A stretch of 64,000 bases of DNA from Phycisphaerales bacterium (GTDB lineage Bacteria > Planctomycetota > Phycisphaerae > Phycisphaerales > UBA1924), in the NCBI GenBank assembly GCA_007693765.1, contig RECZ01000097.1, positions 1,862 through 65,861 on the forward strand, read 5' to 3'. A model generated the notes under the pieces. It did not search any database. It was not told the DNA's origin and worked only from the letters and a program-made list of their open reading frames with translations. Shown piece after piece: positions 1-64,000 of this stretch. Position 1 is the stretch's first letter. Every line of letters starts with the position of its first letter. The position numbers and the translations under genes are program-made.

Positions 1-1626
1 GAAAACCCACGTGTACCAACGCGCCGGGCCGTACGCCCCCACGCGGTCGCTCAGCGACGTGAGGCGGATGAACCCCGGGCGCATCAGGAACACCCCGACG
101 CCGACCGCGATGGCCAGCACGCTCAGCCCCAGCGCCGGCGTCAGCCCGTGCCACAGCGAAAGCTTGACCTCCATCGGCACGCCGTAGATCGCGCTCGCCG
201 CCGGCGACAGCAACACCTTCTGCACCAGCGACGGCGCCACGCCGAACAACAGCGACAACGCCGCGAGAATCGTCGGGCCCAGCCACAGCGTCGGCCCGCC
301 CTCGTGCGGCTTGCGCGGCGTCTCCTTCCAGGAACCCATGAACGGGCGCACGCCCACCGCGATCGCCACCACCACCATCCCCACCGCGCCGATCACCGAC
401 GCCGCGCCGAACAACCCCGCCCACGCGGGCGTCTCCAGCGCCGCCTCGAGCAGCAACTCCTTGGAGATGAACCCGAAGAGCGGCATGAAGCCCGACATCG
501 ACAGCCCCGCCACCATCGCGCCCACCGCCGTCAGAGGCATCAGCCTGCCCAGCCCGCTCAGCTTCCGCACGTCCTTCTCGTGCGCCGCGTGATCGATCGA
601 GCCCGCAACGAGGAAGAGCGCGCCCTTATAGAGCGCGTGCGCCAGGATGAACGTCGCCGCGGCCTTCGCGCCGAGCTCGCCGCCGAAGCCGATCAGCATC
701 ACCATGCCGCCCAGCGCGCTCACCGTCGAGTACGCCAGCAGCAGCTTGAGGTAGACCTGCCGCATCGCCAGCCACGCCCCAACCACCATCGTGACGGCGC
801 CCACCGTGCCCACCAGCGGCGTCCACAGGTCGGCGTCGCCGAGCGTCGGCTGCATGCGCGCCAGCAGGTAGACGCCCGCTTTCACCATCGTCGAGGAATG
901 CAGGTACGCGCTGACCGGCGTCGGCGCCTCCATCGCGCCCGGCAACCAGAAGTGGAACGGGAACTGGGCGGATTTGGTCATCGCCCCCAGCAGCACCAGC
1001 AGCAGCGCCGGCGTCAGCAGCGGGTGCTCGAGCAGCAGGTCGCTCCGCGCGGCGATCTCGGAGAGCTCCATCGATCCCGTCGCGATCGCCATCAGGATCA
1101 GCCCCGCCAGCAGCGCAAGGCCGCCTATCCCCGTCACCAGCAGCGCCTGCAGGGCCGACTTCCGGGCCGTGTCGCGGTGGTGGTCGAACCCGATGAGCAG
1201 GTACGACGTGACGCTCGTCAGCTCCCAGAACACGAACAGGGAGACGATGTTGTCCGCCCACACCACGCCCAGCATCGAGATCATGAACAGCAGCAGCGTG
1301 GTGTAGAAACGCCCGAGGTCCTTGTGCTCGCCGAGGTAGCCCTGGGCGTACACCAGCACCAGAGCGCCGATGCCGCTGATGAGCATCCCGAAGAGCAGCC
1401 CCAGCCCGTCGATATGGAACGAGAGCGCGATCCCCAACCCGGGGACCCACTCCTGCGAGAACCGCCACGGCTCCCCGGCCCCGATGTCCGGGGTCAGCAC
1501 GCACAGCCACACAAAGACCCCCGCCGGGAACGCGGCCAAAATCCAGCCCGTGGCGCTGCCCGCGTACCGACGGATCGTCGGCGCCGCGAACGCGAGCACC
1601 AGTGCCAGGAGTCCGACGACGAGCAT
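1..1626 (-). CDS. mrpA: Na+/H+ antiporter (Mrp/Mnh) subunit A, N-terminal part; C-terminus lies beyond the window edge
   Basis: Absent from the ORF track because it runs off the edge. My minus-strand translation from ATG 1626 gives MLVVGLLALVLAF...FVFWELTSVTSYLLIGF...KSAQFPFHFWLPGAMEAPTPVSAYLHSSTMVKAGVYLL. This is the NuoL/MrpA-type motif set, and the frame stays open to position 1. The listed + strand ORFs here are Arg/His-rich antisense shadows. Confidence 0.85.
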   Translation of the reverse strand, partial: MLVVGLLALVLAFAAPTIRRYAGSATGWILAAFPAGVFVWLCVLTPDIGAGEPWRFSQEWVPGLGIALSFHIDGLGLLFGMLISGIGALVLVYAQGYLGEHKDLGRFYTTLLLFMISMLGVVWADNIVSLFVFWELTSVTSYLLIGFDHHRDTARKSALQALLVTGIGGLALLAGLILMAIATGSMELSEIAARSDLLLEHPLLTPALLLVLLGAMTKSAQFPFHFWLPGAMEAPTPVSAYLHSSTMVKAGVYLLARMQPTLGDADLWTPLVGTVGAVTMVVGAWLAMRQVYLKLLLAYSTVSALGGMVMLIGFGGELGAKAAATFILAHALYKGALFLVAGSIDHAAHEKDVRKLSGLGRLMPLTAVGAMVAGLSMSGFMPLFGFISKELLLEAALETPAWAGLFGAASVIGAVGMVVVAIAVGVRPFMGSWKETPRKPHEGGPTLWLGPTILAALSLLFGVAPSLVQKVLLSPAASAIYGVPMEVKLSLWHGLTPALGLSVLAIAVGVGVFLMRPGFIRLTSLSDRVGAYGPARWYTWVF

Positions 1627-1864
1627 CTGTGTCGTGGGTCGAGTGTGGGTGAGGGACGATCGCCGCCCCGGCCAGATCGTGCGCATCACGGCGCGGGGCA
1701 AGAAAGTGCAACGGTGGCGGTAAAGGGAGGTTCCGAGTCTCTGTGGCCGCATACTACCCGCTGGGCGCTCGCCACGCAGGACGACGAGCGTCGCATCGCA
1801 GCGCCGGGGCGCTGTCGCCGGCCTGCCCGGCCGCGCGGCGAGCGACCCCCAAAGAGGCCCCGAG

Positions 1865-1893
1865 TTGACCCCTCACCCGTGCGCGCCGACAAT
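1865..1893 (+). promoter_or_regulatory. Candidate sigma-70-type promoter for tRNA-Ser (TTGACC-N17-GACAAT)
   Basis: TTGACC at 1865-1870, a 17-nt spacer and GACAAT at 1888-1893. The hexamers end 14 nt before the mature tRNA 5' end at 1908. Confidence 0.35.
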
Positions 1894-1907
1894 GCCCCGC
1901 CCACCCC

Positions 1908-1994
1908 GGAGAGGTGGCAGAGTGGTTGAATGCGCCGGTCTCGAAAACCGGTATTGCCTTCGGGTAATCGAGGGTTCGAATCCCTCCCTCTCCG
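1908..1994 (+). tRNA. tRNA-Ser (anticodon CGA), class II with long variable arm; no encoded CCA
   Basis: Hand-folded cloverleaf. Acceptor GGAGAGG/CCTCTCC; D stem GCA/TGC; anticodon stem CCGGT/ACCGG with loop CTCGAAA. The variable arm is ATTGCC-TTCG-GGTAAT and the T arm is GAGGG-TTCGAAT-CCCTC. Discriminator G. Confidence 0.9.
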
Positions 1995-2251
1995 CTTTCG
2001 TATGCACGACCGACCCGAGCCCGACGCCGAGGTCGGAGCGCCCACCGGGTACGCGCCGCGGCCCGCGCCCATGTCGGCGTGCGCCGGCGCTCGGACGGCT
2101 CGGCGCGGGGCCGCTCGGCCCGCCCCCTTGACAGCTCAGGGTTCCTACCCACGCCTCACCGCTTCCGGGTAGACTGTTCGCGCATCGTTCGTGTCGGCGT
2201 CGCCGTGCGCGGCGCCCTGACCCATCGCGCCACCCCTGCCGGAGACACGAC

Positions 2252-4444
2252 GTGAAGGCCATCACGCGTCGCATCGCGCTGTTCGCGCTCTCGTTCGCCG
2301 CCCTCACCGCGCTGCTCGTCGCCCCCGCGACGCTCCGCGCCGATGAGACCGAAGCCCCCACCCACTTCGCCTCCGGGCCGCGATCCTTCGACAACTGGGT
2401 CGGCAGCCTCCGCACCGTCGAGAGCATGCAGATGCTCGCCCGGCGGCACAACGTGCTGCTCAACGAGCCCCGCTTCGAGCGCACCCCCGAGCGCATCGAG
2501 CGCAACGCCACCCTCGCCATGCGCGAGGCCGACCGGCGCCTCAAGCGGCTGGCCCGCGTCGATCTGGCGCCCCACCTCGGCTTCGACGGCACGATGGGCG
2601 CGTACGAGGACATCCTCAGCCCCGTGCGCGACACCATGAGCCGCTTTTACCTCCTCAGGGAGGTCTCGCCCGACGCCGCGATCCGCGACGCCGCGACCGA
2701 ACAGGTTCGGCGTTTGAGCGAGTGGTTCGTCGGCCTGCAGTACCGCGAAGACGTCCACACCGTGCTCTCCACCTTCGGCCACGCCTACGAGCAGGGCATG
2801 CGCCCGCCGCTCAACAAGGAGGGCGAGCGCCTGGTGATGGAGATCCTGCGCGACTACCGGCGCGCCGGCATGGAGCTGGATAAAGAGACGCGCGAGAAGG
2901 TCGAGGCCCTGCAGCTCCGCCTCACCAGCCTCTCGACCGATTTCGGCACGAACATCACGCAGGCCACCAGGCCCGTCGAGTTCGCGGCGGACGAACTCGC
3001 CGGCGTGCCCGAGGGCTTCCTCCGGCGTGTGGGCCAGAACGACGAGGGCGGCTACACGCTCGACGCCAGCGACGTCACCCACTTCCTCGCCGTCATGAAC
3101 AACGCCTCGAACGAGGACGCCCGCCGGCGCATGAAGATCGGCCGCTTCACCGTCGCGCAAGACACCAACACCGACGTCCTCAACAAACTCGTCGCCACCC
3201 GCGACGAGATCGCCTCCCTCCTCGGCTACCAGTCCTGGGCCGACTACCAGACCGAGACGCGCATGGCCCGCACCGGCGCCCGCGCCACGGCCTTCGTCGC
3301 CAACCTCATCCAGCGCCTCGAGCCCAAGTTCAAGCAGGAGCTCGAGGCCATGCGCCGCCTCAAGGCCGACGACACCGGCGACGCCAACGCCCGCATCCAC
3401 ATCTGGGACTGGCGCTACTACGAGAACGAGATCAAAAAGCGCCGCTTCGACATCGACACCGAGGCCCTCCGCGCCTACTTCCCCCTCGACGCCAGCCTCC
3501 GCGGGATGTTCGGCATCTACGAAGAGATCTTCGGCCTCTCCATCGAGCGCGTCGACCCGAGCTGGACGTGGCACGAAGACGTCGGCCTCTACGCCGTCAG
3601 CGACAGCGCCTCGGGCGCCCCGCTCGGCCTCTTCTACCTCGACCTCTTCCCCCGCGAGGGCAAGTTCGGTCACTTCGCGCAGTTCGGCATCACCAAGGGC
3701 CGCATGGAGCGCAGCAACGAGTACCGGCGCCCCGTCGTCGCCCTCGTGTGCAACTTCAACCCCCCCACCGACGACACCCCCTCCCTGCTCTCGCACAGCG
3801 AGCTCGAAACGCTCTTCCACGAGTTCGGGCACGCCATGCACTCCATCCTCACCCAGGCCCAGTACGGCCGCTTCAGCGGCACCAGCGTGCCGCGCGACTT
3901 CGTCGAGGCGCCCTCGCAGATGCTCGAGAACTGGTGCTGGGACATCGGCGTCCTCAACCGCTTCGCCGGCCACTACCGCGACTCCTCCCGCACGCTCGAC
4001 CCCGCCGTTCTCGAGCGCATGCGTGAAGCCCGCCTCGCCACCGTCGCCACCTTCTACCGGCGCCAACTCGCCTTCGCCCTCGGCGACCTCGTGCTGCACG
4101 CCCCCGGCCCCTACAAGGACGCCCAGACCATCATCAACGGCGCCATGGCCGGCGTCTTCCTCCCCGTCCCCGAAGGCACCCACTTCGGCGCCGCGTGGGG
4201 CCACCTCACCGGCTACGACGCCGGCTACTACGGCTACGCCTGGGCCGACGTCATCGCCGCCGACATGGCCACCGCCTTCGAGGACGACCCCGAAGGCTTC
4301 ATGAGCGCCTACGTCGGCATGCGCCTCCGCAACGAGGTCTACGCCGTCGGCGGCACCCGCGACGCCAACGACACCATCGAGGCCTTCCTCGGCCGCCGCT
4401 TCAACAACGAGGCCTTCCTGCGCAGCATCGGGGTGGCGGAGTAA
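2252..4444 (+). CDS. Secreted M3-family zinc metallopeptidase (oligopeptidase A / Dcp / thimet-like)
   Basis: 730-aa ORF with a GTG start and signal-like N-terminus MKAITRRIALFALSFAALTALLVAPATLRA. It carries the HEFGHAMH zinc motif followed by ...EAPSQMLENW, typical of M3 peptidases. Confidence 0.9.
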   Translation: MKAITRRIALFALSFAALTALLVAPATLRADETEAPTHFASGPRSFDNWVGSLRTVESMQMLARRHNVLLNEPRFERTPERIERNATLAMREADRRLKRLARVDLAPHLGFDGTMGAYEDILSPVRDTMSRFYLLREVSPDAAIRDAATEQVRRLSEWFVGLQYREDVHTVLSTFGHAYEQGMRPPLNKEGERLVMEILRDYRRAGMELDKETREKVEALQLRLTSLSTDFGTNITQATRPVEFAADELAGVPEGFLRRVGQNDEGGYTLDASDVTHFLAVMNNASNEDARRRMKIGRFTVAQDTNTDVLNKLVATRDEIASLLGYQSWADYQTETRMARTGARATAFVANLIQRLEPKFKQELEAMRRLKADDTGDANARIHIWDWRYYENEIKKRRFDIDTEALRAYFPLDASLRGMFGIYEEIFGLSIERVDPSWTWHEDVGLYAVSDSASGAPLGLFYLDLFPREGKFGHFAQFGITKGRMERSNEYRRPVVALVCNFNPPTDDTPSLLSHSELETLFHEFGHAMHSILTQAQYGRFSGTSVPRDFVEAPSQMLENWCWDIGVLNRFAGHYRDSSRTLDPAVLERMREARLATVATFYRRQLAFALGDLVLHAPGPYKDAQTIINGAMAGVFLPVPEGTHFGAAWGHLTGYDAGYYGYAWADVIAADMATAFEDDPEGFMSAYVGMRLRNEVYAVGGTRDANDTIEAFLGRRFNNEAFLRSIGVAE

Positions 4445-4470
4445 TTTGAAGAACTAAGGAGCTGCTCTAC

Positions 4471-4692
4471 ATGGCCCATGAAGTCACGGTAGAAATTCCA
4501 CCCCGTCCCGTTGCTCACAAGGACATCGTCTTTGTAGTAAGAAAAGACGGCAAGCGGTTTGGTCGGCTAAAGGTCAGCAAAGGAGCGATAGTATGACTCC
4601 CCGGTAGCAAGTCTAAAGGCTACAGGCTTGGCTGGACAAAGCTAGATCAGTTGATGAATGACAACGGCAAACACGGCACTTATCCCGTTTAA
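4471..4692 (+). pseudogene. 73-codon small ORF in an AT-rich islet, interrupted by a single in-frame TGA (4594-4596)
   Basis: AAGGA at 4456-4460, then ATG at 4471. Translation: MAHEVTVEIPPRPVAHKDIVFVVRKDGKRFGRLKVSKGAIV*LPGSKSKGYRLGWTKLDQLMNDNGKHGTYPV, ending at TAA 4690-4692. Both halves are under 60 aa, so neither appears in the ORF track. Confidence 0.5.
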
Positions 4693-4725
4693 TCCGCCAG
4701 CGTCAATACATCTTTCCCCGTCGCC

Positions 4726-6222
4726 TCACCCCCCGCCCGGCGCGCCCGCGTTCCCCGGCTTCGTCATGTCCGTCGGGTCCAGCAGGCGGTCGAGTTCCTT
4801 GTCGGGGAGGAGCTTCTGCTCCCGCGCCAGTTCGCGCACCGTCACGCCCCGCGCGTACGCCTCCTTCGCCAGCGCCGCCGAGCGGTCGTAGCCGATCACG
4901 GGCACGAGCGATGTGCACATCGCGAGGCTGCCCTCGATCAGTTCGGCGCAGCGTTTCTCGTCGGCGCGCAGGGCTTCGATGGCGTTGTCCGTCAACACGG
5001 CGCACGCCCCGGCGGTGATGTTGATCGACTCCAGCGCCGCCTCCGCCATCACGGGCATGGCGACGTTCAGGTCCAGCAGCGAGCCGACGCCGCCGAGGCC
5101 GCCCATGGTGATCGCCGCGTCGTTGCCGACCACGCGGCAGGCGACCATCATCACCGCCTCGCAGATCACGGGGTTCACCTTGCCCGGCATGATGGACGAG
5201 CCCGGCTGCACCGCGGGCAGGGCCAACTCGCCGAGGCCGCACCGCGGGCCGGAGCCCATGAGGCGGATGTCGTTGGCGATCTTGGTGAGGCTGACCGCCA
5301 CGACCTTGAGCGCGGCGCCCGCCTCGACGATCGCGTCCTTGGCGTGCTGGGCCTCGAAGTGGTTGTCGGCCTCGCGGAAGGGCACGCCGGTGCGCTTGGC
5401 GAGGATCGCCGCGACGCGCGAGCCGAACTCCTCGTGCGTGTTGATGCCGGTGCCGACCGCGGTGCCCCCGAGGGGCAGCTCGCTCAGCGCCGCCAGCGCC
5501 GACTTGAGCCGGCGCTCGCTCTGGCGCATCTGGGCGGCGAAGCCGGAGAACTCCTGCCCGAGGCGGATGGGCGTGGCGTCCTGCAGGTGGGTGCGCCCGA
5601 TCTTCACGATCTTGTCGAACTCGCGAGCCTTCTTCTCGAGCGCCTTGGCCAGCCGCGCGACCTCGGGCAGCAGCCTGTCCTTGATCGCCACGGCGCACGC
5701 GACGTGCATCGCGGTGGGGAACGTGTCGTTGGAGGACTGCCCCATGTTCACGTGGTCGTTGGGGTGGACGCCGGCGTAGTCCCGGCCGCGCTGCTTTTTG
5801 AGCGCCGCGAACGCGCCCTCGCCTCGCAGGTAGTCGGCGTCCTTGGCGCTGCCGATGGGCGCGCCGTTGGCGAGGCACACGAGGTTGGCGATCACCTCGT
5901 TCACGTTCATGTTCGTCGAGGTGCCCGAGCCGGTCTGGAAGACGTCCACCGGGAAATGGGGCATCAGCCCGCCGGGCATGTCGCCGGATTCGATCCTCGC
6001 CGCGGCCTCCACGATCGCCTTCGCCCGCGCGTTGTCGAGCAGGCCCAGCGCCTTGTTCGTCTGGGCGCACGCGCTCTTGAGCACGGCGTACGCGCGGATG
6101 ATCTCCACGGGGACGGGGCGCCCGGAGATGGGGAAGTTCAGCACCGCGCGCTGCGTGCTGGCGCCGTAGAGCGCCGACTCGGGCACGCGCATCTCGCCCA
6201 TCGTGTCCTTCTCGGTGCGCAT
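4726..6222 (-). CDS. Class II fumarate hydratase / aspartate ammonia-lyase family lyase (fumarase C-like)
   Basis: GSSIMPGKVNPV signature, QTGSGTSTNMNVNEVIAN, HPNDHVNMGQSSNDTFPTAMH. I place the start at MRTEKDTMGEMRVPE (ATG 6222). An in-frame ATG at 6342 would add a basic 40-aa extension, and the track start at 6549 is implausible. Confidence 0.85.
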   Translation of the reverse strand: MRTEKDTMGEMRVPESALYGASTQRAVLNFPISGRPVPVEIIRAYAVLKSACAQTNKALGLLDNARAKAIVEAAARIESGDMPGGLMPHFPVDVFQTGSGTSTNMNVNEVIANLVCLANGAPIGSAKDADYLRGEGAFAALKKQRGRDYAGVHPNDHVNMGQSSNDTFPTAMHVACAVAIKDRLLPEVARLAKALEKKAREFDKIVKIGRTHLQDATPIRLGQEFSGFAAQMRQSERRLKSALAALSELPLGGTAVGTGINTHEEFGSRVAAILAKRTGVPFREADNHFEAQHAKDAIVEAGAALKVVAVSLTKIANDIRLMGSGPRCGLGELALPAVQPGSSIMPGKVNPVICEAVMMVACRVVGNDAAITMGGLGGVGSLLDLNVAMPVMAEAALESINITAGACAVLTDNAIEALRADEKRCAELIEGSLAMCTSLVPVIGYDRSAALAKEAYARGVTVRELAREQKLLPDKELDRLLDPTDMTKPGNAGAPGGG

Positions 6223-6286
6223 CGCTACGCCCTCGCCCGCGGCCGCGGGCCCGGCCTTGCGGGGGGCGTCCTTGCTGGCAGACGAT

Positions 6287-6311
6287 TTCCGGGGGGTCGA
6301 CTTCCGGGGGG
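6287..6311. repeat. Tandem direct repeat, 2 x TTCCGGGGGG spaced 15 bp apart
   Basis: Exact 10-mers at 6287-6296 and 6302-6311, 65-89 nt upstream of the 6222 start on the opposite strand. See the findings for related copies at 22243, 23512, 25835/25872 and 48218. Confidence 0.4.
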
Positions 6312-6566
6312 TGGGTTGCTTGTTGGTGGTGGATCGCGCCATTCGCGGTCGGGCTCCGTCGGGTGGGTGTGCTTGCGGGGGCGGACCAGCGTACCACGCC
6401 CGCGGGCCCCATCCACGGTCCGAAAAGCCCGGGAAATCACGCGATTCTTCTGGATCGGGCGCTGGCGCACCCGCCCCCGGGGTGTACACTCGATACAACC
6501 TGCGGCGTGGGCGCCGCGTGCGCCCGCCCCATCGCCCCGCCCGTTCCACGAGAGGCAGAGAGACCC

Positions 6567-7916
6567 ATGCACCGCACCGCCACCGCCCTGTCCGCCACCG
6601 CGCTCGCCCTCACCGGCGCCGGCGCCCTCGCCACCCTGCCCGACTACGACCAGTTCGAGATCCAGTGCCGGTCGAGCTTCACGAACCCCTTCAACCTCCC
6701 CAACGGCGCCTTCTTCACCAACTCCACGCCATCGATCAACGACAGCGCGCAGGTCGCGATCAACGTCGGCACGATCCAGTCCCAGCCGCCGGGCTCGTTC
6801 TTCGGCGCGCAGGGCTCGGGCTCGCTTGCGTATCAGGCGCCCTCGGGCGGGTTCCTCTCCGACACGGTGCTGAACAACAACGGCTTCATCGTGACCCCGC
6901 TGTCCGACGTCACGCCCTACGGGATCGTGCGCATCGATACGAACACGATGACCAACAGCATCGCCGTCAGCCCCGGCCTGCCCTTCGGCATCGAGGCGTT
7001 CACCTCGCCCCAGATCAACGACAACGGCCAGATCGGCTACCGCGGGCGCATCGGCTTCATCGGCAACGTGTTCGTCTCGTGGGACAACGGCTCGCAGGCC
7101 ATCCACGCGGCGGAGGTCGGCGTCGATCCCAACAGCCCCTACTCCTTCATCTTCACTCCCTCCTTCAACAACCAGCGCCAGATCGCCGCCAAGGTGCGCC
7201 TCGGCGGCCCCGGCCAGACCGGCAACAACCAGCCCGACCAGATCCGCGTCTTCAACAGCGACGGCTCCTCCACGCTCTACGTCGAGGACATCGACAGCGA
7301 CCCCTCCTCCCCGTTCACGAACTTCGACAACAGCGTCGCCCTCACCAACAACGGCCTCGTCGCCTTCATCGCCCCGCTCGTCGGTGGCGGCCGCGGCGTG
7401 TTCCTCTCCGACGGGACCACCGTCACCACCATCGCCACCGAGAACGCCAGCCCGCTCGTCTCCAGCATCGAGTTCTTCGGCCCCGCCGCCAACGACAACG
7501 GCCTCGTCGCATTCCGCGCCTTCGACAACGACGGCCGCCGCGCGATCTTCGTGGGCGACGGCACGAACCTGAAGCGCGTCGTCGGCCACCTCGACATCGT
7601 GCCGACGGACCTCGGCGACGCCCGCATCCAGCGCCCCGACACGAGCCCCGTCTTCGGCGGCTCCATCCGCATCAACAGCAACGGCGACATCGCCTTCGCC
7701 GCGTCGCTGACCGACCCGGACAACAGCAGCGTCTCCTTCGGCTCGGGCGTCTTCATCGCCTACGCCGGCACGACCATCGACTGCCCCGGCGACTTCACCG
7801 GCGACAACGTCGTCGACTTCGCCGACCTCAGCGAGGTGCTCTCCGACTTCGGCGGCGCGTACGACTTCGCCGACCTGAGCCTCGTGCTCGCCAACTTCGG
7901 CGCCGACTGCAACTGA
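6567..7916 (+). CDS. Secreted repeat protein (NxxGxxAF-type tandem repeats) with C-terminal dockerin-like module
   Basis: Start MHRTATALSATALALTGAGALA (signal peptide) after the purine-rich tract AGAGGCAGAGAGA. Repeats include NNNGFIVTP, NDNGQIGYRG, NNGLVAFIAP, NDNGLVAFRAF and NSNGDIAFAAS. The C-terminus is CPGDFTGDNVVDFADLSEVLSDFGGAYDFADLSLVLANFG. Confidence 0.75.
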   Translation: MHRTATALSATALALTGAGALATLPDYDQFEIQCRSSFTNPFNLPNGAFFTNSTPSINDSAQVAINVGTIQSQPPGSFFGAQGSGSLAYQAPSGGFLSDTVLNNNGFIVTPLSDVTPYGIVRIDTNTMTNSIAVSPGLPFGIEAFTSPQINDNGQIGYRGRIGFIGNVFVSWDNGSQAIHAAEVGVDPNSPYSFIFTPSFNNQRQIAAKVRLGGPGQTGNNQPDQIRVFNSDGSSTLYVEDIDSDPSSPFTNFDNSVALTNNGLVAFIAPLVGGGRGVFLSDGTTVTTIATENASPLVSSIEFFGPAANDNGLVAFRAFDNDGRRAIFVGDGTNLKRVVGHLDIVPTDLGDARIQRPDTSPVFGGSIRINSNGDIAFAASLTDPDNSSVSFGSGVFIAYAGTTIDCPGDFTGDNVVDFADLSEVLSDFGGAYDFADLSLVLANFGADCN

Positions 7917-7938
7917 CCAACCCCGCGCCGGCGAGCGA

Positions 7939-8973
7939 TCACTCGCCCCGCAGCACGCCGATCACGCTCGCCCAGTTACGCTCCACCTCGCCCCGGTGCA
8001 GCACGAGCATCTCGACGCGGTGCTGATGCTCGGGGTGCAGTCGCTGATCGAGCGTGCGCCACAGCGTGTCGGCGTGGGCATCGTGCACGTCCATCGCACG
8101 CACCAGCCGAAACATCCGCGCGGCCTGTTCCGGGTCGGGGTCGACGTCCTCCACAAGGAACTCGCGCACCGGCTCGAACCGCTCCAGCGCCGTGGGCGCC
8201 CAGCCGATCCACCCGAGCGTCGTGCCGGTGACGCCCAGCCCGCGCAGCGCCTTGGAGGCCGCGACGATCGCCCCCGCCTCCGTCGGGCGAACGCCGTCGC
8301 TGGTCATGGCGGGGCCGCCGCGCTGGTGCGCTGCGCGCCACACATCCTTTGTGAACGTGTGCAGGTCCAGAAAAACCGCGCCCTCCTCCGCCGCGACCGC
8401 CTCCGCGCGGGCCGCGAACTGCGCGAGCCGCGCGTTGCGGCCCTCGTACAAACGGTCGTTGACCTCGGTCCACTCGTCCAGCGCGATCGGTGACACGACC
8501 ACTACTTCGCGCACGCGTCGGGCCCGCAGCGTCTCGATCAGCACGCGGAGCGACGCCCCGTACGCCTCGGCCGCGGCCTCGTCCGGCTCCCGCGCGAAGC
8601 CCGCGTCGTGCGTGCCCAGCATCACGAACACCACGTTCGCCCCCACCGTCATCACCACGCGCGGCGCCCACTCCCGCGCCGAGGCCGTCGTCGAGCCCCG
8701 CACCCCGATGCTCCCGCACCGCAAGGGCGAGTCCTCGAACAGCCGCAGCAGCGCCGCGTTGACGAAGCGGGGCAGGGCGCCGTCCTCGATCGTCTCGTCG
8801 CCGATCCAGAGGACCACATCGCGCTCGCGCAGCAGGTGCGCGTAGGTGGGCGCATCCGCCGGGAGCCGCTGCGCGCCGCCCTCGAACGGGTCCTGCGCCG
8901 CGTGGCTGCCCATCGGCGAACACAGCGCCGCGAGCGCCACGGCCAGCGCCACCGCCGCGGCCCGCGCCTTCAA
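7939..8973 (-). CDS. SGNH/GDSL-fold protein with substituted catalytic positions (possible pseudo-enzyme)
   Basis: By-eye alignment to the SGNH blocks: block I VVLWIGDETI (Ser to Glu), block II GVRGSTT, block III VFVMLGTHD (Asn to His), block V SDGVRPTEAG (His to Arg). Signal peptide LKARAAAVALAVALAALCS. The TTG start at 8973 overlaps the pdxJ stop (TTGA); this start is uncertain. Confidence 0.6.
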   Translation of the reverse strand: MKARAAAVALAVALAALCSPMGSHAAQDPFEGGAQRLPADAPTYAHLLRERDVVLWIGDETIEDGALPRFVNAALLRLFEDSPLRCGSIGVRGSTTASAREWAPRVVMTVGANVVFVMLGTHDAGFAREPDEAAAEAYGASLRVLIETLRARRVREVVVVSPIALDEWTEVNDRLYEGRNARLAQFAARAEAVAAEEGAVFLDLHTFTKDVWRAAHQRGGPAMTSDGVRPTEAGAIVAASKALRGLGVTGTTLGWIGWAPTALERFEPVREFLVEDVDPDPEQAARMFRLVRAMDVHDAHADTLWRTLDQRLHPEHQHRVEMLVLHRGEVERNWASVIGVLRGE

Positions 8974-9725
8974 GACCGGCCCCCGGCGCTCTGCACGATG
9001 AGCGACTTCATCTCCCGCACCGCCTCGCGCACCCCCACGAACACCGCCCGGCTCACGATCGCGTGCCCGATGTGCAGTTCCCACACACCCTCCATCGCCG
9101 CGATCGGCCCGACGTTCACGTAGTTTAGGGCGTGCCCGGCGTTGAACCGCATCCCCGCCTCACGCACGATGCGCCCGGCATGCTCGATGCGCTCGATCTC
9201 GGCGTGCAGCCCGGCGTTGCGGCGGTCCCCCCCGGCCGCGTGGTAGAGTCGCGCGTACGGGCCGGTGTGGATCTCGCACGCGTCGAACCCCGCCTCGGCG
9301 CTCGCCTCGATCTGGTCGGCGTCGGCCTCGACGAACGCCGACACCATGACCCCCTTCTCGTGCAGGCTCGCCACCACATCGCGCAGCCGGTCGAGCCCCG
9401 AGCGCACGTCCAGCCCGCCCTCGGTGGTGATCTCCATGCGACCCTCGGGCACCAGCGTCGCCATCGCGGGCACGATGCCCCGGGCCATGGCGAGCATCTC
9501 GTCCGTCGCGGCCATCTCCAGGTTCAGTTTCGTCTGCACCGTGGCCCGCAACACCTCGACGTCGCGGTCTTGCGCGTGCCGCCGGTCCTCGCGCAGATGC
9601 ACCGTGATCGCGTCCGCGCCGCCCAGTTCCGCCTCGTGCGCAGCGCCGACGGGGTCCGGCTCCGTCCCCCGACGCGCCTGCCGCAGCGTGGCGACGTGGT
9701 CGATGTTCACTCCGAGATTGGCCAT
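8970..9725 (-). CDS. pdxJ: Pyridoxine 5'-phosphate synthase
   Basis: MANLGVNIDHVATLRQARRGTEPDP...ITVHLREDRRH...LNLEMA...FNAGHALNY...ELHIGHAIV is the canonical PdxJ motif set. ATG at 9725. Confidence 0.92.
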   Translation of the reverse strand: MANLGVNIDHVATLRQARRGTEPDPVGAAHEAELGGADAITVHLREDRRHAQDRDVEVLRATVQTKLNLEMAATDEMLAMARGIVPAMATLVPEGRMEITTEGGLDVRSGLDRLRDVVASLHEKGVMVSAFVEADADQIEASAEAGFDACEIHTGPYARLYHAAGGDRRNAGLHAEIERIEHAGRIVREAGMRFNAGHALNYVNVGPIAAMEGVWELHIGHAIVSRAVFVGVREAVREMKSLIVQSAGGRS

Positions 9726-9774
9726 AGGCACACGATAGCCCGTACGACGCACTGCCGGGCCACCACCTCGCCCC

Positions 9775-10746
9775 TCACCCCCGCAGCCCCTCCACCACTT
9801 CCGGCAGCAGGTCCGCCAGCTCCATCGCCAGCATGCCCCCGCTCGCGTCGCTGTGCGACCCCGACCACGCCGCCGCGGCCAGCGCGTGCGCCCGCACACC
9901 CAGCCGTGCGCAGTCGTATAGGCTCAGCCCGCCCATGCGCTCGCTGGTGACGGTGCGCGAGCCCGCGACGATCGGCTTGCGGTGGTGCTGCGCGATCAGC
10001 CCCGCGATGGCGCCCGTGAGCACGTCGCCCGTGCCCGCGGTGGCGAGGCACGCGTTCTCGTGCTCGTCGATCCACGCCCGGTGACCATCGCTCACCACCG
10101 TGCGCGCGCCCTTGAGCACAACCACGCACCCCAGCGACTGCGCCATGCGCTCCGCGGCGCCGACGCGCGCACCGTCATCGCCCGTCGGGTCGCCCGCGAC
10201 GCCCAGCGCGTCCGCCAGCCGCCGGAACTCGCCCGGGTGGGGCGTGAACACCGCGCCCGCGCGCAGGTCGCGCCGCAACTCGGGCACATCGCACAGGTTG
10301 TTGATCGCGTCCGCGTCCACGACGACGGGGCAATCCTCCTGCCCCACAGCGCGCACCGCCGCGGCCCGCGCGCCTTCTCCCACGCCCAGCCCCGGCCCGA
10401 TCGCCAGGCAGTCGGACGCGAGCGCGACCTCGTCGATCACGCGCGCCGCCTCGTGCCCGACAATCTGCCCGTCCCGGTCCACCGGCACGCACACGCCCGT
10501 CGCGGAGGGCGCGATCGTCAGGCCCGCGTCGAGCACCGGCTCCGGCATCGCCAGCCGCGCCAGACCGGCGCCCACGCGCAACGCCGCGATCGCGCTCAGC
10601 GCCGGCCCGCCGATCATGCGCGACCGCAACGCCGGGCCCTCGCTCGCGCCCACGGCGCACCCGCCGAAGACGCACACCGTGCCGAACGTCCCCTTGTGCC
10701 CGCGCGCATCGCGGGGCGGCAGTATGGGCAATGCGTCGCTGTCCAT
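9775..10746 (-). CDS. ADP/ATP-dependent NAD(P)H-hydrate dehydratase (YjeF C-terminal type; no epimerase domain)
   Basis: HKGTFGTVCVFGG, AIGPGLG, VVDADAIN, TPHPGEF, LKGARTVV, ATAGTGDVLTGAIAGL. Start MDSDALPILPPRD at 10746. Confidence 0.88.
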   Translation of the reverse strand: MDSDALPILPPRDARGHKGTFGTVCVFGGCAVGASEGPALRSRMIGGPALSAIAALRVGAGLARLAMPEPVLDAGLTIAPSATGVCVPVDRDGQIVGHEAARVIDEVALASDCLAIGPGLGVGEGARAAAVRAVGQEDCPVVVDADAINNLCDVPELRRDLRAGAVFTPHPGEFRRLADALGVAGDPTGDDGARVGAAERMAQSLGCVVVLKGARTVVSDGHRAWIDEHENACLATAGTGDVLTGAIAGLIAQHHRKPIVAGSRTVTSERMGGLSLYDCARLGVRAHALAAAAWSGSHSDASGGMLAMELADLLPEVVEGLRG

Positions 10747-10796
10747 ACGCGCATGGTACCTCCCCCGCGCCACCGACCCCGGACATCCCGATCCCC

Positions 10797-10892
10797 GTGC
10801 CACCGACTTCGACCGGCACGGTCGAAGTCGGTGCTCTGCGGTTTCCCGATGGAACGAAGAACACCGATTTCACGTCGTGAAATCGGTGGCAC
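10797..10892. repeat. Nested-palindrome repeat element, copy 1 (two hairpin modules bounded by GTGCCACCGA...TCGGTGGCAC)
   Basis: Left module GTGCCACCGACTTCGACCGGCACGGTCGAAGTCGGTG; spacer ctctgcggtttcccgatggaacgaagaa; right module CACCGATTTCACGTCGTGAAATCGGTGGCAC. It lies between the transglutaminase-like gene's 3' end and the NAD(P)HX dehydratase start. Confidence 0.8.
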
Positions 10893-10937
10893 GGGTGGGC
10901 CACAGAACGATCACGAGCCCCCCCCGGGACGCCCGCC

Positions 10938-12446
10938 TCATTCCACCCGTTCCACCACAATCTCCAGCCCTCCCAGCAGCGGCGCGAGGCTCGCCATGGT
11001 GTTGAACTCGTCGTCCGCGGCCATCGCCGAGACCGCCATCGCGATGTGCGTCGCGTCCGTCGGGGTGCGGTCGTCGAGGGTCGCGTCGAGGTCCACCCAG
11101 CGCGGGCCGTCGCCCGTGTCGAGCAGCGCCTGCGTCCACATGTGGAACCCGAAGACGCCCTCTCGCCCGATGAACTCGTCCACGTACAGCACCCCCGACA
11201 CCACGCGGCTCGGGATGCCCTCCGCGCGCAGCAGCGCCGCCAGCAGCACGCCGTGCTCCGTGCAATCGCCCTGCCTCGTGCGCGCCGTCTCGGACGCGGT
11301 CGCGAAGCCCACGTCCAGCGATTTCGCGTCGATGTAGGCGTATACGAAGCGCCGCATTCGCTCCGCGCGCACGTGCGCCGGCTCGCCCGCGACCGGCTTC
11401 ACCGCTTCGCGCGCCAGTTCGACGATCTTCGGGTCCGTCGCGTCGATCATGCGCGAGGAGCCGAGGTACGCCGCGTCGTCCGCGTCGGCGCCCGCCGCGA
11501 GCCGCGGCGAGGTCAGGTCCACCACCACCCGCGCGCTGCGCCCGTCGAGGCGCTCCACGCGCTGCACGCCAGTCTCGGGCAGGTCGGGCATCTCACCCTG
11601 ACGCAGCCGCAGCACGTACGCCCCCGTGCGCACGCCCCGCGCCCCACGGATGGGCCGGTCCGGAGTGACGAGCGTGCTGGCGAGCAGCTCCGGCGCGGGC
11701 ACGTCCGCCGTGGCGACGGCCCTGTCGCTGGCGAGCATCTCCACCACGATGCCGCCCATGTCGGTTGTGCCGCGCACGAGTTCGCCCGACGCATCGAGAA
11801 ACTCCACGCTCTCAACGCCCGGAAAACTGTCGATCGTCACCACCCACTCGCTCGCGGGCACCACCTTGCCCATCGCCTCCACCGGGCCCTGCCCGCGCAG
11901 GCGACGTGTGCTGGTCACGGCCCGCAGACCCTGCGAGGGGTCGAGCGTGGTGACGCTGATCTCCTCCGCCCCGGCCTCCATCTGCTCCCGCGCCGCCCGG
12001 GCCGCGGCGCCGGGCGCCAGCCAGTCGCCCTCCGGCGTCGGCTCGAAGCGGGCCGTGCGTCGCCCGCCCTGCTCGTCGACGACCTCCACGCCCTCACCGG
12101 TGAAGCGCCACGTCGTGACCAGCGGCGCCGCACCGAGTTGCTGCTCCGAGCGCATGGTGCGGAGCTCCCCCGCGGCGCTCTCCACGCTCTCGGTCAGCAC
12201 CACGAGCCGCACGACGATCGCGCCCCGCGCGATCCGCAGGCGCATCTCGGAGGCGATGCGCACGTCCCCTTCCGGCGTCGTCTCCTCGACGCTCTTCATC
12301 CACCCCGCCTGCTCGCCCATCATGCGCACGACGTACCACCGCTCCTCGACCCCCGCGCCCGCGGCGGCGCCGAACACACACAACGCCGCGACAGACGCCA
12401 ACGCGATGCAGCGGGCGGCGTGTTCGAACTTCGATCCTGTGCGCAC
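10938..12446 (-). CDS. Secreted transglutaminase-like (Cys-His-Asp) domain protein
   Basis: GTG start after GGGAG. Signal MRTGSKFEHAARCIALASVAALCVFGAAAG. C-terminal core RTRQGDCTEHGVLLAALLRAEGIPSRVVSG...FGFHMWTQALL...RWVDLDAT. Confidence 0.8.
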   Translation of the reverse strand: MRTGSKFEHAARCIALASVAALCVFGAAAGAGVEERWYVVRMMGEQAGWMKSVEETTPEGDVRIASEMRLRIARGAIVVRLVVLTESVESAAGELRTMRSEQQLGAAPLVTTWRFTGEGVEVVDEQGGRRTARFEPTPEGDWLAPGAAARAAREQMEAGAEEISVTTLDPSQGLRAVTSTRRLRGQGPVEAMGKVVPASEWVVTIDSFPGVESVEFLDASGELVRGTTDMGGIVVEMLASDRAVATADVPAPELLASTLVTPDRPIRGARGVRTGAYVLRLRQGEMPDLPETGVQRVERLDGRSARVVVDLTSPRLAAGADADDAAYLGSSRMIDATDPKIVELAREAVKPVAGEPAHVRAERMRRFVYAYIDAKSLDVGFATASETARTRQGDCTEHGVLLAALLRAEGIPSRVVSGVLYVDEFIGREGVFGFHMWTQALLDTGDGPRWVDLDATLDDRTPTDATHIAMAVSAMAADDEFNTMASLAPLLGGLEIVVERVE

Positions 12447-12582
12447 GAAAGGCTCCCTGAGTACGGTGCAAAAGGAATCGTCCCGGGCCGCGTTCCACTT
12501 TCGACCCTGCGTCGGACCATACCGGCCCTCCCCCTCCGACGCTGCGGCGGGCCCCGGGTTTCCCGATTACCCTCCACGCCTC

Positions 12583-13371
12583 ATGCTCGACACCCACTGC
12601 CACCTCACCTTCCCCGACTACGAGGGCGCCGTCGATCGCGTCCTCGCCGACGCCGCCGCGGCCGGCGTCACCGGCGCCATCACCATCTCGACCACGACGC
12701 AGGACTGCATCGAAGCGCTCGCCATCGCCGCATCGCACGAGAACGTCTGGTGCAGCGCCGGCGTCCACCCGCTCTACGCCGACCGCACGCCGCACAAATG
12801 GGGCAACCTCAAGCACGTCGCCCGACACGAAAAGTGCGTCGCGTGGGGTGAACTGGGCCTGGACAACCACTACACCAACCCGCCGCGCGAGCTCCAGCGC
12901 AGCGTGCTGGAGGAGCAACTGGCGTTCATCGAGTCGTGTGCCCGCGAGGGGATCGACCTGCCCGTGATCCTGCACTGCCGCGAGGCGTTCAAGGACCTGA
13001 TCCCGGTCCTGGAAGCGACCACCCTCGACCCCGCCCGCTTCGTCTTCCACTGCTTCACCGGCGCCCCGGACGACATGCGCATGCTGCTCGACTTCGGCGC
13101 CCACGTCTCCTTCACCGGCGTCGTCACCTACCCCAACGCCCCCGAGGTGCGCGAGGCCGCCCTGCTCGCACCCCTCGACCGGATCATGCTCGAGACCGAC
13201 GCCCCCTTCCTCACCCCTGCCCCCCACCGCGGCGTCCGCCCCAACGCCCCCAAATACGCCCGCGTCACAGCAGAGTTCCTCGCCAACCTGCGCGGCGAGC
13301 GGTGGGACGACTTCCACGCACAGATCAACGAAAACACCTCGCGCTTCTTCGGGATACAGAACGTGCGGTGA
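12583..13371 (+). CDS. tatD: TatD-family metal-dependent hydrolase/DNase
   Basis: MLDTHCHLTFPDYEG..., SAGVHP, AWGELGLD, LPVILHCREA, FHCFTG, SFTGVVTY, LETDAPFLTP. Confidence 0.9.
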   Translation: MLDTHCHLTFPDYEGAVDRVLADAAAAGVTGAITISTTTQDCIEALAIAASHENVWCSAGVHPLYADRTPHKWGNLKHVARHEKCVAWGELGLDNHYTNPPRELQRSVLEEQLAFIESCAREGIDLPVILHCREAFKDLIPVLEATTLDPARFVFHCFTGAPDDMRMLLDFGAHVSFTGVVTYPNAPEVREAALLAPLDRIMLETDAPFLTPAPHRGVRPNAPKYARVTAEFLANLRGERWDDFHAQINENTSRFFGIQNVR

Positions 13372-13422
13372 GCGCCGCTGCTCCGGGCCCCACGCCTCCG
13401 GGTGTCATTCCTCCGGGTGCCA

Positions 13423-13445
13423 CACTGCAGCCGCAGGCTGCGGTG
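13423..13445 (+). terminator. Weak hairpin downstream of tatD
   Basis: CACTGCAGC-cgcag-GCTGCGGTG forms a 9-bp stem including one G.U pair. It is followed by ctcttctccc, a poor U tract. Confidence 0.25.
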
Positions 13446-13560
13446 TGCTCTTCTCCCAAGTACCCATCTCACCACCGATCGTCGTTCGTTCCTGTTGGGC
13501 ACTACGCCTGACCACGCGGCTGCAGGCATGTCGGATCCATTCTGCGTGTCGGACGCTCAA

Positions 13561-13588
13561 CCACTGCTGACCCGCGGGTCAGCAGTGG
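13561..13588. promoter_or_regulatory. Perfect 28-bp palindrome 63 nt upstream of trpE (candidate operator or leader hairpin)
   Basis: CCACTGCTGACCCG|CGGGTCAGCAGTGG, with 14-nt arms that are exact reverse complements. Confidence 0.4.
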
Positions 13589-13650
13589 CACCCGGATTCA
13601 GGCTCGATCGCCCATCACACAACCCACCTCCCCGCCGTACACTCGCCGTC

Positions 13651-15249
13651 ATGCCCAGCGTCACCCGTGAGGAATTCGTGCGACTGGTCGGCCGCGAGCG
13701 GCGCGCCGAGGGGGAGACGCTCCTCGTCCCCGTCGGCGTCCGACTGCTCAGCGACCACCTCACCCCCGTGGGCGCGTACCGGCGCCTCGTTGCGCCCGAT
13801 GAACGCACCGCCCCCTCGTTCCTGCTCGAATCTGTCGAGAACGGCGAGCGCCAGGGGCGCCACTCCCTGCTCGGCGCCCAGCCCTCGATCGAGGTCGTCG
13901 CCTACGCCAACGACGTCCGCATCACCGACCACCGCGCCGGCGAAACAACCACCTCGCGCGAGGCCGACCCCCTCGCCACTGTCCGCGCCGTCTCGCGCGC
14001 GTGGCGCTTCGTCGAACCCCCGAGCGTGCGCGGCCACGAGCTCCCCTCGTGCGCGCTGGGCGGGTGGTTCGGGTGGGCGTCGTACGACAGTGTGCGCTAC
14101 GCCGAGCCCGACAAGCTCACCCTCGACAACGCCCCGCCCGACGACCGGCGCCTCCCCGACGTCCACTTCGCGTGGCACGACGGCGCCGTCGTCTTCGATC
14201 ACGTGGACAAGCTCGCCCACGTCGTGCGACTGGCGCGCGTCGGCCCGGGAGACGACCCCGGCGGCGCGTACGACGCCGCGATCGACGCCATCGAGCGCAC
14301 CGTCGGCGCCCTCCAGGGCGAAGGCCCCCGCCTCGCCTGCGGGCGCGTGGAGCGCGACGCGTCCCCGCCGGGCGAACTCCGCTCCAACATCACGCGCGAA
14401 CAGCACGCCGGCATGGTCGCCCGCGCGCAGGAGTACATCCGCGCCGGCGACATCTTCCAGGTCGTGATCGGCCAGCGCTTCGAGCGCGTCAGCCCCGCGG
14501 ACCCGTTCGACGTCTACCGCGCCCTGCGCGCCGTGAACCCCAGCCCCTACATGGTGTACATGCAGGGCGAGGGGTGCATCCTCGTCGCCTCCAGCCCCGA
14601 GATCCTCTGCCGCGTGGCGCGCGGGCCGTGCGGGGAGTGGGTCGTGACCAACCGCCCCCTCGCGGGCACGCGCCGTCGCGGCGCCACGCCCGAGGAGGAC
14701 GCCGCCCTCGAACGCGAACTCCTCGCCGACGAAAAAGAGCGCGCCGAGCACGTCATGCTCGTCGACCTCGGTCGCAACGACGTCGGGCGCGTCGCGGAGC
14801 CGGGCACGATCGACCTGCCCGCGCTCATGGAGATCGAGCGCTACAGCCACGTCATGCACATCAGCTCGACCGTCACCGGCGCGTTGCGCGATGGCCTCGA
14901 CTGCTGGGACGCCCTCCGCGCCACACTCCCCGTGGGCACCATCTCCGGCGCGCCCAAGATCCGTGCCATGCAGATCATCGACGAACTCGAGCCCGTCCGG
15001 CGCGGGCCCTACGGCGGCGGCATGGGCTACATCGCCCCCGACGGCCGCATGGACATCGCCCTCGCCCTGCGCACCATCGTTGTCCCCACCACGATGCGCA
15101 GGGACGACGCGTGGATGTACCACCTGCAGGCCGCGGGCGGCATCGTGGCCGACTCGAAAGCCGACGACGAGTTTCAGGAGACCGTCAACAAGGCCGCGGC
15201 CCTGGCGCGCGCGATCGACCTCGCCGAGCGCGCCTTCCCGCCGGCGTGA
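13651..15249 (+). CDS. trpE: Anthranilate synthase component I
   Basis: MPSVTREEFVRL...LLSDHLTPVGAYRRL...FLLESVE...SPYMVYM...GTRRRG...ADEKERAEHVMLVDLGRND...ISGAPKIRAMQIIDELE...RGPYGG. ATG at 13651. Confidence 0.92.
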   Translation: MPSVTREEFVRLVGRERRAEGETLLVPVGVRLLSDHLTPVGAYRRLVAPDERTAPSFLLESVENGERQGRHSLLGAQPSIEVVAYANDVRITDHRAGETTTSREADPLATVRAVSRAWRFVEPPSVRGHELPSCALGGWFGWASYDSVRYAEPDKLTLDNAPPDDRRLPDVHFAWHDGAVVFDHVDKLAHVVRLARVGPGDDPGGAYDAAIDAIERTVGALQGEGPRLACGRVERDASPPGELRSNITREQHAGMVARAQEYIRAGDIFQVVIGQRFERVSPADPFDVYRALRAVNPSPYMVYMQGEGCILVASSPEILCRVARGPCGEWVVTNRPLAGTRRRGATPEEDAALERELLADEKERAEHVMLVDLGRNDVGRVAEPGTIDLPALMEIERYSHVMHISSTVTGALRDGLDCWDALRATLPVGTISGAPKIRAMQIIDELEPVRRGPYGGGMGYIAPDGRMDIALALRTIVVPTTMRRDDAWMYHLQAAGGIVADSKADDEFQETVNKAAALARAIDLAERAFPPA

Positions 15250-15333
15250 CGGCGCATGGGACGGCGCGAACGCGCAGAACAGCGCACGCCACACGTCAGC
15301 GCGCGACGACACGGACCGGCGGCGGCCGCCCGG

Positions 15334-15603
15334 TCAGAGCGTTTCTTTGAGCTGTTGCGACGCTCGGAAGCCCACGGTCTTGCTCGGGCCGATCACCATC
15401 CGCTCGCGCGTCGCCGGGTTGACGCCCTCGCGCGCCGCCCGCTGCTTCTTCTCGAAGCAGCCGAACCCCGCGATGGTCACCTTCCGCTCGGTGCGCACAC
15501 CGTCGGCGATGTTCTTGATCACCGCCTCCACGACCCGGCTCGCCGTTGTTTTGCTCTCGCCGAGATCACGAGCCACGCGTTCGATTAGATCCGACTTATT
15601 CAT
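15334..15603 (-). CDS. HU/IHF-family nucleoid-associated DNA-binding protein
   Basis: MNKSDLIERVARDLGESKTTASRVVEAVIKNIADGV...VTIAGFGCFEKKQRAAREGVNPATRERMVIGPSKTVGFRASQQLKE. Confidence 0.92.
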   Translation of the reverse strand: MNKSDLIERVARDLGESKTTASRVVEAVIKNIADGVRTERKVTIAGFGCFEKKQRAAREGVNPATRERMVIGPSKTVGFRASQQLKETL

Positions 15604-15820
15604 GCCAAAGAACTCCCACCGGCGGGCACGGGGGACACGACGCCACGAGACAACTCCGCCCCGAAACGCCAACGTTGTTCTTTCTCCCACCACGTAGTTT
15701 CCGAAGCCCGCCTAGGCCCACGAGGGTACCACCCCCGCCCTCCCCCCGCAATAAGGAGGGGAGGATTTTCCTCGATTCTGCCGATCTTTCTCTCTACCAT
15801 CCCCTGACGGACGCACCGCC

Positions 15821-16204
15821 ATGAACGACCAAGCCCCCGCGACGACCCAGACCCCCAAAGTCACCCCCGCCACCCGCACCGACGCCCGGCCGCGGCCCAA
15901 GCGGCAGTGGCTCTGGAACGTCGTGCTCCTCGACGACGACCACCACACCGACGTCTACGTCGTCCGCATGATGCAGGAGCTCTTCCACAAGAAGCCCGCC
16001 GACGGCCTCCGCGTCGCCGTCGAGGTCGACACCCAGGGCCGGGCCGTCTGCCTGACGACCCACAAAGAGCTCGCCGAACTGAAGCGCGATCAGATCCACG
16101 CCTACGGGCGCGACCCGCTCATCGCCTCCTGCGCCGGCGCCATGCGCGCCGTCATCGAACCCGCCGAGGGTTCGGGCGACGACGACCCCGACAACCGCGA
16201 CTGA
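15821..16204 (+). CDS. clpS: ATP-dependent Clp protease adaptor ClpS-like
   Basis: The core WLWNVVLLDDDHHTDVYVVRMMQELFHKKPADGLRVAVEVDTQGRAVCLTTHKELAELKRDQI matches the ClpS fold pattern. The N-terminus is disordered. Confidence 0.75.
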   Translation: MNDQAPATTQTPKVTPATRTDARPRPKRQWLWNVVLLDDDHHTDVYVVRMMQELFHKKPADGLRVAVEVDTQGRAVCLTTHKELAELKRDQIHAYGRDPLIASCAGAMRAVIEPAEGSGDDDPDNRD

Positions 16205-16293
16205 CCAACAGGCGCACGCCGCGCCCCGCGCCCCCCACGCGCGCCCGCCGCCCAACCGGTATCCTCGCGCCCCCGCACGGAGCGCACCCCGCC

Positions 16294-17265
16294 ATGCCGC
16301 CCTCACCCTCCCAACGCCCGCTCGTGATCCAGACCGAGCGCCTCGACGAGGCCGCCGCGGCGTGGCTCGAGCAGCGCTGCGAACTCGTCGTCTGCGACCC
16401 CGCGGACGACTCCTTCGGCCCCCTGCTGGCCCGCGCGCACGCCCTGGTCATCCGAACCTACACCCGGGTCGACGAGGCCCTGCTCGAGCGGGCGCCGAAC
16501 CTGCGCGTCGTCGGTCGCGCCGGCGTGGGGCTGGACAACGTGGACGTCAAGGCGTGCGCCGACCGGGGCGTGACCGTCGTCTCCACGCCCGACGCCAACA
16601 CCCGCGCCGTGATCGAATACGTGGGCGCCGCGATGCTCGACCACGTGCGCCCCCGCCCCGCCGTCGAGCGGGCGCTGCCCGCGGACGCGTGGCGCCGCCT
16701 CCGCGACGAGGCCATCGGCGAACGCCAACTGAGCGACCGCACGCTGGGGATCTACGGCCTCGGCCGCGTCGGCACGGGCGTGGCGCGGCTGGGGGCGGCC
16801 TTCAACATGCACGTCATCTACCACGACCTGCTCGACATCCCCGAAGACGCCCGCCACGGCGCCGAACCGGTGGACCGCGACACGCTGCTCTTCGACGCAG
16901 ACATCCTCACGATCCACGTCGACGGGCGCGCCGCGAACCGCGGCCTCATCGACGCCGACGCGATCCGCCACTGGAAAGACGACATCCTCTTCATCAACGC
17001 CAGCCGCGGCTTCGTGGTGGACGCCCACGCCCTCGCCGAATTCCTGCGCGCCTCGCCCGAGGCCGGCGCCGTGCTCGACGTCCACGAGCCCGAACCCTTC
17101 GGCGACGACTACCCCCTCCTCGGCCTGCCCAACGCCCGCCTCACCCCCCACATCGGCGCCGCGACCGAGACGGCCCACCGCAACATGAGCATGGTGGTGC
17201 GCGACGTCTGGCGCGTGCTCAACGGCGAACGCCCGGAGCACCCGGCGTCGGCGCGGGTGGAATAA
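16294..17265 (+). CDS. D-isomer-specific 2-hydroxyacid dehydrogenase (phosphoglycerate dehydrogenase-like)
   Basis: RVVGRAGVGLDNVDV, GIYGLGRVGTGVARL (NAD-binding motif), INASRG, TPHIGAAT. ATG at 16294. Confidence 0.85.
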   Translation: MPPSPSQRPLVIQTERLDEAAAAWLEQRCELVVCDPADDSFGPLLARAHALVIRTYTRVDEALLERAPNLRVVGRAGVGLDNVDVKACADRGVTVVSTPDANTRAVIEYVGAAMLDHVRPRPAVERALPADAWRRLRDEAIGERQLSDRTLGIYGLGRVGTGVARLGAAFNMHVIYHDLLDIPEDARHGAEPVDRDTLLFDADILTIHVDGRAANRGLIDADAIRHWKDDILFINASRGFVVDAHALAEFLRASPEAGAVLDVHEPEPFGDDYPLLGLPNARLTPHIGAATETAHRNMSMVVRDVWRVLNGERPEHPASARVE

Positions 17266-17289
17266 GAACAATTCTAACGTTCGTAATGT

Positions 17290-17595
17290 TTATTCTTTGC
17301 TAGGGTCGTACGCATTAAAGTTGCCAAACAGCGGCGTTCCGTTCGCCCCGACTTCCTTGACTGCTTCGCGGGTTTCGTCGTCGTAGCGTGACAGGTGGGC
17401 AAAGGTCACGAGCTGGATTCCGTCAACCTCTAGGATTTTATATCCTAACTCAACGAGCACGGCGCATGCGCGATCGACGGCGTCTTGCGAGTTCTCGCCC
17501 GCCGAAAACGCGTTGCAGAACGCATGGGTAAAAGCGTCCTCGGCTTGATCGCCGAGATCTACTTCGATCAACATGACATACACAGACCTAGGCAT
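17290..17595 (-). CDS. Hypothetical small protein (low-GC islet ORFan C)
   Basis: 101-aa ORF MPRSVYVMLIEVDLGDQAEDAFTHAFCNAFSAGENSQDAVDRACAVLVELGYKILEVDG... with a protein-like composition. I recognise no family. Confidence 0.55.
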   Translation of the reverse strand: MPRSVYVMLIEVDLGDQAEDAFTHAFCNAFSAGENSQDAVDRACAVLVELGYKILEVDGIQLVTFAHLSRYDDETREAVKEVGANGTPLFGNFNAYDPSKE

Positions 17596-17654
17596 TGTGA
17601 TTTGTTTCGGGATTGCTTGTGCTGTCGGCGTTAATGACGCTATTGAATGGCTAA

Positions 17655-17927
17655 CTATTTGCTTGCAACCGTCCAGCCGAACTCACCCTTGAAGTCCTCG
17701 AAACACTCAGAGCAGATCCAGCGAGAATAGCCGCCTAGGGTGGTATAGCCATTATGAAGATCGCCGTCCTGCGGTGAAAATTTTGCTCCACAAAACTCGC
17801 AGTGATCGTGATCCCACGTATCGCTAGGAGGGGTGTAGTCCTTTGCGACGAGAGAAATGCCCATCAAGTACTTCTCTTGCCCTTGTCTCCGCCAATCGTC
17901 CGGGGCCGCGCCGTGTGTGTCCGCCAT
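17655..17927 (-). CDS. Hypothetical small Cys/His protein (low-GC islet ORFan B)
   Basis: GAGGA lies 7 nt upstream of ATG 17927. MADTHGAAPDDWRRQGQEKYL...WDHDHCEFCGAKF...WICSECFEDFKGEFGW has paired CxxC motifs suggesting a zinc ribbon. Confidence 0.6.
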   Translation of the reverse strand: MADTHGAAPDDWRRQGQEKYLMGISLVAKDYTPPSDTWDHDHCEFCGAKFSPQDGDLHNGYTTLGGYSRWICSECFEDFKGEFGWTVASK

Positions 17928-18014
17928 GATTGATCCTCGCATGTCGTTGATTGGGGATGTCCTCACCACGCCGCGGCTACGGCCCTTGGAACCATGAGCA
18001 TCGTGGATCGCCGG

Positions 18015-18467
18015 TCACGTCGCGCTCGACCCCCTCTCGATCCGAAAGACAAGTTTCGAGAAGTTCGTCTCAAAGCCGATGTCGTTGCAGCGGTAGCGCC
18101 TCCCGTTCGGAAGGTCCTCCACCAGCATGCCGGACGACCACGCTAGCGAACTTGGGCCTAAACCCCGGTCCCACATGTTGTACACGTGCATGCACCCGTT
18201 CTTCGTGCGGCATTCGATCAGGACTTCCTTGGGGGCATTGTCTTGCCAGAGGACGGCGCTGGGGCACTCCTGCTCGTTGATGATCAGGCCCATGTCCGTT
18301 TTGAGCCACGCCCCTTGCCGCCAGGGCGAGTCCGTGCTCTCGAACGTGAGCGTGAGCAACTCTCCGTCGCTGACCGGGAAGAGATCGATCTTCACGACGT
18401 CGTCGCGGCCCCGCTCCTTGAAGGCGTTGCTGTAGATTCTTTCCAGGGGAAGATCTCGCTTGCTCAA
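18015..18467 (-). CDS. Hypothetical protein (low-GC islet ORFan A)
   Basis: 150-aa ORF MSKRDLPLERIYSNAFKERGRDDVVKIDLFPVSDGELLTLTFESTDSPWRQGAWLK...CMHVYNMWDRGLG...RYRCNDIGFETNFSKLVFRIERG. I recognise no family. Confidence 0.6.
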   Translation of the reverse strand: MSKRDLPLERIYSNAFKERGRDDVVKIDLFPVSDGELLTLTFESTDSPWRQGAWLKTDMGLIINEQECPSAVLWQDNAPKEVLIECRTKNGCMHVYNMWDRGLGPSSLAWSSGMLVEDLPNGRRYRCNDIGFETNFSKLVFRIERGSSAT

Positions 18468-18547
18468 GTTCGCCTCCCGAAGTCGCCCGGCCGCACTGCA
18501 TCATCGCCGCCGTCGCTGTTGATGTTACACCCCCCGCCGGGCCGCGC

Positions 18548-20026
18548 TCAGTCTTCGGGGAAGGGGCCGCGGTCGATGGGTTCGATGCGGGTGAACGTGC
18601 GGCGCTGGGGCGTGGTGGCCTCGGCGCGGATCGCCAGGTGTGCGGCGGCGTCCATCGCGGCGACCTCGGCGAGGGCCTCGGCGTGGCCGCGGGTGAGGCG
18701 GTGGCGCACGCCGTTCTGGATCGCGGTGTTGAGCAGCACGACGCTCCGGGCGTAGTCGTCGCTCACGCCGGCGCTGGCGACGAGCGTGGCGGCCTGCGTT
18801 CGCACGAACTCGGCCGTGGGCTGGAGGGGGGCGCCGAGGGTGCGGGCGGCCTCCTGGAGGTTGCGCATCTCCGTGTCGTCGGGCGGCGTGGTGCGCCACG
18901 CCTCGACGACGCGGGCGATGGCCTCGGCGGCGTCCTCCGCCGTCTCGCTCAGGGGCACGGTGGCGTAGACGAAGAAGGGCAGCGTGTCCACGGGCCACGC
19001 GATGTTCGACGCCAGCGTGAAGGTGGTGAAGGCCTGCACGCGCACGTCTCTGCTCAGGCGCTCTAGGAGCGTGGCGCCGCCCATCGTGAGGGCGAGCCGC
19101 TCGGAGGCGCTCGCGGGGGCGGGCCACGTGAGCAGCAGGGCGCGGGCCTCGACGTCCCACGTGATCCGGGCGTCGGCGCCGACCGCGTCCCACGCGATGG
19201 GCTCGCGGTGCAGGGCCGGGCGGGCGGGCGCGGCGCCGATGGTGCGCTCCAGCGCCGGCGTCGCCTCGTCGTGTTCGAACTCGCCCACAAGGACGACGGT
19301 GAGGCTGGCCGGGGCGTTGGCGGCGCGGTGCAGGGCGCGGAGGCGGTCGAGGTCGAACGACTCCATGCCCGAGCGCAGCGCCGTCTCCGTCGCCCCGTGG
19401 CGCCACGCCTGGTTCGCGGCGACAAGGGCGAATTTCGCCAGCGGCTGCATGGGGTTGTCCTGCAGGAACTCGACCTCGGCGGCGCAGCGCGGCGCCTCCT
19501 GCTCCACGATCTCGCGGGTGATGCGGAGCGACGTCATGCGCTCGGCCTCGATCGAGAGCGCGTGCTCGAGCGCATCGCTGGTGGTGACGAAGTCGTAGTG
19601 CGTGAAGTCGGGCATCGTCTCGGCGTTGGCGAGGCCCGCCCCGCCCAGCGCCTCGACGGACTCGCCGGGCCCGTACGACGCCGTGGCGCCGAGGACGACG
19701 ATGTGCTCGAGCAGGTGCGTGGCCTGCGGCATGCCCGCGGGCTCATCGAGGAAGCCGGCCTCGTAGAACGTCGTCACCGCGATGCGCCCCGCGCCCGGCA
19801 CGGGCACAAGGATCGCCCGGGCGCCGTTCTCGAAATCGAGCGAGCGAACCTGCGTGGCCGCGCCCGCGTCCGCCCCGGCCTCTTCGACGGGCGCCTCCCG
19901 CCGGCACCCGGCGAGCGCCACGCACCCCGCAACGCCCAGCACGACGAGCGCAGCGCGCACGCGCCGCGTCCGCGCGATGAAGTCGCCGCCGTTGGTCGAC
20001 CCGCAACGGTGATTCGTGTGTGCCAT
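18548..20026 (-). CDS. M16-family (pitrilysin/insulinase-like) zinc peptidase, lipoprotein
   Basis: HxxEH inverted zinc motif in ATHLLEHIVV. Lipobox-like VALAGC. The start MAHTNHR at 20026 is preferred over the track start at 20062. Confidence 0.8.
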   Translation of the reverse strand: MAHTNHRCGSTNGGDFIARTRRVRAALVVLGVAGCVALAGCRREAPVEEAGADAGAATQVRSLDFENGARAILVPVPGAGRIAVTTFYEAGFLDEPAGMPQATHLLEHIVVLGATASYGPGESVEALGGAGLANAETMPDFTHYDFVTTSDALEHALSIEAERMTSLRITREIVEQEAPRCAAEVEFLQDNPMQPLAKFALVAANQAWRHGATETALRSGMESFDLDRLRALHRAANAPASLTVVLVGEFEHDEATPALERTIGAAPARPALHREPIAWDAVGADARITWDVEARALLLTWPAPASASERLALTMGGATLLERLSRDVRVQAFTTFTLASNIAWPVDTLPFFVYATVPLSETAEDAAEAIARVVEAWRTTPPDDTEMRNLQEAARTLGAPLQPTAEFVRTQAATLVASAGVSDDYARSVVLLNTAIQNGVRHRLTRGHAEALAEVAAMDAAAHLAIRAEATTPQRRTFTRIEPIDRGPFPED

Positions 20027-20091
20027 CGCGAAAACCTTACGGCGGCGCCCGGCGATCCACAACGCCGCGGCGTGAATATGATTGGCCCCGC

Positions 20092-21159
20092 ATGCACCAC
20101 GCCCACCGACACCACCGGCAGTCGATCCTCCCCGTCGTGGGCGACGCGGGGCAGGAGCGCCTGTCGCGGTCGCACGCGCTGGTCGTGGGCGTCGGGGCGC
20201 TGGGGTGCGTCTCGGCGGAACTGCTGGCGCGAGCGGGCGTGGGGACGATCACGCTCGTCGATCGCGACGTCGTCGAGACGACCAACCTCCAACGACAAAC
20301 GCTCTACACCGACGCCGACGCCCGCGAGGGCGCGCCCAAGGCGGACGCCGCGGCCAGGCGCCTCCGCGCCATCGACCCGGCGCTCGACGTCCGCGCCGTC
20401 GTCGCCGACTTCACGCACCGCAACGCCGAAACGCTGTGCGACGCGAGCCCGCCCGTGGGCGTGATCGTCGACGGGCTGGACAACTACGAGACGCGGTACC
20501 TGCTCAACGACCTGAGCGTGTCGCGCGCGATCCCGCTGATCTACGGCGGCGCGGTCGCGACGCACGGCATGCAGATGAACGTCCTCGCGGGCGTCGACGC
20601 CGATGCGCCGTGCCTGCGCTGCGTCTTCCCCGAGGCGCCGCCGGAGGGCGCCCGGGAGACGTGCGACTCCGCCGGCGTGCTGGCCCCGGCGCCCGCCGTC
20701 ATCGGCGCGCTGCAGGCGGCCGAGGCGCTCAAGGCCCTGCTCGGGCGCACCGACGCCATGCGCCGCTCCCTGCTCCGCATCGATGTCTGGACGGGCGACC
20801 TCGGCGCGACACGCATCGCCGGCGCCAAAGACCCGGACTGCCCCTGCTGCGCCCGCCGCGACTTCGCGTCCCTCCGCGGCGCCGGCGCCCGCGACGCGAC
20901 GACGCTGTGCGGGCGTTCGAGCGTGCAGATCAGCCCGTCCGGCGCCGGGGTCGATCTCGACGCCATCGCCGCACGCCTGGCCCGCAGCGCCGCGGTGACG
21001 CGGAACACCTTCCTCGTGCGCGCCGATCTGGAGGGCGAGCGGGGCGAGGGCGACGCGCCGATCCAGCTCACGGTCTTCGGCGACGGGCGCGCGATTATCT
21101 CGGGCACAGCGGAGCCGGCGCGGGCTCGGTCGATCCACGCGAAATACGTCGGCGCCTGA
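20092..21159 (+). CDS. ThiF/MoeB/HesA-family E1-like adenylyltransferase with C-terminal extension
   Basis: RYHRQSILPVVG...LVVGVGALGCVSAELLARAGVGTITLVDRDVVETTNLQRQ, CLRC...CPCC zinc motif, C-terminal ...TVFGDGRAIISGTAEPARARSIHAKYVG. Confidence 0.85.
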   Translation: MHHAHRHHRQSILPVVGDAGQERLSRSHALVVGVGALGCVSAELLARAGVGTITLVDRDVVETTNLQRQTLYTDADAREGAPKADAAARRLRAIDPALDVRAVVADFTHRNAETLCDASPPVGVIVDGLDNYETRYLLNDLSVSRAIPLIYGGAVATHGMQMNVLAGVDADAPCLRCVFPEAPPEGARETCDSAGVLAPAPAVIGALQAAEALKALLGRTDAMRRSLLRIDVWTGDLGATRIAGAKDPDCPCCARRDFASLRGAGARDATTLCGRSSVQISPSGAGVDLDAIAARLARSAAVTRNTFLVRADLEGERGEGDAPIQLTVFGDGRAIISGTAEPARARSIHAKYVGA

Positions 21160-21168
21160 GCGCCCGCC

Positions 21169-22194
21169 TCACGCGCCCGCGCCGCGGGCCTGCGTGATCA
21201 GCAGCGCCATGTAAGCGAGGAAGACCGCCAGCAAAGCCGCGCCCTCCCACCGCGTGATGCGGCTGCCCGTCCACAGCACCACCACGCACAGCACGCTCAT
21301 CACGAGCATCGCGGGCACATCGCGGAACATGACCGCGGCTTCGAACGAAAGCGGCGAGGCCAGCGCCGCCGCGCCCATGATGAACAGCACGTTGTAGATG
21401 TTGGAGCCGATCACGTTGCCCACGCAGATGTCCGGCTCCTTGCGCAGAGCCGCGACGACCGAGGTCGCCAGTTCGGGCAGGCTGGTGCCCGCGCTGACGA
21501 TGGTGAGGCCGATCACGAGTTCGGAGACGCCGAACGTGCGCGCCAGCACGGTGGCGCCGTCCACGAGGAGGCGGGATCCGATCACCAGCACCAGCGTGCC
21601 CGCGATCACGAACGAGATATCCAGCCAGACGGGGCGCCGGCGCGCCTGGGCCGCCGTCTCCCCGCCGCCCACATCGGCCTCGTACTGCGCGATGGCCACG
21701 GGGCCGCCGCGCCGGGCCATCCGGTAGGCGTACAGGGTGTAGGCGACGCCCAGAACAACGCACGCGAGCCCCGCCCAGCGTCCGACGACCCAATGCGCGG
21801 GATCGGCCTCCGTCGCCGCGACGTGCCCGCCCAACAAGGCGAGCGCGGGCACGAGGAGCGCCACGCCCAGCATGACGGGCGTCTCGCGCCTGGCGAGGCC
21901 CTTGTCGAAGACGATCGGGCACAGCAGGGCCGCGATCGCGAGGATCACACCAATGTTGAAGATGTTCGAGCCCACCACGTTGCCGACCGCGATGCCCTCG
22001 TTCCCCGCCAGCGCGGCCCGCACCGAGACGATCAACTCCGGGCTGCTCGTCCCGAACGCGACGATCGTCAGCCCCACCACCAGCGACGAGACGCCCAGCC
22101 GCAACGCCAACGACGCGGCGCCCCGCACGAGACCCTCGGCGCCCATCGCGAGCAACACGAACCCGGCGGCGACCTGAAGAATGGGGACGAGCAT
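21169..22194 (-). CDS. CaCA-family Ca2+/Na+ antiporter (YrbG-like)
   Basis: Two alpha-repeats: GLTIVAFGTSSPELIVSV...GNVVGSNIFNIGVILA and GLTIVSAGTSLPELATSV...GNVIGSNIYNVLFIMG. Confidence 0.9.
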   Translation of the reverse strand: MLVPILQVAAGFVLLAMGAEGLVRGAASLALRLGVSSLVVGLTIVAFGTSSPELIVSVRAALAGNEGIAVGNVVGSNIFNIGVILAIAALLCPIVFDKGLARRETPVMLGVALLVPALALLGGHVAATEADPAHWVVGRWAGLACVVLGVAYTLYAYRMARRGGPVAIAQYEADVGGGETAAQARRRPVWLDISFVIAGTLVLVIGSRLLVDGATVLARTFGVSELVIGLTIVSAGTSLPELATSVVAALRKEPDICVGNVIGSNIYNVLFIMGAAALASPLSFEAAVMFRDVPAMLVMSVLCVVVLWTGSRITRWEGAALLAVFLAYMALLITQARGAGA

Positions 22195-22242
22195 GGGGGC
22201 GTGGTTTGCGGGGGTGCGGCGACCAGCGGGGCGTCCGGTGAA

Positions 22243-22266
22243 TTCCGGGGGGGACTTCCGGGGGGG
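22243..22266. repeat. Tandem direct repeat, 2 x TTCCGGGGGGG spaced 13 bp apart
   Basis: Copies at 22243-22253 and 22256-22266, 49-72 nt upstream of the CaCA start (22194) on the opposite strand. Confidence 0.4.
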
Positions 22267-22308
22267 AGCGGGAAGCGTAGCCGCGGGCGTGCGCGCGTCA
22301 AAGAGAAC

Positions 22309-22334
22309 GCCGGCGCCCGAATCCGGGCGCCGGC
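22309..22334 (-). terminator. Intrinsic-terminator-like hairpin downstream of the TlpA-like gene
   Basis: GCCGGCGCCCG-aatc-CGGGCGCCGGC is a perfect 11-bp stem. On the minus strand it is followed by GTTCTCTTTG. Confidence 0.5.
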
Positions 22335-22380
22335 GCGTGTGCGGTCGTGTTTTGGAGGCGGCCCGAGCGTCCGGGGCGGT

Positions 22381-23439
22381 TTACTCGCCGCGGTCTCTGG
22401 CGGTGCGGTACTCGAGCATGTGGGTTTCGAAGAGCGCCTTCATCTCATTGTCGGCGAGTTCGATCGCCCGCTTCTGGAGCTCGATCGCCCGGTCGACGTC
22501 GCCCTGCATGAAGTGCGAGCGGGCGAGGGTGTCGACGACGGAGGCGTCGTTGCCGCCGGTGAGCTCGTTGGCGCGCGTCACGGCGCGGTGCGCCAGGGCG
22601 AGGTCGCGCCGGGGCAGGCCGGAGGCGTCGAGGATGTACCACGCCACATCGTTGAGGGCGTCGCTGTCGTCCTTGAAGTAGCCGTCGATGCACTTGGTCA
22701 GAAACGCGTACGCGCCGTCGACGTCGCTGAGCATGGCGATCATGGCGTTGGCCTTGGTGAGCGCCAGCCGCACCGGGTCGTAGCCCATTGCGATCACTTC
22801 GTCGACCTTGTCGAGCGCCTCACGGATGTTGCCCTCGCTCGCAAGACGGTCGATCTCCTTGAGCAGCGGCTCGACGCGGGCCTCGAGTTCGGCGCGGGCC
22901 GCGGCTTCCTTGGCGAGCGAGTCAATGTCGTACGATCCTTCGAGGATCTGCGCCACCACATCGTCAAGGCCGGCCATCGGGTGGCCGATCCAGGCGATGC
23001 GTCCCTGCTGATCGATGACCATCGCGGTGGGGATGCTGTTGAGGCGTGCGGCGGCCATGAACGCGTCGGCGGTCTTCTGATCGCGGTCCTCGGCGACGGC
23101 GTAGCCCATGTCGTCGCCCCACTCCTTCACAAACTGCGTCGTGGGCTTCTGGTCGGGCATGGGCCAGATGGCGACGCCGATGACGTGCACGTTCTGATCG
23201 CGCAGCTCTTTCTGCATCGCGGTCAGATGCGGGATGCCGGCGATGCACGGGGCGCACCACGTGGCCCAGAAGTCCAGCACGTACACGTGCCCGGGCTTCC
23301 ACTCTTTGATCGGCTCGCCCTTGAGCCAGTCGACGTGCTCCATCTTCGGCGCCTGCGAGCCGATCCGGAGCGTCTGGGCGTGGGCCGACGTCGCGAGGAG
23401 GGTGAGCGTCGAGAGCGTCGCGGCGATGAGTCTGAGCAT
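22381..23439 (-). CDS. Secreted TlpA/redoxin-like thiol:disulfide oxidoreductase fused to a TPR-like helical domain
   Basis: Signal MLRLIAATLSTLTLLATSAHA. Thioredoxin motif LDFWATWCAPCIAGIPHL. The C-terminal half is helical-repeat-like. Confidence 0.8.
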   Translation of the reverse strand: MLRLIAATLSTLTLLATSAHAQTLRIGSQAPKMEHVDWLKGEPIKEWKPGHVYVLDFWATWCAPCIAGIPHLTAMQKELRDQNVHVIGVAIWPMPDQKPTTQFVKEWGDDMGYAVAEDRDQKTADAFMAAARLNSIPTAMVIDQQGRIAWIGHPMAGLDDVVAQILEGSYDIDSLAKEAAARAELEARVEPLLKEIDRLASEGNIREALDKVDEVIAMGYDPVRLALTKANAMIAMLSDVDGAYAFLTKCIDGYFKDDSDALNDVAWYILDASGLPRRDLALAHRAVTRANELTGGNDASVVDTLARSHFMQGDVDRAIELQKRAIELADNEMKALFETHMLEYRTARDRGE

Positions 23440-23692
23440 TGTAAAATCTCTGCTAGAGCGTTTCTGGCGCGTGCGGCCGATCCGACGAGGGCTGGCCGCG
23501 GTGTTATGCGGAACCTGGGGGGTGCTCCGCGGGGGATGCAGGTGCATCGTGAGGGCTGATCATAGGAGAAGACGCGTCCCGGAGCCGCTTTGTTCCCTCC
23601 CATCGCCGATGAACCGGCGTCCAGAGCGTTGACCTCCCCGGGTCGGTGCGGCGCCGCACTCGGCGATCGGCGTAGCCCCCACGAGCCGCATA

Positions 23693-25039
23693 ATGTCCTC
23701 ACGGATGCGCACCGCACGCGACACGGGGTTGATCGTCGGCCTGCTGCTCAGCGTGGCCCTGCACGCCTCGCTGGCGTGGGTGTCGTACGTCGTCGCCGTC
23801 GGCGGCGCCCTGTCGAGCAGCGCGTACGACGCCGCGGGCTCTGGGATGGAATACACCCCGCCCCCGCCCCCGCCCCAACCCGACGATGCGCCCGAGGAGG
23901 AACCCGTCCGGCGCATCCAACTCGGCTTGGACGACGGCTCCACGCAAGTCTCCGCGACGTGGATCGGCGGCCCGCGCGATGAGCCCCACGCCGGCGACCG
24001 CGGCGAGATCGACCAAGCCGCGTTCTCCCTCGCGCCCGGCGATGAGCCCGGCCCCTTCAGCATCGCCGCCGACGCCAGCGAGGCACGCCCCTTCGAGCCG
24101 CCGCCGGAGCCCGTCGAGCGACCCGCCACGACGCAAGCACCGCCCCGCGGCGCCTTCGCGCCGAACACACTTTTCCCGGACATCCCGGACGCCCCGGACC
24201 CTCCGGACTTCGAGGAAGCGCCGGACGTTCTGATCGACGGCGCACCCGATGCGCCGGCCATCGCCGAGTCGCTCGATGCGCACACAGACGCAGACCGCGA
24301 AGCCGTTGCGGAATTCGATCCGGAGTTGGAAGCGACACAAGACGAGATGCTCGAAGAGGCGCGCCGACTTTTGGCGCAGGCCTCCACGCTGCTCGAGACG
24401 CTCGCGGGCGGCGCCCCCCCACCGCCCGCCGCGGCGGCCACACGCCCGCGCCCGTCGGATGCCCCGCCCTCGCCCGAGGCGCTCGATGCGGTCGAATCGA
24501 CTCAGAGTGACGACCCGCCATCGCTCGACGATGCGCAGGATGCGCCACGCGACGCCCCACCCACGCCGCCCGATGCGAGCCCCTCCACGCCCAGCGAACC
24601 CTCTGCGCCCTCCGCGTCGCGCGGCTCGACGCCGGAAGCGCCCACGGGCGAGATCAGCGACCGCGAATCCGACGGCATGCGCACGGACGACGCGATCGTG
24701 GTGGAGCCGGGACGCCCGCTGGCCGCCAAGGGGCTGGAGATCCGCACGGTGCGCCCGCGGTGGTCGCACTACACGCTCATCACGGCGAACCCCAAGGACG
24801 CGATCGTGCGCGTGCGCTTCGGGCGCGACGGGTCGGTGGTGTCGGCGGTGTACGTGGAATCCTCCGGCCGCGCCGACGTCGACCGCCCGGTGATGGACGC
24901 CATTTACCAATGGCGCGCCAGCGGCAGGCCCCTGCTCGAACTCCCCGAATACGAACCATCCGACGATGACGACGACGAGACCTCGGACGCCGCGATCCCC
25001 GCGGTCGAACTGCTCTTCCGCATCGTGCTGCGCCGCTGA
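23693..25039 (+). CDS. TonB-like energy-transducer family protein (N-terminal TM, Pro/Asp-rich linker, TonB-C-like domain)
   Basis: TM helix GLIVGLLLSVALHASLAWVSYVV, a long P/E/D-rich spacer, and C-terminal IVRVRFGRDGSVVSAVYVESSGRADVDRPVMDAIYQWRA. Confidence 0.65.
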   Translation: MSSRMRTARDTGLIVGLLLSVALHASLAWVSYVVAVGGALSSSAYDAAGSGMEYTPPPPPPQPDDAPEEEPVRRIQLGLDDGSTQVSATWIGGPRDEPHAGDRGEIDQAAFSLAPGDEPGPFSIAADASEARPFEPPPEPVERPATTQAPPRGAFAPNTLFPDIPDAPDPPDFEEAPDVLIDGAPDAPAIAESLDAHTDADREAVAEFDPELEATQDEMLEEARRLLAQASTLLETLAGGAPPPPAAAATRPRPSDAPPSPEALDAVESTQSDDPPSLDDAQDAPRDAPPTPPDASPSTPSEPSAPSASRGSTPEAPTGEISDRESDGMRTDDAIVVEPGRPLAAKGLEIRTVRPRWSHYTLITANPKDAIVRVRFGRDGSVVSAVYVESSGRADVDRPVMDAIYQWRASGRPLLELPEYEPSDDDDDETSDAAIPAVELLFRIVLRR

Positions 25040-25067
25040 ACAACAGACAGCCCCACCGCGCCACACC

Positions 25068-25173
25068 GTGCCACCGACTTTGCCGCAAAGTCGGTGTCTT
25101 CGTTCACCTTCATGCCAGAAGCGACCACGAGCACCCAAAAGAACACCGACGTCGCAAGCGACGTCGGTGGCAC
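25068..25173. repeat. Nested-palindrome repeat element, copy 2
   Basis: GTGCCACCGACTTTGCCGCAAAGTCGGTG, a 47-nt spacer, then CACCGACGTCGCAAGCGACGTCGGTGGCAC. Confidence 0.85.
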
Positions 25174-25212
25174 GGGGGGCGCAGTTTGTGCCACCGGCCA
25201 CTCATCGACACC

Positions 25213-25318
25213 GTGCCACCGGCTTTGCCCCAAAGCCGGTGTCTTCGTTCATCTCTATGCCCCCAAGCAAACTCGAACCCCAAAAGAACACCGACGTCGC
25301 GAGCGACGTCGGTGGCAC
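25213..25318. repeat. Nested-palindrome repeat element, copy 3 (tandem with copy 2)
   Basis: GTGCCACCGGCTTTGCCCCAAAGCCGGTG, a spacer, then CACCGACGTCGCGAGCGACGTCGGTGGCAC. A partial GTGCCACCGGCC also sits at 25188-25199. Confidence 0.85.
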
Positions 25319-25350
25319 GGGGGGCACGGGGGGCTTTGCTTTGGTTCGGA

Positions 25351-25821
25351 TTACTCGGGCTTGCCGCCGGAGTGGTCGTACACCCAGCGGTCGACGGCGC
25401 GGCTGTACTCGAGCACCTCGCCCTTGGCGAAGAAGATCTCCAACTCCTTGGCCGCGGCCTCGGGAGAGTCGGAGCCGTGGATGAGGTTGAAGGAGTTGGA
25501 CGAGCCGAAGTCGCCGCGGATCGTGCCCGCCTCGGCCTTGGAGCCGAAGGTGGCGCCCATCATCTTGCGGCACATGGCGATGGCGCCGAGGCCGCGGACG
25601 GCGAGCACCAGCACCGGGGCGCTGGTCATGAACTTCACGAGGCCGTCGTAGAAAGGCTTGCCCTTGTGGTCGGCGTAGTGACGCTCGGCGGTGGCGACGG
25701 GGATGACCATCAGCTTGGCGCCGACGATCTGGAGGCCCTTGTCCTCGAAGCGGGAGACGATGCGACCCATCAAACCGCGCTGAACGGCGTCGGGCTTGAG
25801 GATGATGAGCGTGGTTTCCAT
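25351..25821 (-). CDS. ndk: Nucleoside diphosphate kinase
   Basis: METTLIILKPDAVQRGLMGRIVSRFEDKGL...TIRGDFG...NLIHGSDS. Confidence 0.95.
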   Translation of the reverse strand: METTLIILKPDAVQRGLMGRIVSRFEDKGLQIVGAKLMVIPVATAERHYADHKGKPFYDGLVKFMTSAPVLVLAVRGLGAIAMCRKMMGATFGSKAEAGTIRGDFGSSNSFNLIHGSDSPEAAAKELEIFFAKGEVLEYSRAVDRWVYDHSGGKPE

Positions 25822-26016
25822 GCGTGATCCTTGATCTTGGGGGGTGCGTGCGGGGGCGGAGAGGATAGCGGCTCCGGGGGGTGGCGGCACAGCCAACCCT
25901 CACCGCCTCCTTGCTATGCTCCCCCCCTTGAACTTCCCGATGCAGAGAGTCGTCGCCGGGTTCCGCCCCGCGGCGACGCGAGCCATGGAGGGCCTCGCGT
26001 GAGCGCCACACTGGAG

Positions 26017-27987
26017 ATGGACGGAGCCCGCGCCCGCAAACCCGGCACAAAGACGCGCTCGCGGGCGACCGCCGAGAGCATGGCGTCGCAGCAACGCGAG
26101 ATCTCCGTCTCGGAGTTCTTCGCCAAGAACCGCCACCTGCTCGGCTTCGACAACCCCCGCAAGGCCCTGCTGACCGCCGTCAAGGAAGCGGTGGACAACG
26201 CCCTCGACGCCTGCGAGGAGGGCGGCGTGCTGCCCGACATCCGCGTGGAGCTCGAGCACCTGCGCGAGTCGGGCGAGGGACGCTACCGCCTCGCCATCCA
26301 GGACAACGGGCCGGGCATCGTCCGCCGGCAGATCGAGAACATCTTCGGAAAACTGCTCTACGGCTCGAAGTTCCACCGCCTCAAGATGAGCCGCGGCCAG
26401 CAGGGCATCGGCATCAGCGCCGCCGGCATGTACGGGCTGATGACCACCGGCAAGCCGGTGATGATCATCTCCAAGACCGCCCGCTCCAAGCCGGCCCACG
26501 AGGTCGTCCTGAAGATGGACACCTCCAAGAACAAGGCCGAGGTCGTCAGCGAGACCGAGCACCCCGAGGACGACGCCCTCTTCCCCGACGGGCACGGCAC
26601 ACGTGTCGTGATCGAGCTCGAAGGCAAGTACATGAAGGGGCGCGCGAGCGTCGACGAGTACCTCGAGCTCACCGCCATCGCCAACCCGCACGCCCGCATC
26701 ACCTTCGTCCCCCCCGCGACCGGCGCCGGCGCGGAGAACGCCGACGCCTCGCCCGCCACGCCGATCGTCTTCGAGCGCGCCGTCGATGAACTGCCCCCCG
26801 AGGCGCAGGAGATCCAGCCCCACCCGCACGGCATCGAGCTCGGCACGCTCATCCAGATGCTGGAGCGGACCGAGTCCACCCAACTCGGCGCGTTCTTCAA
26901 GAACGACTTCTGCCGCGTCGGCCCCAAGGTGGCCAAAGAGATCTGCGCCGAGGCGGGCCTGACGGACCGCACGTGGGTGAAGCAGGTCGGGCACGCGGAG
27001 GCGGAGCGGCTCTACAAGGCGGTGCAGGGCGTCAAGATCATGGCGCCCCCGACGGACTGCCTGAGCCCCATCGGCGCCAAGGTGCTGCTCAAGGGGCTGG
27101 AGAAGGGCCTGAAGCCGGACTTCATCGCCGTGTCCTCGCGCCCGCCGGGCGTGTACCGCGGGCGCCCGTTCCTGATCGAAGCGGGCGTGGCCTTCGGGGG
27201 CGACCTGCCGGCGGACGAGTCGGCGCGCGTCCACCGCTTCGCCAACCGCGTGCCCCTGCAGTACCAGCAGGCGGCGTGCGCATCCTTCAAGGCGGTCATC
27301 GAGACGGACTGGAAACGCTACGGCCTGCAGCAGCCCCGCGGCGCCCTGCCGGTCGGCCCGCTCGTCGTCGTCATCCACATGGCCAGCGTGTGGGTGCCCT
27401 TCACCAGCGAGAGCAAGGAGGCGATCGCCGACTACGACGAGATCCGCAAGGAGATGCGCCTGGCGCTCATGGAGTGCGGGCGGAAACTCGGCACGTACGT
27501 GCGACGCCGCCAGCGCATGAAGCGCGAGGGCGAGCGTCGCAGCGTGTTCGAGCGGTACATCGGGGAGATCGCCAAGTCGTGCGAGCGCATCACGGGCAAG
27601 CCGGGCCAGCCGGTGTACGACGCGCTGCTGCGCATGGCCCAATCCAAGACGGAGGAGGCCGACGCGGTGCTCGACGAGGAGGGCAAGCGCATCGGCCGCG
27701 CCGACCCGCTGGAGCGCGACGAGGGCGTGTACATCCGCGAGCGCACGGACGACGACGATGCGCCGGTCGAGGCCCCGAAGGGCGCAGGCGTCAAGAAGGG
27801 CAAGCGGGTGAAGGTCGTCAAGAAGAAACGAGTCAAGACCGGGAGTTCCGGGGGCGCGGGTGGTTCCTCGGGCGCCGGGGGCGCCGGGCCTGCGCCCAAG
27901 CGCGACGCCAAGCGTGCGGGCGCGCGGGTCGTAAACAAGAAGAAGCGCCCGGACAGCCCCGGCCTGTTCCAGAACGACGCGGACTGA
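26017..27987 (+). CDS. top6B: DNA topoisomerase VI subunit B (GHKL ATPase) with Lys/Gly-rich C-terminal tail
   Basis: ISVSEFFAKNRHLLGFDNPRKALLTAVKEAVDNALDACEE...YRLAIQDNGPGI...IFGKLLYGSKFH...SRGQQGIGISAAGMYG. Tail ...KGAGVKKGKRVKVVKKKRVKTGSSGGAGGSSGAGGAG...VVNKKKRP. Alternative start at 26080 (MASQQRE). Confidence 0.88.
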   Translation: MDGARARKPGTKTRSRATAESMASQQREISVSEFFAKNRHLLGFDNPRKALLTAVKEAVDNALDACEEGGVLPDIRVELEHLRESGEGRYRLAIQDNGPGIVRRQIENIFGKLLYGSKFHRLKMSRGQQGIGISAAGMYGLMTTGKPVMIISKTARSKPAHEVVLKMDTSKNKAEVVSETEHPEDDALFPDGHGTRVVIELEGKYMKGRASVDEYLELTAIANPHARITFVPPATGAGAENADASPATPIVFERAVDELPPEAQEIQPHPHGIELGTLIQMLERTESTQLGAFFKNDFCRVGPKVAKEICAEAGLTDRTWVKQVGHAEAERLYKAVQGVKIMAPPTDCLSPIGAKVLLKGLEKGLKPDFIAVSSRPPGVYRGRPFLIEAGVAFGGDLPADESARVHRFANRVPLQYQQAACASFKAVIETDWKRYGLQQPRGALPVGPLVVVIHMASVWVPFTSESKEAIADYDEIRKEMRLALMECGRKLGTYVRRRQRMKREGERRSVFERYIGEIAKSCERITGKPGQPVYDALLRMAQSKTEEADAVLDEEGKRIGRADPLERDEGVYIRERTDDDDAPVEAPKGAGVKKGKRVKVVKKKRVKTGSSGGAGGSSGAGGAGPAPKRDAKRAGARVVNKKKRPDSPGLFQNDAD

Positions 27988-28003
27988 GCGGAGAGCGAGC
28001 GAG

Positions 28004-29203
28004 ATGGCGAAGAAGAAGCGAATCGTCAGGAAGAAAGCCGCGTCTGGAACCAAAGGCGGCCCCCCGACGCGGGACCGCGCCGCGGACGCCGTGCGCGCCC
28101 GCCGCGCCGGGTCCGGCAAGACAATCGAGCGCATCGTGGGCATGGGCGAGCGCGTGGTCGAGGTGAGCCTCTCGCCCAGGGGCGGCGACCCCAGCCTCGA
28201 GATCCCCACGCGCACGCTCTCCAACACGCGCTACAACAAGTCGAAGCGCACGCTGGAGATGGGCAAGGCCACGCAGACGCGCAACCTGTTCAACGTCAAT
28301 CAGGCCAAGAAGTTCATGCAGTCGCTGCTGCTGGCCGCGGGCTGCAAGGACCTCGCGGAGGAGGGCAAGACGCTCAGTCTCCGCGGCATGTACTACCGCT
28401 CCCTGCACACCATCGCGGGCACGAAGGAGAAGACCTTCGCCGACCAGAGCGAGTCGGACACCATCCTCGAAGACCTCGAGGTCTCCCTCGGCGCGCTGCG
28501 CGAGGAGCTGCACGTCTTCGCCAAGAAGCGCGGCACGATGGTCGGCAACATCACCATCGAGGACTCGGGCGACGAGATCGACTGCCGTCGCATGGGCTCG
28601 GGCGGGTACGCCATCCCCAGCATCTGCGAGCCGGACGTCGTGAAGTTCGGCAAGTGCGACGCCAAGTTCGTGCTGCACGTCGAGAAGGACACCGTCTGGT
28701 CGCGCTTCAACGAGGACCGCTTCTGGGAGAAGCACAACTGCATCCTGACCGAGGGCTCCGGCCAGCCCCCCCGGGGCGTCCGCCGGCTGCTGCACCGCCT
28801 GCATCACGAGCTGAAACTGCCCGTGTACTGCCTGCTCGATTGCGACCCGTGGGGGCACTACATCTACAGCGTCATCAAGCAGGGCTCGATCAACCTCGCC
28901 TACGAGAGCCAGCGGATGGCGATCCCCGACGCCAAGTTCCTGGGCATACGCGCTATCGATTACTCCCGGTACGACCTCAGCGACGATGTGCAGATCGAAC
29001 TGAATGACAAGGACACCGCACGGGCGAAGCAGATCGCGGCGTACCCGTGGTTCCGGGACAACCGGGCGTGGCAGCGAGAGATCAAGGCGATGCTGGACAA
29101 CGGCTTCAAGATGGAGGTTGAATCCCTGATCACCAAGGACATCTCCTACGTGACCGAGGTTTATGTCCCTGACAGGCTGTCGTCAAAGGATTGGCTGGAC
29201 TGA
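28004..29203 (+). CDS. top6A: DNA topoisomerase VI subunit A (Spo11-like, Toprim) with Lys-rich N-terminal tail
   Basis: MAKKKRIVRKKAASG...; LRGMYYRSLH (candidate catalytic Tyr region); FVLHVEKDTVW...ILTEGSGQPPRGVRRLLHRL...PVYCLLDCDPWGHYIYSVIKQGS (Toprim DxD). It starts 16 nt after top6B ends. Confidence 0.88.
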   Translation: MAKKKRIVRKKAASGTKGGPPTRDRAADAVRARRAGSGKTIERIVGMGERVVEVSLSPRGGDPSLEIPTRTLSNTRYNKSKRTLEMGKATQTRNLFNVNQAKKFMQSLLLAAGCKDLAEEGKTLSLRGMYYRSLHTIAGTKEKTFADQSESDTILEDLEVSLGALREELHVFAKKRGTMVGNITIEDSGDEIDCRRMGSGGYAIPSICEPDVVKFGKCDAKFVLHVEKDTVWSRFNEDRFWEKHNCILTEGSGQPPRGVRRLLHRLHHELKLPVYCLLDCDPWGHYIYSVIKQGSINLAYESQRMAIPDAKFLGIRAIDYSRYDLSDDVQIELNDKDTARAKQIAAYPWFRDNRAWQREIKAMLDNGFKMEVESLITKDISYVTEVYVPDRLSSKDWLD

Positions 29204-29339
29204 GCCGCGCCCCGCCCCGTCTTGGGTGGGCGCTCGCATCGCCGTGCCGCCACGCCGAGGCCTTGGCTAGAATCTCGCATAGACGGCCGCTCCGGTCGAC
29301 TCGTGTGGACGTTGCGGCATATTTCAGGCGGGGCTGTAC

Positions 29340-30047
29340 ATGATGTCTCAGCGTTCAGTGACAAGCACGAACACGAAGCAGCAAGGCAGCGACACAGAGC
29401 TGACGCAGCCGGCGCGCGTGTTGGTCGCCGACGACGATCACCTCATCGCGACGGGCCTGGCGAGCTCGCTCAAGTCGCTCGGGCACACCGTGCACGGCCC
29501 CGTCTCCAACGGGCGGCTCGCGGTCGATCACGCCCGTGAGGAGCGCCCCGACCTCGCCGTGCTCGACATCCGCATGCCCGACATGACGGGGCTGGAAGCC
29601 GCGGAAATCCTCTGGAAAGAGATGCGGGTCCCCACCGTCATCGTGTCCGCGTACTCGGACGACGAGTATCTCACACGTGCGAGCGAGGTGGGCGTGTTCG
29701 GGTATCTGCTCAAGCCCATCACGGCCGAGAGCTTGCGCGTGGCCATCAGCATCGCCTGGGGCCGCGCAGAGCAAGAAGGCGCGAACGTGGCGCGCATCGA
29801 TCAGCTCGAACAGAACCTGCGCAACCGCCAGGTCGTCGAGCAAGCAAAGTGGAAACTCGTCGAGCGGTTCGGCGTGCCCGAGCCCGAAGCGCACGCGCGA
29901 ATGCAGCGCGCTGCGCGCAACACGCGGAAACCCCTCGTGCAGATCGCGGAGATGATCATCGAAGGCGCTGATATTTCGTCACCATCCTTCGAACCGGGGG
30001 CGCCGGGCGAATCGCCGGAGGGTGCAGGCGGCCCCACCTCGCGCTGA
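29340..30047 (+). CDS. Response regulator with ANTAR RNA-binding output domain (AmiR/NasR-type); no adjacent kinase
   Basis: REC domain RVLVADDDHLIATGL...DLAVLDIRMPDMTGLEAA...VIVSAYSD. ANTAR domain LEQNLRNRQVVEQAKWKLVERFGVPEPEAHARMQRAARNTRKPLVQIAEMII. Confidence 0.88.
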   Translation: MMSQRSVTSTNTKQQGSDTELTQPARVLVADDDHLIATGLASSLKSLGHTVHGPVSNGRLAVDHAREERPDLAVLDIRMPDMTGLEAAEILWKEMRVPTVIVSAYSDDEYLTRASEVGVFGYLLKPITAESLRVAISIAWGRAEQEGANVARIDQLEQNLRNRQVVEQAKWKLVERFGVPEPEAHARMQRAARNTRKPLVQIAEMIIEGADISSPSFEPGAPGESPEGAGGPTSR

Positions 30048-30723
30048 CGCCGGCCTCCTCAGGCCGATTCTGCACGACAAAGGACGACGCCGGGGCATCT
30101 CAAATTACCCATGTTGTCACACCGACCGCACCGGCGGGCTCATGCGGTGATCTGCGCGCAAATTTCGTGGTATAGAGGCGACTTTCGGCCTTCACATTGC
30201 GCGATTTCCTGCTAGCTTGCTCGCTCTTGAAGGGATGGCTCATGCACCCTGAGAAGAGCGCTCCGAGGCCTCCACGGAACCGAACGACGACCTTCGCTCG
30301 GAGCGCGCCGACGATCCTCCTCACGGAGGGACGAACGACACCGGCCTTGTGCCCTATTCGAGCTTCGGAGGAGAGGCACGAACGCGGCGCGGGCCGGTGT
30401 TCTTTTCCCCACCAGAACATCACCCGAATACGCTCCGGCGCCTGCCCGCGGGTCCGGGCCAACCCGATTGGCTCTCGGTCCTGACTCAGGCGGCTCCCGC
30501 GATGGTCCGATGGAAACCGGACGGAATCGGACGGGCTGCTCAAGCGCACGCCCCCGGTCGTCCGATAAGGCGCCATGACGCGGAGCGTCGCGACCTTCGG
30601 CGGCCGGTTCACGACTGCTCAACATCATCACGTTCCTTCGGACTGTGTGCGGCGGAGCCGGCTCGTCCTCGGAGGCCGCGAAAGCGCCCGGCGATGCCGG
30701 TCGTTCTCGCGCAGGAGTCAGCC
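30048..30723 (+). other. Long (about 675 bp) lower-GC non-coding region with several strong stem-loops; candidate ncRNA or long 5' leader
   Basis: No credible ORF: the track ORFs here are Arg/Ser-rich and use rare codons. Stems seen: 30052-30067; GCTCTT/AAGAGC 30223-30260; GCGCTCCGAG/CTCGGAGCGC 30259-30307; CCTCC-tcac-GGAGG 30317-30330. ACACCGGCC/GGCCGGTGT at 30339-30401 is followed by TCTTTTCCCC. Confidence 0.35.
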
Positions 30724-32133
30724 ATGACCCTCTCGACGACCTACGCCCGCTCGTCCCGCCGCCGCACGCCCGCCCTGCTCGTCGCCGGCCTCGCCGCCGC
30801 GGGCGCCATCGCGGGCTGCGCCTGCTCGACGCACAGCGCCACCTGCGCCCAACCGGCGCCGACGCACGCGCACCGCTCGCCCGCGGACGTCTCCAGCGCC
30901 GCGGCGTGGAGCGTCGCCATGCGTCCCAACGACGCCCACGCGCCCGCCCGAGCGACGGGAGCCGCGCCCGGCGCCATCACCCCCACGCGCACGCAGAACT
31001 CAGCGAACGCGCACCCCGAGGCCCACGCCGCCGCCGGGGCGCCGGCGATGACCGATGTCCAGTCGTACGCGCACCTCGCCTCCTTTGACGCCGACGGCGT
31101 GGACAACCTGCTGCAGGTCTCGTTCGCGATGGACGGCGCCGACTTCGATCCCGGCGTCTCCCCCGACGGGCGCTGGCTCGTCTTCTCGAGCACGCAGCAC
31201 AGCCCCCGTGCGGATATCTACATCAAGTCCGTGCAGGGGCGCACCGTCTCGAAGCTGACGAGCGACGGCTCCAACAACGTCATGCCCAGCTTCAGCCCCG
31301 ACGGGCAGCGCATCGCCTTCGCCTCCGACCGCAACGGCTGGTGGGACATCTACGTCATGGGCGTCGGCGGCGGGCAGCCGATCCAGATCACCAGCGATCG
31401 CAGCCACCAACTCCACCCCACGTGGTCGCCCGACGGGCGCCGCATCGCCTTCTCGCGCCTCAACCCCGTCTCGGCGCGGTGGGAGTTGTGGGTTGTCGAC
31501 GTCGTCAACCACGGCGTGAGCCGCTTCATCGGGCACGGCATGCTGCCCGCCTGGAACCCCATCAACGACAAGATCGCCTTCCAGCGTCCGCGCGAGCGCG
31601 GCGCCCGGCTCTTCTCCGTCTGGACGATCGACTACATCGACGGCGAGGGGCGCAACCCCACCGAGATCGTCAGCGATCCCGGCGTGGCGTACATCAACCC
31701 AACGTGGTCGCCCGACGGCACGCGGCTGGTCTTCGCCGCGGTCTCCGAGCACGAATCCGCCGACCCCTACGACGCCCGCCCCGGCGCTTCTGAGATCTGG
31801 ATGGTCCGCGTCGACGGCATGGAGAAGACCCGCCTCGCCGGTGCGCCCTTCGTCAACCTCATGCCCACCTGGGGCGCCGACGGGCGTGTGTACTTCGTCT
31901 CCGACCGGGGCGGCCCGGACAACATCTGGGCCATCTCGCCCTCCCGGGCCATCCTCACGGCCGGCGTGAACGAGACCATCAACTTCGCCGGCGCATCGCG
32001 CCCGACGCCGGCCACGGCCTCCAACATCACCGCGGACCGCCCCCGCGACACGCGTTCGACCAAGGCGCCCATGTTGGGCGACATTCTCGGCGCCATCGCG
32101 GGCGCGAAGTCCGACGAACAGTCGGACGACTGA
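30724..32133 (+). CDS. TolB-like beta-propeller (PD40/WD40-like repeat) lipoprotein with Tat-like signal
   Basis: AGGAG lies 7 nt upstream of ATG 30724. MTLSTTYARSSRRRTPALLVAGLAAAGAIAGC. Repeats PSFSPDGQRIAFASDRNGWWDIYVM, PTWSPDGRRIAFSR, PTWSPDGTRLVFAA, PTWGADGRVYFVSDR. Confidence 0.82.
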   Translation: MTLSTTYARSSRRRTPALLVAGLAAAGAIAGCACSTHSATCAQPAPTHAHRSPADVSSAAAWSVAMRPNDAHAPARATGAAPGAITPTRTQNSANAHPEAHAAAGAPAMTDVQSYAHLASFDADGVDNLLQVSFAMDGADFDPGVSPDGRWLVFSSTQHSPRADIYIKSVQGRTVSKLTSDGSNNVMPSFSPDGQRIAFASDRNGWWDIYVMGVGGGQPIQITSDRSHQLHPTWSPDGRRIAFSRLNPVSARWELWVVDVVNHGVSRFIGHGMLPAWNPINDKIAFQRPRERGARLFSVWTIDYIDGEGRNPTEIVSDPGVAYINPTWSPDGTRLVFAAVSEHESADPYDARPGASEIWMVRVDGMEKTRLAGAPFVNLMPTWGADGRVYFVSDRGGPDNIWAISPSRAILTAGVNETINFAGASRPTPATASNITADRPRDTRSTKAPMLGDILGAIAGAKSDEQSDD

Positions 32134-32242
32134 TCTCTTCGCCGACCCCCCCGCGCGTCGGGCGCCGCAGCGCTCGACGCGTCTTCCAACCCCAGGCACA
32201 CACGCCCGCGCGGCGGAGCCCGCGCGCACCAGGCAGGACGCC

Positions 32243-33067
32243 ATGAAAACCGCACAGCGAATGCTCGCAACAACCCCCCGCACCGGCGCGCCGATCCTGC
32301 GCGCGTCCGCCGCGCTCACCCTCGCCGCCCTTCTGGTCTTGGTCGGCTGCACGCAGCCACGGGAGGAGCCCCTGCTCAATCCGCGGGTGCTCGTCGCCCC
32401 CTACGCCCTCTACGACCCCGATCAGCCCGACGCGCTCTGGGCGATCGCCCCGCTCCGCAACGAATCGGGGACCAGCATCGTCGACACGCTCAGCGTCTCC
32501 GATGCGCTGGTCGCCCAGACGCACCAGGTGCGGGGCGTCAGCGTCGTGCCCCTGAACCGGACGATCGCGGCCATGCGGGTGCTGCAGATGCAGTCCGTCG
32601 ACACGCCCGACGACGCCCACGCCCTCATCGAGACGCTGGGCGTCGACGCCATCGTCGTCGGCACCATCACCGCCTATGACCCGTACGACCCGCCCGTGAT
32701 GGGCATGAGCGTGGCCCTCTTCGTCCGGCCCGGGTCGCTCCTGACGACCGGCTCGCCCGACCGTGGGGGCCTCGACCCCCGGACGCTGCGCTCCACCGCC
32801 AGAGAGACCTCCGTGCCCCACCCCGAATGGAGCACCGCCCCGACCTCGGTGGCCTCCGAACACCTCAACGCGGCCAACCACGAGGTGCAGATGGCCGTCA
32901 GAACCTTCGGCGAAGGCCGATCCTCGACTAGATCCGCCCTCGGATGGCGCCGATATCTCGCGAGCATGCCGCTGTATGCGGACTTCGTCAGCTACCGAAT
33001 CACGGAGCGACTGCTCGACGCCGAGCGCGCCCGACTCGCCAGAACCCACGACCACGCCGCCCGCTGA
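32243..33067 (+). CDS. Lipoprotein of unknown function (loosely LpoB/CsgG-like N-terminal pattern)
   Basis: Lipobox LLVLVGC. The pattern ...WAIAPLRNESGTS...GVDAIVVGTITAYDPYDPP recalls periplasmic lipoprotein activator folds, but I make no firm family call. Confidence 0.55.
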   Translation: MKTAQRMLATTPRTGAPILRASAALTLAALLVLVGCTQPREEPLLNPRVLVAPYALYDPDQPDALWAIAPLRNESGTSIVDTLSVSDALVAQTHQVRGVSVVPLNRTIAAMRVLQMQSVDTPDDAHALIETLGVDAIVVGTITAYDPYDPPVMGMSVALFVRPGSLLTTGSPDRGGLDPRTLRSTARETSVPHPEWSTAPTSVASEHLNAANHEVQMAVRTFGEGRSSTRSALGWRRYLASMPLYADFVSYRITERLLDAERARLARTHDHAAR

Positions 33068-33275
33068 CGCGACGGAGCCTGCACGCTCCACCGCCGATGC
33101 AGGCGGAGGAGCCACGCAGAATGCCCGGCGTAGAGAAGCCACCGACACCGACGCACGCGAGGCCCGCCCACGGCGGTCCCGGGGAGCGTGCGCGGCCGGT
33201 CGATCGCTGCGCGTGAGATTTGTTCCCAGAACCCCGCGCCGCGAGGCGCACACGCCACCGGCGGATACACCAAAC

Positions 33276-34310
33276 ATGAACACCCTCCCCATCATCCAAG
33301 CGTTCCTCTCGTACCTCACCGACGAGCGCCACTTCAGCCCCTACACCGCCCGCTGCTACGGCGCCGACCTGCGCCAGTACGCGCTCTTCCTCGCCGAGGA
33401 GGGCGACATCGAGCCCGACGAGACCGTCGAGCGGCGCATCTTCGAGCAACTCGAGAAGTCCCGCGGCGGCAGCATCGCCAACGCCGGCCCCGAGGTCGTC
33501 GCCCGCATCGCGCCCCCCGGCGTCACCAGCGCCGTCTGCAGCGCCGACACCGAGAGCCTCCGCGCCTACCTCACCTACCTCGCCGATCAGTGCTACTCCC
33601 CCGCCACCATGGCGCGCAAGATCGCGACCCTCCGCTCCTTCTACAAGTGGGCGGAGAAGCGCGGCCTCGTGGGCGCCAACCCCATGACCCTCATCCGCAC
33701 GCCGCGCCAGTCCAAGCGGCTGCCCAAGGCCATCACCATCGAGCAGATCGAACTGCTGCTCTCCGCCCCCGACGACAAGGACGTTCTGGGCGCGCGCGAC
33801 CGGGCGATCCTCGAGACGCTCTACTCCACCGGCATCCGCATCAGCGAGCTCGTGGGGCTGAACATCGACGACCTCGACGAGACGGGCGAGGCCCTCCGCG
33901 TGCGCGGCAAGGGTAAGAAAGAACGCCTGGTGCCGCTCGGCTCGCACGCGTTGGTGGCGATCCGCAAGTACGCCGCCATGCTGCGCAGCGACGAGCGCTT
34001 CCGCGAGGCCGCCGCGGGCGCCGACAAGCCGCTCTTCGTCAACAAGCACGCGGGCCGGCTCTCGTCGCGCAGCGTGCGGCGCAAGCTCGACAAGTACCTC
34101 AAGGAGGTCGGCCTCGACCCCTCCATCAGCCCGCACACACTGCGCCACTCCTTCGCCACCCACCTGCTCGACAACGGCGCCGATCTCCGCTCTGTGCAGG
34201 AGCTCCTCGGCCACCAGTCGCTGAGCACGACGCAGATCTACACGCACCTCACCTCGCAGCGGCTGCGCGACGCCTACGAACGCGCCCATCCCCGCGCCGA
34301 AGCCAGCTAA
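33276..34310 (+). CDS. Tyrosine site-specific recombinase, XerC/XerD type
   Basis: N-terminal SAM-like FLSYLTDERHFSPYTARCYGADLRQY. Catalytic region ARDRAILETLYSTGIRISELVGL...HTLRHSFATHLLDNGADLRSVQELLGHQSLSTTQIYTHL. Confidence 0.88.
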   Translation: MNTLPIIQAFLSYLTDERHFSPYTARCYGADLRQYALFLAEEGDIEPDETVERRIFEQLEKSRGGSIANAGPEVVARIAPPGVTSAVCSADTESLRAYLTYLADQCYSPATMARKIATLRSFYKWAEKRGLVGANPMTLIRTPRQSKRLPKAITIEQIELLLSAPDDKDVLGARDRAILETLYSTGIRISELVGLNIDDLDETGEALRVRGKGKKERLVPLGSHALVAIRKYAAMLRSDERFREAAAGADKPLFVNKHAGRLSSRSVRRKLDKYLKEVGLDPSISPHTLRHSFATHLLDNGADLRSVQELLGHQSLSTTQIYTHLTSQRLRDAYERAHPRAEAS

Positions 34311-34390
34311 GCCGCCGCCCGACCGGGAGGGGCTCCGCCGGTGGGAGCCTAATGAACGAGCCGCACGTGTGAGGGCGCGTGACCCGCGGG

Positions 34391-34453
34391 GATTCCCGCG
34401 AGCTATTCCATAGGAGATTCCGGTGGGATTCTCTGGGGGAGATTCCGGGGGAG
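34391..34453 (+). repeat. Five degenerate direct repeats of GATTCC(N)GGG with 11-14 bp period, upstream of the FKBP gene
   Basis: ATTC(C) starts at 34392, 34405, 34417, 34428 and 34442. The last copy, GATTCCGGGGGAG, resembles the TTCCGGGGGG motif seen elsewhere. Confidence 0.35.
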
Positions 34454-34504
34454 CGATGTGGGAGTGCCTCGCGTCCACCCTGTGCAGGGCCTACACTGGA
34501 CGCT

Positions 34505-35575
34505 ATGAACATCGCCAAGAACGCCGCCGCAACGGCCTGCGCCGCCATCGTGTGCGCCCTCGTCGCGCTCTCCCCCACCGCCCGCGCCGACGACGCCGCT
34601 CTCCGCGCCCACACCGACCTGCTGCGGGGCGTGTACTCCGACGGGAACCTGCGCATCCATTTCTTCGACATCGCCGTCACCGATGCGCCGAACATGCTCG
34701 TCGGCGAGTTCGTGCAGATCGGCGAGGAGAGCGTGCTCAAGGCGCAGATCCTCGCGCAGTTCATCCGCCGACAGGGCGAGATCACGCTCCGCATGTACCG
34801 CTTCCCCGCCGGCACGCGTATGGCGCCCGGCCTGTGGGCGGCGCCCGACCTCACCCCAGAGATCGAGAGCAGCCCCCTCGACATCGTCGGCGACCTCCGC
34901 GTCCGCAGCGACGACCCCGAGAACCCCACCTGGATCGAGGCCTCCACCGGCGAGCACGTGCCCGTGCACACCCGTCAGGCGATCGAGATGTCCACCAAGT
35001 TGCGCATCGACGCCGCCGGCTTCACCATCGACGAGGTCGGCTACGACGGGCAGGGCGAGCAGGTGTGGACGTTCCCCGAGCAGGGCCCCACCACCTACGC
35101 CCGCATCGACAACCCGCTCACCAGAGTACGGCGCGAGTCCGGGCTCATCGTCGTCGACCTCACCGAGCCCGCCGACGCGAACGCCAAAGTCGGCGAGGCG
35201 GGCGACGAGTTCACCGTCCACTACTACGGATGGCTGCCCAACGGCTTCCTCTTCGACACCTCCAAGCAGCCCGGACGCGACCCCTTCGCGCTGGTCGTGC
35301 CCGGCGGCGTGATCGAGGGGTGGAACCAGGGGATCATCGGGATGCGCGTCGGAACGACGCGGCGCCTCTTCATCCCGCCCCACCTCGGCTACGGCGAGCG
35401 CGGCGCCGGCGGCGTGATACCGCCCAACTCGTGGCTGGTCTTCGATGTCGAGCTCGTCTCTCTCCGCAAGGCCTCGGACATGCCCGACCACGATGGGCGC
35501 CACGGACATGACCACGGTCACCACGACCATGATCATGATCATGATCATGACCACGACCACGACCACGACCACTAA
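34505..35575 (+). CDS. Secreted FKBP-type peptidyl-prolyl isomerase with N-terminal domain and His/Asp-rich C-terminal tail
   Basis: Signal MNIAKNAAATACAAIVCALVALSPTARA. FKBP core FTVHYYGWLPNGFLFDTS...GGVIEGWNQGIIGMRVGTTRRLFIPPHLGYG...IPPNSWLVFDVELV. Tail DHDGRHGHDHGHHDHDHDHDHDHDHDHDH. Confidence 0.88.
   Translation: MNIAKNAAATACAAIVCALVALSPTARADDAALRAHTDLLRGVYSDGNLRIHFFDIAVTDAPNMLVGEFVQIGEESVLKAQILAQFIRRQGEITLRMYRFPAGTRMAPGLWAAPDLTPEIESSPLDIVGDLRVRSDDPENPTWIEASTGEHVPVHTRQAIEMSTKLRIDAAGFTIDEVGYDGQGEQVWTFPEQGPTTYARIDNPLTRVRRESGLIVVDLTEPADANAKVGEAGDEFTVHYYGWLPNGFLFDTSKQPGRDPFALVVPGGVIEGWNQGIIGMRVGTTRRLFIPPHLGYGERGAGGVIPPNSWLVFDVELVSLRKASDMPDHDGRHGHDHGHHDHDHDHDHDHDHDHDH
35528..35572 (+). repeat. 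Coding hexanucleotide microsatellite: (CATGAT)x3, CATGAC, (CACGAC)x3, CAC
   Basis: Read directly in frame. It encodes the (HD)n tail of the FKBP protein. Confidence 0.9.
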
Positions 35576-36338
35576 CCCCCCGCACCCTGCCTCGCCCGCC
35601 GCATCGGTGGTTTTCGGGCCTTTCGCAGGGCGCGGGACCGGTGCATTCCGGCTCTGAACGCGGCCTCCGTGCGGAATTCGGGCATTGGGGTTGTGATCAC
35701 CCCCCCGGCATGCGACAATGTCGGTACGGCGCAGGACGCGCTCCCCCCCCTCCGGGCGATCACCGCTCGCCGAGCGTCCTCCCCACAGGCGCCGAGAAAC
35801 GTTGTCGCTATGCCCGGCTCACTCGACAGACTGCAAGGCTACCTCGCGCGGCTCGACGAACAGGCGGACCTCGCCCGACTCGAGGCGATCCTCACCGACG
35901 CCCGTGTCCGCGACGACCTGCTGCTGCGCGATCTCGGTTGTTACTGCCAGTTTTGCGACAAGGCGTACGCCCGCAACCTGGTGTGCGAGTCGCGCTGGCA
36001 TCAGCTCTACGTCATGTGCTGGCGCCCGGGGCAGGCCTCGAGCGTGCACGACCACCGCGGCTCGGCGTGCGCGTTCCGCGTGCTCACCGGCGAGTGCACC
36101 GAGGTGCGGTTCGAGCGCGAGGACGCCGGCGTGGTGCGCCCCGTCTCGAGCGTGGTGTACGAGACGGGCTTCGTCTGCGCCACCGAGGACGACGACATCC
36201 ACATGATCGCCAACCGCTCGGCGTCGGAGAACCTCGTCACACTCCACTGCTACTCGCCAGCCCTCACCACGTGGAACGAGTACGAGACCGACGACGCGGC
36301 GCTGGGATCGTTCCTGCGCACCGCCGCGTGCTCGCCCG

Positions 36339-37813
<1,475 letters not shown>

Positions 37814-37817
<4 letters not shown>

Positions 37818-38767
37818 GGCGTGGGGGTCTCCGTGTCGCGGTCGTGGCGTTGGGATCGGGCGCCCGGCTCGGCGGGGAGGAGGAGTTCGACGACGGCGCC
37901 GCCCTCGGGGGCGTTGCGCACCCGCACGCGCCCGCCGTGGGCGTCGACGATGCGGTGCACGATGGCCAGCCCCAGCCCCGTGCCGGTGTGTCGGGTGGTG
38001 AAGAACGGGTTGAACATGCGCGCCACCACCTCGGGCGTGACGCCCGGGCCGGTGTCGCGCACGCGCAGCGAGATCATCGGCGCGGCGTCGCCGGCCTTCT
38101 CGCGCACGCGCGTGCGTGAGGCGTCCAGCGTCACCGTGCGCTCGCGCGAGGGGTCGCCGGCGCCGGCGATGGCCTCGATGGCGTTGCGGACGACGTTGAT
38201 CAGCGCCTGCCGCACCAGCGTGCCGTCGCACTCGATGGCCACGGGGCGGCGCTGGGCGTCCTCGCGTCGCACCTCGATGCCTTCGCGCTGCAGGCACGCG
38301 GCGCAGGCCGCGAGGGCGTCGTCGAAGAGTTCCTGCGCGGTGCAGGCATCGTGCTGCGGGCTGATCGGGCGGGCGAAGGAGAGCACGTCGCCCACCACGC
38401 CGTCGAGGCCGCGCACGGCGCTGGCGATCTTCAGCGCCGTCTCGCGCTCGGCGGGCCGGTCAGCGAGGTCGTCGGCGAGCATGGAGGCGTAGAGCCGGAT
38501 GGAGCCGAGCGGGTTGCGCACCTCGTGGGCGATGCCCGCGGCCATCTCGCCCAGGGCCGCGAGGCGCTCGGTGCGGCGGAGCTGCTCGTTGGCGTCGTGC
38601 AGCTCTGACTCGAGACGCGACACCTGTGCGCGCAGCGTCTCGTGGGTTCGTTGCAGGCGCGTCGTCACCTCGTTGAACGCGCCGATGAGCTCGGCGAGGT
38701 CCTCCGGGGCGGGGGCGCCTGCGCGGGCGCCCGCCGGGGCGATCTGTTGGAGCGTCTCTGCGCTCAC
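37814..38767 (-). CDS. Short cytoplasmic histidine kinase (coiled coil + HisKA + HATPase, no sensor or TM domain)
   Basis: GTG at 38767 lies 6 nt after GGGAGGG and 2 nt after the upstream stop. H-box AAGIAHEVRNPL. N/G boxes VVRNAIEA...DTGPGV...FFTTRHTGTGLGLAIV. Confidence 0.85.
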
Positions 38768-38769
38768 GC

Positions 38770-39264
38770 TCAGCCCTCCCGGTCCTGGTAGTGCGAGGTG
38801 GCGGCGGCGCCGGGGGTGTACGCGGCGACGGCGCCCTTGCCGCGCACGACGCCGGCGAGTTGGTCGGCGAGGGCGGTGCGGCGGCGTTCGAGTTCGGCGC
38901 GGTCGCGCTCGTCGCGCTCCTCGACGTCGCGGGCCAATTGGTGCAGCGCTTCGACCTTGGCCCGCAGCGCGGCGCGACGATCTTCGGGCAGCGCCTCGGC
39001 CAGCGTCTCCCAGCGGTCGCGCAGGGGCGCGGCCTCCTCGCCCGCCTCGTGGATCGCGTCCACCACGCTCTGCCGCTCGCCGAGCACGCGGAGCAGGGCG
39101 TCGGCGTCGTCGTCGCGGATGTGCGCCGACTGGGCCTCGCTCATGGCCCGGAGGGTGGTGAAGAGCTCGTGCTGTCGCTCGACGAGCCGCTCGAATCGCG
39201 CAACGAGTCGGGCGTCGTCGTGCGACGCCCCGTGGCCGGCCCGGGCGTTGTTGTCGTCGGTCAT
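38770..39264 (-). CDS. Acidic helical protein, tentatively FlgN-like
   Basis: 164 aa with heptad-like LVARFERLVERQHELFTTLRAMSEAQSAHIRDDDADALLRVLGERQ.... AGGAGG RBS. The functional call is pattern-level only. Confidence 0.5.
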   Translation of the reverse strand: MTDDNNARAGHGASHDDARLVARFERLVERQHELFTTLRAMSEAQSAHIRDDDADALLRVLGERQSVVDAIHEAGEEAAPLRDRWETLAEALPEDRRAALRAKVEALHQLARDVEERDERDRAELERRRTALADQLAGVVRGKGAVAAYTPGAAATSHYQDREG

Positions 39265-39315
39265 CCGTGACCTCCTGCGTCGCGGCCTCCGCCGCGCGGT
39301 TCGTGCGTCGGTTCG

Positions 39316-41817
39316 TTAGTCGTCGTCCTGCTCGAAGCGCTGGGCGAGTTCGGTGGAGGCGTCCAACCAGCGCTCCCAGTGGCGGCGTTCGAGGGGCAGG
39401 TCGTCGCGGTCGAAGGCCCCCTCGGGCAGGTCGCGGAAGCGCTGGCGGGCGCGTTCGTTGGCGGTCCTCGCTTCTTCCCATCGGCCCATGCGCGCATAGG
39501 CGTTGACGATTTGCATCATCGCCACCAGCGAGGCGGGGTCGTCGGCGTAGCGGTTGGCGGCGACGTCGTAGTGGGCGATGGCCAGCGCATCGTCGCCGAG
39601 ATCGAAGGCGCAGTCGGCGCGGTAGAAGAACGAGTTGCGCATCGCGATGCGCTCCAGCGAGGACATCCGGCTCTGATCGCGCGCCACGCCCTCGGCGCAG
39701 ACCTGGTCGTAGAGCGACATCGCCTGACGCAGCCGCTCGCGCCGCGTCGACTGCAACTCGTGGCGCCGGCTCTGGGGCATCGCCTCGTTGAGTTCGCGGT
39801 CGATCTCCGCCGCCGAGAGGCGCAGCGAGTCGGCGAGCAGGAAGCGGGTCATCCCGGCGTCGGCGGCGTCCGGATCACGATCGATGGACTCCTGCAGGCG
39901 CTCGATGGCCTCCGGGTAGCGCTCGGCGCGGTAGTGCAGCGCGCCGAGCTCGTTGAGCGCGACTCGGAAGTCGCGGGCGTCCGGGCCCATGACCTCACCA
40001 TCGACGACGAGCGTCAGCAGACGCTCCGCCTCCGGCGCGTTGGCCTGGGAGTCCTCGGCGAGCAGCGATTGCACCAGCGGGACATAGCTCATGAACCCCT
40101 CGCCCGAGGGTGGGTTCTCGCGGATGAGGTCGCGGTAGATCATCGACGCGACCTCGTAGTCGCCCTGCGCGTGGTGTGTCTGCGCCAACCGGAACCGCGC
40201 CCGCGGGCGGCGCTGATCGTTGGGTCGCTGCTGCGCGAACTCCGTGAACGCCCGCAACGCCGATGTGTACTCGCCGGCGCGGTCCCACGAATCGCCGGCG
40301 TTCCACAACGCCGCGGCGTAGGCGTCGTCGTTCTCGCCGATCATCGCCCGCGAATACGCGTAGAAGTGCTCCGCCGCCTCGATGAGGCGTCGGCGGATCT
40401 CCTCCCGCGTGACGGGGTCGAGCAGCGACCAGTCGACCGCGCCGTCGCTCATCACGGCCGGCTCCAGCAGCTCACCCGCGAGGGCCCGCTGCGCCGACGC
40501 GACGCTGCCCAGCGCCCACCCCGGCTCGCGGCCATCCACACGCAGCTTCAACCCCAAAGCGCCGTAGCGGAGAGCGTGCTCAAAATCACCCGCGGCGTAC
40601 CGCTCATCGGCGCGCTCGCGGAGGCTCGTCTCGAGCGCCGCGACCGGGCCCTGCCACTCAACGACCCGCCCGTACGCCTCGAGCGAGCGCTCGAAGCCAC
40701 CGAGCATCGCCTCCACCTCGCCCAAGCCCAGCCACGCCTCGCGGGCGGCGTCGGCCGTGGGAAAATCGGAGATGACCGCCACGAAGCGCTCCCGCGCCTC
40801 GTCGAACTCGGTGCGCGACTGCGCGATTCGCCCCAGCAGCGTCTGCACGGGCGCACGCAGCGCATCGGTCTCGTCAACGGCCTGCTCCGCCTGCTCGAGC
40901 CGGCGGCGGGCGTCCTCGTTCTGGCCGAGGTCGTAGTACGCGCGGCCGAGCAGGTACAGCAGTTCGCCCGTCTCGCGCCCAGGGGCGCCGACAACGTCGA
41001 TCCGCTGGATGGCGCGGAGCAGGTGCTCCACGCTCTCGCTCGGTCGTCCGGACTCGATCCGGAGTTCGGCCTGCCGCGCGATCGCCCAGCGACGCTCGTC
41101 CGGGCTCAAGCCCGGCTCCGCGGCGTACTCGTTGAGCATCGTCAGCGTGAATGGCAGCCGGTCCGCGAGGGCCTCCGGGGCAGCGCCCGTGGCGCGGGCG
41201 TCGCGTTGCTCCTGCAGCGTGAGGCGCACGATGGACCGCAACAGCCGCAGGCGGCGATCGGTGTCGTCACGGGGGATCGTTTCGAGCCGCCGCCGGGCCT
41301 CGCTGATCCGTCCCAGTGAGACGAGCGTTTCGATCATGCGCGTGCGCTGGGTGACTCCCAACTCGCCGAGGTGCTCTTCGGCGCGCTCGTACAACGCCAC
41401 GATGCGCTCGTTATTCTCGGTGTAGTTGAACCCGCCCTCCCGCTGGGCGAGGAACATGGCGTCGGCGCTGAGCATCGCGTGCGTGCCTCGATGCCCCGGG
41501 TTGGCGTGGGGGGCGTCGAGATGGGGCGCGACGAACTGGTTGAGATGGGTCAGCGCCTGCGCGTGCCCATTCTCGGATTCGATCATCGCCTCGGCGGCGC
41601 GCAGGGCCGCGTCGATGTCGTAGGGCGGGCGGCTCATCAGCGCCACCAGCGCCCCGGCCGTGAAGAGCACCACGCCTACCACCAGCGCGGGGACCTGCCA
41701 GAGATCGCGCAGCCTCGGGGGCGACGCCGCGTCTGAGCCCTTGGCGGGCGCGCCGGCGCCCTCGTCCGCGGCGGGGTCGTTCTTCTGGGGCGTCGGGTTG
41801 TCGGTTGATTCATCCAT
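39316..41817 (-). CDS. Membrane-anchored TPR-like repeat protein
   Basis: 833 aa. One TM helix, WQVPALVVGVVLFTAGALVALM, then long helical-repeat content with many ...A...Y......G.Y..A......-type units. Confidence 0.75.
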   Translation of the reverse strand: MDESTDNPTPQKNDPAADEGAGAPAKGSDAASPPRLRDLWQVPALVVGVVLFTAGALVALMSRPPYDIDAALRAAEAMIESENGHAQALTHLNQFVAPHLDAPHANPGHRGTHAMLSADAMFLAQREGGFNYTENNERIVALYERAEEHLGELGVTQRTRMIETLVSLGRISEARRRLETIPRDDTDRRLRLLRSIVRLTLQEQRDARATGAAPEALADRLPFTLTMLNEYAAEPGLSPDERRWAIARQAELRIESGRPSESVEHLLRAIQRIDVVGAPGRETGELLYLLGRAYYDLGQNEDARRRLEQAEQAVDETDALRAPVQTLLGRIAQSRTEFDEARERFVAVISDFPTADAAREAWLGLGEVEAMLGGFERSLEAYGRVVEWQGPVAALETSLRERADERYAAGDFEHALRYGALGLKLRVDGREPGWALGSVASAQRALAGELLEPAVMSDGAVDWSLLDPVTREEIRRRLIEAAEHFYAYSRAMIGENDDAYAAALWNAGDSWDRAGEYTSALRAFTEFAQQRPNDQRRPRARFRLAQTHHAQGDYEVASMIYRDLIRENPPSGEGFMSYVPLVQSLLAEDSQANAPEAERLLTLVVDGEVMGPDARDFRVALNELGALHYRAERYPEAIERLQESIDRDPDAADAGMTRFLLADSLRLSAAEIDRELNEAMPQSRRHELQSTRRERLRQAMSLYDQVCAEGVARDQSRMSSLERIAMRNSFFYRADCAFDLGDDALAIAHYDVAANRYADDPASLVAMMQIVNAYARMGRWEEARTANERARQRFRDLPEGAFDRDDLPLERRHWERWLDASTELAQRFEQDDD

Positions 41818-41941
41818 ACGCGCAGGACACCCGCCGACACGCCGGAGGAGCGGCGCGTCACAGGGCTGTTATCGGGCGGATGAACCCTGATACTGGAGCG
41901 GAACTGCGCTTCTACGCGCAAATCTTGCCCCGAACGCCCGC

Positions 41942-43540
41942 TCAATCCGTCCGGTCGGGCGGCTCCGGCGCCCGCATCAGCACGACCGTCCGGGAGAGGA
42001 TGTCGCCCGGGTGGCGCCGGCGGGGATCGATCAGCACGAAGAGCGTCAGCGGCGGGCACATGTACTTGAGGCCGTTGCGCATGAACGCCTGCATCGGCGA
42101 GGGGCGGGCGCCCTCCAGATTGAAGGTGCGGCAGCGGGTGAGGGCCTTGCCCAACGTCCGCCCCGTGATCGCCTCGCAGATCGTGCTGTGCACGATGGCG
42201 AGGCCGACGCCCACCAGCAGGGCGATGGCGCCGCGGATGCCGGCCTCCGGCGAGAGCAAGAGCGCGCCGCCGACGTCCGCCAGCGGGGCGCGGACGAGCA
42301 GCGTGGCCAGCGCCACCGGGGCCGCGACATCCACCAGCGCCGCGACCACGCGGCGCCAAGCGTCGGCGAGGCACATGCCGTCGGGGATGGTCACGATCTG
42401 CCTGTCGACGGGGTCGGGACGGAGCACGAAGATGAGGACGGTCAGCACGATCGCGCCCATGAGCAGGGCGAGGGTCTGGATGTCGCGCCCGGAGACGATC
42501 GGCTGCGTCTGCGCCACCCCCGCGTGCAGTGTCTGGCCGGAGACCGACGACACGACCACCGTGTACAGCCTCGGGTCGGCCTCCGGGCCGCGCCACACGA
42601 CGCCGACGTTCTCCCCCACCCCCACCACCCCGACGCTGTCGCCCTCGTGGGCGACGCGGGCGATCTCGTGGGCGCCGCTGGAGCGCACGAGGTGCAGACG
42701 AACATGGCCCCCCGCTTCGAGCGTGGCGCCGACGATCTGGCCGCCGGCGGCGAGCGCGAGCGTGGCGCCCGCGGGGCCCGGGAGCGTTTCATCGACCCAC
42801 GGCGGCGATATCCGCGCGCTCGCGGCCTCGTGATCGCGCCCTGTGAACGACTCGTTGGGCGCCCAGTGCACGCTCCACGCCCCGGCGTCGGGCTCGGCGC
42901 CGATCCCGATGAGCCCGACGCGGCGCTCCTGCACGATTATCGACCACGCGCGTGCGGCGTCGAACGAAGCGGGCAGGGCCACATCGCGCCACGCGGTCCC
43001 GCGCAGCGCGAGCAGCCGCGGGGTTGGCGGCTCTTGCGCCGTGTCAACGATGAGGGCCATGGCCCCGGCGCCGGTCGCGGCGAAGGCGACAAGGTCGCCC
43101 TCCGGCGGCAGCGAGGGCTTTACTTCCGGGTCACGCCCGCGGGGCAGGTAGACGTAGAAACCGCTGTCCTGACCCGTCTGCGCCGATTCGACGCGGACGG
43201 ACTCCACCCGCCGCTGCGGTCGCCCGTCGTGCTTGAACTCGAGCACGAAGAAGACTCGCTCCCCCCACGCCCCCACCGCGACCGGCACGCTGCGGAGGCG
43301 CGGGCCGAAGCGCATGGAGCCTGGGGGCGCCGCGGCGGGCATGTGGCAGAGGATGGTCATGGCCCCGGCGTCGTCGGCCGGCGGGAGCGCGATCCACGCG
43401 TGGGCCCCGCCGCCGGCGCCGGGGAGCAACGCCGCCGGCTCGGCGCCGGCGCGCGCGGGCGCAGCCCAGAGCGCGGCGAGCGCCGGCACGACGAGAGCGT
43501 GCAGACACGAGCGGGGTGTGATGTGGGGCCGTCGTCCCAT
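41942..43540 (-). CDS. Secreted/membrane protein with C-terminal RDD-family domain
   Basis: Start MGRRPHITPRSCLHALVVPALAALWAAPARA at 43540. C-terminus ...WRRVVAALVDVAAPV...GRTLGKALTRCR...FMRNGLKY...HPGDILSRTVVL. Confidence 0.7.
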   Translation of the reverse strand: MGRRPHITPRSCLHALVVPALAALWAAPARAGAEPAALLPGAGGGAHAWIALPPADDAGAMTILCHMPAAAPPGSMRFGPRLRSVPVAVGAWGERVFFVLEFKHDGRPQRRVESVRVESAQTGQDSGFYVYLPRGRDPEVKPSLPPEGDLVAFAATGAGAMALIVDTAQEPPTPRLLALRGTAWRDVALPASFDAARAWSIIVQERRVGLIGIGAEPDAGAWSVHWAPNESFTGRDHEAASARISPPWVDETLPGPAGATLALAAGGQIVGATLEAGGHVRLHLVRSSGAHEIARVAHEGDSVGVVGVGENVGVVWRGPEADPRLYTVVVSSVSGQTLHAGVAQTQPIVSGRDIQTLALLMGAIVLTVLIFVLRPDPVDRQIVTIPDGMCLADAWRRVVAALVDVAAPVALATLLVRAPLADVGGALLLSPEAGIRGAIALLVGVGLAIVHSTICEAITGRTLGKALTRCRTFNLEGARPSPMQAFMRNGLKYMCPPLTLFVLIDPRRRHPGDILSRTVVLMRAPEPPDRTD

Positions 43541-43596
43541 GCAGGGCGGATGATACGCCGCGGCTCGATCTGAATCGGAGCGAGGCGGCGGCGTGC

Positions 43597-44484
43597 TCAC
43601 TCGGGGCGTTGCGCGATCGCGGCCTGCTGGCAGTCCTCGTCGAGCACGTCGACCTCGCCGGCGTTGAGGGCGTCGAGGAGGTACTCGAAATCGAAGACAT
43701 CCTCGGCGATGCGCCCGCGGACGATGCCGTCGCTGGGGTCGTAGAGGTTGACGCGGAGCTCGGTATCGGACTCGGCGTGGCGGATGATGATGCGGGTGGC
43801 GATGTGCGGGCCGAAGGCCGCGGCGCGCACGGCGAGGCGCTCGTGGTTCTGCAGGTCCGCGGTCAGCCACGCCTCGCCGCCGGGAGCGTCGAGCATCTCC
43901 ATGCGCACGGGGAGGTGCGTTGCGGGGTCGATGAGCACGCGGAGCGTGCCGAGGCGCCCGGGCGTCTCGACGGCGAGCGTGCCGTCCCGCGCCCACGATG
44001 TTCGCCCGGCGCCCTCGCGCTCGGGCAGCGGCGTGACGCCCAGCAGGTCGATGATGTCTAGCGGGTGGGCGGGCAGGCCGAGCGATCGCGCGCACGGGCG
44101 CCCGAGGTTCTCGTGCAAGCCGACCGCGACGCGGGTGGGCTCGCCACGCTCGAAGAGCCAGTGCCGGGTGTCGTCGCAGCCGAGGTAGAGCACCATCTCG
44201 CCGAGCTTGCCCAGCGAGAGCGCCAGCCTGTCGGGCGCGAGCAGTTGCAGGTGCCCGTCGCCCTGCTCACTGCGCCGGCGCCCGTCCTGATCGACGTAGC
44301 GCACTTCGACGACGGCCCGCGCCCACACGCGCTCGAGTCGGTTCGCGCGCTCGTTGTAGGCCCGCGCCGTCTCGAGGTACGCGGGCGCCGGGGCGTCGGT
44401 GTCGACGCGGTCGCGCTGCTGCCCGGCGCACCCGGCCAGCAGGGCCAGAGTCGCCAACGTCCACAGAGCCGGCTTGCGCCTCAT
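43597..44484 (-). CDS. Lipoprotein of unknown function
   Basis: MRRKPALWTLATLALLAGC lipobox. 295 aa. ATGA overlap with the upstream gene. Confidence 0.65.
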   Translation of the reverse strand: MRRKPALWTLATLALLAGCAGQQRDRVDTDAPAPAYLETARAYNERANRLERVWARAVVEVRYVDQDGRRRSEQGDGHLQLLAPDRLALSLGKLGEMVLYLGCDDTRHWLFERGEPTRVAVGLHENLGRPCARSLGLPAHPLDIIDLLGVTPLPEREGAGRTSWARDGTLAVETPGRLGTLRVLIDPATHLPVRMEMLDAPGGEAWLTADLQNHERLAVRAAAFGPHIATRIIIRHAESDTELRVNLYDPSDGIVRGRIAEDVFDFEYLLDALNAGEVDVLDEDCQQAAIAQRPE

Positions 44485-45035
44485 TCGTCGCCCCGCATCA
44501 CGGCGCGGAGTCGCTCGGAGGCGCGGGCGAGGGCGACGGGGTCGAGGCCGGGGTCTTCGACGCGCAGCGGGGCCGACTCGGGCTCGGCGCCGCGTTCGCG
44601 CACCAGCATCTCGCCCTCGGGCGAGCCCTCGTGGCGGAGCAGCCGCTTGCGGCAGAGGATCAGCGCCAGCACGAATCGGAACGCGATGCGCCCGGCGCGC
44701 TCGGCCGCCGTCTCGCCCATCGACGCGGCGCCCTCATCGTCGCCGAGTTGGTGGAAGAGCTCGAGCAGCGCATCGTCGTCGATGAATCGTTTGACGGGGG
44801 CGTTGGGCTCGGGCTGCGTGGTGCGCCAGAAGGCGTAGACGCGCCCGGCGTGCTCGCCGCGCTCGCCCTTGAGCCACGCGTCGATGGAGAAGTCGATGCG
44901 GTCGAAGCCCTCCTCCTGTGCGCGCTCGGCGAGAGCGACGACGATGGGCTCGCCGGGGACGAGCGCTCGCCCGGTGGCGGCGCAGACGCCGGTGGCGCGG
45001 GCGATGTCGTACGTGGGGCCGGTCATCCTTGACAT
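44481..45035 (-). CDS. Hypothetical conserved-looking cytoplasmic protein
   Basis: 184 aa with normal composition, in an operon-like position. I recognise no motif. Confidence 0.6.
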   Translation of the reverse strand: MSRMTGPTYDIARATGVCAATGRALVPGEPIVVALAERAQEEGFDRIDFSIDAWLKGERGEHAGRVYAFWRTTQPEPNAPVKRFIDDDALLELFHQLGDDEGAASMGETAAERAGRIAFRFVLALILCRKRLLRHEGSPEGEMLVRERGAEPESAPLRVEDPGLDPVALARASERLRAVMRGDE

Positions 45036-45045
45036 GTGAAGGAGT

Positions 45046-45312
45046 CTACCCGGCTTCGAACATGCGACGCGAGGTCCCCTCGCGGCCGATCAAGGCCCGC
45101 ACGTGGGCGCCGCACCGCGGGCAGGCGCCCTCGTAGGCCGTCCGGGAGGCGTTGCGGTACATCCGGCCGTAGGCGTGGCAGCACCGGAACCAGACGCTGA
45201 GCCACGGATTCCCTCGCGGCCCGCCCGACGCCCCCCCCGCCCCGGGCTGGCGCAGCGTGTGGGGCGGGGCCACCACGCCGGGGATGTCGATGATGTCGCG
45301 CGGGTCGTGCAC
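45046..45312 (-). CDS. Small Cys-rich (zinc-ribbon-like) protein
   Basis: 88 aa: ...WLSVWFRCCHAYGRMYRNASRTAYEGACPRCGAHV.... It sits 11 nt upstream of the next gene in the same orientation. Confidence 0.5.
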   Translation of the reverse strand: MHDPRDIIDIPGVVAPPHTLRQPGAGGASGGPRGNPWLSVWFRCCHAYGRMYRNASRTAYEGACPRCGAHVRALIGREGTSRRMFEAG

Positions 45313-45356
45313 GGTTCGGATATCGACCCGCGACGCGGGCCGGCTGCAGCTGCAAA

Positions 45357-45959
45357 TCAGACACAGGCGCGTTCGGTGCGCGCCGTGGCCTCGCCCAGCG
45401 CCGCCACCAAGGCGTCGGCACGCTCCATCGGGTTCTCACCCCCCTGCTCGATGACCAGCGGGGCGTTCACGGCCACGTTCCACCGGGAGGCGAGCGCGGT
45501 GGCCTTGGTGAGCACGGCGGCGATCGCCAAGTCGCTTCTGAGATGGCGGTTGGTGATGGGCGCGAGGGTTTCGAGCAACGCGGCGAGATCGGCGCAGGCC
45601 TCGATGGTGCGCAGCGGCGCCGCGGCGGCGTCGCGGGCGGCCTCGGGTAGTTCGTCGCGACGGCGGGGATCATCCTCGGGCAGGCGCATGATCTCGTTGA
45701 GTCGGCCGTAGGCGCGGGCGTCTTCGTCCGCGAGGCGGAGGAAATCGGCGCGTCGCTCCTGCAGGCGCGTGGCGGCGGCGCGGAGGGCGTCGTCGTGCTC
45801 GGCGAGGCTCTTCTTCCCGATGGAGTACGCGACGACCATCGAGGCGAGGGCCGCGCCGAGCGCGCCGGCGATCGAGGAGACGGCGCCGCCGCCGGGCGTG
45901 GGCGTCTTGGCGCCGAGCGCATCGAGGAACCCGCCGATCGTTTCTGTTGTGATGTCCAC
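45357..45959 (-). CDS. Cyclodeaminase/cyclohydrolase family protein (FtcD C-terminal-like)
   Basis: FLDALGAKTPTPGGGAVSSIAGALGAALASMVVAYSIGKK is the family's characteristic N-terminal motif. Confidence 0.82.
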   Translation of the reverse strand: MDITTETIGGFLDALGAKTPTPGGGAVSSIAGALGAALASMVVAYSIGKKSLAEHDDALRAAATRLQERRADFLRLADEDARAYGRLNEIMRLPEDDPRRRDELPEAARDAAAAPLRTIEACADLAALLETLAPITNRHLRSDLAIAAVLTKATALASRWNVAVNAPLVIEQGGENPMERADALVAALGEATARTERACV

Positions 45960-45984
45960 GGCGCGATGGTAACCGACGCGGGGC

Positions 45985-48117
45985 TCAGGGTGTCGGGGAC
46001 ACGGCGCGCACCACGCCGGGGGCGTTGGTGGTCTTGGCGCGTTCCTCGTCGCGGATGGCGTCGCGCAGGCCGCGCCGGTCGCTGTCGTCGGCGACGCCGT
46101 CGGCGTTGAGGTCGGGCGGCGAGGGGAGGGCGTGGTAGGCGTAGAGGTCGCGGACGTCGACGACGCCGTCGTCGTTGAGGTCGTACTCGGTGACGCCGAT
46201 GGTGAACGCGAAGGGAGAGACGATGGCCTCGCGCTCGCGCACCTCGTTGCCCGCGACCACGCGCCAGAAGTACGTCTGGCCGACTTCGAGCAGCTCGTCG
46301 GGCACGTCGAAGAACGTGCCGCCGCTGAGCAGCGGGATGACGAACTCGCTGACGATCGGGTCGGCGAAGTCGGCGCTCGTTGCGAGCTGCACGGTGTAGG
46401 CGAGGGCGTTGGGCGATTCGTCCCACTGCAGGCTGACGGGCAGGCCGATGGTGGCGCCGTCGGCGGGCGTGCGCAGGGCGAAGGCGCCCGGGCCCGGGCG
46501 GGTGGTGAAGGTCGCGACGGCGGGCGTGGAGCCGCGCACGTCGAGGGAATTGATCGCGCTGACGCGCCAGAAGTAGGTGACGCCGTCGTCGATGTCGTCC
46601 GCGGTGAGCAGCCGCATGGGCTGCGTGGTCACGACGTTCACCACGCGCTGTGCGAAGCCGCTGTCTGTCGCCACCTCGACGCGGTACTCCTTCGCGTCGA
46701 TCGCGGGCGACCACGTGAGCACGACGGGGATGAACGCGGCGTCGTCGCCGTCCGAGGGCGTCAGCAGCGTGAACGGGCCGGGCGGGCCCAGCATCCGGAA
46801 CTGCGCCGTCTGCGGCGACGCGGTGCGCGAGCCGACCGCGTTGGTCGCGACGACGCGCCAGTGGTACGTCGCGCCCTCGTTGAGCGCGACGCCGATGGTG
46901 TACGTGGTGTCGGTGAGCGCCGGCTCCGCGACGATGGTGTTCGTGAGGGCGGCGTCGGTGGCCACGACGAGGCTGTAGGCCTCGGCGCCATCCGAATCGT
47001 TCCACGCCAGCGTGACGGGGCCGACGAGGCCCTGCGTCGCGTTGCTCGCGGGCGCGGTGACGGCGAAGGGGCCGGGCGCGGGCAGGACGACGAACACGAA
47101 AGATTCACCGGAGACGCGCTCGGCGCCGGAGTTGCGCAGCGCGGTCACACGCCAGTGGTACGTCGCGCCGGGCGCGAGGATGTCGGGCGGCGTCGTGTAC
47201 GACAGCCCGGAAAGCGTGGCCGTGTGCACGATGTCCGCGAAGCCGGAGTCGGAGGCGATCTCGACGCGGTAGGAGGCCGCGTTGTTCGATCGCGTCCACG
47301 TGAGCGTGGGCGAGAGGCCCAGGCCTGTCTGGTTGTTCGGGGGCGATTGCAACGTGAACGCCCCGGGCGGGTTGGGCGTCTCCGATGGGGGTGGGTCGCC
47401 GCCGTTGCCGCCGCCACCACCGTTGCCGTTGGGGGGCGGAACGACCGGGCCGCCACCGCCGCCGCCGGAGGTCACGAGCAAGCCGTTGCCGAGGACGCCG
47501 CCGTTGCTCTGGCCGGGCGGGCCGTTGCTTCTGCCGTCGGCGTTGGCCCCGTTGAGCCCCTGCATGGGGTTCGACGTGCGGCCGGACGCCACGCCGCGCC
47601 TCGAGATCGGCGGCTGCGCAAAGAACGGCGTGCTCTGCTGACCGAGGGCGGCCTCGGCGATCTGGCCGGTGCGCTCTGCGCTGTCTTCGGGGACGCCCGA
47701 GGTCTCGGGCTCGGTTTGGCGGCTCACGTTCCGCCGTGCGTTGGCGCGGGCGTTGGCCGCGGCGCCCTGCGCGAGCGCCTCATCGCGGGCGCGACGCAGC
47801 GCCTCGGCCCGGGCGGCGGGGTCGGCGGGGGTGAGCGTCTGCGGTCGCTGGATCTGGCTGGTGATGGCCTCGCGGGCGCCGCGTCCTCGGGATGGGTCGG
47901 CGGGCTGGCGGGCGGTGGGTCGCGGCGGCGGCTGAGCAAAGCGCGTCGACGATCGCGCAGAGGGCGCCACGCGATCCTGCGCGGCGGTGTCGCGGGACTC
48001 GGGCGGCACGAGCACGACCGGGGAATCGGCCCCGAGCCCACAGCCGCGCTGGAGCATCCCGAAAAAGATCGCGCCGAGAATGCACGCGAGGATGATGGCC
48101 CAGCTCGATCGTCCCAT
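45985..48117 (-). CDS. Membrane-anchored/secreted protein with 4 tandem Ig/FN3-like repeats of about 95 aa and a dockerin-like C-terminus
   Basis: TM helix WAIILACILGAIFFGML, then a low-complexity linker. Four repeats follow the pattern PG.F.L..P...L.W......A..Y.V..A.D..F......G.TY.WRV.A.N. C-terminus DLNDDGVVDVRDLYAY...DLNADGVADDSD. Confidence 0.8.
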   Translation of the reverse strand: MGRSSWAIILACILGAIFFGMLQRGCGLGADSPVVLVPPESRDTAAQDRVAPSARSSTRFAQPPPRPTARQPADPSRGRGAREAITSQIQRPQTLTPADPAARAEALRRARDEALAQGAAANARANARRNVSRQTEPETSGVPEDSAERTGQIAEAALGQQSTPFFAQPPISRRGVASGRTSNPMQGLNGANADGRSNGPPGQSNGGVLGNGLLVTSGGGGGGPVVPPPNGNGGGGGNGGDPPPSETPNPPGAFTLQSPPNNQTGLGLSPTLTWTRSNNAASYRVEIASDSGFADIVHTATLSGLSYTTPPDILAPGATYHWRVTALRNSGAERVSGESFVFVVLPAPGPFAVTAPASNATQGLVGPVTLAWNDSDGAEAYSLVVATDAALTNTIVAEPALTDTTYTIGVALNEGATYHWRVVATNAVGSRTASPQTAQFRMLGPPGPFTLLTPSDGDDAAFIPVVLTWSPAIDAKEYRVEVATDSGFAQRVVNVVTTQPMRLLTADDIDDGVTYFWRVSAINSLDVRGSTPAVATFTTRPGPGAFALRTPADGATIGLPVSLQWDESPNALAYTVQLATSADFADPIVSEFVIPLLSGGTFFDVPDELLEVGQTYFWRVVAGNEVREREAIVSPFAFTIGVTEYDLNDDGVVDVRDLYAYHALPSPPDLNADGVADDSDRRGLRDAIRDEERAKTTNAPGVVRAVSPTP

Positions 48118-48380
48118 ATCTGGTTCCTGCCTGAGGTGTGCGGCCCGACTCGGGCGCGATGCACCCCAAGCATGCTACGGGTTGCCCCACATGCAATACG
48201 CCTTGGCTCCTGACAAGTTCCGATCGGGGGGCCTGGACGGGTTGGGCGGGTGGGCATGTCTGGCACGCCCGCTGGTGGCCCGTGGCGCGTCGCGGCGGGT
48301 GTGACAACGAGAAAAATCGCCGGGATGAGTGCCGGTCAAATACTTGACAGGGTCCACCTTAACGCCCATCATCGCGCGCC

Positions 48381-49343
48381 ATGACCTCAACCAGCGAGAA
48401 CGCGCCGGAGATCGTGCTGCCCGAGGCCGTGATGCACCGGCGGACCCCCAAAGACCCTGCCACCGCGACGGTCGTCAAAAACGAGCTTTGCACGGCCAAG
48501 AAGGCCGCGGGGTACGTGCGGCACATCGAGATCGACGTCGGCGGCACGGAACTGGAGAACTGCTGCCTGCCCGGGCAGGCGATCGGCATCCTCGCCGACG
48601 GCGTGGACGAGAACGGCAAGCCCCACAAGGTGCGGCTCTACTCGATCTGCTCGCCCACGGGCGGCGAGGACGGCAAGGGCCGCATCATCGCCACGACCGT
48701 CAAACGGATGATCGACGAACACTGGGAGTCGCGGAAGCTCTTCGTGGGCGTCTCGTCGAACTTCCTGTGCGACCGCAAGCCCGGGGACGAAGTGAAGGTG
48801 AGCGGGCCCAACGGCAAACGCTTCCTCTGCCCCGTCAACCGCAACGACTACAGCTACATCTTCTTCGCGACGGGCACGGGCATCGCGCCCTTCCGGGGCA
48901 TGGCGCTCGATCTCCTGCGGGGGGGGTGCACGAAGCCGATCTACCTCGTAATGGGCGCGCCCTACGCCACCGATCTGCTGTACCACGCGGAGATGCTGAG
49001 CCTCGCCGAAAAACACGAGAACTTCCAGTACGTCACCGCGATCAGCCGTGAGAAGCAACGCGACGGCCATGACCCGCTCTACATCCAGGACCGCATCCGC
49101 ACCGAGCGCGACCAGTTGCTGCCGGTGTTGGGCGACGAGAGCACGCTGATCTACATCTGCGGCATCGCGGGCATGGAGCTGGGCATCTTCCAGCAGCTCG
49201 CGCTGAACCTCAACGGCTCGGCGCTCGAGCAATATCTGCAGGTCGACCCGGAAGCCCTGGCGGACATCCGGCGGTGGGACCGGCGGATGATCCACAAGCA
49301 GGTCCGTCCCACGCGCCGCGTCTTTATGGAGGTCTACGCCTGA
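48381..49343 (+). CDS. Ferredoxin-NADP+ reductase (plant-type FNR family)
   Basis: RLYSICSP (FAD-binding RxYS), GVSSNFLC, YIFFATGTGIAPFRGM (NADP-binding), YICGIAGM, C-terminal ...FMEVYA. Confidence 0.9.
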   Translation: MTSTSENAPEIVLPEAVMHRRTPKDPATATVVKNELCTAKKAAGYVRHIEIDVGGTELENCCLPGQAIGILADGVDENGKPHKVRLYSICSPTGGEDGKGRIIATTVKRMIDEHWESRKLFVGVSSNFLCDRKPGDEVKVSGPNGKRFLCPVNRNDYSYIFFATGTGIAPFRGMALDLLRGGCTKPIYLVMGAPYATDLLYHAEMLSLAEKHENFQYVTAISREKQRDGHDPLYIQDRIRTERDQLLPVLGDESTLIYICGIAGMELGIFQQLALNLNGSALEQYLQVDPEALADIRRWDRRMIHKQVRPTRRVFMEVYA

Positions 49344-49499
49344 GCCGGCGCCCCCGCCGCCCCCGCCGCCCCCGGCTCGCTCGGCTGGACACGCACCCCC
49401 TTCCGGGCCGATGAACCGTGCAGCAGCGCCGCGCGGGGAACACCCCCCGACGCGGCCGATCAATATCGGGTCACACATGTTCAGGAAGGTCGGAGCGTT

Positions 49500-49760
49500 A
49501 TGACACACGTCATCGGTGAGACCTGCATCGGCACCAAAGAAACCGCCTGCGTCGACGTCTGCCCCGTGGATTGCATCCACCCTCGAAAGGACGAGCCGGC
49601 GTTCGAGCAGGTCGACCACCTCACCATCGACCCGGACGCGTGCATCGACTGCGGCCTGTGCGTGGACGAGTGCCCCGTCAAGGCCATTTACCCGGAGGCC
49701 GACCTGCCCCCGGAGTGGAACAAGTACATCCAGATCAACGCGGATTACTACAAAGACTGA
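49500..49760 (+). CDS. 7Fe-type ferredoxin (3Fe-4S + 4Fe-4S)
   Basis: MTHVIGETCIGTKETACVDVCPVDCIHP...CIDCGLCVDECPVKAIY. Confidence 0.9.
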   Translation: MTHVIGETCIGTKETACVDVCPVDCIHPRKDEPAFEQVDHLTIDPDACIDCGLCVDECPVKAIYPEADLPPEWNKYIQINADYYKD

Positions 49761-49778
49761 TCGCGCGTGGCCGCCCGA

Positions 49779-50819
49779 TCATTGGGCGCCGCGGGGCCGC
49801 AGGAACTCGGGGATCGTGAGCTCCCCGCCCTGCACGTCCAGCGATCGATCGTGGTAGGTGTGACAGAGCACGCACGAACTCGGGGCGCCCGCGCTGGGGC
49901 TGTGGCATTCGCGGCACGACATGATCCCGGGCAGCAGGATGTCGCGGGTGCTGACGCTCGTCGGCGCATCGATGTGGCAGGCGACGCACGAGAGCATCGT
50001 GTGCGAGTGGTGCGAGAACACCGCGCGCGTCAGCCAACGATCGGGGATCCGCGGCGGCTCGATGCGGAACGGCTCGCCCGGCGAGGCGTCGGGCACCGGC
50101 TCGATGCCCACGTGACACTTGGCGCAGCTTGTCTCGACCCGGCGCAGGGCGCGGTCGCGCCGCTCGGCGATCCAGGCGTCGGCCTCCGCGCCGCTGGCGA
50201 ACGCGGGCACGGCCTCGGCCCGCGGCGCTTCGGACGGGCCGGCGCGACGGCGCCGGCGACCGGTGTCCTCCTCCGGCTCCGCGGCGTCGTCGGCGTCCGG
50301 CGATTCGGCCCGGGCCCGCAGGGCCCACAGCGCGAGGGCGCCGTCGATGCGCTCCACCACGTGCGCGACCGATCCGTGGGGCACGGGCATGCGCTCGCCC
50401 CTCGGGTCGATCTCGACGGAGCCGAGATCGTCGCTGTGGCAGGCGATGCAGTGCGTGTCGAACCGGATGGGGCGCATGTTCCGCCCGGCGGAGTCCTGCA
50501 CGTGGCAGGAAGCGCACGACATCGACAGCCGGCCGTCGGGCAGCCGCTGCACGTGGGCGCGGGGATCCTTGACGAGGTCGGCGAGGTAGGCCTGCATGCC
50601 CGGGGCGTCGGGGTCCATGTGGCGGGCGTGGTTCAGGAGGATGGGGGTCGCGTCGTACCGGCCCTCGCGCAGCACCTCCCACTCGGGGTGGTCGCGCCAG
50701 AACGAGGTCACGGTGTTGACGATGCGTCCGCTGACCGGCGGGTCGACACGCGGACGCGCCACGACCCACGCCGCGGCGACGCCGGCGGCGAGGCCGATCG
50801 CGATGAGCGCCCAGCGCAT
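49779..50819 (-). CDS. Hexahaem c-type cytochrome with N-terminal anchor or signal
   Basis: Six CxxCH motifs: CASCH, CIACH, CAKCH, CVACH, CRECH, CVLCH. Start MRWALIAIGLAAGVAAAWVV. Its ATG overlaps the upstream stop (TGATG). Confidence 0.85.
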   Translation of the reverse strand: MRWALIAIGLAAGVAAAWVVARPRVDPPVSGRIVNTVTSFWRDHPEWEVLREGRYDATPILLNHARHMDPDAPGMQAYLADLVKDPRAHVQRLPDGRLSMSCASCHVQDSAGRNMRPIRFDTHCIACHSDDLGSVEIDPRGERMPVPHGSVAHVVERIDGALALWALRARAESPDADDAAEPEEDTGRRRRRAGPSEAPRAEAVPAFASGAEADAWIAERRDRALRRVETSCAKCHVGIEPVPDASPGEPFRIEPPRIPDRWLTRAVFSHHSHTMLSCVACHIDAPTSVSTRDILLPGIMSCRECHSPSAGAPSSCVLCHTYHDRSLDVQGGELTIPEFLRPRGAQ

Positions 50820-51370
50820 CACGGCAGGCTCCCGTTGTAGGCGGCGTCCATCGCGGGCGCACGCCCGAAGGCGTTGAGGTCTTTGTGGCACTGGATGCAG
50901 TGATTGTCGGAGATCATGCGCAGGTCGTGGTTCGGGCCCTTGTGCTCGACGTGGCACGCCGCGCAGTTCGAGGACATCCGCACGGCGTGCGCGCCCACCC
51001 CCCCGGAGCCCCTCGCGCCGCTGGCGGTGAACGGCCCGGGCTCACCGACGAACATCGACTGGTACGGGTGGTGCGCCGGGGCGACGTGGCATCGGAGGCA
51101 GGCGCTGTCCTGCACGGGCAGCCAGAAGCCGCTGCGCTCCGGGTCCGGTTGGTGGCATTGGGAGCAGTCGTCGGCGAACACCGCGTGGGCGGTGGTGAGC
51201 GGGCCGGCGCTGTACATGGAGAAATCCGCTCGCAGCCACGAGGCGCCCACCCAGCCGGCGGCGAGCGCCATCGCGATCAGGCCGATGCGACGCGGCCAGA
51301 CATCGTGCCAGTGATGCTCCCGCACGTAGCGGAGGTCGAAGCGTTCGCTGAGCGGTTCTATGTTGCGCAT
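50819..51370 (-). CDS. Membrane-anchored tetrahaem cytochrome c (NapC/NirT/NrfH-like architecture)
   Basis: One TM helix, IGLIAMALAAGWVGASWL, then CSQCH, CLRCH, CAACH, CIQCH. Confidence 0.8.
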   Translation of the reverse strand: MRNIEPLSERFDLRYVREHHWHDVWPRRIGLIAMALAAGWVGASWLRADFSMYSAGPLTTAHAVFADDCSQCHQPDPERSGFWLPVQDSACLRCHVAPAHHPYQSMFVGEPGPFTASGARGSGGVGAHAVRMSSNCAACHVEHKGPNHDLRMISDNHCIQCHKDLNAFGRAPAMDAAYNGSLP

Positions 51371-51375
51371 CGTGA

Positions 51376-52263
51376 TCAGATCCCCTTCCACCGCAACGCG
51401 ACCACCGCGTGCACAATCGCGAGCACGATGAGCGCCCAACTCGCCGGGACGTGCACGATCAGCCACGCGAAGAGCACGATCATCATCCGGCGCTGCCGCT
51501 GGAACTCACGCCGGCGTTCGCACAGGGACGCGAGTTCGTCCACCGCGCCGTGCAGCCGCGGCGGCGTCATCGTGCGCAGCGCCATGAACAGGGAGGCCGC
51601 GCGGTCGGTCTGCGCGAGCTGCGAGCCCGGGTCGCCTTCGAGGAACGGCTTGAGGTAGTCGCGGTAGAAGCGGGCGATGGGCTCGCCGGCCTCGGGCGCA
51701 TCGGGCTCCGGCGGCGTGTACTCGAGGTCCGCGGAGATGGCCGCGGTCTTGGGCGCTTCGAGCGAGCCGGCGCTCTCGATGACGACCTGCTCGGCGAGCG
51801 TGCGGATGTTCTCGAGCTGCCTGCCGAGCTGCTGGTAGAGCGTCTCGCCGGGCACGCTGTGCAGGAGCAGACGCGGCAGGAACTGCTGGAGCAGGATGCC
51901 CGCGAAGCCGCTGAGCGTGACGAACCCGAGCAGCACCCAGAGCAGCGTCGTCAGCGTGCCGCCCGTCTTGAACGCGCCGTGCAGCCCGACGAGCAGCACC
52001 GTCAGCAAGCCCAGCCACACGTGCGCACGCAGCCACGTCTTCGCCTTTCCGATGCGCCAGTGCGGCACGCGGCGCTTGAGCGAGAGCGCGGCGCAGAAGA
52101 GCATGATCGCCAGCGCGCACGAGCCCAGCGTGATGCCCACCGCGGTCGATCCGGACGGGCCGTTGAGGTGGCGCGGCGCGTCCCACAGGTACACGGCCAC
52201 GGCGGCCGCGCCGATGAGGGCCGTCGCCAACGCCCACCGAGATTGTGTGCGGTCGATCAGCAC
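51376..52263 (-). CDS. Integral membrane protein (4-5 TM helices) with conserved-looking His residues; possible b-type haem or quinone-interacting subunit
   Basis: GTG start. TM segments ALATALIGAAAVAVYLW, GITLGSCALAIMLFCAAL, HVWLGLLTVLLVGLHGAF, LLWVLLGFVTLSGFAGILL, MMIVLFAWLIVHVPASWALIVLAIVHAVV. The function is inferred from context only. Confidence 0.6.
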   Translation of the reverse strand: MLIDRTQSRWALATALIGAAAVAVYLWDAPRHLNGPSGSTAVGITLGSCALAIMLFCAALSLKRRVPHWRIGKAKTWLRAHVWLGLLTVLLVGLHGAFKTGGTLTTLLWVLLGFVTLSGFAGILLQQFLPRLLLHSVPGETLYQQLGRQLENIRTLAEQVVIESAGSLEAPKTAAISADLEYTPPEPDAPEAGEPIARFYRDYLKPFLEGDPGSQLAQTDRAASLFMALRTMTPPRLHGAVDELASLCERRREFQRQRRMMIVLFAWLIVHVPASWALIVLAIVHAVVALRWKGI

Positions 52264-52273
52264 GCGTGGGGCC

Positions 52274-53914
52274 TCATTTCGCGGCGTCCTCCGCCGAGGG
52301 GAAGAGGCCGCTGGCCTCGAGGAAGTCGCGCGCGTTGACGCGCACCGCGGCGTCGTGCGGGCAGGCGTAGACGCACGCCGGCCCGGTGGGCAGCGAGGTG
52401 CACTGGTCGCAGACGATGGCCCGCTCCGTGACGTTCACGACCTCGCCCGTCTCCGCGTAGCGCTTGGCGCGCTCGCTCTCCTCCTCGCCCAGCGCCTCGA
52501 GCGGGTGGAGTTGGATCGAGCTGTACGGGCACTGCTTGGCGCACACGCCGCAGCCCACGCACCAGTCCTCGATGAAGATGTTCAGGTCTTCGGTGCGACG
52601 GATCGAACCGACGGGGCAGCCGATCATGCACACCGGGTCCATGCACATGCGGCACGACGCGGGCACGAGGTACTTCTCGTAGCGCGGCCCCTCGCGCACG
52701 ATGCGGGAGATGTTGTCCTCGTGGGCGCTGGCGCACGCCTGTGCGCACTGGTCGCAGCGGGTGCACTTCTCGAGGTCGATGAGCATGAGGTTCTGGCCCT
52801 GGAGCAGGCCGAGGTCCTCGACCTCGCGGGGCTGGACGGTGGGCAGGATGGTCAGGGCGGCGCGCTGCTGCTCGCGCACCCGCTGGGCGGCGACGCGTTC
52901 GAGGCGGTCGACGAGGTCGGGGAAGCGCCGGATGACGCGCTCGAAGTGCTCTTTACCGATGCGCACCAACTCGACGCGTGCGGCGCGCCGCTTGCGCCCG
53001 CTCTCGATCACGGGGTGGTCGACGGCGCTGCACGTGGCGTTGCGGGGCGCGTTGCGCAGGAGCCCCGTCTCGCCGAAGAAGTCGCCGCGGGTGAGATAGG
53101 CGAGGTAGCGCACGCCGCCGGGGAACGCCTTGCCCACGCGGACCTGCCCGAGCCGCACGATGTACATCGCATCGGCCTCTTCGCCCTCGTTGAAGATCGT
53201 CGTGCCGGCCTCGAACGCGACGAGCTCGGCGCAGTCGCGGAGCTCCTCGATCGCGTTGTCGGGGAGCGACGAGAAGATGGGCACGTTGCGGAGGTGGTTG
53301 TCGAGGGCGCGCTCGCGGTACTTGGCGTCGGTGCGCTCCTTGAACGTCTTGGAGCGCTGCAACGCCTCGTACATGTTGCGCAGGATCTCGATCATCTCGC
53401 AGTCGGTCTCCGCGACGACCGTCGCGGATCGCGGGGCGAGGTTCAGGCACGACATCTCCCCGAAGACCTCCCCGGCGTTGAGCCGGGTGGCCAGTTCCCC
53501 GTAGCGCAGGTCGGCGCTGCCGGCGTCGATGGGGATGAGGCGGTCCGGGGGGTGCGTGGGCTTGCCGATGCGACGCTGACCGAGCGCTGCGCCGATCCGC
53601 GCGAGGAGCCCCGTGGGGCGCGACGCCGCGGCGCCGACACGCCGCCCGATGAAGACCTCGACCACGCCGTCGATGATGTAGAACGCCGTCGTCCCGCCCT
53701 CGCCCTCGCGGCAGATCACGTCGCCGGCCTTGAAGCGGCGACGGCGCACCGTCCCCGGGAACTTCTCCAGCGTGCGCTCGTCGACATCGGCGAAAATGTC
53801 GACGGCGCGGATTTCTTCGTTGCTCATCACGCGGCCTTCGGAGAAGGTCGCGATCGGCATGGCTTTCGCCATGGCCACCCTTTCCCGCCCACATGGGGCG
53901 TCGGAACCTGTCAT
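52274..53914 (-). CDS. Fusion protein: two cyclic-nucleotide-binding domains + four-cluster [4Fe-4S] ferredoxin module (NrfC/HybA/DmsB-like)
   Basis: cNMP domains: FKAGDVICREGEGGTTAFYIIDGVVEV...GEVFGEMSCL...RSATVVA and FEAGTTIFNEGEEADAMYIVRLGQVRV...GDFFGETGLL...RNATCSA. Fe-S motifs: CTRCDQCAQAC, CRMCMDPVCMIGCP, CVGCGVCAKQCP, CDQC...CVYACP. Start uncertain (53914, 53875 or 53827). Confidence 0.85.
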   Translation of the reverse strand: MTGSDAPCGRERVAMAKAMPIATFSEGRVMSNEEIRAVDIFADVDERTLEKFPGTVRRRRFKAGDVICREGEGGTTAFYIIDGVVEVFIGRRVGAAASRPTGLLARIGAALGQRRIGKPTHPPDRLIPIDAGSADLRYGELATRLNAGEVFGEMSCLNLAPRSATVVAETDCEMIEILRNMYEALQRSKTFKERTDAKYRERALDNHLRNVPIFSSLPDNAIEELRDCAELVAFEAGTTIFNEGEEADAMYIVRLGQVRVGKAFPGGVRYLAYLTRGDFFGETGLLRNAPRNATCSAVDHPVIESGRKRRAARVELVRIGKEHFERVIRRFPDLVDRLERVAAQRVREQQRAALTILPTVQPREVEDLGLLQGQNLMLIDLEKCTRCDQCAQACASAHEDNISRIVREGPRYEKYLVPASCRMCMDPVCMIGCPVGSIRRTEDLNIFIEDWCVGCGVCAKQCPYSSIQLHPLEALGEEESERAKRYAETGEVVNVTERAIVCDQCTSLPTGPACVYACPHDAAVRVNARDFLEASGLFPSAEDAAK

Positions 53915-54086
53915 GGCCCCGTCGTGATCGGTCGATTATGAGGGCTGGGGCGTCCGTCCCGCAACCGCGCGCCGGGAGTTTGTATCGACCCGTGGGCGCA
54001 AAACCGTTGACTCGTGACATGGGGCGTGGTCCACTAGGGCTCGCGACCCCCCACCCGCGAAGGGCGGACGCAAGGAGCGAATCGCC

Positions 54087-55277
54087 GTGAAGACTGCTGA
54101 TGCCAACCGTCCGATCCGCGTGCTGAGCCTCGGCGCCTTGGGCGCGCTGAGCGGCGCCCTGCTCGTCGCGCTCGTCAGCGGCGCCTCGGGGCGCCAGCCC
54201 GCCCCGCCCATCACCGAAGCCCTCGCCGGGCCGGGCATGAGCGTCCTGCCGCGACTCATCTACATGGGCAACCCCACCTGCACCGGCAGCGCCTGCCACA
54301 GCGCCGACTCGCCCAGCGACATCGCCGGCCGCATGATCGGCGACGAGTTCAACATCTGGTCCGACAGCGACCCCCACGCCAACGCCTTCCGCTCGCTCAG
54401 CGACGACCTCTCCAAGCAGATCGCCGAGCGGCTCAGCATCCCCGACGCCACCGTCTCCGGGCGCTGCCTCACATGCCACACCATGCCCGTCCCCGAGCCG
54501 CAACGGGGCGAGCGCTTCGACGTCCGCAACGCCGTCGGCTGCGAGGCCTGCCACGGCCCCGGCGAGAAGTACCTCGAGCCGCACACCGCCGAGGGCTGGT
54601 ACGGGCGCCAGCGCGAGACACTCGACGCCCGCGGGTTTCTCGACACATGGGGCGTAATCGACACAACGAACATCTCGGTGCGGGCCACCATGTGCACGGC
54701 GTGCCACCTGAACATCGACCGCGACCTGCTCGACGCCGGGCATCCCCCGCTCAAGTTCGAGATGTTCGGGTACGACAACTACGTCTTTGACGAAGGCTTC
54801 CGCCGCCACTGGTCCAACCCCAAGGGCAAGATGTTCGACGCCCGACTCTGGGCCGTCGGACAGGCCGTGGCGCTCCAGGCCGCCAAGGCCCAGCGCGACT
54901 CGTGGAAGGCCAAGGGCTGGGACGTGGCCGACGCCGAGGCGCTCATCCGCATCTACGAGCAGGGCGTGCAGATCGTCCGCACGCACTTCGGGTCGGATGT
55001 CCCCGGCGCCCTCGATCGCGCCGAGATCACGCCCGCCAAGGCCGGCGCGGCCGCGAAGGACCTCGCCGCGCTCGCCGCCGGCGCGAGCACGCCCCTGCAC
55101 ATGGAGGTGCTGGCCTACGGCGTGGGCGCGCTCGTCGCGGCGTGCTACGACGCCAAGGGCGCGGAGCTCGACGACAACTTCTACGACGCCTTCTTCGACG
55201 CCCTCGACGCGGCCGCCGATGGAGACGCCGGCGCGTTCAAGGATTCGGCCGCTGCGCTCGCGGCCCTGGCGACCTGA
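54087..55277 (+). CDS. Secreted multihaem cytochrome c (cytochrome c554-like family), 4 haem motifs
   Basis: GTG start 9 nt after AAGGAG. Signal RVLSLGALGALSGALLVALVSGA. Motifs CTGSACH (CX4CH), CLTCH, GCEACHGPGEKYLEPH, CTACH. Confidence 0.8.
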   Translation: MKTADANRPIRVLSLGALGALSGALLVALVSGASGRQPAPPITEALAGPGMSVLPRLIYMGNPTCTGSACHSADSPSDIAGRMIGDEFNIWSDSDPHANAFRSLSDDLSKQIAERLSIPDATVSGRCLTCHTMPVPEPQRGERFDVRNAVGCEACHGPGEKYLEPHTAEGWYGRQRETLDARGFLDTWGVIDTTNISVRATMCTACHLNIDRDLLDAGHPPLKFEMFGYDNYVFDEGFRRHWSNPKGKMFDARLWAVGQAVALQAAKAQRDSWKAKGWDVADAEALIRIYEQGVQIVRTHFGSDVPGALDRAEITPAKAGAAAKDLAALAAGASTPLHMEVLAYGVGALVAACYDAKGAELDDNFYDAFFDALDAAADGDAGAFKDSAAALAALAT

Positions 55278-55336
55278 GCCGCGACGGATAGACACCTGCA
55301 CGCACGTTCCCACACCCCGCGGCGTATCCGCCCTTA

Positions 55337-58300
55337 TTAGAACCCGCCGAAGGGGCTGCGCGGGAACTTCACGTACGGCAGTCGGATGGAGCGGCCGCTG
55401 GTGTCGACCATCACTTGGTCGGCGGTGACGACGGCGCCGTATTCCTGAAGATTGGTGGCGCCGACGAAGGCGACGAAGTCGTCCTGCTCGATGCCGTCGC
55501 CGGAGACGCCGATGCCGCCGACGAGCACGCCGTTGCGGTAGAGCGGCACGCTGCCGGGGAAGATCTGCAATCCGTTGGCGATAGGCAGCGAGGGATCGGT
55601 CACGCCGCGGGCGCCGAGGAGACCGGCGTTGAAGAGCCGAAGGGCCTCGCCGTCGGAGCCGGCGCTGGCGTACTCGTTGAGGTAGCCGACGAGATTGGTG
55701 ATGAGCAGTTGCGTCTGCAAGCCGGTGTTGAAGACGCTGAAGACCTCGCCGGGAGCGATGCTGAAGGGGCCGGGCGTCGTCCCCGGGATGCCGTCGGGCA
55801 GGAAGGGACGGGCGAGGAAGCCGCCGGCACGGTCACTGATCGCCACCGAGCCGTCGAGCGCGAGGCCGATGGCGTTGGCGCGGTCGGCGAACGAGGCGAA
55901 GGCGCCGCCCTCGGCGTTGCGCAGCAGGTCGCCGGTGTCGAGGCGGCTCATGGTCACCGCCGTGCGGGCCTTCTGCACCGAGACGTCGAACCCGAAGACC
56001 GGAGCGTCGGGCGAACGGAAGACGCCCAGTAGATTGCCCTCGGCGTCCACCACCGACACCGTGACCTGTGAGACCTGCGGCCTGTCCTTGCGGATCTGCG
56101 CCCGCAGCATGGCGTTGAGGTCGTGGGCGCGCCGCAGCGCCTCCTGCACATCGGCCTGCGAGAGGTGCTCGCCCTGATTCAGGCGCCCCGCGCGGGTGAG
56201 GGCCGCGGCGTCGTTGGGCGTGATCTCGGCGACGCCGGCGGGCGCGCCGGGCGAGGCAATGTTCACGCGGGCGACGCGGTCGGTGAGCGGGCTGACGCCG
56301 ACGAGGAAGCGGTCCGGCCCGGCCACGAGGATGCGCCCCTGCGCGAGCGCGCCGATGGGGTCTGCCAGCGCCTCGCCGGGAGCGAGCGTCGCGCCGTTGG
56401 CGGGCGAGAGCATGAACTGCTCGCCCGTCACGCTGTTCTGCAGGACAATCGCATCGTCGGCGGGGTCGCCCGTGCCCTTGTCGTCGTAGGCGATGGCGCC
56501 GAAGCGCTGGTGGGGCGCGCCGACATCGGAGCCCGGCGCTGTGAGGTTGCGCAGCACGGTGAGGGCGGCGGTGTTGGGGTTGATGCGCACGAGTTGCCGC
56601 TGCGGGCCCGATTCACGCACCGCGAAGACGGCGCTCGGACCGACCGTGAACGACTGCACCGCCCCCGCGCCGACACTCGTCAACGCGGCGAACGAGGCGG
56701 GGTTCGTGACGTCCGTCAGATCGACGCGGAAGAGCTGGCCGGTGGTCACGCTCACGCCGATCATCGCGGGCGAGCCGGCGTTGTCGAAGTACGCGGCGTC
56801 GCGCAAGACGGCGTCCGGGTTGGCGACCGTCTCGGCGGGCGTGGAGGCGCCGGTGTTGGCGTTGTAGCGCACCACGCGCCCCTGTTCGCTGACGACGAAG
56901 TGCGCATCGTCGCCAGTGACGCCGGGCGTGCCGGCGTCGTCGTAGACGAGCGAGAGCACGCGCTCGCCGGGGTCCAGCCGGGCGCCGGGGGCGTTCACGC
57001 CGCCGATGGTCGCCAGCACGGTGGCGGCGCCGGTGGAGGCGTTGATGCGCACGAGTTGTGTGGAGAGGTCCGCGCGTTCGCGCACGCCGAACAGGGCGTT
57101 CTCCCCCACCGCGACGGCCGAGTAGCGGCTGGAGGCGAGGTCGCCGATCGTCTCGCCGAGCCGCCCGCCGAGGGCGGTGGTGGTGAAGATGGTGGCGTCG
57201 CTGACGCGCGGCTGTGTGATGACTTCGAGCCGGCCCGCGGCCTCCTGGTTCGCGAAGGGCTCGATGAACGGCGTGAGCCTTCTGATCCTGTCGGGATTGC
57301 CGCGCTGGTACGCGAGGCGAACGCCCTCGACGAAGACGCGGTCGCCGCGGATCTGCCTGGGCGCCTCGAAGCCGATCTGCCCCGCGAGGGCGATGCGCTC
57401 CTCGGCGGTCTGCTTGCCCTTGCGCGTGAGCTCCGCCGTGTACTGCCCGTCAAGTTCGACGCCGATGCCGCCGAGCAGTTGCCCGTCGCGGTAGAGCGGC
57501 ACGCCGCCGGGGTCGGCCGCGAGCCCGAGGGGCAGGCGGTTGATGTCGCTCGTGGGGAGGTTGGAGAACTGCACGCCGAAGAGCGGGCCGGAGGGCTTGT
57601 TGCGGATCTGCGGCGGGAAGTTGGGCTGGATGATGAAGCCCGCGGTGCGGGTGGTGAAGGCGTTGCCGTTGGAGGAGAGGAACGCGGCGGTGCCGGCCTT
57701 CGTGGCCGCGGCCATGGCGCTGGGCACGCTCACGCCCTCGAGCCCGCCGCTGCCGCCGCCGGTGATGGTGGTCGTCGTGGGGGCGGAGGCGAGGGCGCCG
57801 TCGGTCATGCGCACGGCGCCGAGCACCGTGCCCTCGCGGTCCATCAGCACGATGGTGGCGTTGACGCCGAGGCGGCGCGCCTGCGCGACGGCCTGCTCGA
57901 TGATGCGCTCCACATCGGCCTCGATGAGCGCGACGCCGGGGCTGGGCAGCGGGTCGATCACGGCGCTGCCCACGACGCCCACGCCGCTGCGGGGCTTGTC
58001 GGTGAGGTCATAGCCGTCGACGTGGATCGCGCCGAGCGTCGCGGCGTAGATGCCGGGGTTCACGTGCTCGGAGTGCTCGCCGACGATCAGCCCGCCGACG
58101 TGCAGTCGGGCGATCTCGCCGCCGCGGAGGATGTCGCCGTCGCGGAAGCGCAGGTCGGGGCCGGGGGCGCCGCCGGCGCTGATGATGGAGTCCACCACGT
58201 CGGCGCCGACCACCACCTCGCCGATGGTCCCGACGTTGAACGCCGCGCCCTCGAGCGTGAAGCCGGGGCCGAGGATCGTGCCCGCCATGAGCAGCGAGTC

Positions 58301-64000: not shown

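Follow-up and report, generated by a model that had tools for sequence, protein, structure and literature searches.

A putative cyclic-nucleotide-regulated electron-export conduit in a Phycisphaerales bacterium

Four adjoining minus-strand genes in a 64,000-nucleotide stretch of a Phycisphaerales contig (the window) probably encode, with a likelihood that we put at about 60%, the inner-membrane core of an envelope-spanning conduit of the PCC4/Ptd type, which would export electrons that originate from NAD(P)H or ferredoxin. In the proposed arrangement, a polyferredoxin combining four [4Fe-4S] clusters with two cyclic-nucleotide-binding (cNMP) domains would dock on the cytoplasmic face of a cytochrome b with five transmembrane (TM) helices, in which two bis-His haems would lie one above the other across the membrane. 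Next after the outer haem would come a decahaem cytochrome anchored in the membrane, which is here divided into proteins of 4 and 6 haems, and from there electrons would travel via a c554-like tetrahaem cytochrome to an outer-membrane module composed of an 18-strand barrel and a multihaem lipoprotein. Electrons donated in the cytoplasm by NAD(P)H or ferredoxin would most likely flow outward and be taken up by an acceptor in the periplasm or outside the cell, with an NADPH-oxidase-like transmembrane step that dissipates membrane potential and with cyclic-nucleotide binding as an on/off control. If so, the cell interior would be wired to surface haem proteins, probably for the disposal of electrons outside the cell. 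The initial annotation had already outlined a cytoplasmic Fe-S protein joined to periplasmic multihaem cytochromes by a haem-binding membrane subunit, with which the predicted ligands and topology agree; it saw no evident electron acceptor or donor, and the terminal partner is not evident here either.

The four open reading frames are all present, with the junctions of 10 nt, 5 nt and -1 nt first described. The Fe-S/cNMP gene (52274-53914 as first called) is followed on the minus strand by the membrane gene (51376-52263, with a GTG start) after 10 nt, the tetrahaem gene (50819-51370) after a further 5 nt, and the hexahaem gene (49779-50819), which overlaps the tetrahaem gene by 1 nt (GTGATG). 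Homologs of the Fe-S/cNMP protein begin at the MAK/MGK position, which places the common start at M15 (53872) and gives a gene at 52274..53872 with a product of 532 aa, the start at 53914 being an upstream alternative. All four genes have a GC3 of 0.85-0.95 against a GC2 of 0.48-0.56, a coding signature for a sequence of about 71% GC, and the two cytochromes carry 4 + 6 CxxCH motifs within 529 aa, where we estimate a chance expectation of about 0.01 from the Cys and His frequencies. No terminator-like sites were found on the minus strand within the four genes. The genes are confirmed as a real, tightly packed redox unit. Their earlier description as a four-gene operon holds for the packing but not for the extent, as a c554-like tetrahaem cytochrome, a barrel and a multihaem lipoprotein are conserved partners in the window and the unit reaches to at least position 64000.

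In the Fe-S protein, a 4 x [4Fe-4S] module stands C-terminal to two cyclic-nucleotide-binding domains, and there are Pfam matches to cNMP_binding (E = 4e-35) and several Fer4 families. The alignment of 21 homologs shows 16 invariant Cys, arranged in four CxxCx(2-8)CxxxC motifs, so the call of a four-cluster ferredoxin module is correct, and the regulatory domains reported on this subunit are cNMP domains. Their phosphate-binding cassettes are intact (CNB1, GE..C....PRSAT, invariant; CNB2, GE...R.A); the CNB domains of some proteins take ligands other than cNMP. The protein has no signal peptide, Tat signal or CCG/HdrD-type domain, and its sequence features indicate a cytoplasmic, PtdE-like polyferredoxin that is predicted to bind cNMP.

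The membrane subunit has five predicted TM helices, in line with the initial count, and a helical cytoplasmic loop of about 125 residues. Its AF2 model (pLDDT 88.6) places helices at residues 5-31, 41-63, 74-95, 103-133 and 235-293, and the distribution of K+R points to a cytoplasmic location for both the large loop and the N-terminus. The His-bearing helices noticed at the outset are well supported: H81, H95, H271 and H285 are invariant in 28 homologs, forming pairs 14 residues apart (i, i+14) in TM3 and TM5 within the invariant motifs W77-x3-H81-x13-H95 and W267-x3-H271-x13-H285, and S118-G-x-x-G122 is invariant as well. The protein, from a family of 4,643 clusters at 50% identity, is probably a di-haem cytochrome b. 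The principle is that of NOX, FRE, STEAP and MsrQ, in which two TM helices hold a pair of bis-His haems and the donor is cytoplasmic and NAD(P)H-linked, and the His spacing agrees with that of NOX/ferric-reductase-domain proteins. However, the subunit has five rather than six TM helices, its putative donor is a separate polyferredoxin instead of a fused FAD/NADPH domain, and its putative acceptor is a multihaem cytochrome instead of O2 or Fe(III). Weak matches to Pfam Ferric_reduct occur in 12 of the 28 family members (best 1.8e-5). For the subunit itself, the NOX/FRD Pfam match reaches 18 bits with a cutoff of 28, the best Foldseek match has only E = 0.76, a profile search of PDB sequences gives no match, and hhalign against E. 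coli MsrQ returns a probability below 1%; from these comparisons, no homology to the NOX/FRD family can be demonstrated.

Several family members also show weak matches to Ni_hydr_CYTB and DUF4405, which are families of quinone-reactive cytochromes b, and this favours a different role for the subunit, in which it would act as a quinol dehydrogenase (the role of CymA, CbcL or ImcH) and feed the periplasmic cytochromes with electrons drawn from the quinone pool. The cNMP/Fe-S protein would then be a regulator or a side branch and not the main input. He et al. (PMC5566968) likewise took the IMP protein of PCC4 as a quinone-active cytochrome b. We identified no quinone-site motif, although the membrane subunit may still have such a site.

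The tetrahaem protein has four CxxCH motifs and matches Pfam Cytochrom_c3_2 and Paired_CXXCH_1, while the hexahaem protein has six, carries its own N-terminal signal or anchor, and matches Cytochrome_C7 (1e-9) and Mtrc-MtrF_II-IV_dom (34.7 bits, exceeding the cutoff of 30). The tetrahaem corresponds colinearly to residues ~1-150 of undivided 10-haem proteins (L003, L040, L009, L070 and L024), and the hexahaem aligns to the C-terminal ~300 aa of fused decahaems, in comparison with which its hydrophobic N-terminus is extra sequence inserted where the protein was split. A cytoplasmic N-terminal R-[IF]-D-L-x-Y motif is common to the tetrahaem and the fused decahaems and precedes the anchor, which in the tetrahaem is moderately hydrophobic (Kyte-Doolittle 19-residue mean of ~1.4, calculated by hand). 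The alignments indicate that the two proteins are one PtdG-like decahaem with a lineage-specific 4 + 6 split. The tetrahaem had been called NrfH-like, a label that the profiles do not support: it has no NapC/NirT/NrfH match and corresponds to the N-terminal third of the split decahaem.

The Tmc and Hmc complexes of sulfate reducers, in which electrons move inward to sulfite reduction, have the same three layers, with a multihaem cytochrome c in the periplasm, a cytochrome b in the membrane and an Fe-S protein in the cytoplasm, and the Fe-S module here falls in the broad 4-cluster HydN/DmsB/NrfC fold family. Both likenesses would suit a periplasmic module of the Nrf/Hmc/Tmc/Qrc kind, coupling the oxidation of quinol or of periplasmic hydrogen or formate to a soluble acceptor, for instance nitrite or a sulfur species. 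The suggested resemblance to NrfBCD, Hmc, Tmc or Qrc stands as an architectural analogy but not as membership, since no subunit reaches a family cutoff and all scores lie far below (NrfC, 26 bits versus 378; TmcA, 23 versus 114; QrcA, 22 versus 180). The membrane subunit is not NrfD-like, as previously noted, nor is it NarI-like; the Fe-S protein is without the Tat signal and the CCG/HdrD-type domain, and the CxxCK active-site motif is absent. No conserved catalytic subunit (NrfA, molybdopterin enzyme or hydrogenase) lies nearby, the conserved partners being a porin and a multihaem lipoprotein instead, and Tmc and Hmc, unlike the cluster here, have no cNMP domains, porin or outer-membrane cytochrome. 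The profile tests largely refute such a module, which we consider very improbable.

The further components of the putative export conduit are encoded on the plus strand. The divergently transcribed gene at 54087..55277 encodes the PtdD-like, c554-like periplasmic tetrahaem cytochrome, with a signal peptide, three CxxCH motifs and one CxxxxCH (Pfam Cytochrome_C554, 2e-9). The genes for the barrel and the multihaem lipoprotein lie 5-10 kb from the four core genes. The outer-membrane barrel, or porin (59323..61242), has a signal peptide and the C-terminus ...GLTLTF; its open reading frame opens at 59218, and gene callers choose M36. The AF2 model shows 18 long strands, with AlgE as the top Foldseek match (E = 8e-16, probability 1.0, target-normalised TM 0.62-0.65). 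The lipoprotein cytochrome gene (61266..64000) follows 24 nt past the porin gene and runs off the window end; its product has the lipobox ...VSLSAC and at least 10 CxxCH motifs in the 911 aa inside the window, and the full-length ortholog (L009) has 1,286 aa, 10 haems and C-terminal LVIVD repeats. The combination of an outer-membrane barrel, a multihaem lipoprotein and a periplasmic decahaem is shared with MtrCAB and Geobacter Ext. The hexahaem of the window exceeds the cutoff of the MtrC/MtrF domain II/IV profile, and its lipoprotein cytochrome weakly matches NCBIfam ExtM (96 bits, cutoff 800). The AlgE-like barrel with 18 strands is, however, narrower than the 26-stranded MtrB, so the insertion of a cytochrome in the barrel is uncertain. 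A second difference from MtrCAB and Ext is that no CymA-, ImcH- or CbcL-type quinol dehydrogenase is found here, and the inner-membrane input is proposed to run via the cytoplasmic Fe-S protein.

The core is syntenic in the 80 species genomes compared, from about seven phyla, with 50 of the loci having full flanks. The Fe-S gene adjoins the membrane gene immediately upstream in 79 of the 80; the tetrahaem part is found in 78, the hexahaem part in 73, and the c554-like tetrahaem is present and divergent in 64. Porin orthologs of 47-50% identity stand beside the module in 43/80 genomes (33/50 with full flanks), and lipoprotein orthologs adjoin the porin in 40/80. In 61-62 of the 80 genomes, the Fe-S protein carries a NuoG-like N-terminal extension and has a NuoE/F-like FMN/NADH module encoded ahead of it. 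Behind the NuoE/F module, this fusion would complete a wire that links NADH with the membrane protein and does not need quinone, and together with the conservation of the four-cluster polyferredoxin in nearly all genomes it argues against quinol as the source of the electrons. At six Planctomycetota-type loci, the PtdC position is occupied by an NDH-2-like flavoprotein that itself contains a cNMP domain. NDH-2 is an NADH:quinone reductase with a parallel in the dedicated Ndh2 of flavin-based EET, so a quinone-mediated route would fit these lineages. Neither NuoE/F nor a NuoG-like or NDH-2 partner accompanies the cluster in the window itself, and the missing NADH module also speaks for quinol oxidation. 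Overall, we judge a quinol dehydrogenase role rather unlikely and favour an export conduit that is fed by the polyferredoxin and would bypass the quinone pool.

By gene content and order, the cluster appears to match two systems that are both described bioinformatically only, namely PCC4 Subgroup II (He, Barco, Emerson & Roden 2017, PMC5566968), which we compared through its published signature and gene order, and ptdCDEFG of the putative ptdABCDEFG operon (bioRxiv 10.1101/2023.11.21.568154, a 2024 preprint). The signature of the PCC4 IMP (5 TM helices, WX3HX13H on TM3 and TM5, SGXXG on TM4) agrees with that of the membrane subunit; PCC4 and the cluster here both have the Fe-S gene directly upstream of the membrane gene (order Fe-S, IMP, decahaem), a 10-haem cytochrome downstream, a tetrahaem upstream and a porin, and Planctomycetes are among the carriers given for PCC4. 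PCC4 was described with a pentahaem and without an extracellular cytochrome, whereas here there is no pentahaem, the porin is followed by a lipoprotein of ~1,300 aa with 10 haems and LVIVD repeats, and the decahaem is split 4 + 6. With ptd, the cluster shares in the same order the periplasmic tetrahaem PtdD, the cNMP-binding 4Fe-4S protein PtdE, the ferric-reductase-like membrane protein PtdF and the decahaem PtdG, and related Planctomycetota loci also have the FAD/NAD(P) oxidoreductase at the PtdC position; the window lacks equivalents of PtdA (a pentahaem with a beta-sandwich) and PtdC. PtdE was described with two clusters (10.1101/2023.11.21.568154), but the 16 invariant Cys indicate four, and the widespread version with NuoE/F and the NuoG fusion goes unmentioned in the preprint. 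Synteny is conserved with a described system, but not with an experimentally characterised one; no experiments on any family member were found in the literature searched.

For PCC4, He et al. (PMC5566968) proposed the opposite direction, with metal oxidation feeding the quinone pool. Applied to the present cluster, an extracellular donor (Fe(II), Mn(II) or a cathode) would be oxidised at the outer membrane, and its electrons would pass inward via the cytochromes and the membrane subunit until they reach the quinone pool or acceptors in the cytoplasm. PCC4 was first recognised in Zetaproteobacteria that oxidise Fe(II) and in Hyphomicrobium from Fe/Mn-removing filters, which favours such uptake, and multihaem conduits are reversible in principle. 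However, all cytoplasmic partners that we found are NAD(P)H-type dehydrogenase modules, and moving electrons inward to NAD+ (-320 mV) against an inside-negative potential without an ion pump is infeasible for Fe(II)-type donors, making NAD+ reduction at this level implausible in a system with no coupling-ion subunit. Outward flow from NADH, on the other hand, is exergonic, and from these two considerations we infer an outward direction. The carriers are mostly Acidobacteriota, Planctomycetota and Methylomirabilota, the first two being mainly heterotrophs, and related porin-cytochrome clusters are transcribed by Acidobacteriota in anoxic peat, which is acceptor- rather than donor-limited. Inward uptake seems to us distinctly improbable, and export of electrons from the cytoplasm remains the preferred reading.

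Two plus-strand genes convergent to the four genes encode a plant-type ferredoxin-NADP reductase (48381-49343; PetH-type, 202 bits, under cutoff) and a 7Fe-type ferredoxin (49500-49760; FdxA-type, 81 bits, under cutoff). Their adjacency, pointed out in the initial annotation, is real but not conserved, being shared by the closest relative only (L012; 1/80 genomes, 0/50 full-flank loci), and a link between the two genes and the redox system is not supported. The minus-strand gene at 55337..59428, whose true start probably lies downstream of 59428, encodes a large protein of secreted type in which HbpS-like (GlcG/DUF336) domains are repeated (Pfam HbpS-like, 5e-23 in three stretches) and which also has a DUF6923 repeat region (7e-6). 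HbpS-like proteins occur near the module in 25/80 genomes, and this co-location suggests a possible accessory or scaffold function.

The four minus-strand open reading frames at 49779-53914 are arranged as the initial annotation had described, the first two junctions being gaps of 10 and 5 nt and the third an overlap of 1 nt (GTGATG), and all four carry a coding signature, with a GC3 of 0.85-0.95 against a GC2 of about 0.5 in a sequence of about 71% GC. They encode a protein whose two cNMP-binding domains (Pfam, 4e-35) are followed by a ferredoxin module at the C-terminus (52274-53914), a membrane protein of 295 aa with about five hydrophobic helices (51376-52263), a tetrahaem cytochrome with four CxxCH motifs (50819-51370), and a hexahaem cytochrome with six (49779-50819). 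The gene arrangement is confirmed, and the earlier interpretation is partly supported, in that its description of a transmembrane redox unit, in which an Fe-S protein, a membrane protein with putative haem ligands, and multihaem cytochromes are encoded together, was right. Homologs share a start of the Fe-S gene at 53872, which gives a protein of 532 aa. No terminator-like site was found on the minus strand inside the four-gene unit, in a promoter and terminator scan that stayed at chance level and whose consensus may not suit the phylum, and an Rfam scan of 48000-64000 returned no family reaching its gathering score.

An alignment of 21 homologs shows 16 invariant cysteines in the Fe-S protein, arranged in four CxxCx(2-8)CxxxC(P) motifs and thus enough for four [4Fe-4S] clusters. 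The phosphate-binding cassette is kept in both cNMP domains of these homologs, as an invariant G-E-x-x-C-x-x-x-x-P-R-S-A-T in the first of them and as G-E...R-x-A in the other. The protein has no Sec or Tat signal, its N-terminus being without a twin-arginine, and its scores against curated families (HydN, DmsB, NrfC, DsrO, and others) are all far under the cutoff. The Nrf membership considered in the initial annotation does not hold, as the NrfC-type model TIGR03149 gives 26 bits against a cutoff of 378, the Tat signal is missing, and cNMP domains occupy the N-terminus. Two extra invariant cysteines, C54 and C142 of the 532-aa protein (52274-53872, minus strand), lie inside the first cNMP-binding domain, one of them in the phosphate-binding cassette (GEMSCLN), and may form a redox-sensitive pair or serve as metal ligands. 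In one lineage, the cNMP/Fe-S protein carries an inserted seven-blade WD40 propeller between Cys motifs III and IV and retains all four cluster motifs (locus L009, 2726-5227, plus strand).

The tetrahaem and hexahaem proteins, placed end to end, are colinear with single proteins of other lineages that each have exactly ten CxxCH motifs, and the hydrophobic N-terminus of the hexahaem protein is an insertion at the break point. On this colinearity, the two genes represent a lineage-specific fission of one membrane-anchored decahaem cytochrome. The tetrahaem protein, formerly called NrfH-like, is accordingly the N-terminal part of a decahaem; it shows no match to the NapC/NirT/NrfH profiles (Cytochrom_NNT, TIGR03153) at an E value of ≤0.01. 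At residues ~8-18 of the tetrahaem protein (50819-51370, minus strand), the cytoplasmic N-terminus ahead of the membrane anchor carries a conserved R-[IF]-D-L-x-Y-[FV]-[KR] motif, also found in the orthologs of loci L003, L005, L040, L070, and L024, which may be a cytoplasmic-side contact for the membrane or Fe-S subunit.

Homologs of the membrane protein are labelled "hypothetical" in every source naming them. Among the residues invariant in 28 diverse homologs are W77-x3-H81-x13-H95, S118-G-x-x-G122, and W267-x3-H271-x13-H285. The AlphaFold model is confident (pLDDT 88.6), with five long transmembrane helices and a helical insert at residues 134-234, and by the distribution of lysine and arginine residues the N-terminus and two loops (64-75 and the large one at 131-258) are cytoplasmic. 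With this topology, each TM3/TM5 histidine pair comes to lie at one membrane face, the classic geometry for two stacked b-haems, and these histidines are the predicted haem ligands. The family, large and unannotated, consists of probable di-haem membrane cytochromes. The subunit had been judged not to be NrfD-like, and this judgement stands, given five transmembrane helices, four invariant histidines, and no match to the profile of NrfD, a haem-free polytopic protein.

There are only hints that the membrane protein is related to known di-haem families. The two bis-His pairs (H81/H95 and H271/H285), with 13 residues between partners, sit on two transmembrane helices as in the FRD superfamily, and the Pfam domain Ferric_reduct (PF01794) matches 12 of 28 relatives at an E value of ≤0.05 (best, 1.8e-5), the window's own protein scoring 18 bits where the cutoff is 28. 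DUF4405 matches 10 of the 28 family members and Ni_hydr_CYTB two. A Foldseek search of the model against the PDB gave nothing significant, with generic helical bundles as top matches (best E = 0.76), and the family profile found nothing under E = 1 among PDB sequences. With hhalign, the profile reached a probability of 0.6% against Escherichia coli MsrQ (FRD) and of <1% against YodB (cytochrome b561), both being weak tests with a single-sequence template. A tblastn search of the membrane protein against 72,556 plasmids gave no match.

Judged by conserved gene content, the unit is larger than four genes, with a c554-like tetrahaem cytochrome, an outer membrane barrel, and a lipoprotein cytochrome conserved alongside. 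The c554-like gene (54087-55277) is divergent from the Fe-S gene and encodes four haem sites and a signal peptide. The barrel, or porin (59323-61242, 639 aa), has a signal peptide and a C-terminal ...TLTF and matches nothing in Pfam; its model is an 18-strand barrel for which Foldseek finds the outer membrane alginate exporter AlgE (E = 8e-16, probability 1.0, target-normalised TM 0.62-0.65). The lipoprotein cytochrome starts 24 nt past the porin gene, with a lipobox (VSLSAC) and ten CxxCH motifs in the 911 residues up to the window end, and a full-length ortholog has 1,286 aa, ten haems, and LVIVD repeats at the C-terminus. Between the c554-like gene and the porin and lipoprotein genes lies a minus-strand gene (55337-59428), whose 1,363-aa product combines two or three HbpS-like (GlcG/DUF336) domains with a region of DUF6923 repeats and shows a weak N-terminal match to the LEPR-XLL motif, a protein-sorting signal.

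Among 1.84 billion representatives, the membrane-protein profile matches (E ≤ 1e-3) 4,643 clusters at 50% identity, and at least 589 species genomes carry the protein in a scan that took one genome for each species. The best 80 carriers comprise 55 Acidobacteriota plus one labelled Vicinamibacteraceae, 12 Planctomycetota, seven Methylomirabilota/Rokubacteria, and one each of Binatota, Verrucomicrobiota, Wallbacteria, a betaproteobacterium, and an unclassified genome; Acidobacteriota of soil and peat predominate in the family, alongside Planctomycetota, Methylomirabilota, and others. The window is closest to Phycisphaerales-type MAGs, whose membrane protein is 57-60% identical and whose Fe-S protein is up to 86% identical (75% in a MAG named as Phycisphaerales).

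Synteny was counted by tblastn over the loci of the best 80 of these at least 589 carriers, 50 of the 80 having full 10-kb flanks. The four-cluster Fe-S/cNMP protein, the membrane protein, the decahaem, the c554-like protein, the barrel, and the lipoprotein cytochrome are conserved together. The Fe-S gene is found in 79 of the 80 best loci (50 of the 50 with full flanks), the tetrahaem part in 78 (49), the hexahaem part in 73 (49), the c554-like gene in 64 (43), a NuoE/F-like gene in 61 (42), the porin in 43 (33), and the lipoprotein cytochrome in 40 (31). HbpS-like proteins occur near the module in 25 of the 80 (16 of the 50), including Rokubacteria (L024:13321-14292). The ferredoxin-NADP reductase (FNR) and the ferredoxin, to which the initial annotation had drawn attention as immediate neighbours, fare differently: FNR adjacency is shared with a single one of the 80 loci, L012, and with none of the 50 with full flanks, and is thus a local feature of the window's sub-lineage. 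As a conserved feature, a dedicated FNR and ferredoxin donor pair was dropped on this count of 1 in 80 genomes; in the window's organism only, such a pair is a possibility.

The cytoplasmic partners encoded in the cluster, wherever present, are predicted from their domains to oxidise NAD(P)H. In 61-62 of the 80 best genomes, the Fe-S protein has a NuoG-like N-terminal extension (2Fe-2S and 4Fe-4S domains) and is preceded by a NuoE/NuoF-fusion protein with an FMN/NADH-binding 51-kDa domain. In six Planctomycetota-type loci (L011, L014, L015, L018, L019, and L022), the c554-like gene is adjoined, in the PtdC position, by an NDH-2-like flavoprotein with Pyr_redox_2 (2e-37) and NDH2_C domains and its own C-terminal cyclic-nucleotide-binding domain (7e-21; L011:5213-6859, minus strand), so that the cNMP domain recurs on two different input proteins. 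We know of no described NADH dehydrogenase regulated by cNMP. The window itself has no homolog of NuoE/F, of the NuoG-like extension, or of the NDH-2 and cNMP fusion. Flavin-based electron bifurcation at the NuoE/F-like module was considered and dropped as unsupported, the domains listed for the module including none of the additional Fe-S domains that mark bifurcating NuoF relatives. In three Candidatus Acidiferrales loci (L001, L002, and L047, 4162-8921), a cytochrome-less version consists of the NuoE/F-like protein, the NuoG-like-cNMP-Fe-S protein, and the membrane protein, with a Zn-alcohol dehydrogenase gene directly after the membrane gene and the decahaem, porin, and c554-like genes absent within 8-10 kb. 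From this gene content, the membrane module evidently can work with other partners, or has lost them.

The gene content of the window's cluster marks it as a variant of a kind of system already described, from sequence alone, as PCC4 by He et al. in 2017 (PMC5566968) and as ptdABCDEFG in a 2024 preprint (10.1101/2023.11.21.568154) and experimentally untouched; the function of the latter "remains completely unknown" according to its authors. PCC4 comprises a porin, cytochromes of the periplasm that bear 4, 5, and 10 haems, and an inner membrane protein (IMP) that is conserved, and in its Subgroup II, to which Planctomycetes belong, the IMP gene has an Fe-S gene upstream of it; the authors propose an inward electron flow to the quinone pool (PMC5566968). 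Set beside the published descriptions, the window's membrane protein has exactly the PCC4 IMP signature (five transmembrane helices, WX3HX13H on TM3 and TM5, and SGXXG on TM4), and its Fe-S gene, like PtdE and the Subgroup II gene, is directly upstream of the IMP gene, across a 10-nt gap, as in 79 of the 80 best genomes. The PtdG decahaem downstream of the IMP corresponds to 4 + 6 CxxCH motifs over two adjacent genes, the periplasmic tetrahaem PtdD has its counterpart in the c554-like protein, and the barrel is a candidate counterpart of the porin PtdB. Unlike in the published descriptions, the decahaem is divided over two genes, the Fe-S protein contains four clusters where two were described, and a ten-haem LVIVD lipoprotein follows the porin. 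The PtdA pentahaem (NrfA-COG, beta-sandwich) has no equivalent among the complete ORFs and the terminal ORF of the window, and PtdC, the FAD/NAD(P)-binding oxidoreductase beside the tetrahaem gene, is also absent from it. For the dominant form, with NuoE/F and the NuoG fusion, we found no report in open-access text. A 2026 preprint describes expressed porin-cytochrome clusters (EET1-4) of peat Acidobacteriota and Verrucomicrobiota and does not mention an inner membrane, NADH, or cNMP component (10.64898/2026.05.27.727921).

Among characterised systems, Tmc and Hmc are the closest analogues in architecture, but the subunit homology tests fail. The suggested Hmc, Tmc, or Qrc membership was accordingly abandoned, with TmcA at 23 bits against a cutoff of 114, QrcA at 22 against 180, and no CCG or NarI match. 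For the outer module, MtrCAB and Ext are closest, but the sole MtrCAB-related profile match above its cutoff is that of MtrC/MtrF domain II/IV on the hexahaem protein (34.7 bits, cutoff 30); MtrB is a 26-strand porin that houses the decahaem MtrA, whereas the window's 18-strand barrel is nearest to AlgE, and the CymA-type quinol dehydrogenase of MtrCAB systems has no NapC/NirT protein in the window to match it. The NADPH oxidases (NOX) are closest to the proposed transmembrane mechanism.

The conserved proteins, from the Fe-S/cNMP protein through the membrane protein, decahaem, and c554-like protein to the barrel and lipoprotein cytochrome, would most likely form one chain, along which electrons would flow outward to an acceptor in the periplasm or outside the cell, from NAD(P)H or, in the window's organism, perhaps from ferredoxin. 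By established bioenergetics, Fe(II)-level donors cannot feasibly send electrons inward to NAD+ (-320 mV) against an inside-negative potential without an ion-translocating subunit, and none is present in the cluster, which argues for the outward direction. Outward transfer would be exergonic and, like that of NADPH oxidases, electrogenic and dissipative. Since such a chain would drain both NADH and the membrane potential, it would need a switch, and the cNMP domains, being strictly conserved, suggest themselves as candidates for this role. As the main reservation, the membrane protein may react with quinones in addition or instead, acting as a quinol dehydrogenase in a quinol-linked conduit; the NDH-2-type partner of the six Planctomycetota-type loci would fit such a reaction. 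We give a probability of roughly one in five to the reading of the cluster as a second-messenger-gated, quinone-independent wire, leading from NADH through a HoxFU/NuoEFG-like module, the cNMP polyferredoxin, and a novel di-haem cytochrome b to the decahaem and outer membrane cytochromes. Such a wire would in effect be a bacterial "NOX for minerals and humics", its opening set by cAMP or cGMP, and, as a class of device for respiration or fermentation, would be very widespread.

How metabolism is linked to extracellular electron acceptors in bacteria outside Shewanella and Geobacter is a question that weighs most for the Acidobacteriota and Planctomycetota that dominate soils, peat, and sediments. 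The cluster offers a concrete, conserved candidate with all parts nameable, having NAD(P)H-oxidising modules on one side and a porin and surface cytochromes on the other, and its interest lies in its very wide spread in environmentally dominant phyla, in a probable di-haem membrane family that is unannotated, and in the prospect that electrons are exported by a chain gated by cyclic nucleotides and possibly independent of quinone. If outward, cNMP-controlled transfer is true, it would be a new inner membrane crossing that bypasses the quinone pool and the first case of a cyclic nucleotide directly gating an electron-transfer chain, and in anoxic soils it would bear on the turnover of carbon and the suppression of methane. 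If that reading is false, the membrane family still merits a name and a profile model.

Two further minus-strand genes lie on the FNR side of the cluster. The gene at 45357-45959 encodes a formiminotransferase-cyclodeaminase C-terminal-domain protein (Pfam FTCD_C, 2e-43) of ordinary metabolism, unrelated to the redox cluster. The gene at 45985-48117, beside the FNR gene, encodes a 710-aa membrane-anchored protein with repeated FN3/Ig-like domains; its link to the redox cluster is not evident, and its position is kept in the closest relative (L012:14152-16254), with 44% identity by blastp and 53% in the best tblastn segment.
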